A DNA stretch of 27,873 bases from positions 1 through 27,873 of the IMG/VR virus record IMGVR_UViG_2778261450_000008; one strand, 5' to 3'. The stretch comes from a virus (taxonomy: Duplodnaviria; Heunggongvirae; Uroviricota; Caudoviricetes). Each line of letters opens with the position of its first letter. Positions within the stretch are counted from its first letter, which is position 1. Shown here one piece after another: positions 1-27,873 of this stretch. The notes under the pieces were generated by a model. The model did no database searches, was not told the origin of the DNA, and saw only the letters and a list, made by a program, of their open reading frames with translations. Made by a program: the position numbers and the translations under genes.

Positions 1-933
1 ATGGACAACGACAAAATTGATCAACACAGCGACGAAATTGAAGTTGAGAGCGAAGAAAAAGAGCGCGGCAAAAAAATAGAAATAGATGAAGACCGACTCC
101 CCTCCCGGGCGATGGCAATTCATGAGCATATCCGCCAGGATGGTGAAAAAGAGCTGGAACGCGACGCAATGGCGCTACTGTGGTCAGCCATTGCGGCGGG
201 TCTGTCGATGGGCGCTTCGCTACTGGCAAAAGGGATATTTCATGTCGAACTGGAAGGAGTGCCAGGCAGCTTCTTACTGGAGAATCTCGGTTATACCTTT
301 GGTTTTATTATCGTCATTATGGCCCGCCAGCAATTATTTACCGAAAACACCGTGACTGCGGTACTACCCGTCATGCAAAAACCGACAATGAGCAACGTCG
401 GCTTACTTATGCGATTATGGGGCGTCGTGCTGCTGGGTAATATTCTCGGGACAGGTATTGCTGCATGGGCATTTGAATATATGCCTATCTTCAATGAAGA
501 AACTCGCGATGCATTTGTCAAAATCGGCATGGATGTGATGAAGAACACCCCCAGCGAGATGTTTGCCAACGCGATCATTTCCGGCTGGCTGATCGCCACT
601 ATGGTTTGGATGTTTCCTGCTGCGGGTGCGGCAAAGATTGTGGTGATTATATTGATGACCTGGCTTATTGCACTGGGTGACACCACCCACATCGTTGTCG
701 GTTCTGTTGAAATCCTCTATCTGGTGTTTAACGGCACGCTGCACTGGAGCGATTTCATCTGGCCCTTCGCACTACCTACTTTAGCGGGGAACATCTGCGG
801 CGGCACCTTTATCTTCGCGTTAATGAGTCATGCACAGATTCGTAACGACATGAGCAACAAGCGTAAAGCAGAAGCACGCCAAAAAGCAGAACGTGCGGAA
901 AACATTAAGAAAAATGATAAAAACCCAGCATAA
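1..933 (+). CDS. yfdC: Formate/nitrite transporter (FNT) family inner-membrane channel, host gene flanking the prophage
   Basis: 310-aa ORF starting at ATG at position 1; multi-pass hydrophobic protein matching my recollection of E. coli K-12 YfdC, the gene next to argW and the CPS-53 integration site. Not searched. Confidence 0.88.
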   Translation: MDNDKIDQHSDEIEVESEEKERGKKIEIDEDRLPSRAMAIHEHIRQDGEKELERDAMALLWSAIAAGLSMGASLLAKGIFHVELEGVPGSFLLENLGYTFGFIIVIMARQQLFTENTVTAVLPVMQKPTMSNVGLLMRLWGVVLLGNILGTGIAAWAFEYMPIFNEETRDAFVKIGMDVMKNTPSEMFANAIISGWLIATMVWMFPAAGAAKIVVIILMTWLIALGDTTHIVVGSVEILYLVFNGTLHWSDFIWPFALPTLAGNICGGTFIFALMSHAQIRNDMSNKRKAEARQKAERAENIKKNDKNPA

Positions 934-968
934 ATGGCGAGGGTTTAAGCAATCGAGCGGCAGCGTAC

Positions 969-997
969 TTACCCCGCAGTCCATTAGCGGGTATACT
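969..997 (+). promoter_or_regulatory. Candidate sigma70 promoter for the tRNA-Arg gene
   Basis: TATACT (992-997) about 11 nt upstream of the tRNA 5' end, weak -35-like TTACCC (969-974) at 17-bp spacing, and a GC-rich discriminator (catgccgc) typical of stable-RNA promoters. Motif reading only. Confidence 0.35.
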
Positions 998-1008
998 CAT
1001 GCCGCATT

Positions 1009-1083
1009 GTCCTCTTAGTTAAATGGATATAACGAGCCCCTCCTAAGGGCTAATTGCAGGTTCGATTCCTGCAGGGGACACCA
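1009..1083 (+). tRNA. argW: tRNA-Arg (anticodon CCU); prophage attachment site (attL side)
   Basis: 75-nt sequence GTCCTCTTAGTTAAATGGATATAACGAGCCCCTCCTAAGGGCTAATTGCAGGTTCGATTCCTGCAGGGGACACCA; acceptor stem pairs with the 3' end, CCT anticodon in the loop, GGTTCGATTCC T-arm. An integrase gene follows immediately. Confidence 0.93.
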
Positions 1084-1208
1084 TTTATCAGTTCGCTCCC
1101 ATCCGTACCAGTCCGCAAAATCCCCTGAATATCAAGCCTTCCGTAGATTCACAGTTCGTCATGGTTCGCGTCAGATCGTTGACAGCCGCACCCCATGACG
1201 GGTAAAAA

Positions 1209-2402
1209 GTGGATAAAATAATTTTACCCTCCGGATTTTTACCCATGCTCACCGTTAAGCAGATTGAAGCAGCAAAGCCGAAAGAAAAACCATACCGCCT
1301 TCTCGATGGTAATGGCCTGTACCTTTATGTCCCTGTATCCGGGAAAAAGGTATGGCAGCTTCGCTACAAGATTGACGGTAAGGAGAAAATCCTGACCGTC
1401 GGAAAATATCCGTTTATGACTTTGCAGGAGGCAAGGGATAAGGCATGGACTGCGAGGAAAGACATCTCGGCTGGCATCGATCCGGTAAAGGCGAAAAAGG
1501 CTTCGTCTAACAACAATTCCTTTAGTGCGATTTACAAGGAATGGTACGAGCACAAGAAGCAAGTCTGGTCAGTAGGCTATGCAACTGAACTTGCAAAAAT
1601 GTTTGATGACGACATTTTACCTATCATCGGCGGCCTTGAAATTCAGGATATTGAGCCGATGCAACTTCTGGAAGTAATCCGCAGATTTGAAGATCGCGGT
1701 GCAATGGAGCGAGCAAATAAAGCCCGCAGAAGATGCGGCGAGGTTTTCCGTTACGCTATTGTCACTGGTAGGGCTAAATATAACCCGGCACCTGACCTTG
1801 CTGACGCCATGAAGGGATACCGCAAGAAGAACTTCCCGTTTCTTCCTGCCGACCAGATCCCGGCATTCAACAAAGCACTTGCAACATTTTCAGGAAGTAT
1901 CGTATCGCTCATTGCGACAAAAGTTTTACGCTACACAGCCCTCAGAACAAAAGAGCTTCGTTCCATGCAATGGAAGAACGTCGATTTTGAAAACAGGATT
2001 ATCACCATTGACGCCAGTGTGATGAAGGGACGCAAAATTCATGTGGTTCCGATGTCGGACCAGGTAGTTGAACTTCTCACTACGCTAAGCTCCATCACTA
2101 AACCAGTATCAGAGTTTGTTTTTGCCGGGCGCAACGATAAGAAAAAGCCAATCTGCGAGAACGCGGTGCTACTTGTGATAAAACAAATCGGCTATGAGGG
2201 TCTGGAAAGCGGTCACGGATTCAGGCATGAATTCAGCACGATTATGAACGAGCACGAATGGCCTGCCGACGCCATTGAAGTGCAACTGGCACATGCCAAC
2301 GGCGGTTCTGTGCGCGGGATTTACAACCATGCGCAGTATCTCGATAAACGCAGGGAAATGATGCAATGGTGGGCGGACTGGCTTGATGAAAAGGTGGAGT
2401 GA
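1209..2402 (+). CDS. intS: Prophage tyrosine integrase (site-specific recombinase); likely true start is ATG at 1245
   Basis: The track ORF begins on GTG at 1209. From MLTVKQIEAAKPKEKPYRLLDGNGLYLYV it matches my recollection of CPS-53 IntS. C-terminal HGFRHEF and IYNHAQY are consistent with a tyrosine recombinase catalytic region. It sits directly beside the tRNA. Confidence 0.9.
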   Translation: MDKIILPSGFLPMLTVKQIEAAKPKEKPYRLLDGNGLYLYVPVSGKKVWQLRYKIDGKEKILTVGKYPFMTLQEARDKAWTARKDISAGIDPVKAKKASSNNNSFSAIYKEWYEHKKQVWSVGYATELAKMFDDDILPIIGGLEIQDIEPMQLLEVIRRFEDRGAMERANKARRRCGEVFRYAIVTGRAKYNPAPDLADAMKGYRKKNFPFLPADQIPAFNKALATFSGSIVSLIATKVLRYTALRTKELRSMQWKNVDFENRIITIDASVMKGRKIHVVPMSDQVVELLTTLSSITKPVSEFVFAGRNDKKKPICENAVLLVIKQIGYEGLESGHGFRHEFSTIMNEHEWPADAIEVQLAHANGGSVRGIYNHAQYLDKRREMMQWWADWLDEKVE

Positions 2403-2555
2403 TCCACCTTAACCACTATCGAAGAGCGCAAAGCCTAGCAATCCAGTGCAAAGCTTTGTGTGCATCAGTTTTGTCTCATCAACCACAGCAAGTCATCGAT
2501 CGATTGAGACTTGGATGATAGACTTCATGCCTTTGATTATTAGCTGATAGAAGAA

Positions 2556-2918
2556 ATGTTAAAGCTATTTGCAAAGTACACCTCGATTGGTGTGCTGAAC
2601 ACACTTATACACTGGGTGGTTTTTGGTGTATGTATCTATGTCGCGCATACAAACCAAGCTCTTGCAAACTTCGCAGGTTTTGTTGTGGCTGTGAGTTTTA
2701 GCTTCTTCGCGAATGCAAAATTCACATTCAAAGCATCAACTACAACGATGCGCTACATGTTATATGTCGGGTTCATGGGAACACTGAGTGCAACTGTTGG
2801 ATGGGCTGCTGATAGATGTTCACTTCCTCCAATTGTCACTCTCATCACCTTCTCAGCCATCAGTCTTGTGTGCGGTTTCGTCTATTCAAAGTTCATTGTC
2901 TTTAGGGATGCGAAATGA
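2556..2918 (+). CDS. gtrA: GtrA-family bactoprenol-linked glucose translocase (flippase)
   Basis: 120-aa, four predicted membrane helices, matches my recollection of YfdG/GtrA; first gene of a three-gene operon after int, with a 4-nt overlap with gtrB. Confidence 0.85.
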
Positions 2919-3841
2919 AGATATCTCTTGTAGTTCCTGTCTTCAATGAAGAAGAAGCAATACCAATTTTTTATAAAACGGTACGTGAATTCGAAGAGTT
3001 GAAGCCATACGAAGTGGAAATTGTTTTCATAAATGACGGCAGCAAAGACGCTACGGAGTCAATTATTAATGCTCTGGCTGTTTCAGATCCTCTAGTTGTT
3101 CCGCTGTCATTTACACGAAACTTTGGTAAAGAACCAGCATTATTCGCAGGGTTAGACCATGCAACAGGCGATGCTGTTATTCCAATTGATGTTGACCTGC
3201 AAGACCCGATTGAGGTTATTCCTCATCTTATTGAAAAGTGGCAGGCAGGTGCTGATATGGTGCTTGCTAAACGATCTGACCGCTCAACGGATGGCAGACT
3301 GAAGAGGAAAACCGCCGAGTGGTTCTATAAGCTTCACAATAAAATCAGCAATCCGCAGATCGAGGAAAATGTTGGTGATTTCCGTCTGATGTCTCGTGAA
3401 GTCGTAGAGAACATTAAGCTCATGCCAGAACGCAACCTTTTCATGAAGGGTGTTTTGAGTTGGGTTGGTGGTCGCACTGATATCGTTGATTATGCCCGCG
3501 CAGAACGTGTTGCTGGCAGTACCAAGTTCAACGGATGGAAGTTGTGGAATCTTGCTCTTGAGGGAATTACGAGCTTCTCGACTTTTCCGCTACGTATGTG
3601 GACTTACATCGGCCTTCTCGTCGCTGGCTTAGCATTTACATATGGCGCATGGATGATTCTGGACACTCTGGCGTTTGGAAACCCGGTTAGAGGTTATCCA
3701 TCCCTGCTAGTATCTATACTTTTCCTTGGTGGTATCCAACTCATTGGTATTGGTGTTCTTGGTGAGTACATTGGACGAATTTATATTGAAACAAAGCAAA
3801 GGCCGAAATATCTTTTAAAGAGTTCTAAAAATGAAAAATAA
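2915..3841 (+). CDS. gtrB: GtrB-family bactoprenol glucosyltransferase (GT2 family)
   Basis: 308-aa with an N-terminal GT2 signature (VVPVFNEEE...INDGSKD...DVDLQDP) and C-terminal membrane helices; YfdH/GtrB-like. Confidence 0.88.
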
Positions 3842-5291
3842 CATTAAGATTTACTTATTTATCACATTCTTACTTGCGCTCCCAATTATAATTGCAAATG
3901 TTTACTACAGCGATGATATGAGCAGAGCAATGAGCGGCGTAACTTATTGGGGAATTGATGGTAGACCATTATCAGATAGATTAATGATTATTCTTAATTT
4001 TAACAATCATCTAACTGACTTGGCTCCATTGCCTCTAATAATAGCATGTTTGCTATTGTCTATTTCATTTTATCTATTTCACATTAAATTATTTAATTCA
4101 GATAATCATTATCTTTTTTTACCGTTGTCATTTTTATTAAGTCCATTTATAATCGAACCTCTATCATACAGGTTTGATAGCTTAACCATCTCAGCTTCGA
4201 TATTTTTTGCATTTGCATTTATTTGTCTAAACTATAAAAACACGGTAATTTCATTTATTTTACATTCTAGCTTTATAGTTATCTTATTTTCATTTTACCA
4301 AGCATCTATTAATATAGTTTTTATATTAATCTCTATAGAAATGTTTGTTAACATAAAGAATAATAAAGAGCCAACACACATAATAAAGTCAATTGCATTT
4401 CGAATTATCGAAGTATTGGTTGGCGCTGTTATCTATATGAGGGTTGTACTGCCGTTAACTCATGTTAATGACAATAGTCAAAATCACCCAGGAGTTGCCA
4501 CAAATATTATAGATGTAATTCATAAGAACTTTATTGCGTATTATGATTTCTACACTAGAAATATAATCCCTGAGCATGGGAGTGAATTATTAATTGGTAG
4601 TTTTATTGTATCATTTGCATTTGCCATTAAATTGGTTTTTGTTTACATTAAAAAACACAAGTGTAATGCTGCTGTTTTTTTATCTTTGATGGCAGTGTTA
4701 TCATTACCTTTGACTTTTATATCATCAATGATTTCATTACTTCTCCTTGAAAACACTCTAACAACTTTTGCAAGGGTTTATATTGGGTTTAATGGTCTTT
4801 TTTTATTCATCTTCACCCTTTTATATTTGGGAATAAATAACACAAGAATTGTCAACGGTATATTTTTAATATTCCTTTTTTATATAATTACTCTTTTTTA
4901 TTCATATGGAAATGCTTTGCGAGCACAAGATGATAAAAATAAATACATTGCTGAAATTATTGGGCTAGCGTTAAAAAACATACCCGAAAATAGTGTTAAT
5001 GTTATGTTTAATGGTAGTTCACCAAAATCCCCTATACTACTTAATTCAGAATTAAATTATCCACTATTCAAAACAATAGTACTCGACTACTTCTATAACT
5101 GGTATGGCTCTCATGTATACCTCAAGATTAGAGGAGTAAATCAAAATTATCCTGATTTTTCCAGTAAAGAAGTATCTATGTTCATGAAGGACTATTGTAA
5201 ATCAACACTAATTTATTCATCTAATGATATTAAAATTTATCGTGATAATGAGAATGTAATGGTGAGTTTTGATGATTCTTTATGTAAATAA
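3831..5291 (+). CDS. GtrC-type serotype-specific O-antigen glucosyltransferase (polytopic membrane protein)
   Basis: 486-aa, very hydrophobic, strongly AT-rich codon usage, third position of the gtr operon and overlapping the gtrB stop. The specificity subunit is normally the most divergent and most recently acquired. Confidence 0.7.
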
Positions 5292-5306
5292 ACACCACAA
5301 TTAAGC

Positions 5307-5337
5307 AAAAGACCATCTCCTAAAGATATGGTCTTTT
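5307..5337. terminator. Bidirectional intrinsic terminator between gtrC and the tailspike
   Basis: Perfect 10-bp inverted repeat AAAAGACCAT / ATGGTCTTTT with an 11-nt loop; A-run on the left and T-run on the right, so it can act on either strand. Confidence 0.5.
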
Positions 5338-5349
5338 GCAGAAACAATT

Positions 5350-5380
5350 AAAGCCGTTGAATATAAAAATTAACGGCTTT
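5350..5380. terminator. Second hairpin in the convergent gtrC/tailspike intergenic region
   Basis: 9-bp inverted repeat AAAGCCGTT / AACGGCTTT with a 13-nt AT-rich loop; the T-run is weak, so termination is uncertain. Confidence 0.3.
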
Positions 5381-5387
5381 CTTATAG

Positions 5388-7193
5388 CTAAATTAGTTTA
5401 ACATCTACATTTCCTGCCGTTATCGGATCTTCAAGAACAGATGCTATGAATCTTACGACTGTGACAGCGCCAGTACCACCATAAACATATCCTTGAATTA
5501 GGTTTGGTGTTGTAGAAGAATCTCGACGAAAGTTAGATGAATTTACTGTTATGTACAAATTAAATGAATTTGTGCCATTGTTCTCAAACCTAAATATTGG
5601 CAAAGAAATTGGTGGATTTGCTGGGACAACCTGAAATTGACATCCATTTATCACCATTGTACCGTCATAAATAGATGGCGAAGCTTGGACTACTGCTATT
5701 CTTTCCCCCTTTACATTCTCACTTCCACAACTATTCATTGTTATTCCATGAGGGTTATTGAAAAGATAAGCTCTTGATATTGTCTCAGTAGTACCAGACA
5801 TAGGAAATATAGAATCAGCAGTACAACAATTTAGTGTTGTGTACTGTTGAGCGTCAATTTCAAAACCAATTTGATAATTAACAACTCCCACCTGGTCTAG
5901 AAGATTACTTGTTCCAGAAAGGTTATATATACCATCCCTCACTTTACCTAAATAAAAACCAGTAAACTGCCCAATAGCCAAACCTAAAAAACCGCACCGT
6001 TCAAATATATTTGAGAAGCAATCTTCACCCCAAAAACCATAATACCCACATTCTACACGCAAGTCTCTTAACAAACTTGAAGCCATGTAAGGAGAGTATA
6101 TTCCATATGTTGGTTGATTATTTCTATCTATAATTTCATGACGTCTTAAAGTAACACCTTGTATCTCTACGCCTGTAGCATAGTTATCACTCTCAACACC
6201 ATCTACAACGAATTTTTTTGGAAGAATAATCAGCAGTGCATCCACTGAGACTCCAGAAATTATGGTGTTCGCGTTATTTGTTGTTTTAGAGATAATCGTC
6301 TTATTTTGACCTTGACCTATGATTCCAGACCATGACTTTACAACAGGACTTTCGGAGGTTAGATATTCACCTGACATAAAATGAATAGGGGTATTATTAT
6401 CATATCCATATGATAAAGCCTTTGATATTGCAGAGGCGTTGTCAAAATCATTTATCGGTTTTGCTCCAAAATACTCTACCCATATCTCACCATCAACAAC
6501 CCTCCTCCAAGCAAATTTACCTGAACTTGGAACAATAACAATCCCTCCATCATCGGCAATCTGTGATGTGCTATTGTCGAAAGACTGGAAGTAACCACCG
6601 CCATAATGTTTTTCAGTTGCTGTAGCACTTGCTGCTGAAGCTACATAGACAATTTCTCCAGCAACTAATGGTATTGAATCCCTCAGCGCATCTAAATTGA
6701 GAAAGTTGCCTATGTGGCGAAAGCCATCATCAGCAGCCAAGTCACTTCTCAACGTATCTATTTTATGGGCATTATTGTCAAGAGCATCTTTGACAGTTTC
6801 ATCTCCATAACCAACCAGAGATGCGCCATCAGGGCCAGAAAGCTCAGCCCTTAACTGATCTGGAGAATATTTCAGTAGATCAGGATAATAGAATTGTTGT
6901 GCGCCATACGCATCATATACAGCCATGGAGTGATTCTGTACAGTTACGAACTTGGTAATCTGTCCGTTATATACGGGGTAACCAGCAGCATTAATGATGA
7001 TTGGTTGCGAAACAGGAACGTGAGAACCGTCTTCGTTCTCTATATAAACCTGAATCTGGTTTTCAGGATTTACCGGGTCAGTGTCAATTTTACCGATATA
7101 AATTTTGCCATTGGCTACAGCTTTAAAAGAACGAGCCATAGTGAAGAGTTGAGAAGGCATGCTTACCACAACATTTGCGGTGATATCTGACAT
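5388..7193 (-). CDS. Tailspike protein: P22-type N-terminal head-binding domain fused to a distinct receptor-binding (probable polysaccharide depolymerase) domain
   Basis: The track ORF starts at 7241 but a GGAG Shine-Dalgarno precedes the ATG at 7193. From there [46 protein letters not shown]... closely matches my recollection of the P22 gp9 N-terminus. The remainder does not match P22 and its 3' part is visibly AT-rich. Confidence 0.85.
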
Positions 7194-7314
7194 TTCATTG
7201 CTCCAGACGAATGATATGATGCAACCATGATTTGATTGCATACCGAAATGGTACTATTGAGTATTTATCCAGTAGGTTACGATGCCATTCCACCCAACTG
7301 GTGAGGCATCAAGG
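7194..7314. promoter_or_regulatory. Divergent intergenic region between tailspike and mnt; candidate promoter/operator
   Basis: 121-bp AT-rich spacer between two divergent starts. It contains TTGATT (7233-7238), a TACC-N5-GGTA inverted repeat (7241-7253) and TATTGA/TATTTA elements. Inferred from position only. Confidence 0.3.
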
Positions 7315-7575
7315 ATGTACAGCAAATACGACGAGGCGCAGTTTCACTTGAGACTTCCGCATGAACTTCACGCGAAAATTAAACAGCGCGCGAAGATGAA
7401 TAACAGGTCACTGAACTCAGAGATAATTGCAGCGATTGAAGAATCATTGGCTAAACAAAGCTTTGCATCAGTTTACATTGACGATGCAGAGCGTATGGCA
7501 GAACAACAATCTGATATGGTTAAGAAAATTGTCTTTGATACGCTCAAAGAGCTATATAAAAAAGACAGCAGCTAA
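7315..7575 (+). CDS. mnt: Mnt-like ribbon-helix-helix repressor (Arc/Mnt family); alternative start at 7282
   Basis: C-terminus DAERMAEQQSDMVKKIVFDTLKELYKK matches my recollection of P22 Mnt (DAERLADEQSELVKKMVFDTLKDLYKK); the N-terminal RHH region aligns from MYSKYDEAQFHLRLP. No arc or ant ORF is adjacent. Confidence 0.75.
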   Translation: MYSKYDEAQFHLRLPHELHAKIKQRAKMNNRSLNSEIIAAIEESLAKQSFASVYIDDAERMAEQQSDMVKKIVFDTLKELYKKDSS

Positions 7576-7595
7576 CCATCAGTTACGGAGGATTT

Positions 7596-7673
7596 ATGCA
7601 AAGAGATATGCTGAATATTGCGTTATACATATTTGGTTTTTGCACGTTCCTGGTGTTTGCGAAGCTATTCTGA
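7596..7673 (+). CDS. Candidate 25-aa hydrophobic membrane peptide (MQRDMLNIALYIFGFCTFLVFAKLF)
   Basis: ATG preceded by GGAGG at ideal spacing (acGGAGGatttATG), 20 nt after the mnt stop; single predicted transmembrane helix; its 3' end overlaps the gp16-like gene on the opposite strand. Too short for the supplied track. Confidence 0.35.
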   Translation: MQRDMLNIALYIFGFCTFLVFAKLF

Positions 7674-9662
7674 CAACGCATCAGACTTGGCACCCTGAGT
7701 CAGGGCGTTAATGGCCTTTTGCGCCTGCTGCATGGCTTTCTCAAACGCTGTTGATCCGCGTGGGGTGTTTGCCATTCGGAGCATTGCATTTCTGAATGGC
7801 TCGCTCTCATAGGCGCGAGTAAGAAGTCCGTAGCTTACCGCTGCGCCAGTTGTCGCCGGGTTCATTGCCGTCCCATATCCGATAATGAACGGGATGGTTT
7901 GCTGCCCTGTTGGTGTTGTTACTGCTGCTTTTGCAGCCTGCTGCGTGGATTGCAGGTAGTTTTTCAATCCTTTCAGATAAGCGGCTTCATGACCTTTAAA
8001 TGTGATGCCAGTCTGGTTTTGCAGGATATTAAGCTGCCGAAGGAACTGGTCAGGGGATCCGCCAGATTTCTCCATCGCCTTTCCAATGATGCCATTGCGC
8101 ATTTGCGCCCTGCCAACACGACCAACTGAGTTATACAGCGTCTTAATTTCCGATTTGTTCTTGCTGAATAGCATGTTGTTGACAACTTCCGGCGTCAGGT
8201 CGCCTTTCATGAGAACATTCTTCAGCCTGGTATTCTTTAGTTTCGCAGCTTCGTCAGCATAGACGGCATTGGCCTGCTGATATTTACGGAGGGTATCGTT
8301 GCCAAGATTCTGACCAATGGCACCATTGATATCGTCAGTCATTGCCTTGTAAACGCGCTGAATGGCAGCATCGGAACGGTTTGGTAACACTGGTCGCTCA
8401 CCCTTTACGTCCATTCTGAACTGGCTGCGCAGATCGCTTAATTGCTTCAAATCCAGATTTACCGGACCATCAGGACCAGCATTGCGAACAAGCTCATCAC
8501 GATAGGACTGAAGTTTTGAAATAGTCTCGTTATCAGCAACCTTACCAAGCTTCTGCAGGTTAGATATTTCTGTATCAATCTGCTGAATTGCTCGCGCAGG
8601 CTGAATGTTTACTCCAGCCATAGCATTCTGAACCTGCTCCAGTCGATTACCGGCGGCACGACGAATTCCTGATGTTTTCGCTTTAAGGCTGTCAATAACA
8701 ACCGCTGGATCATACTCGCCGAATTTATCAGCAAATCTCTGCACCAACTGACTTCTCGCTTCCTGTTGCGTTGCTCTCATTCCGCTTGTGCCAGCCAGTG
8801 GTATATTTTCTGCTGTAGTCTGCGCCATTTTCCCGACGCGGGAAGTAGGCTGTAACAGGTCTGTGGTGTGCAGAGGAACTCCTTCACGCTCTGCAAATCT
8901 GATAGCCTGCTGCGCTTCTGGCGCAATAGAACCACGAACGCCACGATAAGCAGCACCTAATCCACGTCCGGCAGCGTTAATAGCACCGCCAGCCAGCACA
9001 CCAACGCCTAAATCGGTGGCGAGTGCTTCCGCATCATCTTTCGCACTATTTGCAGCAAGTGATCCAACTGCGTTTTCAGCGAGAAGGCGAGTTGCCCCCT
9101 GAGCAATTCGACCAGCAAGTGTTGGTGCCTGTGTTGCCGCTCTCTCAACGCCAGCAGGAGTGAGGTAAGGCAATGCTTCAGCAAATACCCTTCCCTCTGT
9201 CGTTTGTGGAGTCATCGCGCCTTGCTGAAGGCCAAAGTCCTGCTCTAATCCCTGCGTTGTTACTCGTGGCGCTGGTTGATATGTACCATCGCCAATGCCG
9301 AGTTTACCGCCAGCCCAAGCCGCCGCGCTTGTTACAGCATCGGCAACTGATGCAGGTATGTTTGCCACGTTCACGCCAGCCTGCACCAGTCCGCGACCAG
9401 TCTCTTTCACTGCTTCACCAAGATCAGACATAAATCCACTTTGCTGTGGTTGTAGCTGTGCTACTGGTTGCTGTGTCTCCACTGGCTGCACAGATGGCAA
9501 TGGATAGGCTGCATAGAAAGCTTGCTTAGCCTGCTCTGCATTTTCTCCGGCTTGCGGGGCCACGACTTCATTGAAGTATTGCTCCTGAGCCTGCGCTTTT
9601 TGTTCTGGTGCTAACGCCTGATACTGTGGAGAGGCGATAACATCTTTCCATGCTTTAGCCAT
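7665..9662 (-). CDS. Ejection (internal virion) protein, P22 gp16 positional homologue
   Basis: 665-aa Ala/Gln/Gly-rich protein, last of three consecutive genes in the position of P22 7-20-16; its ATG overlaps the stop of the upstream gene (TAATG). Assigned by synteny and composition. Confidence 0.65.
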   Translation of the reverse strand: MAKAWKDVIASPQYQALAPEQKAQAQEQYFNEVVAPQAGENAEQAKQAFYAAYPLPSVQPVETQQPVAQLQPQQSGFMSDLGEAVKETGRGLVQAGVNVANIPASVADAVTSAAAWAGGKLGIGDGTYQPAPRVTTQGLEQDFGLQQGAMTPQTTEGRVFAEALPYLTPAGVERAATQAPTLAGRIAQGATRLLAENAVGSLAANSAKDDAEALATDLGVGVLAGGAINAAGRGLGAAYRGVRGSIAPEAQQAIRFAEREGVPLHTTDLLQPTSRVGKMAQTTAENIPLAGTSGMRATQQEARSQLVQRFADKFGEYDPAVVIDSLKAKTSGIRRAAGNRLEQVQNAMAGVNIQPARAIQQIDTEISNLQKLGKVADNETISKLQSYRDELVRNAGPDGPVNLDLKQLSDLRSQFRMDVKGERPVLPNRSDAAIQRVYKAMTDDINGAIGQNLGNDTLRKYQQANAVYADEAAKLKNTRLKNVLMKGDLTPEVVNNMLFSKNKSEIKTLYNSVGRVGRAQMRNGIIGKAMEKSGGSPDQFLRQLNILQNQTGITFKGHEAAYLKGLKNYLQSTQQAAKAAVTTPTGQQTIPFIIGYGTAMNPATTGAAVSYGLLTRAYESEPFRNAMLRMANTPRGSTAFEKAMQQAQKAINALTQGAKSDALSE

Positions 9663-11056
9663 TAATCACCCCATAGTGAAGAAAAGTTACTGCTGGCTGC
9701 TGGCTGTGATACCTGTGCAGGTTGAGATTGCTGCCGCTGAGATTTACCAACATTAACGTTATATTGTTGGTTGTAATTGTTGGTGTATTCCTGAATCTCA
9801 CGAATCGACTGCTGCATAGCCTCCGGGCTTGAATAGTCAATCTGCGGCATCCCCTGAAAATACATCTTCGCTTCTGCAACGGTGTTAATACCACTGGCAC
9901 CCATGTCCCTTGCTGCCGCCACACCCTGATTCTGCATTCTGCCCTGAATCCGTTGTGCTGAGTTATATAACTGGCGCTGCTCTTTTCCTGTTAATCTGCT
10001 GCGAACATCAGCACCAATTGCTGGATTACCTGCACCGCCTGTCATTCCTGTCATGAAATCGAGAGCAGAAGCGTCTGCATTTGCGATCGCGTCGATATCC
10101 TTCTTCATGGCATAGTTTTGTGCTGATGCAGACGATGTTGCAGGCGCTGCGATTGAACTGGCAGGAACGCGAACCATATTCCCCTCGTTGTCGATGCCTT
10201 CGTAGAACGCATTTGCCCCAGCGCCGTGAAGTTTCCCGCCAACCGTTACAGTTCTGCCATCTGATAACTGAACTGTACGCTCATCATTCCCAGCGGTTCC
10301 TCTTGTTGACGCTCGCTGCATTGCCAAATCCTGCCCGCGTCGCGCAGTAGAAGCAGATAAATCCTGACCGCGCATCGTGATGTTCTGACCTCGTGCTGTT
10401 AGCGCCTCGCCAGCCTGATTGCTGCGGATTGTCTCTGCAAGTTTTCCGCGATCAATCTCACGCCCAACGATTCTGTCTTGCGCCTGAAAATATTGTTCTG
10501 GACCAAGTGCAGCCATTCCAAGGTGATCAACAAACTCTGTGAAACCTTGTGGATTTTGCTGATACATTTTCGCCACATCCAGAGGGTCTACTCCGGCACG
10601 AGTAAGCTCAGATGAGTTGTTCTGCAACCATGACATCATGGCTTCTGGAGATGAAGCTGCGAGTCTGGCACTTGCTGCCAGTGTACCGACAGTGGAACGC
10701 TGGTCTTCATCGACAAATTTCATGCCGTTTCTTACAGCGTCAAACTGCTCAGGATACTGTGATGCCAGCTTTCGCATTGCATCGCGGTCACCAGATGTAT
10801 ATGCATCAGCATAAGCCTGCTGAAACTCTTGCTGCCGCTTCTGCTGATCCATCTGCTTATACATATCCATGACAGATGAAATGCCCTGCAAAGCCTGCAA
10901 GCCAACGTTATTACGTCCTGAACGCTCCATCTCGTTATTCTGTCGAATGTATGCAAGCGTGGCGTCTGCATCACTTGCTCTTGGAGCGTTGGAGTTCATG
11001 CCGCCTAACCCGGCAAGAAGCGCACCTGAATTACCAGCCTGTTGCCATGTAGCCAA
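9662..11056 (-). CDS. Ejection protein, P22 gp20 positional homologue
   Basis: 464-aa, about the size of P22 gp20, Gln/Ala-rich. Apparent TTG start preceded by a strong GGAGGTG Shine-Dalgarno. Assigned by synteny. Confidence 0.65.
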
Positions 11057-11068
11057 GAGACACCTCCA

Positions 11069-11728
11069 TTAAAAAAGTGAACCAAGAAGACCGACGCCAG
11101 CACCAATTGCTGTACCCCAACCAGGCATGATTGCAGTACCTGCAGCTGCACCTGCTGCCGCTCCACCCAAGGCGCTCTGAAATCCTGATGGTTTATTCGC
11201 ATTAGCCGCAGATGCTGCCGCCTGCTGTTGATACAATTGGCTGACGTTGTTAGCGTAGTTCTGTCCGGCATTTGCCTGACCTGTAAGAGCACCAAGGCCG
11301 ATATTTGCCAGATTGTTGTAGTTGTTCATCTGACCTGACAGCCAGTTTTGACCGAGTGTAGGTGCGATTGCTGCTAACTGGTTTCCTGTTGCTGTGGAGC
11401 CTAATCCACCCGTTGCCTCTGCTGCTGCCAGACTCTGGTAACGCGCCTGCCCTGCAAGGTCTTTATACTGCTGGGAGTTGTAATACTGGTTAAGCGCCTG
11501 ACCTTGCCCCTGAAGAGAGGAAAGATTTTGCAACTGTGATACGTACTGCTGAGCGAGTGGCGTGAACGGTGCAAGGTTTTGCATGTTCGTCTGCCACATT
11601 TCGCGCTGCAGTTCGATGCCCTTTTCAGTTGCGCGTGCCTGGGCTTTAGAGCCGGAGTCGCTGCCACCTTTCATATACCCATTCATGGGAAGCAATTTAT
11701 TCTTGAAGCTTTCGCTAAGTACTAACAT
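11069..11728 (-). CDS. Ejection protein, P22 gp7 positional homologue
   Basis: 219-aa with a Gly/Ala-rich C-terminus, in the gp7 position between the gp14-like and gp20-like genes; start could be 11728 or the downstream MNGYMKGG. Confidence 0.6.
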   Translation of the reverse strand: MLVLSESFKNKLLPMNGYMKGGSDSGSKAQARATEKGIELQREMWQTNMQNLAPFTPLAQQYVSQLQNLSSLQGQGQALNQYYNSQQYKDLAGQARYQSLAAAEATGGLGSTATGNQLAAIAPTLGQNWLSGQMNNYNNLANIGLGALTGQANAGQNYANNVSQLYQQQAAASAANANKPSGFQSALGGAAAGAAAGTAIMPGWGTAIGAGVGLLGSLF

Positions 11729-12185
11729 TTAATAGCTCCTCATATTTCGAACGAGGTAATTGATAGAGGGTGATTCCTACCGGTTTTCCGTTACTCATGT
11801 ACGCATCATCAAGGTGACCAACACGGGTAGCGCCAAGCAAACGGATAATTGCCCGTCCGTATTTCGTGGTGTCAGGAACCATGGTGATGCTGTTAAGGAA
11901 TGGTGAGTTTTCGAGAAGCCATTTGCAGAATAATCGATGCCCTTGCAGTGCATATTCGCCACGGAATCCGGGGTCGTACACCGCATGGCATTCAACAATG
12001 CTATGCCAGAAGTTACGCACTTCATGAACGCCGGCCAGCACTAATCCTTCGTAGATGCCGAGGTATACCGCATCAGGCTTGATGTAGTATTTATCTCTAC
12101 TGTCTACGATATTTCCCGTGTTTTCTGGATTGTTGAGGAATTCTGCAAGCTTCACCGGATTATCGATGAGCTTTATTTCCATCAC
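11715..12185 (-). CDS. P22 gp14 positional homologue (virion-associated protein)
   Basis: 156-aa ORF between the needle and gp7-like genes, overlapping both neighbours as expected for translational coupling. Confidence 0.6.
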
Positions 12186-13030
12186 TGCTCCGCAATGATT
12201 TTGATGGCTGTGGCAGTAAACGCCGCACCATTTGACTGAATGGTTAACGTGCTGCCATTTGTGGCAAGAAAGCCGTCTTTATCCACACTGAAGAACGTAG
12301 CTAACAGGATGTTGTCGGTTGTTGTCGCCGAGTTGCGACTGCTTACCAGTGTGTCAGGAACAGAACCGGAGAATGTTAGCTGCATTGACCTGTTGGCGGT
12401 TCCGCTGGGCCACGTCCCGACGATCGACAGCTTGAAGAACAAGGTTTTGTTCTCGTTGAACACAACCATCTTGTTGTTAACGGTGTCGAAGAATGGTGCC
12501 AACGCGCCGGATGACGGCGTGAGCGTTTTCAGCAGGCTAACAAGGTTGGTCGGCGCTGTCGGGATGGTTACAGATACGCCAGAGTAAACAACCTCTGACT
12601 TCTTGCGAGTAGTGGCATACTCCAGAGCATCGATGCGCGTTTCATGGTCTGAAAGCGTGTTTTGAATGGCGACAACTTCATCCGTCAGGTAATCAATATC
12701 GTTTTCTGCTGTCGTTAATCGTGAATCAAGGCCGACTATCGCCGCTTCTGCGTTAGTGATCCTTGTTTCGTGGTCCTGAATCTTCGCTTCAGCTGATGCC
12801 AGTCGAATTTCGTGATCGACAAGAATCACATCCTGCTCATCGTTCCTGACTTGTGCGTCATAAGCTCCCTGTCCGGCCTCGTTGGCCTTGTTAGCCACAT
12901 TACCAACATCAGTACCCTGTGCAATAACGTACAGCAGATATGACTGCGAGAAGATATTACGCGGAAGGACTGATGTGTCGAGTCGTGTAGCCTGAATGAT
13001 TACCGGCTCATTGAGATTCGAATCAGCCAT
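12182..13030 (-). CDS. Tail needle (P22 gp26 family) with a C-terminal knob-like extension
   Basis: From the ATG at 13030 (TAATG overlap with the gp10 stop) [43 protein letters not shown] closely matches my recollection of the P22 gp26 N-terminus; a coiled-coil repeat region follows, then about 120 extra C-terminal residues. Confidence 0.85.
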
Positions 13031-14448
13031 TACTCGATCCTTATCTGGCAGCCAGACAGAGTGACAGGTGACTTCGTGATAACGCGCAATTTGAATCCGA
13101 CATTTTTCCTTATTCGCCCGACACGCTTCCACAAAACGCGTTTGTCGTAAACGAACGGTTCATTCTGCTCAATCATCTGCTCACGCCCGTAATTGATGCC
13201 GTCAGTGGTTGCAGAGAGAAAAAGGCGGTCAGCATACTGCGCAACTCCAGTTGACGATTCAACTTCAAGGTCGAAAACTCTGGCGTTATCCGCTTTGAAC
13301 AACGGAGTAAACAGCAGGTGTTCCTGCTGCTTGTCGTACTGGCTGCTGATATCGAACTGCAATTTCCCGGTCACGGATTCCAGCTTATCGCCGCACGTTA
13401 TCTGATTGCCTTCGTAAATGAAGTCGATAGCGCGGTACACATCGTCATACAAGCCAGTTTTCAACACACACCATTGCGGACCATTGGCGCTTGAAGATGC
13501 GTCGTACACGAGAACATGGCGCGCAAGATGGATAATCAGCAACTCATGCGCATCAAATCGTAGAGACTCCATCACGCCATCAGCCAGTTCATCAGCAGTG
13601 TAGGAGCGTAGTATTTTCTCAATGCTCGCGCTGGCGATTGGTGATACCTGACCGGAGCCGATGATATACACAGACGGCGCACCCGTTGCCGGATTGCTGA
13701 TGAACGCATAGGAATCAGCAAACGGCGTTTTGCAGTAAGTTCCGGCAATGCCTTTCTGCACCATCAGCGATGGCTGTGCGACATACAACGCGGCACCAAC
13801 AGTGGTTGCACCAGTCAGGGAGAAATATTCAATCGTTGATGAACCAAAGCAGACAATGAAGTCTCGCCATGTTCCGATGCCGATGATACCGTCAGGCTGA
13901 GACTCGGCACGATATTGTGCGCTGTATCGGTCAGGATGTGATTCGTCTTCAAGGTCAGTGATAAACCATGAATCAGTGCCGTCTTTTGACCACGCATAAC
14001 GCCCACGTAAGCGTGTAATGTCGCGGACTGAGCCTAACTCATACTGAGTGAATCCGCTATCAGTAGGCCAGTTTGAGACGGTTTTAACCGTGCCATCATA
14101 GCGATACTCGACCAGTTGCCCGTTAACGCCAACCGCCTGTGATGTCCTACCATGAGCCAATGATACACGACCACTTCCGGCAACATCGCCGACTTCACTT
14201 TCTCCCTTATACAACTTGCCACCACACACGCGATAAACAGCATTCTGCGCCATGTTGTACTCGACGCCGCGAGATACACCGTTCACATCAGAACGTTTGG
14301 CAATGCCCGGGAATGAGCGAAGATATCCGCTGCTGTTGAGGATTTCTTTGGGTGTAGCCAACATATTCACTGGCAGATAGTCGATATAGTCGGCGTTTCG
14401 GAAGTCTTTGCCGACACCTTTCATAAGCGGAAGTTGCTGAATCGGCAT
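13030..14448 (-). CDS. Tail/head-completion protein, P22 gp10 homologue
   Basis: 472-aa; [49 protein letters not shown]... is near-identical along its length to my recollection of P22 gp10. Confidence 0.9.
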
Positions 14449-14926
14449 TTATTCGCTCCCGTTATCGCAAGGTTCCTTCCGGTGGAAGTAATTCCAACCG
14501 TTCCACTTCGCCAACTGATTACCGCTACCAACAGGCATACGGTTTGGATAACCGGACTTACATTTAGCGGCTTTTGCTCTGTCCATTGCAGACAGTTTGA
14601 CGAGTCGCTCTTTCCCGTATCTGGCAGTGGTTATAAGTTTTGCTGACGCTTCCAGCGCATAATCCGGAGCAATGCGGCAGGCAAGGTTGAAAATGACGGC
14701 ATTGATAGCGTTATTTGATAAACCGTGCTCATCGCCCGGATCTGGAGCGACATCTGCATCAGCGAAAATGTAGCCAACGTTGATACCTGGTGACGCATCA
14801 GCGCCAAGCCATTCCGCCATCATCATTTCAAGGTCGTTGACACCATCTTCCATGGACTGAGGTTCGACATCGGTTAACGTGGCATTTGATGCCACACCGA
14901 GCTTACGTAATGCCGCAAGAACTAAA

Positions 14927-14949
<23 letters not shown>
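14449..14949 (-). CDS. Tail accessory protein, P22 gp4 homologue (166 aa from the ATG at 14949)
   Basis: [33 protein letters not shown]... aligns with the P22 gp4 N-terminus ([33 protein letters not shown]); AAGG Shine-Dalgarno upstream. The SQSQ-repeat extension in the track ORF is an upstream out-of-frame read-in. Confidence 0.85.
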
Positions 14950-15199
<250 letters not shown>

Positions 15200-15211
15200 G
15201 CTTGTCTCCAG

Positions 15212-15235
15212 ATAAAAATGGGAGCCGAAGCTCCC
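15212..15235 (-). terminator. Intrinsic terminator just downstream of the coat gene
   Basis: On the - strand: GGGAGC-UUCG-GCUCCC (6-bp GC-rich stem, UUCG tetraloop) followed by AUUUUUAU, beginning about 10 nt after the coat stop. Confidence 0.6.
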
Positions 15236-15243
15236 TCTGGTTA

Positions 15244-16542
15244 TCACGCGGTCTGGTTAGGCAGACCAACACCAATTGCCTCTGGTCGTACAGCACATGC
15301 TGAATACCACACAGCAATACGGCACTTGCCAGACAGAGTGTTGATATCACCCTGCGTTGCGAAGATGCCGTTAACACCAATGCCAGGAATGCTGAAGGAA
15401 GAAGTTTTCATGCCAGCAAACAGTTCATGGGTTACCGGGATCGGCTGAGACAGCAGGCGGATTGAGTCATCAGCCCAGAACACGTTAGCGGTGGTTGTTG
15501 CCACGTTCAGAACGTTTACCGGAGCGGCATCAGCAAGAGAGGTGTTTACGTTAGCGTAAGCCTTCTCTTCTTTTGTCAGTGAAGCGTCATCAAGCGCAAT
15601 CGGCTTCGGCGTGATTTCGATGTGAGTACCATCGATCACACGGGTGATTGAGAAAGTCGCATCATCAGTTAGCACGTTCTTCGCCATCTGAGACAGGAAT
15701 TTCACACCAGTGAAACTGATTTTGTCGCCGCGCTTAAATCCGGTGGTGGAGGATACGGTCACCGTTGCAACACGGTTGTCGACGTTCTCTTTGTTACCAT
15801 CGGTATCAAGGGTGTATGCCTGCGGCTTAAACTTCTGCGCACCAGAAACAGTTACACCAGTAGCGGTTGACTTGGTAACTGCCGGAAGTTTCGGTGAGCG
15901 AAGAATTTCATCAAAGCCAGCAATCTGACGCTGAATAGTACCGTTGCGATACGCTTCTTCAGGAACGCGACCGAAGATGTCACCATCTACCAGGTTGCGG
16001 CCTGCTTTGCGGTAATCGTCAGGGTTCAGGAAGTAACTGATGCCCATGTCGCGGTTGAGTTCGCGGGAGAACATCAGGCGCTCTGCATCAGACACAAAAT
16101 CCCAGCCAGACAGGCCAGTAGATGGACCAATTGCGCGGGTATCGTGAACAACAAGCGAGCCCATTTCAGTTGCCTGTTTGGCAATCGCTGACTCAATGTT
16201 ATTCGCCAGTTTTTTGGCGGATGCCTGGATGCGGCGACGGTAAGAACGCTCATCACGCAGGTCATCTGCACGAAGCTCGAAGAAATCGTTATCCGGATCG
16301 CCCATGTTGCATTTCACGGAGAGTTCCAGAATCCCTGTTGCGTTGCCAGTTAAATCCCAGCCAGTCTGGGTTGGCGATTCCTGCTCAACAGGCATCCACA
16401 CGGTGTTGCTTGAACGCTGCATGGATTCTGCCGGAGGGGTGTATTTTGTCACTTTGGACGCCATTGGCGTCAGGTTCTGGACGGTTTCAATGATTTCATC
16501 CAGAGCATATGTGACCAGTTGACCTTCATTTAATGCCATCAT
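15244..16542 (-). CDS. Major capsid (coat) protein, P22 gp5 homologue (HK97 fold)
   Basis: 432-aa; [27 protein letters not shown]...NRDMGISYF...[21 protein letters not shown]... is collinear with and highly similar to my recollection of P22 coat protein. Confidence 0.93.
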
Positions 16543-17450
16543 CGAATTCCTTTATTCAGTTGCGCCTTAAGCTTGCGGTACGTCTCTACATCCCCTTTGT
16601 TTGCTGCCGCTTCCATCTGCTTTTCAATCGCAGAGATATTTGCAGCAACAGCGTGTCCCTGAATGGGTTCATCAGGTAACGGGGCTTCTGAAACAGGCTT
16701 GGCTCGAGGCTTGAGAGTTAAACGTTCTGACAGTCGAGTTAGTTCAATCAGCGCGGATTGCCCGTCCATCGCCAGCAACTGGCGTGTCTTCTCAGGATTA
16801 GCACCAAGGTGATACATGAGAGCAGCGGATTTCTCCGGGAAGAGGCGCATGATGTCGGCACCGACTGCTGGCGGCACCAGTTGCATGAATGCATCCTCTT
16901 TCTCCTGATAGTCAGGGATATTGAGCTTTTCCGCTGCGTCGTAGTGCTTACGGGCTGCCTCGACGTATTGCGCTGATTGCTGGGTGAACTCCTGAGTTTT
17001 GCGACCCTGCTCGGCGACAGCCTGGCTTCGTGCGTCCATAGCCTTGATCTGCCATTCACTGTTTGCCTGCTGGAAGGCAGCCAGTGCGCGGCTCTGGTCA
17101 TAGTCGTACTTAGCCAGTGCATCTTCGGAAAGATAATCGTTAGGGTCTGGTTGTTTTGGTAACTCAGGGTTCACCCGCAGGTGTTCCGGCAACTCCCCTC
17201 GCTTAACCGCTTCCATCTGCTGCTCAAGCTCACGCTGGCGTTTGCGTTCGATGCGGCGACGGGCAAATTCAGCATTAGTTGCCGGGTCTTGTTTTGGTTT
17301 CTCATCGTCTTTCAGGACAATCTCGAAGCCTTCTTCCTGACCTGCGTTGTCGTTGGCATTATCGACAACTAAGCCATCAGCAGATGCCGCTGCATGATTG
17401 CCGGGCAGGGTTAATTCTTCAGAAGCCTGAATGTCGGTGGTTTGTTCCAT
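16539..17450 (-). CDS. Scaffolding protein, P22 gp8 homologue
   Basis: 303-aa; [50 protein letters not shown]... matches P22 gp8 in length and sequence, with the same C-terminal helix-turn-helix region. Confidence 0.9.
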
Positions 17451-17463
17451 GATTAACTCTCTC

Positions 17464-19629
17464 TTATTGAGGTGTCTCGGCTACTCCGCCGGAGGGGATT
17501 TGAACTTGACGCATAAGATTCGCGAAATCCATGCGTTGTGAATGAGTCTGGTCTGCATCTTTAAGAAGCAGCTCAGCGTTAGCACGAGCATCTTTGCTGC
17601 GCTGTTGCTGGAATTGACCTACGAGCTTGAGGTACTCACGCAGTTCTGCCTGCTTGTCGAGGTCCATATTGTTGAAGATTTCTGCAATCTTCGCGGCGTT
17701 GAGTTGGTTTTGGGCTTCAACCTTGGCAGCTTCAACCTGAATCTGCGCCTGTTGGTTCTCTGCCTTGAGCAATTCAGCCTGACCTTGCAGAAGGATACCC
17801 TGCGCCTGAATTTGCTCTGCTGATGGCTGCTGCGGCTGTTGTTGTGCCTGCTGTACCATCTCCATCTCTTCAGGTGTTTCTGGTTTCTTCAGCCCCATCA
17901 TCACCAGTTGCTTGTTCGCGTACTCTCGCATCATCTCAACGCCTTTACCGTCAAGCAGCGTGAAGTATTGCAGCATCAGCATCTGGAACTCTGGAGTACC
18001 TTGCGGAACCTTGGTGAGTAACTCCTGAATCTCTGCGCGGTTCTGTTCCTTCATGCTCTGGAAGGATGGCCCAACGTCTGTATAGCACTCATAGCGACCG
18101 CGAATGTCGTTGAGTGTGACCACATTACCGGACTGGTAATCTACAACTTGCGCGTAGAGTTGAACGTCTTTCTCGCTACCATCTTCAAGTGTCAGCGTTA
18201 CATGACGAGGAACGTCATAAATATCGTTGACCATTGAGGCATAAATCTCGCCATCACGTCGCATTGCGGTAGCCAGGTTATCCTGAAACACGTATGTCTC
18301 AAGGTCTGCCCGCATGTTCAGTTGATTGACGGTATCGAAAGCGACCTGAGAGTTTGCCGCCTGCGCATCCACGCCAAGACTAGCCACCTCTTTCACTGCG
18401 TTGGTGGCAGCCTCAAGCATGTAAGCGTTGGCTTGCGGCACTTCAGGGTTTTCCATGTAGGAGATTGGACCAATCGGCAGGTCGTTACCGTTTTCATCGG
18501 TCCTGTTCTGCAGATAGTACGGATAGTCATCATTTCCACCGTACATGTATTCGTAGTCTTCGATTTGCTCAGGGAAGAAGGTCGGTTTCTTCTTCGGTGA
18601 ACGAGCAACAATATCGGCGTTGAACGACATGATCATGTTACGAAGGCGTTGACCGTCTTTCGTCAGCCTTACCACTCCCTCGTAGCACTCCTTGTCACCA
18701 GCGAATGACCATTCTCCATACACTGGAACGATTGGGATATGCTCTCCGGCTATCTTTTCTCGGTCCTTCAGTATCTGCGTGCAGGTGATGATCGACTTAT
18801 ACACACGACGACGCTTCACCTTGCGCTCTGCTACCTTAATGAATCCACGATTAGCCAGGTCGTCGATAACGTCTTTAATATCCTGCTGGTAATAGCTGAC
18901 TGGCTCACCTGTCAACGGGTCGCGGTAGATGAAGACTTTCTCCTTCTTCTCTTCTACCTCGTAATACTCAGCGACGTAGACGACATCATTCGATACCCAC
19001 GGAAACTGCCATGTGTCGTTCGGATTCTGGAAAGATGGCAGGGTGTCAGGATCAATACCGTAATCCTCTGCGAACTCTTTCCAGCCATTGCGCGACAAGG
19101 CGTTAATCACCGTGCAGTGCTTAGCGTCGCTCTTATCCATCTGCTTGCTGTTGGCGTCCCATATGACGTGTGAGCAGGCTTCATGAATTGGCAGGCGTCG
19201 AATTACCTGATTGTTGCTTGTTGGGTCGTTGTCTTCGTACTGTGTGACCAGGCGCCATGCACCAACGCCGGACTCTATCTGCTCACGAACGCCAACGTTA
19301 ACGGCAATCTTTGCCGTGTTATGGCGCATATCAGTACGATACATCCCCATCAACACATCGGCTGCATCAGGATTAGCGCCGTCTTTGGGTCTGAATAGAA
19401 CGTCGATAGGGTTCCGACGCATCTCTGCGACCAGTTTCCTGACCACCGGGCGAACAACATCGAATTGTCCGCGATATTGCAGGGTGGTGTAGTTTGATAG
19501 CCAGTCATCCCATTGCGACACTCGGCTAAAATACAGGTCATTTGTCGCCTCGGTTCTGGCTTCATCGCTCGCCATCCAGTCCGCGTCAAACTTGCACAGA
19601 ATGGAATTGAGTCTGTTTTCGTCGGCCAT
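17464..19629 (-). CDS. Portal protein, P22 gp1 homologue
   Basis: 721-aa; [45 protein letters not shown]... is highly similar to my recollection of P22 portal, with the Gln-rich C-terminal barrel region. Confidence 0.93.
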
Positions 19630-21129
19630 TTAAGTTCTCCGTGCGATGGGCCTGATTGGGGCTGGTATCTTTTTCTCTTTTGGTTTTTTGATATCGCGCA
19701 TCATTTTGGCAAAGCGGCGCATCATGTATGCATAGCGAACGGCTGAGAGAACGTCGTCGTTAAGCTTGACGATTTTCCCGTTTTCATCACGGTGATAGAG
19801 GCGGAACTCCTCAAAGAATGGCTCACAGGTGTTGAATACTTTGAAGCGACCATCGAGCATCATGTCGCGCAATTCAGTGATGCCAGGCTCAACAGCATTA
19901 CCGCCATCAGGCCATGTCGCATGCTCCTGTAACATCATAAATCCAGCGTCTGCATACTGCCCTTTGAGCTGCTCACCGCCGCCCTTCTCATGCTGGTTTC
20001 CGTCATGAGGCCATGCGGTTGGCACTTTATGCGCCCATGATTTAACAGCTCCCCATGCCTGAACCGCTGTTTTTTCTTTCGCCTTCCACACGCGTGAAAC
20101 GTAGATTGTGTCTGCGTCCTTATCCCACCAAAGCTGAACCTGCGCCTGCGGGTGATCCCATCCGAAATCCATCCCGCCAATTACGTAGAAGTGATCAGGA
20201 CACTCGAACGGCTGACACTTAATCGTCTCTTCCGGTATCTGGAAGATTCGACCACTACCCATCGTAGGAATACCGCGAGCACGCGCCTCTCTCTCATGCT
20301 CGGGATAGGATGCGATGATTTGCTCTTTCTGTTCGTCTGTGTAGTGCTCAGCGTCATAGATGGTCATGTTGACCACTTTCTGCGACTTGCTGGGATTCTT
20401 CAGGAACTTGGTAACAACGTCAGACATCCCCATCAGCGGGGTAAACGTCAGAATTGAGAATTGACCGTATTTGTTGGTACGGGTAAGGCCTTCGCCATAA
20501 ATGGTGTATGGTGGTTCTTCGTCAAACCACACGCCATGGATTGTGTCACCCTGCCAGCGAGCACGGCCTTGCGAGTATGGCTTGAAGTAGCAGATTGAAA
20601 TGCCATCTTCAACGCCATCAGCCGTGTGATGCTTAACCAGAAGATGATCAACAAGGTTCGGAAAGAAAGGAGACTTCTTCCAGCTAATGATGTCTTCTTT
20701 CGGTATTGAACCGTAGCCAGGTTCACCATTCTCTTCGATTCGACCGCACAGGATGCGTTGAGTCGTTTTGGTTACAGTCTCGTTTGTCTCGCCGCCAATC
20801 CAGAAGACAACAGGCTCATAGAAACGCTTACCTTTCCACTCACCGCCATATTTACCATCAGCCGGATAGCCTTTTGTTCCCGGATAACGCCCGGTAAGGT
20901 GAAACGCGACTTCAGCAGCCCCAGTAAATGACTTACCAAGCTGGTTACCCGCCATAAAACAGCGCTCTGGATAGTCATGCCCGGCGTCGATGAACTCACG
21001 CTGTTTGCTGTATGGCGTAAATTCATATAGCAGGTGTGTGTTCCGGTAGTTCTCTTCTTCTTCGAGTAGCTCGAGCAACTCGATTTGCTCTTCGTCGCTC
21101 AGGTTATCAAGAATCGCGTCCAGTTCCAC
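19630..21129 (-). CDS. Terminase large subunit, P22 gp2 homologue
   Basis: 499-aa; [37 protein letters not shown]... is near-identical to my recollection of P22 gp2; ATPase and nuclease regions collinear. Confidence 0.93.
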
Positions 21130-21595
21130 GGTTGAATAGCTCCTTGATACGAGAGCGTCGCTTATCGCGATCTCCCTTATCAGGTGTCACGTCTTCAACT
21201 TGCGACTGCTCTTTGAGGCCCAAATCACGGGCGATGATGTTAGCGTTGAGAAGGTCAGCGGCTGCGCCAGAGAATTTCTGGTCGTAGATGACCTGCTCTG
21301 CTCGCGTAACGACTTCAGATAAATCTTCTCGCAGGCGATATGTGCGCCATGTTTCAAGAGTCACATCAATGAACAGAGTGAGGCCTGTAATGGTCATCGC
21401 TCGCATCTTGGCGATAGGTTCTTGTATCACTTCACCCTGATACGAGAACGCCTTCATCTCCCATAGCGGGTTAGCTTCCACCCACTCGAAGTATTCACAA
21501 CAAGCAGCCCACAGCGCCTCAGGCGATTCGAATTTAGGGTTTCGCCCATGACTACTGCGGGCCTCCCAAAATCGGTTGCCCTTTGGTGCTGCCAT
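21107..21595 (-). CDS. Terminase small subunit, P22 gp3 homologue
   Basis: From the ATG at 21595, [46 protein letters not shown]... matches my recollection of P22 gp3; the track ORF adds two residues (MN). Confidence 0.9.
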
Positions 21596-21618
21596 ATTCA
21601 TCTCACTTAGTTGTTATT

Positions 21619-21798
21619 TCAGGCTGAGGACTCTTTCGCGCTTTCAATCAGTGACTGCTTCAGCAATTCAAGTGTGCCAATCGCCTCGCATAAACTGATT
21701 TCACCATCGTAATCATGGATGACGCTTTCCAGCCGCTCATATAGCTCTTGAGTAATTGGGAATTTCTTCTCCTTACCAAGATCAACGACGCTTGTCAT
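21619..21798 (-). CDS. Small hypothetical protein (59 aa) immediately upstream of the small terminase
   Basis: My own translation (MTSVVDLGKEKKFPITQELYERLESVIHDYDGEISLCEAIGTLELLKQSLIESAKESSA); it exactly fills the gap between the 95-aa ORF and the terminase gene on the same strand. Below the track's length cutoff. Confidence 0.4.
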   Translation of the reverse strand: MTSVVDLGKEKKFPITQELYERLESVIHDYDGEISLCEAIGTLELLKQSLIESAKESSA

Positions 21799-21807
21799 AG
21801 AGGATTC

Positions 21808-22095
21808 CTATAATTTTGAATATCCAGACTCAAATACCTCAGCAGGAGAATATGATTCATATCCATCCTCATAGACAACGTAATAGCCTCCAGACATTGG
21901 TCGGTGCTTACAGATATATTCCGCGCTAACATCAAATGCTGCGTATTTCTTATCATCCGGATGAATAATTGCCCCATAACTTGAAGAGCCAGTCTTACCA
22001 GACTGATCTGGGTTTGGCTTATGTTCTATAGAGCCAATCTTCAGGGCGCGAACTTTTTTGTGGCACTGGTATCTCGGCATTTCTTGTTCAGTCAT
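21808..22095 (-). CDS. Hypothetical 95-aa phage protein, function unknown
   Basis: Track ORF packed with 3-9 nt spacings into the - strand operon; contains a GGYYVVYEDGYESY motif and two Cys; no family recognised from memory. Confidence 0.5.
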   Translation of the reverse strand: MTEQEMPRYQCHKKVRALKIGSIEHKPNPDQSGKTGSSSYGAIIHPDDKKYAAFDVSAEYICKHRPMSGGYYVVYEDGYESYSPAEVFESGYSKL

Positions 22096-22098
22096 CTC

Positions 22099-22341
22099 TT
22101 ACACTCCGGTAGTGAACAGGTCTAACGCTTCCTTCGATTTACGCACCGCTTCAAATGTGCGGATCGTGATATCTGAATTAGCGCCGCCTGACTGGAAGTG
22201 AATTTTGAATAACTCAAGCTTCAGCTCGTCAGTGCCAATGAACTGAAATGCTTCTTCTGCGGCTGCGTTCTGGTTCATGACCAGTTTGTAAATCTCTAAC
22301 TGGAATTTCTGTTCTTCAGTCATGGGGGTAATCTCTGCCAT
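22099..22341 (-). CDS. Hypothetical 80-aa phage protein, function unknown
   Basis: Track ORF directly upstream of the 95-aa ORF (3-nt gap), acidic and helical-looking; part of the accessory segment between rha and the terminase genes. Confidence 0.5.
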   Translation of the reverse strand: MAEITPMTEEQKFQLEIYKLVMNQNAAAEEAFQFIGTDELKLELFKIHFQSGGANSDITIRTFEAVRKSKEALDLFTTGV

Positions 22342-22487
22342 TGTTGGCTCCGTTTATCCGTTAAAAGGGATATCAGTTAAGTTATCCCGTGTAAGGTATA
22401 AGCCATTATCAAAGCCACTCTGTAGGGAATGGCTTTTGTGATGGCAATAAAAAAGGCCGACTTAGCGACCAATTTAATAATTAATTA

Positions 22488-22730
22488 TCAATAATGTGGG
22501 AATTGGTTACTATTTTGCAAGATAACCCAAGATGGGCGAAACAAGTCAAAAACATTGATGCTTAACAGGGCTTCATTTATTGATTTTTTTTCATCCGCAG
22601 AAACTCCGCGTCCTGCATTTGACATTACAAGCTGACCATTAACTATTTCACTACATTGTTTTACATAACTACCTTGCGGTATTGATTGAAAGTTACATGT
22701 ACCATTTATTATTTTATCAATTTCACTCAT
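22488..22730 (-). CDS. AT-rich hypothetical 80-aa protein, candidate cargo/moron gene
   Basis: ATG preceded by GAGG (gacGAGGttgatATG); codon usage markedly more AT-rich than the flanking phage genes; no TM helix; followed by a T6 run and flanked by non-coding DNA on both sides. Confidence 0.45.
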   Translation of the reverse strand: MSEIDKIINGTCNFQSIPQGSYVKQCSEIVNGQLVMSNAGRGVSADEKKSINEALLSINVFDLFRPSWVILQNSNQFPHY

Positions 22731-23074
22731 ATCAACCTCGTCTAGTTGTTCGTCATAGATTCAGTGACTGGCGGTGACGATTCCGCTTTTCGGGAGCTAC
22801 CCTAGCCACTGTTTTATTCTATCCGATGTCTTTCCATCAGTACGCCACCACAAAGAATCTTTTTTGCCATAAGGCAGGAGGTTCATCTTTCAGTGGCTGC
22901 CAGTGTTATTTCCCCACTTACTGGCTTGGGTTGTTTCGCTGTACTGCCGTAACTGGTGGTGCACAGATTTAGTTAAATCTGTTCTCGCCTGAACTATCTT
23001 TTACATACCCGGATTGTGGGGATGTAAATCACGGTTTCATTATCAAGCCCACCCGTAGATGGGCTTTGGAATGG

Positions 23075-23593
23075 TCACTTTGGCAGTCCGGGGATCGATA
23101 TTTGCGCCTGCTGCTCAAGCCTTTCGATTCTTGCTATGAGTTGCGGTTTTTTGATCCTGCCCCAGCGGTTCAGCAAGCGTCCTGACATACTGGCAACATC
23201 CTTTTCCTTCATGAACTCCAGCATTAACTCGTTGTGCTCTCTTTGGTATGAGTGAGCCATCTCCATCAGCCTGTCACGCATCCAATTAAATGCTTTGATA
23301 AACGCCTCTTTGATGGCGGCAGCTTTTTTGCCGGTAAACGACATGATGATGTACATCGCACCGTCTTTGGAAATTTCATATTCAACATACTGATTACCCT
23401 TGTGTTCATAGGTAACCCGCGAAAAGTTGCTGGTTAGAAATTCATCCGAACAGTCTAGCTTTTCGATTTTCTGAATGATGTGGTGATGCTGCTTGTCGAA
23501 GTAAGCTGCTACCTTGCGGGAGGTTGTGATCACGCGATCACCAGAAACAACCACCATGTCCCGGAACTCGAGATTAGCCAATTGATGATTCAT
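23075..23593 (-). CDS. rha: Rha-family phage regulatory protein
   Basis: The track ORF begins on GTG at 23629; the internal ATG at 23593 with AAGG upstream gives MNHQLANLEFRDMVVVSGDRVITTSRKVAAYFDKQHHHIIQKIEKL, typical of the Rha N-terminal domain, in the usual position between the lysis cassette and terminase. Confidence 0.7.
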   Translation of the reverse strand: MNHQLANLEFRDMVVVSGDRVITTSRKVAAYFDKQHHHIIQKIEKLDCSDEFLTSNFSRVTYEHKGNQYVEYEISKDGAMYIIMSFTGKKAAAIKEAFIKAFNWMRDRLMEMAHSYQREHNELMLEFMKEKDVASMSGRLLNRWGRIKKPQLIARIERLEQQAQISIPGLPK

Positions 23594-23742
23594 AGCGTCT
23601 TTACCTTTTAGAAAGTGAGCCTGTCTCACAGAAAAGCCGTCCCGAGATGGTCGCCACCATATACGGCAGTTCTCAGGCTCAACTTTCTGAAAGGCTCGGG
23701 TGATGTAATATGCGCGTGAGATGCGCTGTGAAATTCAGATGT

Positions 23743-23765
23743 AAAAAAGCCCCGCATCGCGAGGC
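23743..23765 (-). terminator. Intrinsic terminator downstream of Rz/Rz1
   Basis: On the - strand: GCCUCGC-GAU-GCGGGGC (7-bp stem with one G-U pair) followed by UUUUUU, about 30 nt after the Rz stop. Confidence 0.55.
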
Positions 23766-23797
23766 TCATTAAATGGACTTTGTGATTTGCAAAAAAA

Positions 23798-24235
23798 TTA
23801 TTTCAGGCACTGAGTCCTGATGTACTCCTGCAGGTAGTTAACCTGCGCGGTTATCCTATCGATTCCACTTCTGAGACGGTAATAATTGAGTTCAGCATCT
23901 GCTGTAAGTCTTGGGCTTTCTCCATCGCCCATGCTGCTGGCTCCGGTCGTTGGCTTTGCACAGGTGGCGGCGACTTGCAGGCGCTTACGACCAGCAGAAA
24001 CATCAGCACGGAGGCTTTCGATAGTCGCGTTAGCATCAGCAAGCTCCTTTGTGTATCTGGCGTCGAGTTCTGCTACATCACGTTGACGCTTCTGCATATC
24101 AGCGATGATGGATGTGGCTTTATCGCGCTGGTCTTTGTAGGCGATGGCGTTATCACGGTAATGATTAACAGCCCATGACAGGCAGACGATGATGCAGATA
24201 ACCAGAGCGGAGATGATCGCGGTTACTCTGCTCAT
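23798..24235 (-). CDS. Rz: Rz i-spanin (inner-membrane spanin subunit)
   Basis: 145-aa with an N-terminal TM helix ([16 protein letters not shown]) and coiled-coil periplasmic domain; ATGA overlap with the endolysin stop; Rz1 embedded in the +1 frame. Confidence 0.85.
23851..24042 (-). CDS. Rz1: Rz1 o-spanin (outer-membrane lipoprotein), embedded in Rz
   Basis: Out-of-frame ORF inside Rz with a signal peptide and lipobox (LLVVSAC) followed by a Pro-rich segment ([13 protein letters not shown]); exact start uncertain. Confidence 0.65.
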
Positions 24236-24708
24236 ACCTCAATCTCTCTGACCGTTCCGCCCGCTTCTTTGAATTTTGCAATCAGGCTGTCAGCCTTATG
24301 CTCGAACTGACCATAACCAGCGCCCGGCAGTGAAGCCCAGATATTGCTGCAACGGTCGATTGCCTGACGGATATCACCGCGATCAATCATCGGCAAAGCG
24401 CCACGCTCCTTAATCTGCTGCAATGCCACAGCGTCCTGGCTTTTCGGAGAGAAATCTTTCAGGCCAAGCTGCTTACGATAGGCATCCCACCAACGGGAAA
24501 GAAGCTGGTAACGGCCTGCAGCTGTTGATTTGAGTTTGGGGTTTAGCGTGACAAGTTTGCGAGGGTGATCTGAGTAATCAGTGAATAGCTCTCCGCCAAC
24601 AATGACGTCATAACCATGATTTCTGGTTTTCTGCCGTCCGTTATCAGTTCCCTCTGACCACGCCAGCATATCGAGGAACGCCTTACGTTGATTATTGATT
24701 TCCACCAT
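24232..24708 (-). CDS. R: Endolysin, lambda R-type lytic transglycosylase
   Basis: 158-aa; [49 protein letters not shown]... is essentially identical to my recollection of lambda R. Confidence 0.95.
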
Positions 24709-25015
24709 CTTCTACTCCGGCTTTTTTAGCAGCGAAGCGTTTGATAAGCGAACCAATCGAGTCAGTACCGATGTAGCCGATGAACACGCTCGTTATATAA
24801 GCGAGATTGCTACTTAGTCCGGCGAAGTCGAGAAGGTCACGAATGAACCAGGCGATAATGGCGCACATCGTTGCGTCGATTACTGTTTTTGTAAACGCAC
24901 CGCCATTATATCTGCCGCGAAGGTACGCCATTGCAAACGCAAGGATTGCCCCGATGCCTTGTTCCTTTGCCGCGAGAATGGCGGCTAACAGGTCATGTTT
25001 TTCTGGCATCTTCAT
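24692..25015 (-). CDS. S: Holin, lambda S-type (class I) with dual-start motif
   Basis: 107-aa; [54 protein letters not shown]... matches lambda S107/S105, including the Met1-Lys2-Met3 dual start. Confidence 0.95.
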
Positions 25016-25134
25016 GTCTTACCCCCAATAAGGGGATTTGCTCTATTTAATTAGGAATAAGGTCTATTACTGATAGAACAAATCAAGGCTACTGTGTTTA
25101 GTAATCAGATTTGTTCGTGACCGATATGCACGGG

Positions 25135-25170
25135 CAAAACGGCATGAGGTTGCGCTAACAACCTCATGCC
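25135..25170 (-). terminator. Strong hairpin in the late leader upstream of S
   Basis: Perfect 12-bp inverted repeat GGCATGAGGTTG-cgctaa-CAACCTCATGCC; on the - strand it is followed by GUUUUGCC. The T-run is interrupted, so terminator function is uncertain. Confidence 0.4.
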
Positions 25171-25310
25171 ACCCGCTTTCACGAAGCCAGCCATTGCGCT
25201 GGTTTTCTTTTATGCAAAGCACACCGCACCGTAGCCACAGCGGATAAGGTGATTATTTTTGTCTGTCTGGTATTTGGTTTGATGTGCTTTCAGAAAGGCC
25301 GTGCTTAAAA

Positions 25311-25343
25311 CGCAAAAAGCCCCGAGCTATTAACTCAGGGCTT
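25311..25343 (-). terminator. Candidate tR' intrinsic terminator downstream of pR'
   Basis: On the - strand: AGCCCUGAG-uuaauag-CUCGGGGCU (9-bp stem with one G-U) followed by UUUUUGCGUUUU, roughly 30-60 nt downstream of the predicted pR' start. Confidence 0.5.
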
Positions 25344-25370
25344 TATTTAACGAGTGCATTTATCCATCGT

Positions 25371-25406
25371 TGAGTCAAATTTACCCAACTTTATTCAATA
25401 AGTCAA
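25371..25406 (-). promoter_or_regulatory. Late promoter pR' with qut-like region
   Basis: The - strand reads TTGACT-(17 bp)-TAAATT followed by TGACTCAACGATGG, matching my recollection of the lambda pR' -35/-10 and initial transcribed sequence; located immediately 3' of Q. Confidence 0.7.
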
Positions 25407-25448
25407 TATTATGCCGTTAATATGTTGCCATCCGTGGCAATCATGCTG

Positions 25449-26072
25449 CTAACGTGTGACAGCATTCAAAATGTTGTCTGCGATTGATTCTTCTTTGTGG
25501 CATTGCACCACCAGAGCGTCATACAGCGGCTTAACAGTGCGTGACCAGGTGGGTTGAGTAAGGTTTGGGATTAGCATCGTTACAGCGCGATATGCGGCGC
25601 TTGCTGGCATCCTTGAATAACCGACGCCTTTGCATCTTCCGCACTCTTTCTCAACAACTCTCCCCCACTGCTCCATTTTGGCTATATCAACCGCACGGCC
25701 TGTACCGTGGCAATCTCTGCATCTTGCGCCCGGCGTCGCGGCACTACGGCAATAATCCGCATAAGCGAATGTTGCGAGCACTTGCAGTACCTTTGTCTTA
25801 GTATTTCCTTCAAGCTTTGCCACACCACGGTATTTCCCCGATACCTTGTGTGCAAATTGCATCAGATAGTTGATAGCCTTTTGTTTGTCGTTCTGGCTGA
25901 GTTCATGTTTACCACAGAATGCAGCCATTCCGAATCCGGCTTGTGATTGCGCCATCCCCATAGCAGCCATCACATCAGTACCGGAAAGAGAGTCAGAAGC
26001 CGTAGCCCGTGGTGAGTCGCTCATCATCGGGCTTTTTGGCGAATGAAATTTAGCTACGCTTTCGAGTCTCAT
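25449..26072 (-). CDS. Q: Late-gene antiterminator Q (lambda type)
   Basis: 207-aa; MRLESVAKFHSPKSPMMSDSPRATASDSLSGTDVMAAMGMAQSQAGFG... with the CRDCHGTGRA...CGRCKG zinc-binding motif; essentially identical to my recollection of lambda Q. Confidence 0.95.
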   Translation of the reverse strand: MRLESVAKFHSPKSPMMSDSPRATASDSLSGTDVMAAMGMAQSQAGFGMAAFCGKHELSQNDKQKAINYLMQFAHKVSGKYRGVAKLEGNTKTKVLQVLATFAYADYCRSAATPGARCRDCHGTGRAVDIAKMEQWGRVVEKECGRCKGVGYSRMPASAAYRAVTMLIPNLTQPTWSRTVKPLYDALVVQCHKEESIADNILNAVTR

Positions 26073-26257
26073 GGTCTCCCCCTCTTGCCCTGTTTGACCA
26101 TCAGGACGCCGTTAACTATTACGTGACGCTCGCCTTTGTTGTCTCGGTTGTACTTGAGCACTGTTCCTCTTGCGCAGGAAAGCATCCTCGCCACTTCGGT
26201 CTGATTTCCTCGTGTCTGGATAAGAAGCTCTGGTATCGTTTGAATTGTGGCGTTCAT
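26069..26257 (-). CDS. ninH: NinH-like small DNA-binding protein
   Basis: 62-aa; IPELLIQTRGNQTEVARMLSCARGTVLKYNRDNKGERHVIVNGVLMV resembles lambda NinH; ATGA overlaps at both ends. Confidence 0.7.
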   Translation of the reverse strand: MNATIQTIPELLIQTRGNQTEVARMLSCARGTVLKYNRDNKGERHVIVNGVLMVKQGKRGRP

Positions 26258-26616
26258 GCGTTCTCCAGTTCGGTGATTTTTATTCCAAGCCTTCCGCCTG
26301 GTACTTTCACACCACGAATTACGCGAATGTCATCGAATTGCTCGTCGTCTTCCGCAAATCCGGCGTGGATAAGTGAGTCGAGTAAACCTTTCAGGATGTT
26401 GTCGAGGTCGCGGCGGCGGGAGTCTGGAACGTCTGCGATGACTTTGATGCGGAGTCGTGCTTTGGTGAAAATATCTAACTTGAGTTGGCGGATGATTTGC
26501 TGAACGTCTTTTCGGTATTTCTGGCCTTTATCGCTGATGTAGTATTGGCTTCCCCGTCTTCGCCAGTAGGTATTCACCGACGGCGGGTATGGAAGCACAA
26601 ACTGATATTCGTTCAT
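26254..26616 (-). CDS. rusA: RusA-family Holliday junction resolvase
   Basis: 120-aa; LPYPPSVNTYWRRRG...DVPDSRRRDLDNILKGLLDSLIHAGFAEDDEQ...GGRLGIKITELENA carries the RusA catalytic Asp-rich motifs. Confidence 0.85.
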   Translation of the reverse strand: MNEYQFVLPYPPSVNTYWRRRGSQYYISDKGQKYRKDVQQIIRQLKLDIFTKARLRIKVIADVPDSRRRDLDNILKGLLDSLIHAGFAEDDEQFDDIRVIRGVKVPGGRLGIKITELENA

Positions 26617-26903
26617 GGCTTAATCTTCCCCTCCTTCAGCAATACCGCCTGCGTCCTGATCACGCCTTCGAGGTGGTAAAGTCTGGCGTCTTTGTTGTCG
26701 AGAATCCTTGTGCGTCGGTCGATCTCCGCGTGGCAGTCACTACAAGCCCATGCACCGATCAGGTCGTCAGGCTTCATTCCCGTTCCGCAAATTCCAGCCA
26801 TCCGGTAATGTGCCAGAACTGTAGTTTCAGGATTACCATTGCATACGCCGTAAATACGTACCTGGCATTCTCTGCCGCGCGCTTCTTTGCGTAGATTAGC
26901 CAT
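26613..26903 (-). CDS. ybcO: YbcO-like (DUF1364) Cys-rich nin-region protein, putative metal-dependent nuclease
   Basis: 96-aa; MANLRKEARGRECQVRIYGVCNGNPETTVLAHYRMAGICGTGMKPDDLIGAWACSDCHAEIDRR is close to my recollection of DLP12 YbcO, and it sits next to rusA as in DLP12. Confidence 0.75.
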   Translation of the reverse strand: MANLRKEARGRECQVRIYGVCNGNPETTVLAHYRMAGICGTGMKPDDLIGAWACSDCHAEIDRRTRILDNKDARLYHLEGVIRTQAVLLKEGKIKP

Positions 26904-27122
26904 TTAATACTCCAGTTCAGGGTCATTTTTTAGGTCATGTTTTTTGCAGAATTGCTGCCACTCTCTTTCCAGCCGCTTACCTGTAAATTTCACTCTGCAT
27001 TTTGAGTAAGTGCTAATGGCATTAAATGGTGCTGAGCCTTCAGGAAATCGAGAGCGGAATACTTCTGCCACAGGTACTAAAACCAAATACAAATAATCAG
27101 AGCTACTAAACGAATCACTCAT
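26904..27122 (-). CDS. Hypothetical 72-aa nin-region protein
   Basis: Track ORF whose ATG overlaps the NinF stop (GATGAGTGA) and whose stop abuts the ybcO-like start; AT-richer than its neighbours; no family recognised. Confidence 0.4.
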   Translation of the reverse strand: MSDSFSSSDYLYLVLVPVAEVFRSRFPEGSAPFNAISTYSKCRVKFTGKRLEREWQQFCKKHDLKNDPELEY

Positions 27123-27291
27123 CGTCTTCTTCCTCGTGCATTGAGCTATTCGGATCGCTCATTAGTTCTGCGCAGCAGTGCTCACACACGTGAACTTCCA
27201 GCACATGCAGCTTCTGACCGCAGTTAGCGCACGTTAAAGCTCGCTCAACGCTTTCTTTCTGGTATTGAAGGGATTGGGATGGGCTAAGCAT
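27115..27291 (-). CDS. ninF: NinF-like small Cys-rich protein
   Basis: My own translation of a 58-aa ORF (MLSPSQSLQYQKESVERALTCANCGQKLHVLEVHVCEHCCAELMSDPNSSMHEEEDDE), nearly identical to my recollection of lambda NinF. Below the track's length cutoff. Confidence 0.8.
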   Translation of the reverse strand: MLSPSQSLQYQKESVERALTCANCGQKLHVLEVHVCEHCCAELMSDPNSSMHEEEDDE

Positions 27292-27484
27292 TATTGGCGT
27301 CCTGAATCATGAGAAATACAATCATGGCTGCGCGGAGAGGCGATTCACCGCAGAAGCAGTAGTCAGGAACCCAACAACCTTCCTCTAAATCACCTCCTGA
27401 CCATGCGCACCATTCTTTTTCCGCTGTCATCCACATGGTGCTAATTTTGTTTTCAGTGATGATCGGATATGCGTCAGCGGCCAT
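27284..27484 (-). CDS. Hypothetical nin-region ORF next to the IS insertion (66 aa from ATG 27484; the track's 76-aa version starts on GTG at 27514)
   Basis: ORF running from the proposed IS boundary to an overlap with ninF; it may be an intact small gene or the 3' remnant of a gene interrupted by the IS. No Shine-Dalgarno before the ATG. Confidence 0.3.
   Translation of the reverse strand: MAADAYPIITENKISTMWMTAEKEWCAWSGGDLEEGCWVPDYCFCGESPLRAAMIVFLMIQDANNA

Positions 27485-27873
<389 letters not shown>

Follow-up and report, generated by a model that had tools for sequence, protein, structure and literature searches.

A mosaic P22-type tailspike in an Escherichia coli prophage, with a putative O-antigen-cutting beta-helix exchanged together with gtrC

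The tailspike gene and its surroundings

The stretch of DNA analysed here (the window, 27,873 nucleotides) carries a complete tailspike gene of 601 codons and a stop on the minus strand at 5388..7193, as judged from its intact open reading frame and translation. Codons 1-114 (6852..7193, minus strand) encode a P22-type head-binding domain, the virion anchor, and codons 115-222 (6528..6851, minus strand) a conserved neck. The remainder, codons 223-601 with the stop (5388..6527, minus strand), encodes a receptor-binding domain predicted to fold as a right-handed parallel beta-helix with a C-terminal beta region. A longer reading frame is possible from an alternative ATG at 7241. The ATG at 7193 is nevertheless the likely start, because a GGAG lies 7 nt upstream of it and the product read from there begins MSDITANV, as P22 gp9 does.

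The head-binding domain is well supported by several lines of evidence. The Pfam profile Head_binding (PF09008) matches the N-terminus with an E value of 7e-66 and is covered over positions 1-113 of 113, and both Sf6 gp14N and P22 gp9N were returned as PDB matches. In direct blastp comparisons, residues 1-114 are 91% identical to the tailspike of CUS-3, 90% to HK620, 85% to Sf6 and 73% to P22. The first-pass annotation of this DNA had called the first ~110 residues nearly P22 gp9; the assignment to the P22-type head-binding domain stands, while the closeness to P22 itself, at only 73% identity, was overstated.

The surroundings are those of a P22-type prophage. Positions 1-1200 of the window are 100% identical to the yfdC-argW region of E. 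coli, with tRNA-Arg(CCT) argW at 1009-1083 (plus strand, ARAGORN), and an IntS-type integrase gene recognised by its Pfam integrase domains (1209-2402, plus strand) marks the left prophage end by yfdC. Divergent from the tailspike gene, an immI remnant at 7282..7575 (plus strand) encodes a Mnt/Arc-type ribbon-helix-helix repressor (Pfam Arc and Repressor_Mnt) in the same position as mnt in P22. The virion block beside the tailspike comprises gp16, gp20, gp7 and gp14-like genes, with the Pfam families P22_gp7, Inj_translocase and DUF2824. Over two thirds of its length, the backbone has 95.7% DNA identity to the P22-like phage IME10, and its genes run in the P22 order gp16, mnt, tailspike, gtrCBA. 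The tailspike gene belongs to a temperate phage of the P22 type, IME10-like, that has integrated into E. coli at argW. That the tailspike is a dead gene in a decayed prophage was ruled out by the intact reading frame, the complete IME10-like virion block and the occurrence of the unchanged protein in many assemblies.

The gtrABC operon that the first-pass annotation had reported in the prophage occupies 2556-5291, and its gtrC and the tailspike gene converge. The genes gtrA (2556-2918, PF04138, flippase-like), gtrB (2915-3841, PF00535, bactoprenol glucosyltransferase) and gtrC (3831..5291) all lie on the plus strand in that order, and their products all score above the Pfam cut-offs. GtrC, a serotype-specific O-antigen glucosyltransferase of 486 aa, matches PF14264 (Glucos_trans_II, E 3e-23) and PHROG 4829 (GtrC-like, E 2e-76), and is 24% identical to P22 GtrC. 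No NCBIfam model matches either the tailspike or GtrC. GtrA and GtrB are conserved across serogroups and GtrC is serogroup-specific (PMC7685785). Upstream of gtrA, the paired GATC arrangement that marks phase variation was not found; positions 2390-2570 hold two isolated GATC sites.

The spacer between the convergent gtrC and tailspike genes (5292..5387) was read directly from the sequence, and two hairpins were recognised in it by eye, AAAGACCAT..ATGGTCTTT and AAGCCGTT..AACGGCTT. A simple terminator scan of positions 2300-7800 called neither of them. A promoter scan of the same interval returned 23 promoter-like sites against a shuffled expectation of 20.2, which is not above background.

Neck, fold and family of the receptor domain

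Identity profiles along the protein reveal two junctions, one at about residue 114, where the P22-type similarity ends, and another at about residue 222, where the neck ends. A neck of ~108 residues between anchor and helix sets this protein apart from P22-like tailspikes and is common to related proteins behind other anchors. It is defined by the translation and the identity profiles, and closes with a motif ending in ...DDGGIVIVP, which is common to family members with differing anchors and differing receptor domains. Over residues 181-220, identity stays at 95-100% even in a protein with an unrelated N-terminus, Hafnia P0002, and an alignment of 86 sequences has invariant neck positions at G198-G200, F202 and D215. 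The end of the neck is likely to be a recombination junction.

Beyond the head-binding domain, similarity to the characterised P22-type tailspikes is lost. Neither residues 115-235 nor residues 236-601 gave a blastp match with E < 0.1 to the tailspikes of P22, Sf6, HK620 or CUS-3. The suggestion that the C-terminal part is unlike the P22 endorhamnosidase is thus borne out, and the high C-terminal identity to Sf6, HK620 or CUS-3 that would count against a new specificity was looked for and not found. Among 50,697 phage records, none is at least 45% identical over residues 115-601. A polysaccharide specificity differing from that of the P22-type tailspikes would be expected from these sequence comparisons.

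The fold was addressed by structure prediction, as the first-pass annotation had recommended, and the outcome is a tailspike-depolymerase fold by both AlphaFold2 and Foldseek. The AlphaFold2 model, built with 86 homologues, has a pLDDT above 90 for residues 160-601 and contains a long run of short strands; the head-binding domain was modelled poorly. The best structural matches to the receptor domain are 24qi, 6eu4, Depo32 and K2-2 TSP, all capsule depolymerases, and the three top matches are phage tailspike depolymerases. Foldseek returned a similar list that includes Klebsiella K2 depolymerases and the Pantoea enzyme WceF. Because of the modelled strands and the structural matches to tailspike depolymerases, the receptor domain is predicted to be a right-handed parallel beta-helix of the tailspike-depolymerase kind. 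Composition agrees with the earlier expectation of a Gly/Asn/Ser/Thr/Tyr-rich, beta-helical region, as these five residues make up 37% of residues 115-601.

Pfam family PF27114 (Phage_tail_beta) is assigned to the exact tailspike protein at E <= 1e-5 in a precomputed Pfam table, on which the match rests, as our local Pfam copy did not return PF27114. A search of 5.8 billion proteins retrieved 120 homologues, and every one of the 120 carries PF27114. The family is large, and its members occur in enterobacterial prophages, in E. coli, Cronobacter, Citrobacter, Hafnia, Proteus and Enterobacter. Relatives of the receptor domain are preceded by at least three kinds of N-terminus, namely the P22 head-binding domain, PF18668 (Tail_spike_N) and neither of these, with PF18668 anchors found in Hafnia and Cronobacter. 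The present protein has the neck motif of the family and its D/E460, E470 and E492 positions, and copies of its receptor-domain subtype at 72% identity or more come only from Cronobacter, Hafnia and Proteus. No relative of the receptor domain was confirmed in a scan of species-representative genomes. No experimental characterisation was found for any of the retrieved PF27114 members. The earlier description of the domain as unrecognised therefore holds in the sense that it is uncharacterised, but not in the sense of novelty to databases, where it carries PF27114 and the exact protein is already deposited. The receptor domain is a new, uncharacterised subtype inside a recognised family.

Among named phages, the closest family comparisons are with the tailspikes of TL-2011b, PAS7 and Ro103C3lw, which are 35%, 31% and 27% identical to the receptor domain over 87-89% of its length. 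They have the same family and fold, the residues of the acidic pocket align, and they too show one kind of receptor domain joined to differing anchors. An O103 target has been predicted for these three tailspikes (PMC11522302, PMC10408124). O103 specificity cannot be assumed here because the identity of 27-35% is well below the 43-51% that the three have to one another. More distant are the Acinetobacter tailspike depolymerases Belisarius gp86 (24qi) and AS12 gp42 (6eu4), which are 20-21% identical and have other anchors, other hosts and capsule substrates.

Codons 460-492 (5718..5816, minus strand) encode three candidate catalytic carboxylates, D460, E470 and E492, picked out as conserved columns in the alignments. 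The D/E460, E470 and E492 columns are 99-100% conserved among 86 family members with 29-80% identity, and the three residues correspond in the alignments to E/D/E of 24qi and, in the PAS7 tailspike, to E347/E355/E377. The authors of the PAS7 study placed E347 and E377 in an acidic pocket, their predicted glycosidase site (PMC11522302). E470 and E492 are 22 residues apart, which we estimate to be about one turn of the helix, and this would stack the two side chains on neighbouring rungs. For 24qi (Belisarius gp86), the closest solved structure at 20% identity, no paper was found in the literature, which left no catalytic residues established by experiment to carry over. A catalytic role of D460, E470 and E492 is suggested by conservation and alignment, and they are candidates in that sense.

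Exchange of the receptor domain with gtrC

The clearest evidence for exchange comes from a comparison with another P22-like prophage of E. coli (L016). The two DNAs are ~95% identical at 2319-3820 and again at 6528-7209, with no DNA match across 3821-6527. At the protein level, identity is 95% for the head-binding domain, 94% for the neck, 97% for GtrA and 98% for GtrB, and falls to 36% for the receptor domain and 27% for GtrC. Because the DNA match stops between 3821 and 6527, the exchanged unit is the contiguous AT-rich segment of ~2.7 kb (~3821-6527) that comprises tailspike codons 223-601, the spacer and gtrC, and the second junction, at about residue 222, is the one used by the recent exchange in E. 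coli. The receptor-domain swapping proposed in the first-pass annotation is shown by these ~95% identical flanks around an interior without a match, and by relatives of the receptor domain behind unrelated anchors. The link between tailspike and gtrABC is stronger than had been proposed, because gtrC lies within the swapped segment.

Base composition follows the same boundaries. The GC content of codons 1-114 is 40.4% (GC3 36%), that of codons 115-222 is 44.1% (GC3 30%) and that of codons 223-601 is 36.4% (GC3 23%), as against 50-51% (GC3 44%) in the flanking phage backbone genes gp16 and gp20. The receptor domain differs in composition from gp16 with p about 2e-11. In gtrC, GC is 28% and GC3 24.0%, which does not differ from the GC3 of 23.2% in the receptor domain (p = 0.84). 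An AT-rich 3' third of the tailspike gene had been noted before; the AT-richness is real, and its extent is larger, spanning the whole receptor domain (codons 223-601, GC3 23%).

The exact 601-aa protein occurs in 128 blocks of public assemblies and has been deposited under the name 'MULTISPECIES: phage tailspike protein [Enterobacteriaceae]'; its listed sources are E. coli and Cronobacter sakazakii. Neither the full tailspike gene nor gtrC occurs in any of 5,426 complete E. coli genomes, and gtrA with gtrB is found at 88-96% DNA identity in 732 E. coli genomes. One E. coli isolate from chicken has a tailspike copy truncated by IS1203, with a receptor domain 97% identical to the present one. 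This copy adjoins an acyltransferase-family gene instead of gtrC, in the same position in which the O-antigen acetylase gene oac lies beside the tailspike gene of Sf6.

The receptor domain with its gtrC was found at three chromosomal sites. The argW-yfdC site in E. coli is represented by the window and a second locus (L008), which are 99.9% identical over 17 kb. At the bio-operon site, the bio genes are 100% identical to those of E. coli. At the proBA site, the host proBA genes are only 78% identical to E. coli, and these genomes were assigned to C. sakazakii from the sources under which the exact proteins are listed. Over the 3,363 bp that contain gtrC, the spacer and the tailspike gene (3831-7193), the window differs from the C. 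sakazakii loci at 0-2 nt, and gtrC alone accounts for a difference of 0-1 nt. The spacer has 0 differences across all related loci. In the same comparison, gtrA and gtrB have 76 differences in 1,275 bp and the mnt region 12 in 354 bp. As 0-2 differences over 3,363 bp stand against 76 in gtrA and gtrB, these sequences point to a very recent transfer of gtrC, spacer and tailspike between E. coli and Cronobacter. P22-like prophages are known in C. sakazakii (PMC3741392). Our search of the literature on O-antigens shared by Cronobacter and E. coli, or on Cronobacter prophages with gtr genes, found nothing usable.

The pairing of the receptor domain with gtrC was compared in six contexts and extends to more divergent copies. 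In Hafnia paralvei (L014), both the receptor domain and GtrC are 85% identical to those of the window. The corresponding values are 78% and 67% in Proteus mirabilis (L013), and 72% and 86% in other copies from C. sakazakii (L010, L011). A convergent gene for a 486-aa GtrC lies directly downstream of each of these receptor-domain relatives. The Hafnia copy has a different N-terminal anchor and belongs to a phage that is not a P22-type podovirus, because it encodes a tape-measure protein.

Proposed function and alternative readings

Based on these observations, we consider it probable that the gene encodes a mosaic P22-type tailspike whose O-antigen-cutting beta-helix is exchanged together with gtrC, the product of which masks the receptor. 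By analogy with known tailspikes, the head-binding domain (residues 1-114) is expected to mount presumed tailspike trimers on the tail by plugging them onto the P22-type hub. The beta-helix (residues 223-601) would bind the O-antigen of the host and cleave it through the carboxylate cluster, most likely as an endoglycosidase, and cleavage would let the virion descend to the outer membrane. In a lysogenic cell, glucosylation by GtrA, GtrB and GtrC would act on that same O-antigen and mask it from the phage's own tailspike and from other phages that use that receptor. The conserved stretches in the tailspike neck and in gtrB could act as recombination arms, so that a single recombination event would switch both the receptor recognised and the matching modification of the receptor.

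Much of this proposal follows established patterns. The Lederbergvirus tailspikes P22 gp9, Sf6 gp14, HK620 gp9 and CUS-3 SiaK1 likewise have the head-binding domain, and a beta-helix architecture like theirs is predicted here. Their genes likewise lie after gp16 and the immI remnant and beside O-antigen conversion genes, and their modular C-terminal exchange is well known. That receptor domains are exchanged while the anchors stay conserved has been well documented, also for E. coli tailspikes specific for O-antigens (PMC10408124). The functional model for the present pair is that of the Salmonella P22-like prophage BTP1, in which GtrC guards the O-antigen against tailspike-dependent shortening and blocks superinfection (PMC4413052). 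The BTP1 GtrC acts without GtrA and GtrB (PMC4413052), in contrast to the PF14264-type GtrC here, which comes with its own gtrA and gtrB. Protection of the O-antigen by the linked GtrC would follow from this analogy.

The nature of the substrate is one point on which other readings must be weighed. The beta-helix could target a capsule or another exopolysaccharide (K antigen, colanic acid or O-antigen capsule) instead of the LPS O-antigen. Such a target would fit the best structural matches, as 24qi, 6eu4, Depo32 and K2-2 TSP are capsule depolymerases, and would fit the matches of the neck region to PHROG 4250 'EPS depolymerase' and to WceF of Pantoea stewartii. Further, CUS-3 with its endosialidase is a precedent for a P22-type anchor that bears a capsule-specific domain. 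However, the receptor domain is repeatedly paired with genes of the O-antigen-modifying type, and we regard a capsular target as unlikely. The chemistry could also be of another kind, with a beta-helix that only binds its receptor or acts as a lyase, epimerase or esterase. This is very unlikely in our assessment, as phage tailspike depolymerases take the first three places among the structural matches, and three carboxylates that are invariant across very different receptor domains fit catalysis better than specificity. CBA120 TSP2 and AS12 gp42 are hydrolases.

Returning to cleavage of the O-antigen by the beta-helix and its masking through gtrC, the remaining question is whether the two genes are matched in function or are merely neighbours. 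Physical linkage could by itself account for their travelling together, since the tailspike followed by gtrCBA is the standard P22 order and any recombination from neck to gtrB carries both genes. With tailspike and gtrC adjacent in most P22-like phages, some co-inheritance is expected anyway, and the contexts examined number six. Yet the pairing is kept at 67-86% identity across four genera and in two phage types, including the Hafnia phage that encodes a tape-measure protein, and the receptor domain and gtrC have the same unusual GC3. BTP1 also provides an experimental case of functional matching (PMC4413052). Co-travel through linkage without functional matching thus appears improbable. The stronger proposal, that the receptor domain and gtrC form one mobile receptor/masking cassette of ~2.7 kb that moves between morphotypes and genera, and did so very recently between E. 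coli and C. sakazakii, has in our view an even chance of being correct.

If the cassette proposal is true, some strains of E. coli and C. sakazakii would have a common O-antigen backbone usable by one type of tailspike, and the same would probably apply to some strains of Hafnia and Proteus. One crossover could then allow a temperate phage to switch both the serotype of its host and the protection against superinfection. The linked exchange of receptor domain and gtrC would be a clear example of temperate phages matching receptor recognition with masking, and would give a simple sequence rule for predicting cognate tailspike/GtrC pairs.

Tailspike receptor domains set which serotypes can be infected and are used as typing and detection reagents. 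An uncharacterised subtype would add a new specificity to this repertoire, and with the same protein occurring in E. coli and in C. sakazakii, a pathogen of infant formula, one reagent might serve both. The understanding of P22-like phages is left unchanged, and the present tailspike extends a well-documented pattern; what is new here are the exact boundaries of the cassette, the swapping of gtrC alongside the receptor domain and the near-identity between E. coli and Cronobacter. As a separate observation, the Cronobacter copies lie in decayed prophages.

Probable retention of a gene block in decayed Cronobacter prophages

In the Cronobacter sakazakii assemblies carrying related loci (L003–L006 and L009, about 4300–14640), the prophage is mostly decayed, with remnants comprising int and xis, a small number of early-gene fragments and, in some, part of gp16. 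The block consisting of mnt, the tailspike gene and gtrCBA (in the window, 7282–7575 on the plus strand, 5388–7193 on the minus strand and 2556–5291 on the plus strand, respectively) is nevertheless intact and almost nucleotide-identical. Decay of the prophage around such a block suggests that the block has been retained in C. sakazakii, perhaps for its gtr function.

The gtr upstream region and gtrC

The most divergent stretch of the otherwise conserved block lies upstream of gtrA (window 2274–2555), where the related loci show 25–79 differences over 282 bp, compared with 0–2 over the 3.36 kb of gtrC and the tailspike gene. The gtr promoter should be located in this stretch. Phase-variable gtr operons carry paired GATC sites; no such pairs were seen in window 2390–2570, which contains only two isolated GATC sites. 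Among 5,426 complete E. coli genomes, the gtrC type of the window (3831–5291) was found in none, and its gtrA and gtrB partners occur in 732 (88–96% identity). GtrC of the window is only 24% identical to that of P22, yet both are 486 residues long.

The region between mnt and gp16

Related loci in other assemblies (L002–L007, 9057–9542) contain an additional 161-aa ORF between gp16 and mnt, without a Pfam match, which occupies the position of sieA in P22. This ORF is missing from the window and from L008, a second E. coli argW–yfdC locus, and the gap from mnt to gp16 is only about 90 bp (window 7576–7664). Neither arc nor ant was found adjoining mnt in the window.

The receptor domain and ORF calls at the tailspike gene

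Among phage records, the receptor domain is matched best by positions 45017–46324 of OR844942.1, a 111,375-bp record labelled 'Enterococcus phage Efm 3-10', with 44% identity across 91%. All other relatives of this domain are found in Enterobacteriaceae or other Gram-negative hosts, and OR844942.1 looks doubtful either in its host label or in its purity. The tailspike ORF itself can be extended upstream by 16 codons (window 7194–7241) to an ATG at 7241, for which no obvious RBS was found, and its head-binding region is overlapped by a 98-aa antisense ORF (window 6894–7190, plus strand). Both the extension and the antisense ORF look like mechanical artefacts of ORF calling.

Follow-up and report, generated by a model that had tools for sequence, protein, structure and literature searches.

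Does an mnt gene standing alone beside a tailspike gene mark an immI region that has been reduced to its repressor, or a repressor that has been put to another use? We asked this of a 27,873-nt stretch of DNA, analyzed whole and hereafter called the window, in which the initial annotation had left both options open. The same reduced-or-repurposed question was posed for the Mnt-only region of phage L in its 2020 genome paper (PMC8022706). The "ant moron" between genes 16 and 9 is highly variable, ranging from absent (Sf6) to six genes (P22, CUS-3) (PMC2629481), and in ST64T, ST104, and Para1 it contains only mnt and one unknown gene (Villafane et al. 2008, PMC2629481).

Prophage setting of the mnt locus

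The window covers the left part of an E. coli prophage of the P22-like (Lederbergvirus) kind. We place its integration at argW because the left end consists of a host yfdC-like gene and argW, followed by the integrase gene and gtrABC. The genes framing the locus are as follows.

1..933, host DNA, yfdC-like formate/nitrite transporter family gene
1009..1083, host DNA, tRNA-Arg(CCT), argW
1209..2402, integrase, IntS-type
2556..5291, gtrA/B/C
5388..7193, minus strand, tailspike gene, identified from its translation (ATG at 7193), last gene of the late operon
7665..9662, minus strand, gene 16 homologue (DNA transfer/ejection protein; PHROG 770, 9e-239), late-operon gene upstream of the moron

An int gene adjacent to attL at argW is the arrangement of Sf6/CPS-53. 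The late operon runs on the minus strand and comprises the tailspike gene, the gene 16 homologue, counterparts of genes 20, 7, 14, 26, and 10, and then head and terminase genes; past it lie a Rha-like gene, lysis genes, a Q-type antiterminator gene, and the nin region. The window closes in the replication and nin region, and the early region of the prophage lies outside it. The tailspike N terminus is a P22 head-binding domain (Pfam PF09008, 7.3e-66).

Around mnt the local order is gp16(−), orf25(+), mnt(+), tailspike(−). The mnt gene sits between gene 16 and the tailspike gene in the orientation opposite to the late operon, which is the arrangement of an Mnt-only ant moron such as those of L and ST160. 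Among sequenced phages, IME10 (95%) and Sf101 (94% over the mnt region) come nearest to the window. Sf6 aligns with it on both sides of mnt and is missing the mnt segment itself.

An Mnt-type repressor gene under purifying selection

7315..7575, plus strand, mnt, 86 aa, with an N-terminal ribbon-helix-helix DNA-binding domain and a C-terminal tetramerization helix

Judged by its domain matches, the 86-aa ORF is a true Mnt that combines an Arc-type ribbon-helix-helix with the Mnt tetramerization helix. The N-terminal domain matches Pfam Arc RHH (PF03869, 1.1e-14), and the C-terminal part matches Pfam Repressor_Mnt (PF11423, 3.4e-14), the helix that distinguishes Mnt from Arc. Structural templates agree, with residues 6 to 79 aligned to PDB 1mnt (7.9e-19) and the tetramerization part matched by 1qey (1.7e-8). 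The window protein shares 49% identity with P22 Mnt and is a mosaic of a class A N-terminal domain (classes defined below) and a P22/Gally-like tetramerization helix. We place its start at 7315 from the alignment with P22, with a GGTGAGG ribosome-binding site 8 nt upstream. An in-frame ATG at 7282 is an unlikely start, as it overlaps the −10 hexamer, and its counterpart in L-type phages is followed by a stop codon.

Across 54 distinct alleles, mnt has a pN/pS of 0.146, indicating purifying selection, and the ORF is disrupted in only 2 of about 90 loci (one truncated, one extended by a deletion fusion). The protein cluster holds 681 member sequences, and the commonest allele occurs on at least 1,000 contigs. 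The locus was found in 473 of 5,426 complete E. coli genomes, with at least 80% of positions 7150 to 7700 covered in 141 of them. The low pN/pS, the few broken ORFs, the large cluster, and the spread in E. coli argue for a functional protein rather than debris. Orthologues carry the name "partition protein ATPase" in RefSeq (Sf101 gp14; L001 4379..4672) and in PHROG 795, which looks like a misannotation that has spread, the protein being an 86-aa ribbon-helix-helix repressor.

Arc, ant, and other immI parts are missing from the window

The spacer between the divergent mnt and tailspike genes (7194..7314) measures 121 bp, and its longest ORFs are 20 to 39 aa. The report of an orphan Mnt with neither arc nor ant in this spacer was borne out as far as it could be checked, by the absence of ORFs longer than 39 aa and by negative tblastn searches. 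P22 Arc, Ant, SieA, and orf59a found no tblastn match in the window, in about 90 related loci, or in the complete Sf101 and IME10 genomes, except that the Arc query matches mnt alone in the window. Eight Ant-type or associated proteins likewise gave no match in the window, IME10, or Sf101; this panel comprised P22 Ant, the Bro-N/P22_AR_C Ant of L129 and HS, the JEP4 "KilA" and "Rha" proteins, the CUS-3 ant product, a 96-aa VSe13 protein, and two Serratia proteins. Arc and a second Mnt-like protein, searched alongside the panel, also returned nothing in the window, IME10, or Sf101. The search for arc and ant elsewhere in the prophage thus yielded none in the window. We infer a prophage-wide lack because the complete Sf101 and IME10 genomes are without both, the window itself not including the early region. 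A Rha-like ORF at 23075..23629 sits where rha usually lies in P22, with no operator close by.

The noncoding parts of immI are also missing. Neither sar nor any other known RNA was matched by Rfam at E-values up to 1 between 6900 and 7900, no ant 5′ region is present for sar to pair with, and symmetry is gone from the right half of the Arc operator. The locus therefore departs from a complete P22-type immI in arc, ant, a strong Omnt-overlapping Pant, and sar.

A putative operator at the position of P22 Omnt

7239..7255, strand not assigned, putative Mnt operator of class A, CATACCGAAATGGTACT, core TACC-N5-GGTA, in the P22 Omnt columns
7219..7241, minus strand, hairpin in the tailspike leader, 9-bp stem with arms ATGCAACCA and TGATTGCAT and a 5-nt loop, abutting the operator, found by repeat search

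The initial annotation had singled out the inverted repeat TACC-N5-GGTA (7241..7253) as a candidate operator. Its 4-bp arms alone are weak evidence, and the window has one further copy of the bare 8-base pattern, at 18126 inside the portal gene; the repeat derives its meaning from its position. We aligned the DNA upstream of mnt from the window, Sf101, IME10, JEP4, VSe13, E. coli HS, other E. coli prophages, L, Gally, ST160, epsilon34, and P22. In this alignment the 17-mer shares columns with the annotated P22 Omnt AGGTCCACCGTGGACCT, and in every aligned phage ATTG, the start of the Pmnt −35, directly follows the operator. The comparison with P22 and P22-like immI regions that the initial annotation had proposed accordingly gave a homologous mnt, a 17-mer in the Omnt columns, and missing arc and ant.

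Even with 3 mismatches allowed, the window holds a single copy of the full 17-mer. The complete Sf101 genome likewise has only one, and in either sequence the next-best sites depart from it at 4 positions. There is therefore no second target in cis. Operator symmetry holds at 4 of 8 position pairs in the window and at 6 of 8 in JEP4-type prophages. Close relatives vary in the operator about as much as elsewhere in the spacer (0.24 versus 0.31 variant events per position), which leaves the argument to deeper comparisons. There, the class A 17-mer is kept in Escherichia, Salmonella VSe13, and Serratia, where flanking DNA has diverged, and from E. coli to Serratia it is kept together with the Mnt N-terminal domain. 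These comparative data are good evidence for a working, still putative, operator; positional homology to P22 Omnt and covariation with the Mnt recognition residues (see below) make the proposed candidate a likely one. In a Citrobacter representative genome (L220 3501..3752), codon 5 of mnt is a stop and the core of the operator reads AGTA in place of GGTA; gene and operator there appear to decay together.

Two further repeats lie in the spacer. About 25 nt separate the tailspike leader hairpin (−13.6 kcal/mol) from the start codon of the tailspike gene; with a z score of −1.2, the hairpin is not significant alone. Hairpins of unrelated sequence occupy the same position in L/P22 (GCCGCAGC..GCTACGGC) and Sf6 (CCGGACA..TGTCCGG), with z scores of −3.6 and −3.4, respectively, and none of these leader hairpins is followed by a U-run; the hairpin may be a conserved structure for tailspike mRNA stability or processing. 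On the other side of the operator, an inverted repeat GATGCC-N18-GGCATC (7281..7310) extends from the Pmnt −10 to the mnt ribosome-binding site. Class A and B phages carry it unchanged, Serratia nearly so (GATGCT), and P22 not at all; its inner stem shows one compensatory change between classes (CACC/GGTG versus CACTT/AAGTG).

Operator classes pair with recognition residues

Aligned phages fall into three operator classes, each paired with its own N-terminal β-strand sequence.

Class P22: P22, epsilon34, and Pluralibacter and Pectobacterium prophages; β-strand ARDDPHFNFRMP; operator AGGTCCACCGTGGACCT, GGTCCAC
Class B: L, ST160, and Gally; β-strand GRDDPQFNLRLP; operator AAGACCACGGTGGTCTT, AGACCAC
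Class A: the window, Sf101, IME10, JEP4, VSe13, HS, and Serratia; β-strand YSKYDEAQFHLRL; operator CATACCGAAA[T/C]GGTAC[T/G], ATACCGA

Common to all three are the CC/GG operator positions and Arg10 (Arg13 in the window), and we link the retained arginine to these shared positions. The PDB alignment places P22 His6, Asn8, and Arg10 opposite Gln9, His11, and Arg13 of the window protein; P22 Arg2, immediately N-terminal to the aligned block, lies across from Tyr5 or Lys4. Knight and Sauer reportedly established in 1989 that R2, H6, N8, and R10 of P22 Mnt contact bases. Three of these four positions presumably differ in the window Mnt (R2, H6, and N8 replaced by Y/K, Q, and H), with R10 kept. Class A, as an operator and as a set of recognition residues, appears to be undescribed in the literature searched.

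Promoters in the spacer

7257..7283, plus strand, Pmnt counterpart, −35 TTGAGT (7257 to 7262), 15-bp spacer, −10 TACGAT (7278 to 7283), identified by homology to P22 Pmnt (TTGAGA-17-TATCAT)
7260..7288, minus strand, decayed Pant counterpart, ATGGCA-17-AATACT

We scored promoters with a simple sigma-70 weight matrix built from consensus frequencies, under which the P22 controls reach 16.8 (Pant) and 14.4 (Pmnt) bits. The Pmnt counterpart, with a predicted transcription start near 7290, scores 8.2 bits, a value reached by 30% of spacer shuffles and so not above chance alone. Counterparts with a 17-bp spacer score 10.7 bits in L, 11.8 in Gally, and 9.4 in JEP4-type prophages, and a 2-bp deletion produced the 15-bp spacer in the window's sublineage. 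Given this spacer and score, mnt expression is not evident from the sequence alone.

The Pant counterpart, at 7.0 bits, does not rise above chance (52% of spacer shuffles reach this score). It scores 4.2 bits in L and 5.7 or less in Gally and JEP4-type prophages, and it has collapsed wherever arc and ant are missing. Vershon et al. in 1987 reportedly found that Mnt of P22 helps Pmnt by shutting off the competing Pant; such indirect activation would be inapplicable in the window because Pant has decayed. A consensus promoter scanner found nothing credible over the region. An Mnt-controlled tailspike promoter was also rejected, as a two-strand weight-matrix scan with P22 Pant and Pmnt as controls gave no candidate above the shuffled background.

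A small ORF downstream of mnt

7596..7673, plus strand, orf25, unannotated 25-aa hydrophobic peptide MQRDMLNIALYIFGFCTFLVFAKLF, with a strong GGAGG ribosome-binding site at 7587 to 7591

The last 9 nt of orf25 overlap the gp16 stop. It is intact in nearly all relatives, with synonymous-biased substitutions (pN/pS 0.225), and is shared by Sf6, Gally, 720R6, and 683R2, in each case at the 3′ end of the same gp16 type; orf25 travels with gp16, not with mnt. The peptide is absent from a collection of 15 billion proteins, and the prophage may express it as a small membrane protein. With no terminator predicted in the region, the mnt transcript probably runs on into orf25. The initial annotation had also suggested that Mnt might control the downstream small peptide; cotranscription with orf25 is possible, but the ORF occurs in Sf6 without mnt.

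Distribution of class A mnt and composite morons

Class A and B mnt genes adjoin the tailspike gene in every locus with an identifiable upstream neighbor (the Serratia contig ends there). We examined about 120 class A loci: 80 found in IMG/VR by protein, 23 found there by the operator pattern, and further phage and E. coli records. Among the matches listed, the operator faces arc or ant in none. The pattern matches listed in IMG/VR included 84 in examinable loci, 23 of them real and all beside a tailspike gene; the remaining 61 look like chance matches to the 14-base pattern and have no Ant-type genes nearby. A scan of genome contigs returned 7 loci.

A JEP4-type sublineage has the class A N-terminal domain and operator with a different C terminus. 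Here mnt stands beside the tailspike gene even where a complete, independently regulated Ant module lies just upstream, with its own Arc, a 106-aa Mnt-like repressor, a Bro-N/P22_AR_C or P22-type Ant, and different operators. Such composite morons, in which the Ant module is followed by the convergent class A mnt with its operator and then the tailspike gene, were seen in L129 (5775..8798) and in L152, L100, L122, L124, L156, L219, and L220. Their Ant module contains a Mnt2-like ribbon-helix-helix protein, an Arc-like protein, Ant, and a KilA-like ORF, and similar layouts occur in Citrobacter and apparently in Serratia. The position of JEP4-type mnt beside the tailspike gene, despite a separate Ant module, suggests that the mnt-operator unit may be a separate cassette and not merely what is left of the adjacent module.

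Two other arrangements came to light. Four related phage contigs that are not P22-like (L103 7579..8109, L110, L148, and L164) contain two exact copies of the 16-mer CATACCGAAACGGTAC 515 bp apart, each copy directly after TATATA and upstream of paralogous small ORFs. With no Mnt-like gene around the paired copies in the fetched DNA, they are probably an unrelated operator or a chance match. CUS-3 (L095 3211..3740) has two tandem mnt paralogues, one of the P22 class and one divergent with direct GGTACGCAT repeats upstream; an ant gene is adjacent, and arc is not present.

Reduced immI versus other roles for Mnt

We put it at somewhat better than even that the window carries a minimal ant moron, an immI reduced to mnt plus its own control region, with Mnt regulating its own promoter. 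The chance-level Pant counterpart leads us to read the locus as a reduced immI with a working Mnt that would act on that promoter. In detail, the argW-integrated prophage would make an Mnt tetramer that binds the single 17-bp operator at 7239..7255, abutting the −35 of the mnt promoter; with the operator centered about 43 bp upstream of the predicted Pmnt start, Mnt would set its own level. Its control would extend no further than its own short transcription unit, which probably includes orf25; arc, ant, sar, and a usable Pant are gone. The tailspike would be expressed from the last gene of the late operon, and late transcripts from gene 16 would cross mnt in antisense. Several points count against this reading: the low score and 15-bp spacer of the Pmnt counterpart, the partial symmetry of the operator, its variation among close relatives, and the position of the early region beyond the window. 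In addition, an autoregulator with no other target offers no obvious reason for purifying selection.

Of the two options in the initial annotation, reduction to mnt and a control region is supported, and repurposing for tailspike control is not. Mnt could still tune transcription reaching the tailspike gene, through residual activity of a Pant remnant, a block to RNA polymerase at the operator, or collisions between Pmnt and late transcripts, and a possible effect of the moron on read-through into this gene was raised by Villafane et al. (PMC2629481). We consider this unlikely, and no feature of the sequence calls for it. The operator lies only 46 nt from the tailspike start codon, but the best minus-strand promoter there, at 7.0 versus 16.8 bits for P22 Pant, is at the chance level, related types score lower, and no terminator is predicted in the region. 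Class A and B mnt do stand beside the tailspike gene in every informative locus, even with a separate Ant module upstream; against this, Sf6 has the same tailspike N terminus and no mnt, and P22 deleted for mnt-ant still makes viable phage particles (PMC11016777).

A target outside the prophage would explain purifying selection on a repressor without one in its own genome: an orphan Mnt could protect the lysogen in trans by repressing the antirepressor promoter of an incoming relative with the same operator, so that the resident stays uninduced. Such protection is the established role of Mnt in P22 lysogens (PMC11016777). We rate it slightly below tailspike tuning, as the operator faces arc or ant in 0 of about 120 class A loci among the matches listed, and the Ant modules alongside class A mnt have their own Arc, Mnt2, and different operators. 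Least probable of all is that mnt is an inert remnant of a decaying immI, an option raised by the authors of the phage L study (PMC8022706). The weak promoter with its 15-bp spacer and the lack of an identified target fit a remnant, and decay is documented in the Citrobacter pseudogene and in gene loss from Sf6. Inertness is at odds with a pN/pS of 0.146 over 54 alleles, with disruption in so few loci, and with an operator and N-terminal domain kept from E. coli to Serratia despite diverged flanks, as well as with the distinct operator/residue pairs maintained in separate lineages.

Beyond the minimal moron that we favor, a broader proposal can be advanced only tentatively, and we think it more doubtful than not: class A mnt plus operator would be a self-contained, selectively maintained cassette that does not serve antirepressor control and is tied to the tailspike-leader position, and it would represent a new Mnt recognition class in which Gln9/His11/Arg13 read ATACC half-sites.

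Relation to known systems and significance

The layout is ordinary, not new, having already been described in Salmonella phages and being common in E. coli. As in ST64T, ST104, L, and prophage Para1, mnt lies between gene 16 and the tailspike gene, against the late operon; they also share with the window the absence of arc, ant, and sieA, the palindromic 17-mer (partly symmetric in the window) at the Omnt position beside a Pmnt counterpart, and the decayed Pant. The window differs from them in its recognition residues (YSKYDEAQFHLRL versus GRDDPQFNLRLP), its operator (CATACCGAAATGGTACT versus AAGACCACGGTGGTCTT), its companion gene (a 25-aa ORF on the mnt strand versus the 97-aa orf62 on the late strand), its Pmnt spacer (15 versus 17 bp), and its E. 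coli/Shigella host and argW integration. What sets it apart from described Mnt-only morons is its operator class and the smallest content seen.

With P22 immI, the window has in common the Mnt fold and tetramerization domain (49% identity), an operator (putative in the window) abutting the Pmnt −35, and the position of mnt between gene 16 and gene 9. In contrast to P22, it is without arc, ant, sar, Oarc symmetry, the ant terminator, orf59a, and sieA, and Pant has fallen from 16.8 to 7.0 bits. Sf101, IME10, and E. coli prophages with an "Arc family DNA-binding protein" have essentially the same mnt, spacer, and tailspike N terminus at 94 to 95% nucleotide identity. We see no functional difference between these and the window; Sf101 is without orf25 and has a different gene-16-type protein.

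The current understanding of P22-like phages is unchanged by these results, whose value lies in annotation and in modular genome assembly. The many E. coli "Arc family DNA-binding protein" genes beside tailspike genes are Mnt orthologues for which an operator can now be predicted, and the locus shows how immI shrinks, with arc, ant, and Pant lost and mnt, its operator, and Pmnt kept. If Mnt does have an Ant-independent role, this would answer the question posed for phage L, and class A would be a natural example of altered β-sheet recognition specificity for the Arc/Mnt model system.

What the first reader, a model, noticed from the sequence alone, without database searches (positions are those of the whole stretch)
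7596..7673. Unannotated 25-aa hydrophobic peptide gene with a consensus Shine-Dalgarno site behind the orphan mnt
GGAGG sits at ideal spacing before an ATG that opens a 25-codon ORF encoding a single transmembrane-helix peptide (MQRDMLNIALYIFGFCTFLVFAKLF), 20 nt after the mnt stop. Size and composition resemble small membrane toxins or superinfection-exclusion peptides, and the upstream gene encodes a ribbon-helix-helix protein, a fold common among antitoxins. The ORF sits where P22 carries sieA, so it could be a replacement exclusion function. Its 3' end overlaps the gp16-like gene on the opposite strand.
Basis: partly seen in the sequence, partly recalled or inferred. Interest (0 to 1): 0.5.

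Follow-up and report, generated by a model that had tools for sequence, protein, structure and literature searches.

The report
Unannotated 25-residue phage membrane peptide gene
A 25-codon gene that no database annotates is conserved at the end of the DNA-injection gene in many P22-like phages and prophages, and it probably makes a tiny membrane peptide that blocks infection by related phages, a function previously credited to a non-coding RNA.

Summary
The ORF is at 7596-7673 (+) as described, with GGAGG four bases upstream, 20 nt after the mnt stop and overlapping the gp16-like gene by 9 nt. On its own it is not beyond chance.

Comparison shows it is a real gene. In 159 of 160 loci chosen only by the neighbouring gp16 C-terminus the frame is intact; the other contig ends too early. 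It is the only frame open in all 79 haplotypes. pN/pS is 0.25-0.35, invariant residues use 3-4 synonymous codons, and the 25-aa and 23-aa forms differ by an in-frame 9-nt indel. The Shine-Dalgarno site is kept in unrelated upstream contexts. No consensus RNA structure exists. It travels with Sf6/L-type gp16, not with mnt.

The Salmonella phage BTP1 homologue lies inside STnc6030. That prophage transcript excludes BTP1 but not P22 and was called non-coding because it has no ORF over 60 aa. All four escape SNPs are missense changes in gp16. They fall in the segment that aligns with SieA-escape residue P546 of P22 gp16.

Best reading: a SieA-like but unrelated 23-25-aa inner-membrane exclusion peptide (about 0.58). 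The toxin/mnt-antitoxin idea is not supported.

The parts
7587..7591 (+). Shine-Dalgarno GGAGG, with a 4-nt spacer to the ATG
   Evidence: Read directly. GGAGG/GAGG followed by (A/G)TTT-ATG recurs in front of the ORF in many otherwise unrelated upstream contexts in both clades.
7596..7673 (+). 25-codon gene for a single-helix hydrophobic peptide, MQRDMLNIALYIFGFCTFLVFAKLF
   Evidence: Intact in 79 of 80 and 80 of 80 loci chosen by the gp16 C-terminus alone; the one exception is a contig that ends too early. It is the only frame open in all haplotypes. pN/pS is 0.35 and 0.245. Extra alleles by codon position are 22/9/47, p=6e-7, and invariant residues use 3-4 synonymous codons. An in-frame 9-nt indel separates the two clades. 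GRAVY is 1.24 overall and 1.93 for residues 5-25.
7315..7575 (+). Orphan mnt (86 aa), co-oriented and directly upstream; the likely source of the transcript in this prophage
   Evidence: Pfam Arc plus Repressor_Mnt. PGAP annotates this CDS in E. coli relatives. The gap to the ORF is 20 nt and no terminator-like site is found between them. Co-transcription is inferred, not shown.
7665..9662 (-). Sf6/L-type gp16 DNA-ejection protein gene, convergent with the ORF; its last 9 nt overlap the ORF
   Evidence: The ORF is present with every gp16 C-terminus of at least about 72% identity examined. It is absent next to P22-type, Proteus-type and Yersinia-type gp16.
7848..7886 (-). gp16 residues 593-605 (IIGYGTAMNPATT), the proposed target segment
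   Evidence: This segment aligns with BTP1 gp16 583-595, where all four STnc6030-escape SNPs map. P22 SieA-escape residue P546 aligns inside it, and G532 aligns 7 residues upstream of it. That it is the target in this phage is inferred.

Best explanation
The ORF is a real gene for a 25-residue peptide. It has a short polar N-terminus (M-Q-R-D) followed by a single hydrophobic helix. It belongs to a previously unannotated family of 23-26 residues. Members always lie convergent with, and overlapping, the stop codon of Sf6/L-type gene 16 in P22-like phages and prophages of Escherichia, Shigella, Salmonella, Klebsiella, Citrobacter, Kluyvera, Atlantibacter, Erwinia and Arsenophonus.

Shown here: the frame, the start codon and the Shine-Dalgarno site are conserved under purifying selection, and the gene is independent of mnt.

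Inferred:
1. In this prophage the ORF is transcribed from the lysogen-active mnt transcript and translated.
2. The peptide inserts in the inner membrane.
3. [quoted passage not shown] It would block DNA delivery by incoming phages that carry the cognate gp16 type, by interfering with a Gly-rich segment about 60-72 residues from the gp16 C-terminus.

On this reading the peptide is the functional counterpart of P22 SieA without being related to it. It is also the active product of the BTP1 transcript STnc6030, which was published as a non-coding antisense RNA.
For: Coding status:
- The ORF is intact in 159 of 160 loci selected without reference to it; the exception is a truncated contig.
- It is the only frame open in all 40 + 39 haplotypes.
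- pN/pS is 0.35 and 0.245, with pS up to 0.64.
- R3, L6, G14, V17 and G18 are invariant yet each is encoded by 3-4 synonymous codons. The codon-position bias has p=6e-7.
- The two clades differ by an in-frame 9-nt indel.
- Three unrelated upstream contexts join exactly at ATG-1.
- The Shine-Dalgarno site is conserved.
- There is no consensus RNA structure, fold z-scores are -0.18 and -0.89, and there is no Rfam match.

Function:
- In BTP1, STnc6030 (chromosome 403942-404727) is highly expressed in lysogens. Cloned, it gives total exclusion of BTP1 but not of P22, and it does not lower the titre of induced BTP1 (PMC7067206).
- The published primers show that the clone contains the whole BTP1 ORF plus its GGAGG.
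- That ORF is the only ATG ORF with a Shine-Dalgarno site in the transcript, at nt 407-478.
- STnc6030 was called non-coding only because it has no ORF longer than 60 aa.
- All four escape SNPs are non-synonymous. They map to gp16 residues 583-595.
- P22 SieA-escape residue P546 aligns inside that segment, and G532 aligns 7 residues before it (PMC10883804).
- SieA types A and B lie at the same genomic position but next to P22-type gp16. The peptide lies next to Sf6/L-type gp16, and neither was seen with the other.
- The main Northern bands of about 480-500 nt match the distance from the mapped TSS to a hairpin at nt 471-505, just past the ORF stop. Such transcripts would not reach the proposed RNA 'seed' at nt 650-687.
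Against: - No translation or protein data exist for any family member.
- The exclusion experiment did not separate RNA from peptide.
- The escape SNPs lie within the region complementary to full-length STnc6030, so the antisense model also accounts for where they map.
- Four of four non-synonymous SNPs is not statistically decisive.
- The ends of the roughly 500-nt Northern bands were not mapped.
- The window's peptide is only about 50% identical to the BTP1 peptide, so transfer of function is an inference.
- No convincing promoter was identified here, and the STnc6030 promoter is not conserved in this window.
- In vitro, P22 gp16 residues 476-609 are not needed for membrane association. A simple helix-to-helix contact in the membrane is therefore not established.
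Confidence: 0.58

Rival explanations
1. The peptide is a real small membrane protein, but exclusion at this locus is RNA-mediated, as published (STnc6030 pairing with late mRNA). The peptide would then do something else, for example modulate a host membrane protein or help lysogen fitness.
For: The escape SNPs map inside the region complementary to STnc6030. P22, which is not excluded, lacks nucleotide similarity there. Cis-antisense systems can be sensitive to single changes at an initial contact site (general knowledge).
Against: Over-expression does not reduce the yield of induced BTP1, which the authors themselves could not explain. All escape SNPs change the protein, and they coincide with the SieA-escape site of a gp16 that is only 35% identical. 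The abundant transcripts may not reach the 'seed'. The window and 44 similar loci have a different upstream transcript architecture but keep the ORF.
Confidence: 0.2
2. The transcript is dual-function: both the antisense RNA part and the encoded peptide contribute to exclusion.
For: The transcript extends about 300 nt beyond the ORF into gp16 antisense. Dual-function RNAs such as SgrS/SgrT are known (general knowledge).
Against: Nothing requires two activities. The arguments against the RNA step are the same as for the rival above.
Confidence: 0.1
3. The peptide is a type I toxin or small membrane toxin, with mnt as antitoxin or regulator.
For: Its size and hydrophobicity resemble Ibs, ShoB and Ldr peptides. 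It has a convergent overlapping transcript. An RHH gene lies upstream in this window.
Against: The ORF occurs without mnt in 78 of 168 loci, and mnt occurs without it in Sf101. mnt carries the Repressor_Mnt domain of a true Mnt. Constitutive expression of the BTP1 clone was tolerated. No dedicated antisense sRNA or Rfam family was found, and there was no hit in NCBIfam, Pfam or PHROGs.
Confidence: 0.04
4. The ORF is a chance reading frame in a conserved non-coding spacer, such as a terminator or an RNA element of the late operon.
For: The motif alone is within chance expectation. Codons 10-21 are also well conserved at the nucleotide level in the 25-aa clade. The antisense frame that shares wobble positions also shows low pN/pS.
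Against: That antisense frame is closed in 39 of 40 haplotypes of the 25-aa clade. The 23-aa clade has saturated synonymous divergence with a conserved protein. There is no terminator, no stable fold and no covarying structure. The start codon and Shine-Dalgarno site are conserved across unrelated upstream sequences.
Confidence: 0.04

Closest known systems
STnc6030 of Salmonella prophage BTP1 (Owen et al. 2020, PMC7067206)
   Same: It is the homologous locus: antisense to the 3' end of the gp16 homologue, expressed from the prophage, and contains the 23-aa homologue of this ORF with a GGAGG site. It has been shown experimentally to exclude BTP1.
   Different: It is described as a 786-nt non-coding antisense RNA, and the ORF was not considered. 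Its TSS lies inside the tailspike gene, and that promoter is not conserved in this window. Here the ORF follows mnt. The two peptides are about 50% identical and differ in length (25 versus 23 aa).
SieA of phage P22 (types A, B and C; Leavitt et al. 2024, PMC10883804)
   Same: The genomic position and orientation are the same: convergent with gene 16, between genes 16 and 9, and prophage-expressed. [quoted passage not shown] Its escape mutations lie in the gp16 C-terminal region that aligns with the STnc6030-escape segment.
   Different: SieA is 162-212 aa with 3-4 predicted helices and a cytoplasmic FxRYPxEAxxFNK motif. There is no sequence similarity, and tblastn with P22 SieA hits none of the 168 ORF-bearing loci. 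SieA sits next to P22-type gp16 and also excludes phages carrying Sf6 or L ejection proteins. The BTP1 locus does not exclude P22. SieA escape needs changes in both gp16 and gp20, whereas BTP1 escape needs a single SNP.
Type I toxins and other very small hydrophobic enterobacterial peptides (Ibs, ShoB, Ldr, TisB)
   Same: They are 18-35 aa with a single hydrophobic helix, are missed by gene callers, and overlap antisense transcription.
   Different: There is no evidence of toxicity, no dedicated antitoxin sRNA, and no family match. The ORF's position is fixed relative to a phage structural gene.
Other phage moron-encoded entry blockers (HK97 gp15, T4 Imm; recalled from general knowledge, not tested here)
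   Same: They are small inner-membrane proteins expressed from a prophage or early in infection, and they block genome entry by related phages.
   Different: They are several-fold larger and unrelated in sequence, and they act on different entry machineries.

Membership tests
New small-peptide family next to Sf6/L-type gene 16 (includes the ORF inside BTP1 STnc6030) | ORF of 23-26 codons with the core M-x-R-[DN]-x-[LMI]-N-x-A-F-x-I-x-G followed by a hydrophobic tail ending in LF | tested here: met
   The window peptide, MQRDMLNIALYIFGFCTFLVFAKLF, aligns with the Sf6, VSe13, L, BTP1, HF4s, phiKp_30 and Arsenophonus versions.
New small-peptide family next to Sf6/L-type gene 16 (includes the ORF inside BTP1 STnc6030) | Convergent with gene 16 of the Sf6/L type, overlapping its stop codon by 9-12 nt | tested here: met
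   The overlap in this window is 9 nt.
New small-peptide family next to Sf6/L-type gene 16 (includes the ORF inside BTP1 STnc6030) | Confers superinfection exclusion on phages with the cognate gp16 | not testable with these tools
   Known only for the BTP1 clone, which carries both the RNA and the ORF. Not tested for the E. coli/Sf6-type peptide.
SieA (P22 superinfection exclusion A) | Sequence homology: a 160-210-aa protein with 3-4 transmembrane helices and the FxRYPxEAxxFNK motif | tested here: not met
   The peptide has 25 aa and one helix. tblastn with P22 SieA hits only P22 among all loci. Motif as described.
SieA (P22 superinfection exclusion A) | Located between genes 16 and 9, opposite in orientation to the late operon | tested here: met
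SieA (P22 superinfection exclusion A) | Blocks DNA injection, with escape mutations in the gp16/gp20 C-terminal regions | tested here: inconclusive
   Published BTP1 escape SNPs align with the SieA-escape site in gp16. Which molecule is responsible, and which step is blocked, are not known.
Type I toxin-antitoxin | The peptide is toxic when expressed | tested here: inconclusive
   Only indirect evidence: the constitutive BTP1 clone gave usable lawns and no growth defect was reported.
Type I toxin-antitoxin | A dedicated small antisense RNA represses translation of the toxin | tested here: not met
   The only antisense transcript is the late operon mRNA. No Rfam family matches and no conserved RNA structure is found.
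mnt-peptide toxin-antitoxin pair | Obligate co-occurrence of the two genes | tested here: not met
   78 of 168 loci have the ORF without mnt. Sf101 has mnt without the ORF.
Cis-antisense regulatory RNA (STnc6030 as published) | A non-coding transcript with no conserved translated ORF | tested here: not met
   A conserved ORF with a Shine-Dalgarno site lies at nt 407-478 of the transcript, and it is under purifying selection.

The most novel reading that the evidence does not exclude
A 23-25-residue single-helix peptide would be the smallest known phage superinfection-exclusion protein. It would be the true effector of the published 'RNA-mediated' STnc6030 exclusion. It would act on the same short gp16 segment as the unrelated SieA protein, so P22-like phages would have evolved two unrelated membrane blockers, each encoded next to its own gp16 lineage. 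Model phages Sf6, L, ST64T and BTP1, and about 5% of complete E. coli genomes, would then carry an unrecognised immunity gene.
Probability: 0.55. Interest if true: 0.78.

Novelty: new variant of a known kind. Interest (0 to 1): 0.68.

Why it matters
If the reading is right, four things follow.

1. It adds a gene to some of the best-studied temperate phages. None of the 39 phage records that carry the ORF annotates it, and none of 10 variants looked up is in a 15-billion-protein collection.
2. It overturns the mechanism assigned to a published and reviewed 'antisense RNA' exclusion factor. It also resolves the paradox the authors noted, that the resident prophage is unaffected.
3. It marks a roughly 13-residue segment of gp16 as a common weak point of the DNA-delivery conduit, hit independently by two unrelated blockers. 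That is useful for working out how gp16 and gp20 cross the inner membrane.
4. It shows what gene callers with length cut-offs, and 'no ORF over 60 aa' rules, can miss.

The hypothesis can be tested with a single point mutation in an existing plasmid.

Tried and rejected
- **Profile libraries:** Pfam, NCBIfam and PHROGs gave no hit for the peptide.
- **Large protein search:** The search for homologous proteins refuses queries under 40 aa. An exact look-up of 10 variants in the 15-billion-protein collection found none.
- **RNA element:** this rival was rejected. Fold z-scores are -0.18 and -0.89, RNAalifold predicts 0 pairs, and Rfam has no match.
- **Terminator and promoter scan:** no terminator was found, and only two weak promoter-like sites, neither convincing for mnt.
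- **STnc6030 promoter:** I looked for the BTP1 promoter (TTGAAT-17-TTCAAT) in this window. It is not conserved, being tied to the P22/BTP1-type tailspike junction. My first alignment there used wrong Sf6 coordinates and should be ignored for Sf6.
- **Remnant of sieA:** the idea that the peptide is the C-terminal remnant of sieA was rejected. There is no similarity to SieA, and homology starts exactly at the ATG.
- **gp16 variability:** the escape segment is locally more variable than its flanks (0.70 and 0.57 versus 0.23 and 0.32 bits), but it is not the most variable block. This is only weak support.
- **Co-variation of peptide and gp16:** not attempted, because tight linkage makes it uninformative.
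- **Literature:** searches found no paper reinterpreting STnc6030 as coding.

Full report
**1. Observation**

- The ORF runs from ATG 7596 to TGA 7671-7673 and encodes MQRDMLNIALYIFGFCTFLVFAKLF.
- GGAGG lies at 7587-7591, four bases before the ATG.
- The upstream ORF ends with TAA at 7573-7575, leaving a 20-nt gap.
- A 665-aa gp16-like gene on the minus strand (7665-9662) overlaps the ORF's last 9 nt.

The upstream gene is a genuine Mnt, with Pfam Arc plus Repressor_Mnt. PGAP starts it at 7315 in near-identical E. coli prophages. P22 has sieA at the equivalent place.

On its own the feature is not beyond chance. GGAGG-N3-8-ATG occurs twice in the window, against 4.2 expected. Short ORFs are also abundant, with 65 of at least 20 aa in 4 kb.

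**2. Is it a gene?**

Megablast showed the region in 141 complete E. coli genomes. PGAP never calls the ORF.

The homology pattern was informative. Phage Sf101 shares mnt, but its homology ends just after the mnt stop, and it has no ORF. Phage Sf6 has no mnt, yet its homology begins one base before the ATG and the ORF is intact.

I then sampled loci without reference to the ORF, using only the C-terminal 200 aa of the neighbouring gp16.
- 80 IMG/VR loci were retrieved with the window's gp16 and 80 with BTP1's gp16.
- The ORF is intact in 79 of 80 and 80 of 80. The single exception is a contig that ends too early.
- There are about 40 nucleotide haplotypes in each clade.
- The ORF's frame is the only one of six open in all 40 + 39 haplotypes.
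- pN/pS is 0.35 in the 25-aa clade and 0.245 in the 23-aa clade, where pS reaches 0.64. Other frames give 0.76-2.4, except the antisense frame that shares wobble positions. That antisense frame is closed in 39 of 40 haplotypes of the 25-aa clade.
- In the 23-aa clade, extra alleles by codon position are 22/9/47 (p=6e-7).
- R3, L6, G14, V17 and G18 are invariant residues, yet each is encoded by three or four synonymous codons.
- The two clades differ by an in-frame 9-nt indel.

Three unrelated upstream contexts abut the ORF exactly at ATG-1: the mnt stop, a lipoprotein gene, and the Sf6-type intergenic sequence. GGAGG/GAGG followed by NTTT-ATG recurs in many different contexts.

There is no sign of an RNA element. 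Fold z-scores are -0.18 and -0.89, RNAalifold predicts zero pairs, Rfam has no match, and no terminator is found.

I conclude with about 0.9 confidence that this is a protein-coding gene under purifying selection.

**3. Distribution and context**

The family is 23-26 aa long. Its core is M-x-R-[DN]-x-[LMI]-N-x-A-F-x-I-x-G, followed by a hydrophobic tail ending in LF.

It occurs in the following phages and hosts.
- Phages: Sf6, IME10, VSe13, L, ST64T, ST104, BTP1, MG40, g341c, HF4s and Klebsiella phiKp_30.
- Prophages of Escherichia, Citrobacter, Kluyvera, Atlantibacter, Pseudescherichia, Ca. Erwinia dacicola and Arsenophonus.
- About 256 of 5426 complete E. coli genomes carry the 25-aa type.

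It is absent from these loci.
- Proteus phage Brookers, whose gp16 C-terminus is 60% identical to the window's.
- Yersinia aleksiciae.
- P22-type gp16 loci: P22 itself, E. coli HS1 and Citrobacter NCU1.

Architectures among 168 ORF-bearing loci:

| Arrangement | Loci |
|---|---|
| ORF alone between gp16 and tailspike | 78 |
| mnt then ORF (this window) | 44 |
| mnt, lipoprotein, then ORF | about 24 |
| L-type, divergent from orf62 | 17 |

None of these loci has a type A SieA. The two SieA loci I examined (P22 type A and HS1 type B) sit beside P22-type gp16 and have no small ORF.

No phage record annotates the ORF, including Casjens' curated L and MG40 records. Ten variants looked up exactly are absent from a 15-billion-protein collection.

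**4. Link to published experiments**

Owen et al. 2020 (PMC7067206) described STnc6030 in prophage BTP1.
- It is a 786-nt transcript (D23580 chromosome 403942-404727, minus strand).
- It is antisense to the tailspike 5' end and to the 3' end of the gp16 homologue STMMW_03891.
- It is highly expressed in lysogens.
- Expressed from PLlacO-1, it gives total immunity to BTP1 but not to P22.
- It does not reduce the titre of spontaneously induced BTP1.
- It was classed as non-coding because no ORF exceeds 60 aa.

Mapping the published primers shows that the clone contains the whole BTP1 homologue (MERDLLNFVFLIFGLVVGKLLFA, chromosome 404250-404321) together with its GGAGG. This is the only ATG ORF with a Shine-Dalgarno site in the transcript, at nt 407-478.

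The four escape SNPs (chromosome 404041-404078) are all non-synonymous. They fall in gp16 residues 583-595, ILGIGTVTNPALV.

Leavitt et al. [quoted passage not shown] Escape requires the gp16 changes G532W and P546S plus changes in gp20.

BLASTP of P22 gp16 against BTP1 gp16 gives 35% identity (E=8e-90). It aligns P546 with V589, inside the BTP1 escape segment, and G532 with G576, seven residues upstream of it. Invariant anchors (TGQ, and GYGL...YES.P.RN) flank the segment.

A membrane blocker that acts on incoming gp16 accounts for four observations:
- the resident prophage is unaffected on induction;
- P22, which has a different gp16 type, is not excluded;
- every escape SNP changes the protein;
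- the escape site coincides with that of an unrelated blocker.

The antisense model explains only where the SNPs map, and its authors flagged the induction result as unexplained.

The main Northern bands of about 480-500 nt match the distance from the mapped TSS to a -17.3 kcal/mol hairpin at nt 471-505, just past the ORF stop. Such transcripts would not include the proposed seed at nt 650-687. The band ends were not mapped, so this is only suggestive.

A 2025 review still lists STnc6030 as an asRNA, and the SieA paper does not mention BTP1. I found no paper making the coding reinterpretation.

**5. Mechanism proposed for this window**

Shown: a conserved, selected ORF with a Shine-Dalgarno site lies 20 nt downstream of a lysogen-type regulator gene, on the same strand, with no terminator-like site between them.

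Inferred:
1. The ORF is co-transcribed with mnt in the lysogen and translated.
2. The peptide inserts in the inner membrane as a single helix. GRAVY is 1.93 for residues 5-25.
3. It interferes with the gp16/gp20 conduit of incoming phages that carry Sf6/L-type gp16.

The candidate target in this phage's own gp16 type is residues 593-605, IIGYGTAMNPATT (7848-7886, minus strand). My confidence in the full chain is about 0.58.

**6. What is not supported**

The toxin/antitoxin reading fails on several counts.
- The ORF and mnt each occur without the other.
- Mnt here is a classical Mnt.
- The BTP1 clone is tolerated when expressed constitutively.
- No dedicated antisense sRNA was found.

Membership in the SieA family also fails, on size, topology and sequence. 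The claim is 'works like SieA', not 'is a SieA'.

**7. Verdict**

The novelty class is a new variant of a known kind, namely a prophage-encoded membrane blocker of DNA entry. What is unusual is its size, and that it implies a published RNA mechanism needs re-testing. A single point mutation would decide the matter.

Noticed in passing
L010 3194-3715 (minus strand); also VSe13 L085 2344-2829 and Proteus phage Brookers L091 2261-2737: In about 24 loci, a gene of about 160-173 aa for a lipoprotein (lipobox LLVGC) lies between mnt and the small ORF, on the same strand. In Proteus phage Brookers a similarly placed 'putative lipoprotein' takes the ORF's position and is followed by a terminator hairpin. 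It may be another prophage-expressed surface or exclusion function.
   Followed up: partly
L180 (Yersinia aleksiciae), within about 170 nt downstream of the gp16 stop, opposite strand: A different small ORF (about 42 aa, VLEIASFVALAAIVYLIRQVGILSNRVSELEKITDRLNDKIN, with AGGAGG upstream) occupies the equivalent position, convergent with gp16. It has one hydrophobic helix and is unrelated in sequence. This hints that the slot repeatedly hosts small membrane proteins.
   Followed up: no
window 7315-7575; P22 record NC_002371 mnt; phrog_795: Mnt repressors are labelled 'partition protein ATPase' in PHROGs and in several RefSeq phage records, including P22 mnt itself. This looks like a propagated misannotation.
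   Followed up: no
window 7194-7314: This is an orphan mnt with no arc or ant. A 121-nt divergent region separates it from the tailspike start (the real start is probably the ATG at 7193, MSDITANVV, not 7241). Only weak sigma-70-like sites were found (7187-7215 and 7400-7427), so the mnt promoter and operator here remain unidentified.
   Followed up: partly
L010 824-3103, compared with window 7665-9662: gp16 shows a length polymorphism of 759 versus 665 aa. An extra block of about 95 aa lies near the N-terminus (residues about 55-150) in some prophages, while the C-terminal 200 aa stay at least 98% identical. PGAP labels some of these 'lytic transglycosylase domain-containing protein', although Pfam found no significant domain in the window's copy.
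   Followed up: no
L089 (BTP1), STnc6030 transcript nt 471-505: A stable hairpin (-17.3 kcal/mol) spans the stop codon of the small ORF. Its position matches the roughly 480-500-nt Northern bands if they start at the mapped TSS. The hairpin is not conserved in phage L or in the window.
   Followed up: partly
window 6894-7190 (+); L010 4140-4400; L065 3208-3531: Long ORFs of 86-107 aa lie antisense to the conserved tailspike head-binding domain. They are probably shadow ORFs of the coding strand. They lie within the 5' part of STnc6030-like transcripts.
   Followed up: no
E. coli genome hits H18 and H26 (NZ_CP026085.1 and NZ_CM135829.1, labelled DH5alpha) and H20-H21 (E. coli W): Two assemblies labelled DH5alpha (4.83 Mb) carry this P22-like prophage region at 98.5% identity, identical in score to E. 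coli W. That is unexpected for a K-12 derivative and suggests strain mislabelling. E. coli W carries the exact mnt-ORF arrangement and would be a convenient test strain.
   Followed up: no

Follow-up and report, generated by a model that had tools for sequence, protein, structure and literature searches.

The window analysed here, that is, the whole stretch of 27,873 nucleotides, is, judged by its sequence, a segment of the Escherichia coli chromosome in which a P22-like prophage is integrated at argW beside yfdC. Over bases 1-1200, which comprise the yfdC and argW flank, the identity to E. coli genomes is 100%. From this flank to the tail hub gene, the features of the window are the following:

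1-933: yfdC (formate/nitrite transporter family)
1009-1083: argW, tRNA-Arg(CCU)
1209-2402: tyrosine integrase
2556-5291: gtrA/gtrB/gtrC-like O-antigen modification (glucosylation) cassette, converging on the tailspike gene
5388-7241, minus strand: tailspike with a P22 head-binding domain
7665-9662, minus strand: 665-aa open reading frame (ORF) in the gp16 position
9662-11056: gp20 homologue
11069-11728: gp7 homologue
11715-12185, minus strand: gp14/Sf6 gp10 homologue (DUF2824; PF11039, E 6.8e-64), directly downstream of the needle gene
12182-13030, minus strand: tail needle gene (Sf6 gp9/P22 gp26 homologue), from the ORF and its translation, 282 codons plus a TGA stop
13038-13042, minus strand: Shine-Dalgarno-like AAGGA, read from the sequence, 7 nt upstream of the needle ATG
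13030-14448, minus strand: gp10/Sf6 gp8 homologue, the tail hub and docking partner of the needle (PF11134, Phage_stabilise, E 2.9e-300)

The junction and the arrangement of the gtr cassette at window positions 1-5291 suggest a serotype-converting prophage; the same gene order is presumably found at argW in E. coli K-12, where it corresponds to the CPS-53/KpLE1 element. Taken as a whole, the window is most similar to phages IME10 and APC_JM3.2, with about 96% identity over about half of the window. The tailspike has a P22-type head-binding domain (residues 17-129, E 7.8e-66), followed by a receptor-binding body with a weak pectate-lyase-like match (E 1.6e-4) that lies below the Pfam cut-off. 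This body differs from that of the best whole-window phage matches, whose alignments begin around window position 6850. The gap between the tailspike and the 665-aa ORF is only about 420 bp long (window 7242-7664); the corresponding interval of P22 holds the immI region (sieA, mnt, arc, ant). A 97-aa ORF on the plus strand of this gap (7282-7575) encodes an Arc/Mnt-like motif, HLRLPHELHAKIKQRAKMNNRSLNSEIIAAIEESL, which suggests that the gap is a reduced immI region with a putative ribbon-helix-helix repressor. As to the 665-aa ORF itself (7665-9662), unlike all its neighbours it gave no Pfam match at E <= 0.001.

The needle gene lies between the gp10 (hub) and gp14 homologues of a P22-like morphogenesis operon, in the same order as in Sf6 and P22. 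The genes follow one another as coat, gp4, gp10, needle, gp14, gp7, gp20 and tailspike, all of them strongly matched by Pfam families, and upstream of gp10 the window holds gp4, coat, scaffold, portal, the large and small terminase subunits and Q. The homologues of gp4, coat, scaffold, portal, terminase, gp7, gp20 and tailspike are all encoded on the strand of the needle gene.

A small minus-strand ORF (14927-15247) is placed between the coat gene and gp4 and contains a tandem repeat of the hexanucleotide TCTGGC (14997-15054; 9.7 copies, 100% match), which encodes (EP)n in this ORF. Read in the -1 frame, the repeat gives (SQ)n and falsely lengthens the gp4 ORF upstream to 15060; the true start of gp4 is probably the ATG at 14949, giving 166 aa as in P22. 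Among related phages, the length of the region varies by multiples of 6, a query of 361 nt matching segments of 355, 343, 337 or 319 nt, and the copy number of the repeat therefore appears to be polymorphic. In the record of APC_JM3.2 a repeat_region is annotated at the same site.

The needle ORF is intact and is read on the minus strand from an ATG at 13030 to a TGA stop at 12184-12182, giving a protein of 282 aa. The coordinates 12182-13030 of the preliminary description, which was made from the DNA sequence with no database searches, are therefore exact and do enclose an intact ORF, with the strand left unstated; the peptide of 27 residues quoted there corresponds to residues 201-227 of the protein. 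In a mechanical ORF list the frame begins earlier, with a GTG (13132). We favour the ATG at 13030 over this GTG because AAGGA stands 7 nt upstream of it and because it takes part in a TAATG overlap, in which the A of the needle ATG is common to the TAA stop of the upstream gp10 gene. At the other end, the needle stop overlaps the start of the downstream gp14 homologue in a GTGATG junction. The overlaps at both junctions reproduce the arrangement of Sf6 genes 8-9-10, where genes 9 and 10 each begin on the final base of the gene before (Sf6 genome record). By analogy with Sf6 gene 10, the gp14 homologue likely starts at the ATG at 12182.

The needle protein can be divided into three domains, and part of the second is a cassette that is divergent from Sf6:

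12851-13030, minus strand: N-terminal domain, aa 1-60, for binding to the gp10 hub and plugging of the channel by homology (49/60 residues identical to P22 gp26)
12611-12850, minus strand: coiled-coil shaft, aa 61-140 (gapless alignment to the P22 gp26 helical core)
12653-12820, minus strand: divergent shaft cassette, aa 71-126, mosaic relative to Sf6
12185-12610, minus strand: C-terminal knob, aa 141-282, a TNF-like jellyroll in homologous crystal structures (PF16532 and identity to 3RWN/4K6B)

In its first half the protein is of the gp26 type, with an N-terminal hub-binding domain followed by a coiled-coil shaft. The N-terminus matches PDB 8EAP_B (gp26 residues 1-62) with an E value of 7e-28, and residues 1-70 are 98.6% identical to Sf6 gp9; a plug role has been described for this needle domain (PMC3741392, PMC9728967). 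PHROG 1219, "tail needle protein", covers residues 1-146 (E 5.9e-55), and the shaft gives weak matches to many coiled-coil Pfam families. The composition changes along the protein: 31% of the residues are charged in the shaft vs 13% in the C-terminal part, where serine and threonine make up 27%.

A BLASTP comparison with P22 gp26 returned a single gapless alignment of residues 1-137 with residues 1-137 (83/137 identical, 61%; E 6e-56), in which identity falls from 82% over residues 1-60 to 44% over residues 61-137. The expectation that the N-terminal 60 or so residues and the coiled coil would match gp26 was thus borne out, as was that of a protein about 50 residues longer, the difference being 49 aa (282 vs 233 aa). 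The additional length might have come from a longer coiled coil in an otherwise P22/HK620-type needle, with the usual tip and no knob. Shaft length does vary in the family, with 16 heptads in HS1 vs 11 in Sf6 and P22 (PMC3741392), and the N-terminus and part of the shaft resemble HK620. This reading is nevertheless already refuted and keeps a vanishingly small probability: past residue 137 of the needle protein BLASTP gave no alignment to gp26, the 7% ungapped identity over residues 138-233 is that of unrelated sequences, and the C-terminus is an almost perfect match to PF16532 and to the crystallised knobs. An alignment of the C-terminus with the P22 tip, which had been named in advance as the outcome that would speak against a knob, was therefore looked for and did not appear. 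Residues 141-233 of P22 gp26 reportedly form a triple beta-helix followed by an inverted coiled-coil tip. They are unrelated to residues 141-282 of the needle described here, whose C-terminus does not belong to the P22-type tips (subtypes A-C, Leavitt et al. 2013). The knob had been called an added domain; it is indeed a distinct C-terminal domain, but it takes the place of the 93-residue C-terminal domain of P22 (aa 141-233) rather than being appended to it, and it begins at about residue 140, not at about residue 160 as had been thought.

The knob is identified by several matches, of which that to Pfam lies far beyond chance. PF16532 (Phage_tail_NK, Sf6-type phage tail needle knob) covers residues 109-282 with an E value of 1.9e-108 and 360.2 bits against a cut-off of 27, spanning positions 2-175 of the 175 of the profile, and PHROG 1030, "tail needle knob", covers residues 1-282 (E 2.3e-133). 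In a sequence search of the PDB, residues 131-282 were identical at 149/152 positions to 3RWN (Sf6 knob) and likewise at 149/152 to 4K6B (HS1 knob), while the needles of P22, HK620 and related phages (2POH, 3C9I, 5BU5, 4ZKP) matched only the first 144-153 residues. The beta-rich C-terminal knob proposed in place of the P22 tip is supported by all these matches. Leavitt et al. 2013 (PMC3741392) describe both the Sf6 and the HS1 knob as a homotrimer with a TNF-like jellyroll fold of seven antiparallel strands, in which the interfaces between subunits enclose three L-glutamates and the apex carries a phosphate; through its identity to 3RWN and 4K6B at 149/152 positions, the knob encoded here would adopt the same TNF-like jellyroll fold.

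The residues that contact the ligands in the crystallised knobs are E146, K200, S248, D250, L255 and K277 for L-glutamate and the triad S231-R232-N233 for phosphate, in Sf6 numbering (PMC3741392). All nine are identical in the needle studied here, which by homology would bind the same ligands. The knob differs from that of Sf6 only by T176A, S270A and T275A, none of which is a published ligand contact, and S270A is the state found in the HS1 needle (EcHS_A0316; knob 4K6B) of an E. coli prophage, which has Ala at the position of Sf6 Ser270. Divergence from Sf6 over aa 141-282 amounts to 2.1% and lies within the family maximum of 4.9% (PMC3741392).

The structure prediction that had been proposed for this region was run with AlphaFold2 on the full protein as a single sequence, with no alignment (mean pLDDT 59.9, pTM 0.43). 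The model contains one helix over residues 74-139, with mean pLDDT values of 86-93 in blocks of 10 residues over residues 81-130, and a beta-rich C-terminus of low confidence, in which the knob is mostly below 50-70 pLDDT. A Foldseek search of the PDB with this model gave significant matches only to 3RWN and 4K6B (E about 1e-13, rmsd about 13.5 A), and these are sequence-driven. Given the low confidence and the rmsd of about 13.5 A, the model therefore gives no independent structural evidence for the fold and contributes nothing beyond sequence identity. The fold of the knob is settled by the 98% identity to two crystal structures.

One of the closest known needles is gp9 of Shigella phage Sf6 (AAQ12199.1; knob 3RWN), a member of the knob-bearing P22-like phages of Escherichia/Shigella. 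It has the same length of 282 aa and the same gene position, between the gp10 and gp14 homologues, and it aligns over 282/282 residues with no gap and with 241/282 identities (85%), so that the comparison with Sf6 advised beforehand gave a full-length match. Identity reaches 98% over aa 127-282, and the N-terminus carries a single V8E difference. In fact, 37 of the 41 differences from Sf6 gp9 fall within aa 71-126 of the shaft, where identity drops to 34% for aa and 49% for nt, the flanks being about 98% (aa) and 91-96% (nt) identical; megablast matches to Sf6-like phages are split in two around this segment. On these sequence patterns, the segment is a cassette exchanged by recombination with respect to Sf6. 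Part of it, a 13-residue stretch, resembles HK620, and the same cassette is found in many public E. coli genomes, e.g., in a prophage of E. coli O128:H27 (strain 90-9281), whose needle is identical at 278/282 residues and is annotated as "tail needle knob protein".

Conserved ends with a swapped shaft are a known pattern in needle genes: the HS1 shaft is 67% identical to that of Sf6, while the ends are 98-99% identical (PMC3741392). The HS1 needle is 317 aa long with 16 heptads in the shaft, Sf6 gp9 has 11 heptads, and the needle described here has 282 aa like Sf6 (PMC3741392). HK620 had also been suggested as a comparator for the knob, for which it proved unsuited. Its needle (5BU5) is nearly identical over the N-terminal 66 residues and shares the shaft motif DxDYLxDEVxxIQ, but it has 233 aa and a P22-type (subtype A) tip with no knob, and it aligns only to residues 1-153 of the needle studied here.

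NCBI and UniParc both list the exact 282-aa sequence, under the name "tail needle knob protein [Escherichia coli]", from 15 contigs, and the 90% cluster of this sequence has 31 members, E. albertii among them. A DNA match to the gene was found in 944 of 5426 complete E. coli genomes, where the PGAP name is again "tail needle knob protein". This Sf6-type needle is hence already known, annotated and structurally characterised, and is ordinary. Among 164 P22-like genomes, 69 carry a knob-type needle, all of them from Escherichia/Shigella, and none of the 48 Salmonella phages does (PMC3741392); the E. coli host of the present prophage fits this published confinement of Sf6-type knobs to P22-like phages of Escherichia/Shigella.

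This wide distribution includes degraded elements. A small P22-like remnant with an Sf6-type needle gene in it is present in more than 100 E. coli genomes (PMC3741392), and only 311 of the 944 matching genomes cover at least 80% of the gene, so the gene described here might be a decaying relic of a defective prophage with no functional product. We consider this highly improbable, since the ORF is free of frameshifts and has the full Sf6 length of 282 aa, is preceded by a Shine-Dalgarno sequence and is coupled to both neighbours by start/stop overlaps, and since its product, apart from the shaft cassette, shares 98% identity with the Sf6 protein, which is functional. The surrounding gene set is also complete and intact, from integrase and gtrABC through tailspike, ejection proteins, head genes and terminases to Q. 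Nor is the locus the short P22-like remnant that is widespread in E. coli, the whole morphogenesis module being present and intact. Gene identity, domain layout, conserved ligand residues and genomic setting are direct observations, and it is almost certain that the protein is an Sf6-type tail needle of a P22-like (Lederbergvirus) E. coli prophage, whose presumed mechanism is outlined below.

P22 gp26 (PDB 2POH, 3C9I) has a homologous N-terminal plug domain and coiled-coil shaft and the same operon position, and a plug-and-release role is presumably common to gp26 and the present needle. By homology, three copies of the needle would form a fibre. The N-terminal 60 residues would insert in the gp10 tail hub and plug the channel, so that the packaged DNA is kept in the virion; residues 61 to about 140 would make up a trimeric coiled-coil shaft reaching beyond the tailspikes, and residues from about 141 to 282 a trimeric TNF-like jellyroll knob at the distal tip. 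At infection the tip would touch the outer membrane, after which the needle would be lost and the channel opened; the ejection proteins (homologues of gp7, gp20 and gp16, encoded just downstream) would then form a conduit, with the DNA following. The tip domain would set the speed of DNA delivery and not the choice of host. Trimerisation, plugging and the kinetic role are thus predicted from near-identity to characterised proteins. Sf6 gp9 has been modelled into a cryo-EM map of the Sf6 tail, where the N-terminal helical hairpins plug the hub (PMC9728967), and the passages of PMC9400499 that cite P22 cryo-ET describe a needle that contacts the cell surface early and is then lost, with the ejection proteins forming a conduit.

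The knob could instead be a receptor-binding determinant of host range, directed at an outer-membrane component of Escherichia/Shigella, like the fibre knobs of adenovirus and PRD1. The receptor-binding knobs of these two viruses also have the TNF-like fold, and the restriction of knob needles to 69 Escherichia/Shigella genomes, against 0 of 48 Salmonella phages in the survey of 164 (PMC3741392), points the same way, as do the E. coli flank in the window and the early meeting of the needle with the cell surface (same passages of PMC9400499). This possibility is nonetheless unlikely. P22 chimeras whose knob comes from Sf6 or HS1 show normal infection of Salmonella, the authors concluding that the knob confers no species specificity (PMC3741392). 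Moreover, the mutations that expand the host range of Sf6 all map to the tailspike, and the OmpC-binding region has been placed in the distal tail tip (PMC9400499); in the needle literature covered here, no receptor of the knob is reported.

Mutants of the glutamate contact sites likewise have no phenotype, and several tip changes slow the release of K+, that is, DNA delivery (PMC3741392). Because the knob chimeras infect normally, the glutamate-site mutants are silent and other tip changes slow K+ release, modulation of the kinetics of DNA delivery, and not host specificity, is the role of the tip that has the best support. The preliminary description had offered membrane penetration or host range as possible roles of the knob; the normal infection of Salmonella by the chimeras goes against the latter (PMC3741392). 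The cassette at aa 71-126 might be functionally selected rather than a product of neutral mosaicism, e.g., by adapting needle stiffness, stability or release kinetics to particular E. coli envelopes, or the knob with its buried glutamate might be a true trigger in natural E. coli hosts, a role that the laboratory chimeras, being tried in Salmonella, would not have revealed. Either is very unlikely and, if true, would be a finding on the family and not on this window.

The analysis confirms that the E. coli prophage at argW carries a needle tip of the Sf6 type and not of the P22 type, which matters little beyond correct annotation. The purpose of the knob and of the bound glutamate is a question for the whole family, which the present sequence makes no more tractable. 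In terms of genome evolution, the needle gene provides an example of fine-scale mosaicism, in which the ends have been kept and a shaft cassette has been exchanged.

What the first reader, a model, noticed from the sequence alone, without database searches (positions are those of the whole stretch)
15212..15235. Tetraloop terminator immediately after the coat gene, followed by a re-initiating ribosome-binding site
A GC-rich UUCG-tetraloop hairpin with a U-run sits about 10 nt past the coat stop, and the next ORF's Shine-Dalgarno site and ATG begin within 15 nt of it. This would attenuate transcription after the most abundant structural gene, helping set coat/scaffold levels relative to the low-copy tail accessory proteins. 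The terminator is read directly from the sequence; its regulatory role is inferred.
Basis: partly seen in the sequence, partly recalled or inferred. Interest (0 to 1): 0.27.

Follow-up and report, generated by a model that had tools for sequence, protein, structure and literature searches.

The report
Known terminator hairpin after coat gene
A small, very stable RNA hairpin followed by a run of U sits just after the major coat gene of this P22-like E. coli prophage; it is real and strongly conserved, but the same element is already annotated in phages P22, L, HK97 and is visible in lambda, and its regulatory role is still untested.

Summary
On the minus strand, GGGAGC-UUCG-GCUCCC (15235-15220) starts 8 nt after the coat stop codon (TGA, 15246-15244). 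It is followed by AUUUUUAUCU, a GGAG Shine-Dalgarno site (15209-15206) and the ATG (15199) of a 90-aa ORF.

It is not a chance hairpin. A strict scan finds 2 such sites in the window against 0.145 in shuffles. A GC hairpin, mostly C(UUCG)G, with a U-rich tail follows the P22-type coat gene in 43 of 45 lineages surveyed, down to 25-30% coat identity, and the stem shows compensatory changes.

It is also not new. The curated P22 record annotates this stem-loop. The phage L and HK97 records call it a terminator. Zaworski et al. 2021 discuss it and state that its role is unknown. Lambda has the same arrangement after gene E.

This late operon is driven by a lambda-type Q antiterminator, which makes RNA polymerase resistant to terminator hairpins.

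My best reading is a leaky intrinsic terminator and protective 3' hairpin at the boundary of the procapsid module. The window's copy carries a rare U-to-A change at the first tail position. Interest is low.

The parts
15244..16542 (-). Major coat protein gene (P22 gp5 type), 432 aa, stop TGA at 15246-15244
   Evidence: ORF list. Pfam PF11651 P22_CoatProtein, E = 1e-166. 73% identical to P22 gp5.
15236..15243 (-). 8-nt spacer TAACCAGA between the coat stop and the stem; begins with a second in-frame stop, TAA
   Evidence: Read from the sequence.
15220..15235 (-). Hairpin GGGAGC-UUCG-GCUCCC: 6-bp stem with 5 G-C pairs and a C(UUCG)G tetraloop
   Evidence: Sequence. Terminator scan. -10.8 kcal/mol. 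Present in the context MFE structure. Conserved with compensatory changes.
15210..15219 (-). U-rich tail AUUUUUAUCU (6 U in the first 8 nt; first position A)
   Evidence: Sequence. Among about 78 near-identical relatives, all but one (G) have U at the first position. Only 2 of 171 E. coli genomes with the full stretch match the window exactly.
15206..15209 (-). Shine-Dalgarno GGAG of the downstream ORF, 6 nt before the ATG
   Evidence: Sequence. A GGAG or GAGG motif sits at the same place in most related lineages, read by eye from the sequences printed; I did not tabulate it.
14927..15199 (-). 90-aa ORF (phrog_1175, unknown function) starting at ATG 15199; carries a (Glu-Pro)9 tract; its end overlaps the gp4 start (14949) by 23 nt
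   Evidence: Translation. PHROGs E = 2e-32, the same family as P22 orf69 and the CUS-3 small ORF. Annotated as a CDS in phage APC_JM3.2.
25449..26072 (-). Context: Q antiterminator gene (lambda Q type), which modifies the RNA polymerase that reads the late operon
   Evidence: Pfam PF03589, E = 2e-56. PDB 7UBM chain Q, E = 4e-137 over residues 1-207.
25316..25406 (-). Context: late promoter-like site (TTGACT, 17 nt, TAAATT; 25406-25378) and a strong leader terminator (13-bp stem, 25344-25316; -18.6 kcal/mol)
   Evidence: Promoter and terminator scan. Sequence. Energy. The resemblance to lambda PR'/tR' is from my own memory of the lambda sequence.

Best explanation
This is the local copy of the conserved hairpin that follows the major capsid gene in lambdoid late operons. 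It is a short intrinsic (Rho-independent) terminator built on an extra-stable C(UUCG)G tetraloop, and it marks the boundary between the procapsid module (portal, scaffold, coat) and the head-completion module.

Proposed mechanism:
- RNA polymerase that has not been modified by Q stops here. That includes leak-through of the leader terminator and starts from internal promoters.
- Q-modified polymerase in the lytic cycle reads through most of the time, so termination is only partial.
- Whether the 3' end is made by the minority of termination events or by cleavage in the AU-rich tail, the hairpin then caps the upstream coat-containing RNA. It shields that RNA from 3'-to-5' exonucleases.
- The net effect is a modest step-down in mRNA abundance from coat to the downstream genes.
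- The U-rich tail and the strong SD let the next ORF initiate independently.

Shown: the structure, its position and orientation, its conservation and covariation, and the presence of lambda-type Q.
Inferred: every statement about termination efficiency, RNA stability and the effect on protein ratios.

The confidence of 0.5 applies to this composite mechanism. That the element is a selected RNA hairpin of the terminator type I hold at about 0.9.
For: - Structure and position.
- Curated precedent at the orthologous site. P22 record BK000583 has 'stem_loop, putative; similar in location to stem-loops in phage HK97 and phage lambda'. Phage L record MW013503 has 'terminator'. The HK97 record has 'terminator putative' directly after gp5.
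- Lambda has AUGGCCC-UUCG-GGGCCAU 2 nt after the E stop. HK97 has GGGCGGG-GAAA-CCCGCCC plus UUUU.
- Survey of 45 lineages with P22-type coat genes (25-98% identity; Enterobacterales, Pseudomonas, and metagenome-assembled genomes of other phyla). 43 have a GC hairpin starting -2 to 21 nt from the stop (median 7). 41 of those 43 have at least 5 U in the next 8 nt. 28 of 43 have a UUCG loop.
- Covariation on 34 distinct hairpins: 97.1% of cells paired, 3 of 6 pairs changed on both sides (G-C to A-U, U-A), and 0 of 500 shuffles reach the observed score.
- The U-run lies only on the late-operon strand. On the + strand the hairpin is followed by TCTGGTTATC.
- Lytic relatives (Sortsne, Kc237, ST231) carry long, textbook terminators at the same place, about 90 nt from the next gene.
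- The exact 16-mer occurs in at least 120 unrelated viral contigs, and 76% of copies are followed by at least 5 T in 8. It is a generic terminator core.
- Q context.
Against: - No 3'-end or coverage data for any P22-like phage were found. The BTP1 transcriptome paper does not address this site, and the phage L paper says the roles are unknown.
- Q-lambda-loaded polymerase precludes terminator hairpin formation (PMC9388147). A 6-bp stem is much weaker than the leader terminator that Q must already overcome (-10.8 against -18.6 kcal/mol). Termination in the lytic cycle may be negligible.
- The title of Sampson et al. 1988 attributes lambda late-gene ratios to translation initiation, which argues against a large mRNA-level effect.
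- The coat stop is only 8 nt from the stem, so a terminating ribosome would cover the 5' arm and could block folding on well-translated RNA. This rests on general knowledge of ribosome footprints.
- The U-rich tail could also be kept for translation of the next ORF (S1 binding).
- The structure-anchored alignment used for covariation leans towards the structure, and many A-U copies may descend from a single event.
Confidence: 0.5

Rival explanations
1. Strong attenuator. A substantial fraction of late transcripts end here during lytic growth, and this is what sets the high coat and scaffold levels relative to the low-copy head-completion and tail accessory proteins.
For: The architecture is that of a canonical terminator and is conserved. 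Partial termination is one of two roles suggested for the phage L orthologue. The genes upstream are needed in hundreds of copies and those downstream in 3-12 copies per virion (my own knowledge of P22 virion composition).
Against: The operon is read by polymerase modified by lambda-type Q, which is termination-resistant. The stem is short and the tail imperfect, and the window's tail begins with A. Portal, needed in only 12 copies, lies upstream of the hairpin with coat, so position relative to the hairpin cannot explain stoichiometry. The Sampson et al. 1988 title points to translation initiation.
Confidence: 0.15
2. Insulator only. The hairpin exists to stop polymerases that are not Q-modified, in the prophage state or early in infection, and has no effect on Q-driven late expression.
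For: This role is proposed explicitly for phage L. Four internal promoters were mapped on the coding strand of the capsid gene cluster of BTP1. Other terminator-like hairpins sit at module boundaries in the same operon, after Rz at 23767-23747 and at 22470-22455. That pattern fits serial back-up stops behind the leader terminator.
Against: There is no obvious cost to low-level expression of the genes just downstream (small ORF, gp4, gp10). The lytic relatives are not known prophages, yet they keep an even stronger terminator at this position.
Confidence: 0.2
3. Purely post-transcriptional or translational element. The hairpin never terminates transcription in vivo. It acts as a decay barrier or RNase E processing landmark, or as an insulator that keeps the downstream ribosome-binding site unstructured.
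For: The Q nozzle argument. Two lineages keep an intact C(UUCG)G hairpin with a U-poor tail (L110 and L113, 3 U in 8). The distance from the hairpin to the next start codon is a nearly constant 16-24 nt in the 37 lineages where my script located an SD-led start codon after the hairpin.
Against: 41 of 43 lineages keep a U-rich tail immediately after the stem. In lytic relatives the tail is 8 of 8 U with no start codon nearby, which points to termination. The constant spacing is also what simple packing of U-tract, SD and spacer would give.
Confidence: 0.12
4. Recombination linker. The shared GC-rich palindrome persists because it is a micro-homology at which procapsid and head-completion modules are exchanged, not because of any RNA function.
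For: The same hairpin is followed by two different downstream ORF forms among 99%-identical coat genes, with the breakpoint just after the T-run. P22/L homology of the procapsid module ends at the coat stop, position 6360. The Proteus phage Brookers has the identical 16-mer although its flanks have diverged.
Against: Compensatory stem changes and non-homologous hairpins at the same place (GAAA loops, different stems, lambda, HK97) show selection on structure rather than sequence. The strand-specific U-run is not explained by this idea.
Confidence: 0.03

Closest known systems
[quoted passage not shown]
   Same: Orthologous position: a P22-type coat gene upstream, a phrog_1175-family ORF downstream, a 6-bp GC stem, a 4-nt stable loop, a U-rich tail, then SD and ATG.
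   Different: The stem is GGGAGC/GCUCCC rather than AGGGGC/GCCCCU, that is, a compensatory G-C to A-U change. The tail starts with A. The spacer from the stop is 8 nt rather than 5 nt. The downstream ORF carries an (EP)n repeat.
HK97 putative terminator after gp5, and the lambda hairpin between E and FI
   Same: A stable-tetraloop hairpin (GAAA in HK97, UUCG in lambda) within a few nt of the major capsid stop, inside a Q-controlled late operon, and directly before the next gene's SD.
   Different: The capsid genes are unrelated in sequence, as are the stems and the downstream genes. This is positional analogy rather than demonstrable homology.
T7 T-phi terminator after the major capsid gene 10 (my own knowledge)
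   Same: An incompletely efficient terminator placed right after the most abundant structural gene, with downstream genes expressed by read-through.
   Different: T-phi acts on T7 RNA polymerase and has been shown experimentally. Here the host polymerase carries Q, and nothing has been measured.
Intercistronic stabiliser hairpins (REP in malE-malF, the puf operon hairpins, pap operon processing) and the CUUCGG hairpins of T4 intercistronic regions (Tuerk et al. 1988) (my own knowledge)
   Same: A stable hairpin between cistrons that can protect the upstream segment from 3' exonucleases and so give unequal mRNA levels within one operon. The C(UUCG)G motif is the same.
   Different: Those elements generally lack a U-tract and have been tested experimentally. 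This one has the full anatomy of a terminator and has not been tested.

Membership tests
Rho-independent (intrinsic) terminator | GC-rich stem-loop of about 5-14 bp with a short loop | tested here: met
   6-bp stem with 5 G-C pairs, UUCG loop, -10.8 kcal/mol.
Rho-independent (intrinsic) terminator | U-tract of about 7-9 nt immediately 3' of the stem, on the transcribed strand | tested here: met
   AUUUUUAU has 6 U in 8, but the first position is A; most relatives have UUUUUUAU. There is no T-run on the opposite strand.
Rho-independent (intrinsic) terminator | Transcripts actually end at the U-tract | not testable with these tools
   Needs Term-seq, 3'-RACE or in vitro transcription. No such data were found in the literature searches.
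Post-capsid-gene stem-loop of lambdoid late operons (P22 / L / HK97 / lambda) | Hairpin within about 25 nt downstream of the major capsid gene stop, inside the late operon and in its orientation | tested here: met
   8 nt after the stop. The same holds in 43 of 45 lineages and in lambda and HK97.
Post-capsid-gene stem-loop of lambdoid late operons (P22 / L / HK97 / lambda) | Orthologous flanks with P22: gp5-type coat upstream, orf69-family gene downstream | tested here: met
   Pfam PF11651. phrog_1175 matches both the window ORF and P22 orf69.
Post-capsid-gene stem-loop of lambdoid late operons (P22 / L / HK97 / lambda) | Structure kept by compensatory change | tested here: met
   3 of 6 pairs changed on both sides, 97.1% of cells paired, 0 of 500 shuffles reach the score. 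Caveat: the alignment was anchored on the loop.
C(UUCG)G extra-stable tetraloop hairpin | UUCG loop closed by a C-G pair | tested here: met
   ...AGC UUCG GCU.... 28 of 43 related hairpins have UUCG.
Q-antiterminated late operon | Q gene directly upstream of a promoter and leader terminator that head the late genes | tested here: met
   The Q protein matches PDB 7UBM at E = 4e-137. Promoter-like site at 25406-25378 and terminator at 25344-25316.
Translational termination-reinitiation coupling | Stop and start codons overlap or lie within a few nt, and the downstream start depends on the upstream ribosome | tested here: not met
   44 nt separate the stop from the ATG, and the ATG has its own GGAG 6 nt upstream.
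RNase III processing site / sib-like retroregulator | Duplex of about 20 bp or more | tested here: not met
   The stem is only 6 bp. The outer CCAGA/UCUGG helix in the MFE structure is absent in P22, L and CUS-3.
Any curated Rfam family | Match to a covariance model | tested here: not met
   No hit at E <= 1 in 15100-15350.

The most novel reading that the evidence does not exclude
The hairpin is conserved across lambdoid late operons even though Q-loaded polymerase cannot form terminator hairpins. Its selected role may therefore not be termination of late transcription at all.

It could be a post-transcriptional or coupling-dependent device. One option is a decay barrier or RNase E landmark that sets segment-specific mRNA levels. 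Another is a quality-control stop. Because the coat stop lies only -2 to 21 nt upstream (median 7), a closely coupled ribosome would mask the 5' arm, and only untranslated or uncoupled transcripts would be cut off.
Probability: 0.15. Interest if true: 0.5.

Novelty: already known. Interest (0 to 1): 0.15.

Why it matters
For this window it matters little. The element is an ordinary orthologue of a feature already annotated in the model phages, and PGAP-style annotation simply does not record it.

What the survey adds is breadth. This hairpin is one of the most conserved non-coding features of phages with P22-type coat genes. It persists where the coat protein has drifted to 25-30% identity, and it recurs after the unrelated capsid genes of lambda and HK97.

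That persistence sits oddly with Q-mediated terminator resistance. The published statement that its role is 'not known' is therefore a small, cleanly testable question about how long phage operons tune expression.

Tried and rejected
- **Generic terminator scan as evidence.** Rejected: 24 sites against 18.2 +/- 4.1 in shuffles. I replaced it with a strict scan.
- **Bidirectional terminator**, as the phage L record annotates on both strands. Rejected here because the + strand has no T-run after the hairpin.
- **Extended outer helix CCAGA/UCUGG** that would sequester part of the SD. Rejected because it is not conserved in P22, L or CUS-3.
- **Rfam.** No family matches the hairpin.
- **Ten-sequence coat alignment (A1)** as a query for genome contigs. 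A four-sequence alignment worked.
- **MAFFT on all 36 hairpins.** It misaligned two non-homologous stems. I dropped them for the pair count.
- **Literature.** Searches for transcript-end data on P22-like late operons found only the in-silico discussion in the phage L paper. Pedulla et al. 2003 and Sampson et al. 1988 are not held.
- **The window's Pfam hit of the small ORF to trypanosome PARP** (23 bits against a cut-off of 100). This is a low-complexity artefact of the Glu-Pro repeat.
- **A numerical terminator d-score.** Not reported, because I could only recall the formula from memory.

Full report
**What the window is.** The window is a P22-like (Lederbergvirus) prophage of E. coli, and its late operon runs on the minus strand.
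- Gene order is Q antiterminator (25449-26072), lysis genes, terminase, portal (17464-19629), scaffold (16539-17450) and coat (15244-16542). After these come a 90-aa ORF (14927-15199), the gp4 homologue (14449-14949) and the gp10 homologue (13030-14448).
- The closest phage records are APC_JM3.2, IME10, Dewey and Louie, at 94-98% DNA identity.
- The 81-nt stretch around the finding occurs in 212 of 5426 complete E. coli genomes.

**The observation.**
- The coat gene ends with TGA at 15246-15244.
- After 8 nt comes GGGAGC-UUCG-GCUCCC (15235-15220), then AUUUUUAUCU.
- GGAG follows at 15209-15206 and ATG at 15199.
- The loop is the extra-stable UUCG tetraloop closed by a C-G pair.
- The hairpin alone is worth -10.8 kcal/mol. 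It appears in the minimum-free-energy fold of the 71-nt context, z = -2.26.

**Is it more than chance?** The loose terminator scan is not informative: 24 sites against 18.2 +/- 4.1 expected. A strict definition finds two sites in the whole window on both strands, against 0.145 in shuffles. One of them sits in this 44-nt intergenic gap. The U-run is on the late-operon strand only.

**It is already annotated elsewhere.**
- The curated P22 record (BK000583) carries a stem_loop feature at the orthologous place. Its note reads 'putative; similar in location to stem-loops in phage HK97 and phage lambda'.
- The phage L record annotates a terminator there.
- Zaworski et al. [quoted passage not shown] They offer two possibilities: partial termination, or stopping transcription that started without antitermination (PMC8022706).
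- The HK97 record marks 'terminator putative' right after gp5, with sequence GGGCGGG-GAAA-CCCGCCC-UUUU.
- Lambda has AUGGCCC-UUCG-GGGCCAU 2 nt after the E stop, followed by the SD and ATG of FI.

**How conserved it is.** I surveyed the region after P22-type coat genes in three sets.
- *Phage records.* Eleven of 12 lineages have the hairpin.
- *Close relatives.* Eighty IMG/VR contigs have 99% identical coat genes. In the 73 that could be anchored, the stem is invariant, and there are a few loop variants.
- *Prophages in genomes of different species.* These came from genome contigs and have coat identity of 29-98%. Thirty-five of 36 loci have a GC hairpin after the coat stop; L128 has only a weak, U-poor hairpin.

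After removing duplicates, 43 of 45 lineages have a GC-rich hairpin.
- It starts -2 to 21 nt after the stop, with a median of 7.
- 41 of the 43 have at least 5 U in the next 8 nt.
- 28 of the 43 have a UUCG loop. Others have UUUG, UUAG, UGCG or GAAA.
- Where my script located an SD-led start codon after the hairpin (37 of the 43), it lies 16-24 nt beyond it.
- Stems differ: GGGAGC, (A)GGGGC, GGGGGC, AGGGGU/ACCCCU, and unrelated longer stems.

On 34 distinct four-loop hairpins, 97.1% of cells pair and three of six pairs show changes on both sides. No shuffle of 500 reaches the observed covariation score, and all slid registers do much worse. The alignment was anchored on the loop, which favours the structure. 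Some A-U copies may also share a single origin.

Lytic relatives (Sortsne, Kc237, ST231) have long textbook terminators at this position. The exact 16-mer also occurs in at least 120 unrelated viral contigs. There, 76% of copies are followed by at least 5 T in 8. It is a generic terminator core.

**What follows the hairpin.** The downstream ORF is real and conserved. It belongs to phrog_1175, as do P22 orf69, the CUS-3 small ORF and the N-terminus of phage L orf186. It has its own SD, and its start lies 44 nt past the coat stop. This is ordinary independent initiation, not reinitiation. The head-completion genes come after it.

**Mechanism.** The anatomy is that of an intrinsic terminator, and its conservation shows it is selected. 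What it does in vivo has not been measured.

Three facts temper the attenuation reading.
1. The Q protein here is essentially lambda Q (PDB 7UBM, E = 4e-137 over the full length). It sits in front of a promoter-like site and a 13-bp leader terminator. Q-lambda forms a nozzle on the RNA exit channel that precludes terminator hairpins (PMC9388147). A 6-bp stem is much weaker than the leader terminator that Q must already overcome (-10.8 against -18.6 kcal/mol).
2. For lambda, Sampson et al. 1988 attribute late-gene expression ratios to translation initiation. I verified only the title.
3. Portal, a 12-copy protein, lies upstream of the hairpin together with coat. The hairpin therefore cannot by itself sort high-copy from low-copy genes.

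I therefore favour a composite reading. The hairpin is a leaky terminator that stops polymerase lacking Q and is mostly read through by Q-modified polymerase. Its stable hairpin also caps and protects the upstream coat-containing RNA, giving at most a modest step-down in mRNA. I put this at about 0.5.

The rivals are as follows.
- Insulator only (0.2).
- Purely post-transcriptional or translational element (0.12).
- Recombination linker (0.03).

**A local peculiarity.** The first base after the stem is A.
- Of about 78 near-identical relatives, all but one (G) have U there.
- Only 2 of the 171 E. coli genomes that contain the whole stretch match the window exactly.
- A or G at this position recurs in other lineages: CUS-3, Sf101, L095, L096 and L098.
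- Because the stem-proximal U residues matter most for termination (general knowledge), this copy is probably a somewhat weaker terminator than the family norm.

**Verdict.** The feature is already known, its function is still unmeasured, and interest is low.

Noticed in passing
window 14997-15054 (within ORF 14927-15199, minus strand): A perfect hexanucleotide tandem repeat (9.7 copies of TCTGGC) encodes (Glu-Pro)9 in the small phrog_1175 protein. In about 70 near-identical relatives the copy number ranges from 0 to 13 and is almost always in frame, giving proteins of 74-100 aa. This is a hypervariable linker of unknown purpose.
   Followed up: partly
L011 (IMG/VR) compared with window 14927-15199: Some relatives with 99%-identical coat genes have a 195-aa form of the downstream ORF. 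It shares the N-terminal domain and the basic C-terminal tail (...[22 protein letters not shown]) with the window's ORF but has an inserted middle domain. The mosaic junction lies right after the hairpin's T-run.
   Followed up: partly
window 23767-23747 and 22470-22455 (minus strand): Two more terminator-like hairpins lie inside the late operon. One comes directly after the Rz spanin gene: GAGCCUCGC-GAU-GCGGGGCUU plus UUUUAC, -13.6 kcal/mol. A weaker one (-4.8 kcal/mol) lies further downstream. They suggest serial stops at module boundaries.
   Followed up: partly
window 22750-22812 (minus strand): An Rfam int-alpA RNA match (RF02996, 38.6 bits against a gathering score of 35.8) lies between a Rha-like regulator gene (23075-23629) and small ORFs, inside the late operon.
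   Followed up: no
window 25316-25406 (minus strand): Downstream of Q there is a late promoter-like site (TTGACT, 17 nt, TAAATT) followed by a short leader and a strong 13-bp terminator. From my memory of the lambda sequence it looks nearly identical to lambda PR'/QBE, but with a much shorter leader than lambda 6S RNA.
   Followed up: partly
window 1009-1080 (+) and 1209-2402 (+): A tRNA gene lies next to an integrase-sized ORF (397 aa) at the left end, probably the prophage attachment site. ORFs of GtrA/GtrB/GtrC size (120, 308 and 486 aa) at 2556-5291 suggest O-antigen modification genes. I did not test either point.
   Followed up: no
L105 and L106 (Symbiopectobacterium sp. RP, two loci): The post-coat hairpin carries a stem mismatch (GGGGC UUCG UCCCC) in both copies. 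This may be decay of the element in a degenerating prophage of a symbiont.
   Followed up: no
L002 (phage Dewey) 1373-1894: An HNH endonuclease gene is inserted on the opposite strand between the scaffold and coat genes in phages Dewey and Louie. It is absent from the window.
   Followed up: no

What the first reader, a model, noticed from the sequence alone, without database searches (positions are those of the whole stretch)
22342..23074. AT-rich cargo ORF and a 344-bp non-coding gap with a perfect palindrome between rha and the terminase genes
The 80-aa ORF at 22488-22730 has AT-rich codon usage unlike the surrounding phage genes, its own GAGG Shine-Dalgarno site, and non-coding DNA on both sides (22342-22487 and 22731-23074). 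The upstream gap is unusually long for this compact late region and contains a perfect 8-bp inverted repeat CAGATTTA-gt-TAAATCTG (22964-22981) that could be an operator or RNA hairpin. This position, between the lysis genes and terminase, is a known moron hotspot in lambdoid phages, so the ORF is a candidate lysogenic-conversion, anti-defence or exclusion factor. It is a single small gene, not a recognisable multi-gene system.
Basis: partly seen in the sequence, partly recalled or inferred. Interest (0 to 1): 0.5.

Follow-up and report, generated by a model that had tools for sequence, protein, structure and literature searches.

The report
Orphan phage gene behind structured RNA leader

Summary
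ORF 22488-22730 (-) has GC 0.34 and GC3 0.24, against about 0.5 in its neighbours, and a GAGG Shine-Dalgarno (SD). It has non-coding DNA on both sides, and the palindrome is perfect (9+9 bp).

The ORF is a true gene: dN/dS is about 0.2 against homologues of about 70% identity. It is an orphan, present in 15 of 5,426 complete E. coli genomes, with no Pfam, PHROG, PADLOC, PDB or fold match.

The site, between lysis/rha and DUF2560/terminase, is a cargo hotspot with at least 8 alternative contents in relatives.

The important element is not the palindrome. It is an Rfam int-alpA RNA motif (22812-22750, 38.6 bits) directly upstream of the ORF.

Across viral contigs this motif is a covarying three-way junction plus pseudoknot. 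It usually sits about 12 nt after one gene's stop and about 32 nt before the next gene's start.

Its P3 loop is complementary both to a proximal site and to a second copy on the SD. That suggests a translational switch.

The same leader and terminator frame at least 7 unrelated CDSs, swapped at the start codon. I found no sigma-70 promoter, so expression is probably from the late operon.

The protein's function is unknown. The switch model is inferred, not shown.

The parts
22439..22823 (-). The mobile cassette as a whole: structured leader, ORF80 and terminator.
   Evidence: Homology with the diverged ORF80 cassettes runs 22823->22439 (L008, 80.6% identity) and 22792->22444 (L009-L013, about 77-78%). 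Flanks shared with HK620, Sf6 and Huey stop at 22820/22825 and resume at 22442/22420.
22761..22812 (-). int-alpA RNA motif, three-way junction. P1 is 22812-22805 paired with 22768-22761. P2 is 22802-22792. The junction GAAAA is 22791-22787. P3 is 22786-22771, with loop L3 (AAUCGUCA) at 22782-22775.
   Evidence: Rfam RF02996 scores 38.6 bits (gathering threshold 35.8), E 8.8e-5 for the whole window. The minimum-free-energy fold equals the Rfam structure at -22.5 kcal/mol. Coordinates. Covariation of P1 and P2 in 37 distinct sequences.
22750..22755 (-). Pseudoknot site 1 (UGACGA), complementary to loop L3.
   Evidence: 6 bp with L3, duplex -7.5 kcal/mol. Across distinct loops, 89% have at least 5 bp here against 4.6% in mismatched controls.
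22736..22742 (-). Site 2 (GACGA), overlapping the Shine-Dalgarno GAGG. This is the alternative partner of L3.
   Evidence: 5 bp with L3, duplex -7.1 kcal/mol. 67% of distinct loops have at least 5 bp in the SD region against 8.6% in mismatched controls, p 4e-10.
22488..22730 (-). ORF80, an orphan 80-aa protein predicted to form three helices. It contains an A8 run at 22584-22591.
   Evidence: ORF list. dN/dS 0.20-0.22 against homologues of about 70% identity. Only 6 clusters in 5.8 billion proteins and no relatives beyond its own family among 1.84 billion representatives. AlphaFold2 pLDDT 66, helices 3-11, 22-37 and 45-72.
22449..22470 (-). Intrinsic-terminator-like hairpin GGTCGCTAAGTCGGCC followed by T6.
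   Evidence: Terminator scan. The same element follows unrelated CDSs in L004, L007, L010, L029, L032, L052, L059, L081, L093 and L107.
22395..22436 (-). Hairpin D (AAAGCCA...TGGCTTT) followed by GATAATG. This is a recurring 'punctuation' element at cassette borders.
   Evidence: Direct repeat of the element after rha (families D6/D7). The same hairpin+GATAATG precedes int-alpA leaders in L020 and L032. Coordinates.
23033..23067 (-). Hairpin A (AAAGCCCATCTACGGGTGGGCTT) followed by GATAATG, immediately after the rha stop codon.
22963..23028 (-).
   Evidence: Inverted repeats I15 and I25. Absent from Huey, imperfect in HK620, and missing in most relatives.
22820..22950 (-). Ultra-conserved 131-nt non-coding block of unknown role. 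It is probably a recombination 'boundary' sequence.
   Evidence: Present at 95% identity or more in 1,120 of 5,426 E. coli genomes and in P22, HK97, HK022, ST64T and Stx2 phages. The 255-nt upstream gap folds with z = -4.1.
23075..23629 (-). The rha gene (context, upstream neighbour).
   Evidence: Pfam Phage_pRha plus ORF11CD3.
22099..22341 (-). DUF2560 gene, the counterpart of P22 orf80 (context, downstream neighbour).
   Evidence: Pfam PF10834, E 2.3e-42. P22 annotation.

Best explanation
ORF80 is the payload of a small mobile cassette with no promoter of its own: a structured 5' leader, the CDS, and an intrinsic terminator. The cassette sits in a recombination hotspot of the late operon of a P22-like prophage, between rha and the DUF2560/terminase genes.

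Shown:
- The gene is real, rare and under purifying selection.
- The leader is an int-alpA-class RNA, a three-way junction plus pseudoknot.
- The same leader and terminator frame many unrelated CDSs, exchanged precisely at the start codon and about 17 nt after the stop codon.

Inferred:
- The cassette is transcribed as part of the Q-antiterminated late transcript that starts about 2.6 kb upstream.
- Translation is gated by the leader. Loop L3 (UCGUCA) can pair with a proximal decoy (22755-22750), which leaves the SD free. It can instead pair with a near-isoenergetic second copy that overlaps the SD (22742-22738), which would block initiation.
- The conserved junction nucleotides, or ribosomes terminating just upstream, would set the balance between the two pairings.
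- The conserved leader and terminator also serve as homology arms for swapping CDSs by phage recombination.

Guess: the protein is a small cytoplasmic helical factor that acts during lytic growth, in host takeover or anti-defence. Nothing here tests that.
For: Real gene:
- dN/dS 0.195-0.219 over 79 codons against L008 and L010.
- Covered full-length (100% of the query) in all 15 E. coli genomes that have it; one copy aligns over 244 nt for the 243-nt query.

Orphan.

Hotspot and exact breakpoints:
- Homology with the DUF551 locus (L004) runs to 22733 and resumes at 22470.
- Homology with the BIS08P22 locus (L007) runs to 22727 and resumes at 22470.
- Leader and terminator pair around at least 7 CDS types.
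- ORF80 and Gp49_66 occur in tandem in one genome.

Leader:
- Rfam hit above the gathering threshold, also in front of other cargo.
- Covariation score 0.486 against 0.116 in shuffles, 0 of 500 shuffles as high.
- The diverged ORF80 cassette keeps the fold through compensatory changes in P1 and P3.

Pseudoknot and SD copy:
-.
- Site 1 lies a median 7 nt after P1, and site 2 ends a median 7 nt before the start codon.
- Replicated in 4 of 4 true motifs from bacterial genomes of other phyla.

Cis position:
- Same strand as the ORF, a median 32 nt before its start.
- 36 unrelated downstream protein clusters.
- An upstream gene's stop lies a median 12 nt before P1.

No promoter.

Late-operon context:
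- Antiterminator gene at 25449-26072, PR'/tR' region, then holin, lysozyme, Rz and rha, all on the minus strand.
- P0004 copies lie between the antiterminator gene and the holin gene; the sequence just 5' of their leader (CGGGGCTTTTT) looks like a terminator tail.
Against: - There are no expression data. The promoter test is a consensus scan only, so weak or non-sigma-70 promoters would be missed.
- A terminator right after the ORF is what a lysogen-expressed moron would need.
- The L008 copy has a degenerate leader but an intact ORF, so the leader may be dispensable.
- Instances were collected with a pattern that fixes the conserved junction and P3 bases, and were filtered for P1 pairing. P3 therefore says nothing, and the percentage paired in P1 is inflated.
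- Loop families are not fully independent: 5 of 27 share CGUCA.
- SD regions are purine-rich, which raises background complementarity, although the mismatched control accounts for this.
- Rfam classifies the family as an sRNA gene.
- The structure model is of low confidence, and the protein's role is a guess.
Confidence: 0.6

Rival explanations
1. Classical moron. ORF80 is transcribed from its own promoter in the repressed prophage and terminated by its own terminator. It acts as a lysogenic-conversion, exclusion or defence factor.
For: - A terminator lies directly after the ORF.
- Base composition is deviant.
- The site is variable.
- P22 carries at the same site an opposite-strand ORF with its own SD and terminator, which must be independently expressed.
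Against: - No sigma-70-type promoter was found on the gene strand in the 344-bp gap, even at relaxed thresholds.
- The leader class normally sits about 12 nt after an upstream gene's stop, which leaves no room for a promoter.
- Diverged copies lie between the antiterminator gene and the holin gene, immediately after a terminator-like CGGGGCTTTTT.
- No PADLOC hit.
Confidence: 0.2
2. The leader is an RNA processing or stabilising element, or a self-cleaving ribozyme. It would cut the late polycistronic mRNA and give the downstream cistron a protected, structured 5' end, rather than acting as an SD switch.
For: - Its position is intercistronic.
- The segment just 5' of P1 is A/U-rich in many instances.
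- It is a compact junction-plus-pseudoknot fold with invariant junction bases.
- The flanking gaps are rich in hairpins.
Against: - It does not explain why a second copy of the L3 complement covaries on the SD.
- There is no match to any ribozyme family in Rfam.
Confidence: 0.15
3. int-alpA is a trans-acting small RNA gene, as Rfam types it. It would merely happen to lie next to an unrelated small ORF.
For: Rfam lists the family as 'Gene; sRNA'. The Rfam consensus has a U-rich tract after P1.
Against: - In 69 instances the motif is on the same strand as an SD-led ORF and a median 32 nt upstream of it.
- L3 complements the SD region.
- The window copy has no U-tract after P1.
- Leader and ORF80 were co-inherited through about 23% divergence.
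Confidence: 0.05
4. Leader and terminator are conserved only as DNA-level recombination 'boundary' sequences. The RNA fold would have no role of its own.
For: - Sequence is nearly identical around different CDSs, with breakpoints exactly at the CDS ends.
- The neighbouring 131-nt block is likewise ultra-conserved without any visible function.
Against: Distant families keep the fold and the two L3 partner sites through compensatory changes while the sequence differs. Homology arms alone would not produce that.
Confidence: 0.1
5. ORF80 is a decaying remnant or a chance ORF.
For: - Truncated 52-aa variants exist in the protein database (P0005, P0006).
- One genome copy aligns with a 1-nt length difference.
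- The ORF has an A8 run.
Against: - dN/dS is about 0.2 with dS 0.7-0.8.
- Length is conserved at 79-80 aa across about 70% identity.
- The SD sits at the proper spacing.
Confidence: 0.03

Closest known systems
int-alpA RNA motif (Rfam RF02996; from the Weinberg et al. 2017 survey of 224 candidate structured RNAs, PMC5737381)
   Same: The window copy matches the covariance model above the gathering score. It has the same three helices and the invariant junction bases UAG, GAAAAG and CCUG.
   Different: Rfam types the family as an sRNA gene named after neighbouring int and alpA genes. Here it is a 5' leader in a phage late operon, 19 nt before an SD. My comparative data argue for a cis role, with an SD-complementary loop. 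I found no published function, and the original supplementary description was not readable.
Morons of lambdoid phages (concept of Juhala/Hendrix; described for P22-like phages in PMC2629481)
   Same: An extra gene at a site that varies among otherwise syntenic relatives. It has deviant base composition and is followed by a terminator.
   Different: No promoter of its own was detected. It shares a structured leader with many unrelated genes. Its likely expression is with the late operon, not in the lysogen.
Translational riboswitches and SD-sequestering pseudoknots (for example the preQ1-II and SAM-II classes; from my own knowledge)
   Same: A pseudoknotted aptamer-like fold in which an anti-SD segment has alternative partners.
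   Different: No ligand is known. The architecture is different: a three-way junction with a loop, a decoy and an SD copy. The downstream genes are functionally unrelated, which is atypical for metabolite riboswitches.
Integron gene cassettes (from my own knowledge)
   Same: Promoter-less single-CDS units framed by conserved structured sequence. They can be swapped and stacked in tandem at a fixed site and are read from an upstream promoter.
   Different: There is no integron integrase and no attC. The structured element is 5' of the CDS and covaries as RNA with the SD. Exchange is presumably by homologous recombination at the leader and terminator.
'Boundary sequences' between modules of HK620 and Sf6 (annotated as bsq features in the Sf6 record; concept recalled from Clark et al. 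2001)
   Same: Short, highly conserved non-coding stretches at mosaic junctions. The 131-nt block, the hairpin+GATAATG elements, and the leader and terminator all behave this way.
   Different: The leader additionally carries a covarying RNA fold.

Membership tests
int-alpA RNA (RF02996) | Covariance-model score at or above the Rfam gathering threshold | tested here: met
   38.6 bits against a threshold of 35.8.
int-alpA RNA (RF02996) | P1 encloses hairpins P2 and P3, with conserved junction nucleotides | tested here: met
   Alignment to the model. The minimum-free-energy fold is identical. Junction bases are invariant in 37 sequences.
int-alpA RNA (RF02996) | Pairing of the P3 loop with sequence 3' of P1 (pseudoknot) | tested here: met
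   UCGUCA/UGACGA, 6 bp. Family-wide, matched pairs have a median of 6 bp against 3 in mismatched pairs.
int-alpA RNA (RF02996) | Neighbourhood of integrase and alpA genes (origin of the name) | tested here: not met
   The window copy lies between rha and DUF2560 in the late operon. Downstream genes in 69 instances fall into 36 unrelated clusters.
int-alpA RNA (RF02996) | Acts as a stand-alone small RNA (the Rfam type) | not testable with these tools
   Position and SD complementarity argue for a cis role. Transcript ends are unknown.
Moron (independently expressed extra gene) | Present in some close relatives and absent in others, at the same site | tested here: met
   HK620 is empty and other relatives carry other genes. 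ORF80 is in 15 of 5,426 genomes, while sequence from the gap region (the flanks) is in 2,567.
Moron (independently expressed extra gene) | Own promoter | tested here: not met
   No sigma-70 consensus on the gene strand in 22731-23140. This is a consensus scan only.
Moron (independently expressed extra gene) | Own terminator | tested here: met
   Hairpin plus T6 at 22470-22449.
Moron (independently expressed extra gene) | Expression from the repressed prophage | not testable with these tools
   Needs RNA-seq of the lysogen.
Known anti-defence or defence proteins | Homology to a described family | tested here: not met
   No match in PADLOC, Pfam, PHROGs, PDB or BFVD.
Operator-type palindrome | Dyad symmetry conserved among relatives and placed at a promoter | tested here: not met
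   Imperfect in HK620, deleted in Huey, missing in most relatives, and no promoter nearby.
Translational riboswitch | Alternative pairing that occludes the SD | tested here: met
   L3 pairs with site 2 on the SD at -7.1 kcal/mol and with the decoy at -7.5 kcal/mol. The pattern holds family-wide.
Translational riboswitch | A specific ligand that shifts the equilibrium | not testable with these tools
   No ligand is known. The unrelated downstream genes argue against a metabolite specific to one pathway.

The most novel reading that the evidence does not exclude
The int-alpA class would be a widespread phage-borne translational riboregulator. Its aptamer-like three-way junction would sense a signal: a small molecule, a protein, or ribosome traffic from the upstream cistron. 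That signal would toggle loop L3 between a decoy and the SD.

Together with a shared terminator, the leader would form a universal 'socket'. Unrelated accessory genes, mostly orphans and possibly anti-defence or host-takeover factors such as ORF80, would be plugged into it by homologous recombination. The result would be an integron-like cassette system that needs no dedicated recombinase.
Probability: 0.3. Interest if true: 0.8.

Novelty: new variant of a known kind. Interest (0 to 1): 0.55.

Why it matters
If the leader model is right, an orphan Rfam motif gains a concrete function that reporter mutagenesis can test.

It would also define a simple sequence signature for finding accessory-gene cassettes in temperate phages: the int-alpA leader plus the shared terminator. 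The payloads are almost all proteins of unknown function, in a hotspot that occurs in roughly half of sequenced E. coli genomes.

It would further show how phages can exchange single genes precisely at the start codon while keeping the expression control constant.

ORF80 itself is one rare payload, and it matters mainly as an entry point to this system.

Tried and rejected
- I recalled that the Salmonella BTP1 gene st313-td sits at this site. The paper shows it is bstA, next to cI, so I dropped the lead.

- I suspected that the conserved 131-nt block encodes the N-terminus of an ancestral gene ('ST64T orf118'). Translation shows that orf118 is the DUF2560 gene over-extended upstream through an empty site, so the block need not be coding.

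- -10-like boxes (TAGAAT, TATAAT, GATAAT) just 5' of P1 in many instances looked like promoters. However, upstream ORFs end a median 12 nt before P1, and a start site 7 nt downstream of these boxes would fall inside P1. I rejected them as a general promoter.

- Fold search of the AlphaFold2 model (pLDDT 66) against BFVD gave nothing below E = 1.7. The profile search of PDB sequences gave nothing.

- The exhaustive HMM search gave only the gene's own family, plus five weak matches (E 5e-6 to 9e-4) that each hit several stretches of long proteins of 706-3,674 aa.

- The scan of bacterial genomes with the motif pattern was swamped by chance hits. Of 120 stretches, 7 passed my pairing filter and I judged 4 of those to be true motifs.

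- Covariation analysis of the 131-nt block was impossible, because nearly all copies are at least 95% identical.

- The supplementary description of int-alpA in Weinberg et al. is not held.

- The 'anti-CRISPR' label on the Gp49_66 gene of phage Huey is not backed by PHROGs, which lists it as unknown function.

Full report
**Context**

The window carries, on the minus strand, the late region of a P22-like (Lederbergvirus-type) prophage. The gene order is:
- a gene-23-type antiterminator (25449-26072);
- the PR'/tR' region;
- holin (24692-25015), lysozyme (24232-24708) and Rz (23798-24235);
- rha (23075-23629);
- the 344-bp gap;
- the 80-aa ORF (22488-22730);
- a 146-bp gap;
- DUF2560, the counterpart of P22 orf80 (22099-22341);
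- two small ORFs, then the small and large terminase subunits.

The closest phage records are Escherichia phages Gally, APC_JM3.2 and JEP4, along with HK620, Sf6 and IME10.

**Observation**

- The ORF has GC 0.337 and GC3 0.235. Its neighbours have GC 0.42-0.52 and GC3 0.35-0.56.
- GAGG lies 5 nt before the ATG.
- The inverted repeat is perfect and is 9+9 bp (22963-22982).

The repeat is not remarkable. Perfect hairpins with 9-bp arms occur 6 times in the window, against 1.1 expected. This one is imperfect in HK620, deleted in Huey, and part of an optional module of about 70 nt that most relatives lack.

**The ORF is a real, rare gene**

- It has no hit in Pfam, PHROGs or PADLOC.
- It has no tblastn hit in 50,697 phage records.
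- Only 6 clusters match it among 5.8 billion proteins.
- An exhaustive profile search of 1.84 billion representatives returned only its own family plus five weak multi-stretch hits (E 5e-6 to 9e-4) to long proteins (706-3,674 aa).
- It occurs in 15 of 5,426 complete E. coli genomes.

Two diverged alleles exist (P0002 and P0004, 79 aa, about 70% identity). dN/dS against them is 0.20-0.22 at dS 0.7-0.8, so the protein is under purifying selection.

AlphaFold2 gives a low-confidence three-helix model (pLDDT 66) with no structural neighbour.

**The site is a cargo hotspot**

Sequence from this gap region matches 2,567 of 5,426 E. coli genomes. The 131-nt core block alone occurs in 1,120 of them at 95% identity or more. 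It is also present in P22, HK97, HK022, ST64T and Stx2 phages.

Between the flanks, relatives carry:
- nothing (HK620);
- Gp49_66 (Sf6, Huey);
- DUF551;
- an 89-aa ORF;
- GIY-YIG or HNH genes (annotations);
- an unannotated opposite-strand ORF (P22);
- ORF80 followed by Gp49_66 in tandem.

**The key element: an int-alpA RNA leader**

Rfam finds one int-alpA motif (RF02996) at 22812-22750 on the gene strand, at 38.6 bits against a gathering score of 35.8. The minimum-free-energy fold of the leader is exactly the Rfam three-way junction.

The same motif precedes the DUF551 gene (45.1 bits) and the 89-aa gene (38.5 bits) in relatives. Homology between these loci and the window runs up to 22733 and 22727, meaning up to the start codon, and resumes at 22470, the terminator.

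In viral contigs and E. coli loci, the same leader plus the same terminator frame at least 7 unrelated CDSs.

The diverged ORF80 alleles carry a diverged leader that keeps the fold through compensatory changes (P1 CAUGGC/GCCAUG, P3 GAGUU/AACUC). They also keep the same loop and tail sites, and these copies lie at a different late-operon site, between the antiterminator gene and the holin gene. One phage (L010) has both an ORF80-type cassette there and a DUF551 cassette at the rha/DUF2560 site.

The unit is therefore a mobile cassette of leader, CDS and terminator, at 22823-22439.

**What the leader looks like family-wide**

A pattern scan of IMG/VR, filtered for P1 pairing, gave 69 instances and 40 distinct motif sequences.

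Helices P1 and P2 covary strongly. The covariation score is 0.486 against 0.116 in shuffles (0 of 500 as high), and it collapses when partners are slid. One caveat applies: P3 and the junction were fixed by the search pattern, and P1 was pre-filtered.

Three features were not imposed by the search.

1. The P3 loop pairs with a site 5-14 nt (median 7) after P1. 89% of 27 distinct loops have at least 5 Watson-Crick pairs there, against 4.6% when loops and tails are mismatched (p 4e-18).

2. A second copy of the same complement lies on or abutting the SD, ending a median 7 nt before the start codon. 67% of loops have at least 5 bp there against 8.6% in controls (p 4e-10). Examples are GACGAgg, GCGGAgg, UGAUGAGAgg, AGAGGAgg, GGGGAgg, UCACAGgagg and GAAGGag.

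3. The motif is on the same strand as an ORF and a median 32 nt before its start. The downstream proteins fall into 36 unrelated clusters, including HNH, KilA-N, Rha, Dam, DUF1376, DUF551 and many orphans. In 43 of 56 contexts an upstream same-strand ORF ends nearby, a median 12 nt before P1.

Four true motifs from unrelated bacterial genomes, among them a Chitinophaga and a Terriglobia assembly, show both sites as well.

In the window, L3 pairs with site 1 at -7.5 kcal/mol and with the SD site at -7.1 kcal/mol.

**Mechanism proposed**

I read the leader as an intercistronic translational control element. In the conserved fold, L3 is held by the decoy and the SD is free. If that pseudoknot is not formed, L3 can occlude the SD.

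What sets the balance is unknown. Candidates are a ligand or protein bound at the invariant junction, and ribosomes terminating about 12 nt upstream that melt P1. This step is inference.

Two observations argue for transcription with the late genes rather than from a promoter in the lysogen. The gap has no sigma-70-like promoter on the gene strand, and the motif class has a tight intercistronic placement. The terminator after the ORF keeps the alternative open.

The conserved leader and terminator also explain how CDSs are exchanged exactly at their ends, by homologous recombination.

**Comparison with what is known**

The RNA is a member of Rfam's int-alpA family by score and structure. Its context (not int/alpA) and its apparent cis role differ from the database typing as an sRNA. 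I found no paper on its function.

The gene fits 'moron' in variability, composition and terminator, but fails the promoter criterion. The cassette logic resembles integron cassettes without their recombination machinery.

**Verdict**

The palindrome is a distraction, and autonomous lysogenic expression is unsupported.

The finding is ordinary as 'one more orphan phage gene'. It becomes moderately interesting because it exposes a reusable structured leader with a testable switch architecture.

The protein's own function remains a guess: a factor acting late in the lytic cycle, possibly in host takeover or anti-defence.

Noticed in passing
window 22820-22950: A 131-nt non-coding block is at least 95% identical in 1,120 of 5,426 E. 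coli genomes. It is also present in P22, HK97, HK022, ST64T and Stx2 phages whatever the neighbouring genes. Together with the hairpins upstream of it, it folds far better than shuffles (z = -4.1). Its function is unknown, and there is too little variation to test for covariation.
   Followed up: partly
window 23033-23067 and 22395-22436; L020 and L032 just 5' of their int-alpA motifs: A GC-rich hairpin followed by GATAATG recurs as 'punctuation' after genes and before the next leader. It could be a 3'-end protection or RNase site, or a recombination boundary.
   Followed up: partly
window 22584-22591: ORF80 contains an A8 run on its coding strand. Truncated 52-aa variants (P0005 with 15 member sequences, P0006) and one genome copy with a 1-nt length difference suggest slippage there. 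This could be real phase variation or homopolymer sequencing error.
   Followed up: no
window 22797-22886 (-): A 29-codon ORF (MNLLPYGKKDSLWWRTDGKTSDRIKQWLG) starts in the conserved block and stops at a TAG in the P2 loop of the int-alpA motif. Its SD is poor. If it were translated, it would unwind P1 and P2.
   Followed up: no
L134 (phage P22, NC_002371) about 1722-2030, minus strand of the locus: P22 has, in its rha-orf80 gap, an unannotated opposite-strand ORF of about 85-90 aa. It has an AAGGAG SD and a strong terminator (GCCGCTAAGTAAGCGGCTTTTTT). This looks like a classical moron at the same hotspot.
   Followed up: no
L136 (ST64T) 1448-1804: The annotated 'orf118' is the DUF2560 gene extended upstream into the conserved non-coding block, because the empty site has no in-frame stop. 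It is probably an over-long annotation.
   Followed up: yes
L009-L013 about 3760-3821 (L011 1207-1267): Sub-threshold matches to the type III hammerhead ribozyme model (29.6-30.5 bits, gathering score 48.5). They show CUGAUGA...GAAAC cores and a GUC site just downstream of the antiterminator gene, but have a U.U at the conserved stem II closing pair. The sequence is not present in this window.
   Followed up: partly
L008 1323-1401: A match to the isrJ Hfq-binding sRNA family above the gathering score (44.2 against 37), just after the Q gene of that prophage.
   Followed up: no
window 21808-22095 (-): The 95-aa ORF after DUF2560 is also rather AT-rich at third positions (GC3 0.35). Its C-terminal half hits PHROG 9467, which also hits the C-terminus of Sf6 gp66 (Gp49_66). 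It may be another piece of cargo.
   Followed up: no
window 1009-1083 (+): An intact tRNA-Arg (anticodon CCT) near the left end of the window. It is presumably the prophage attachment site region.
   Followed up: no
L010 3937-4285 and 6203-6563: One phage genome carries two leader-CDS-terminator cassettes at two different late-operon sites: an ORF80 homologue after the antiterminator gene and a DUF551 gene before DUF2560.
   Followed up: yes
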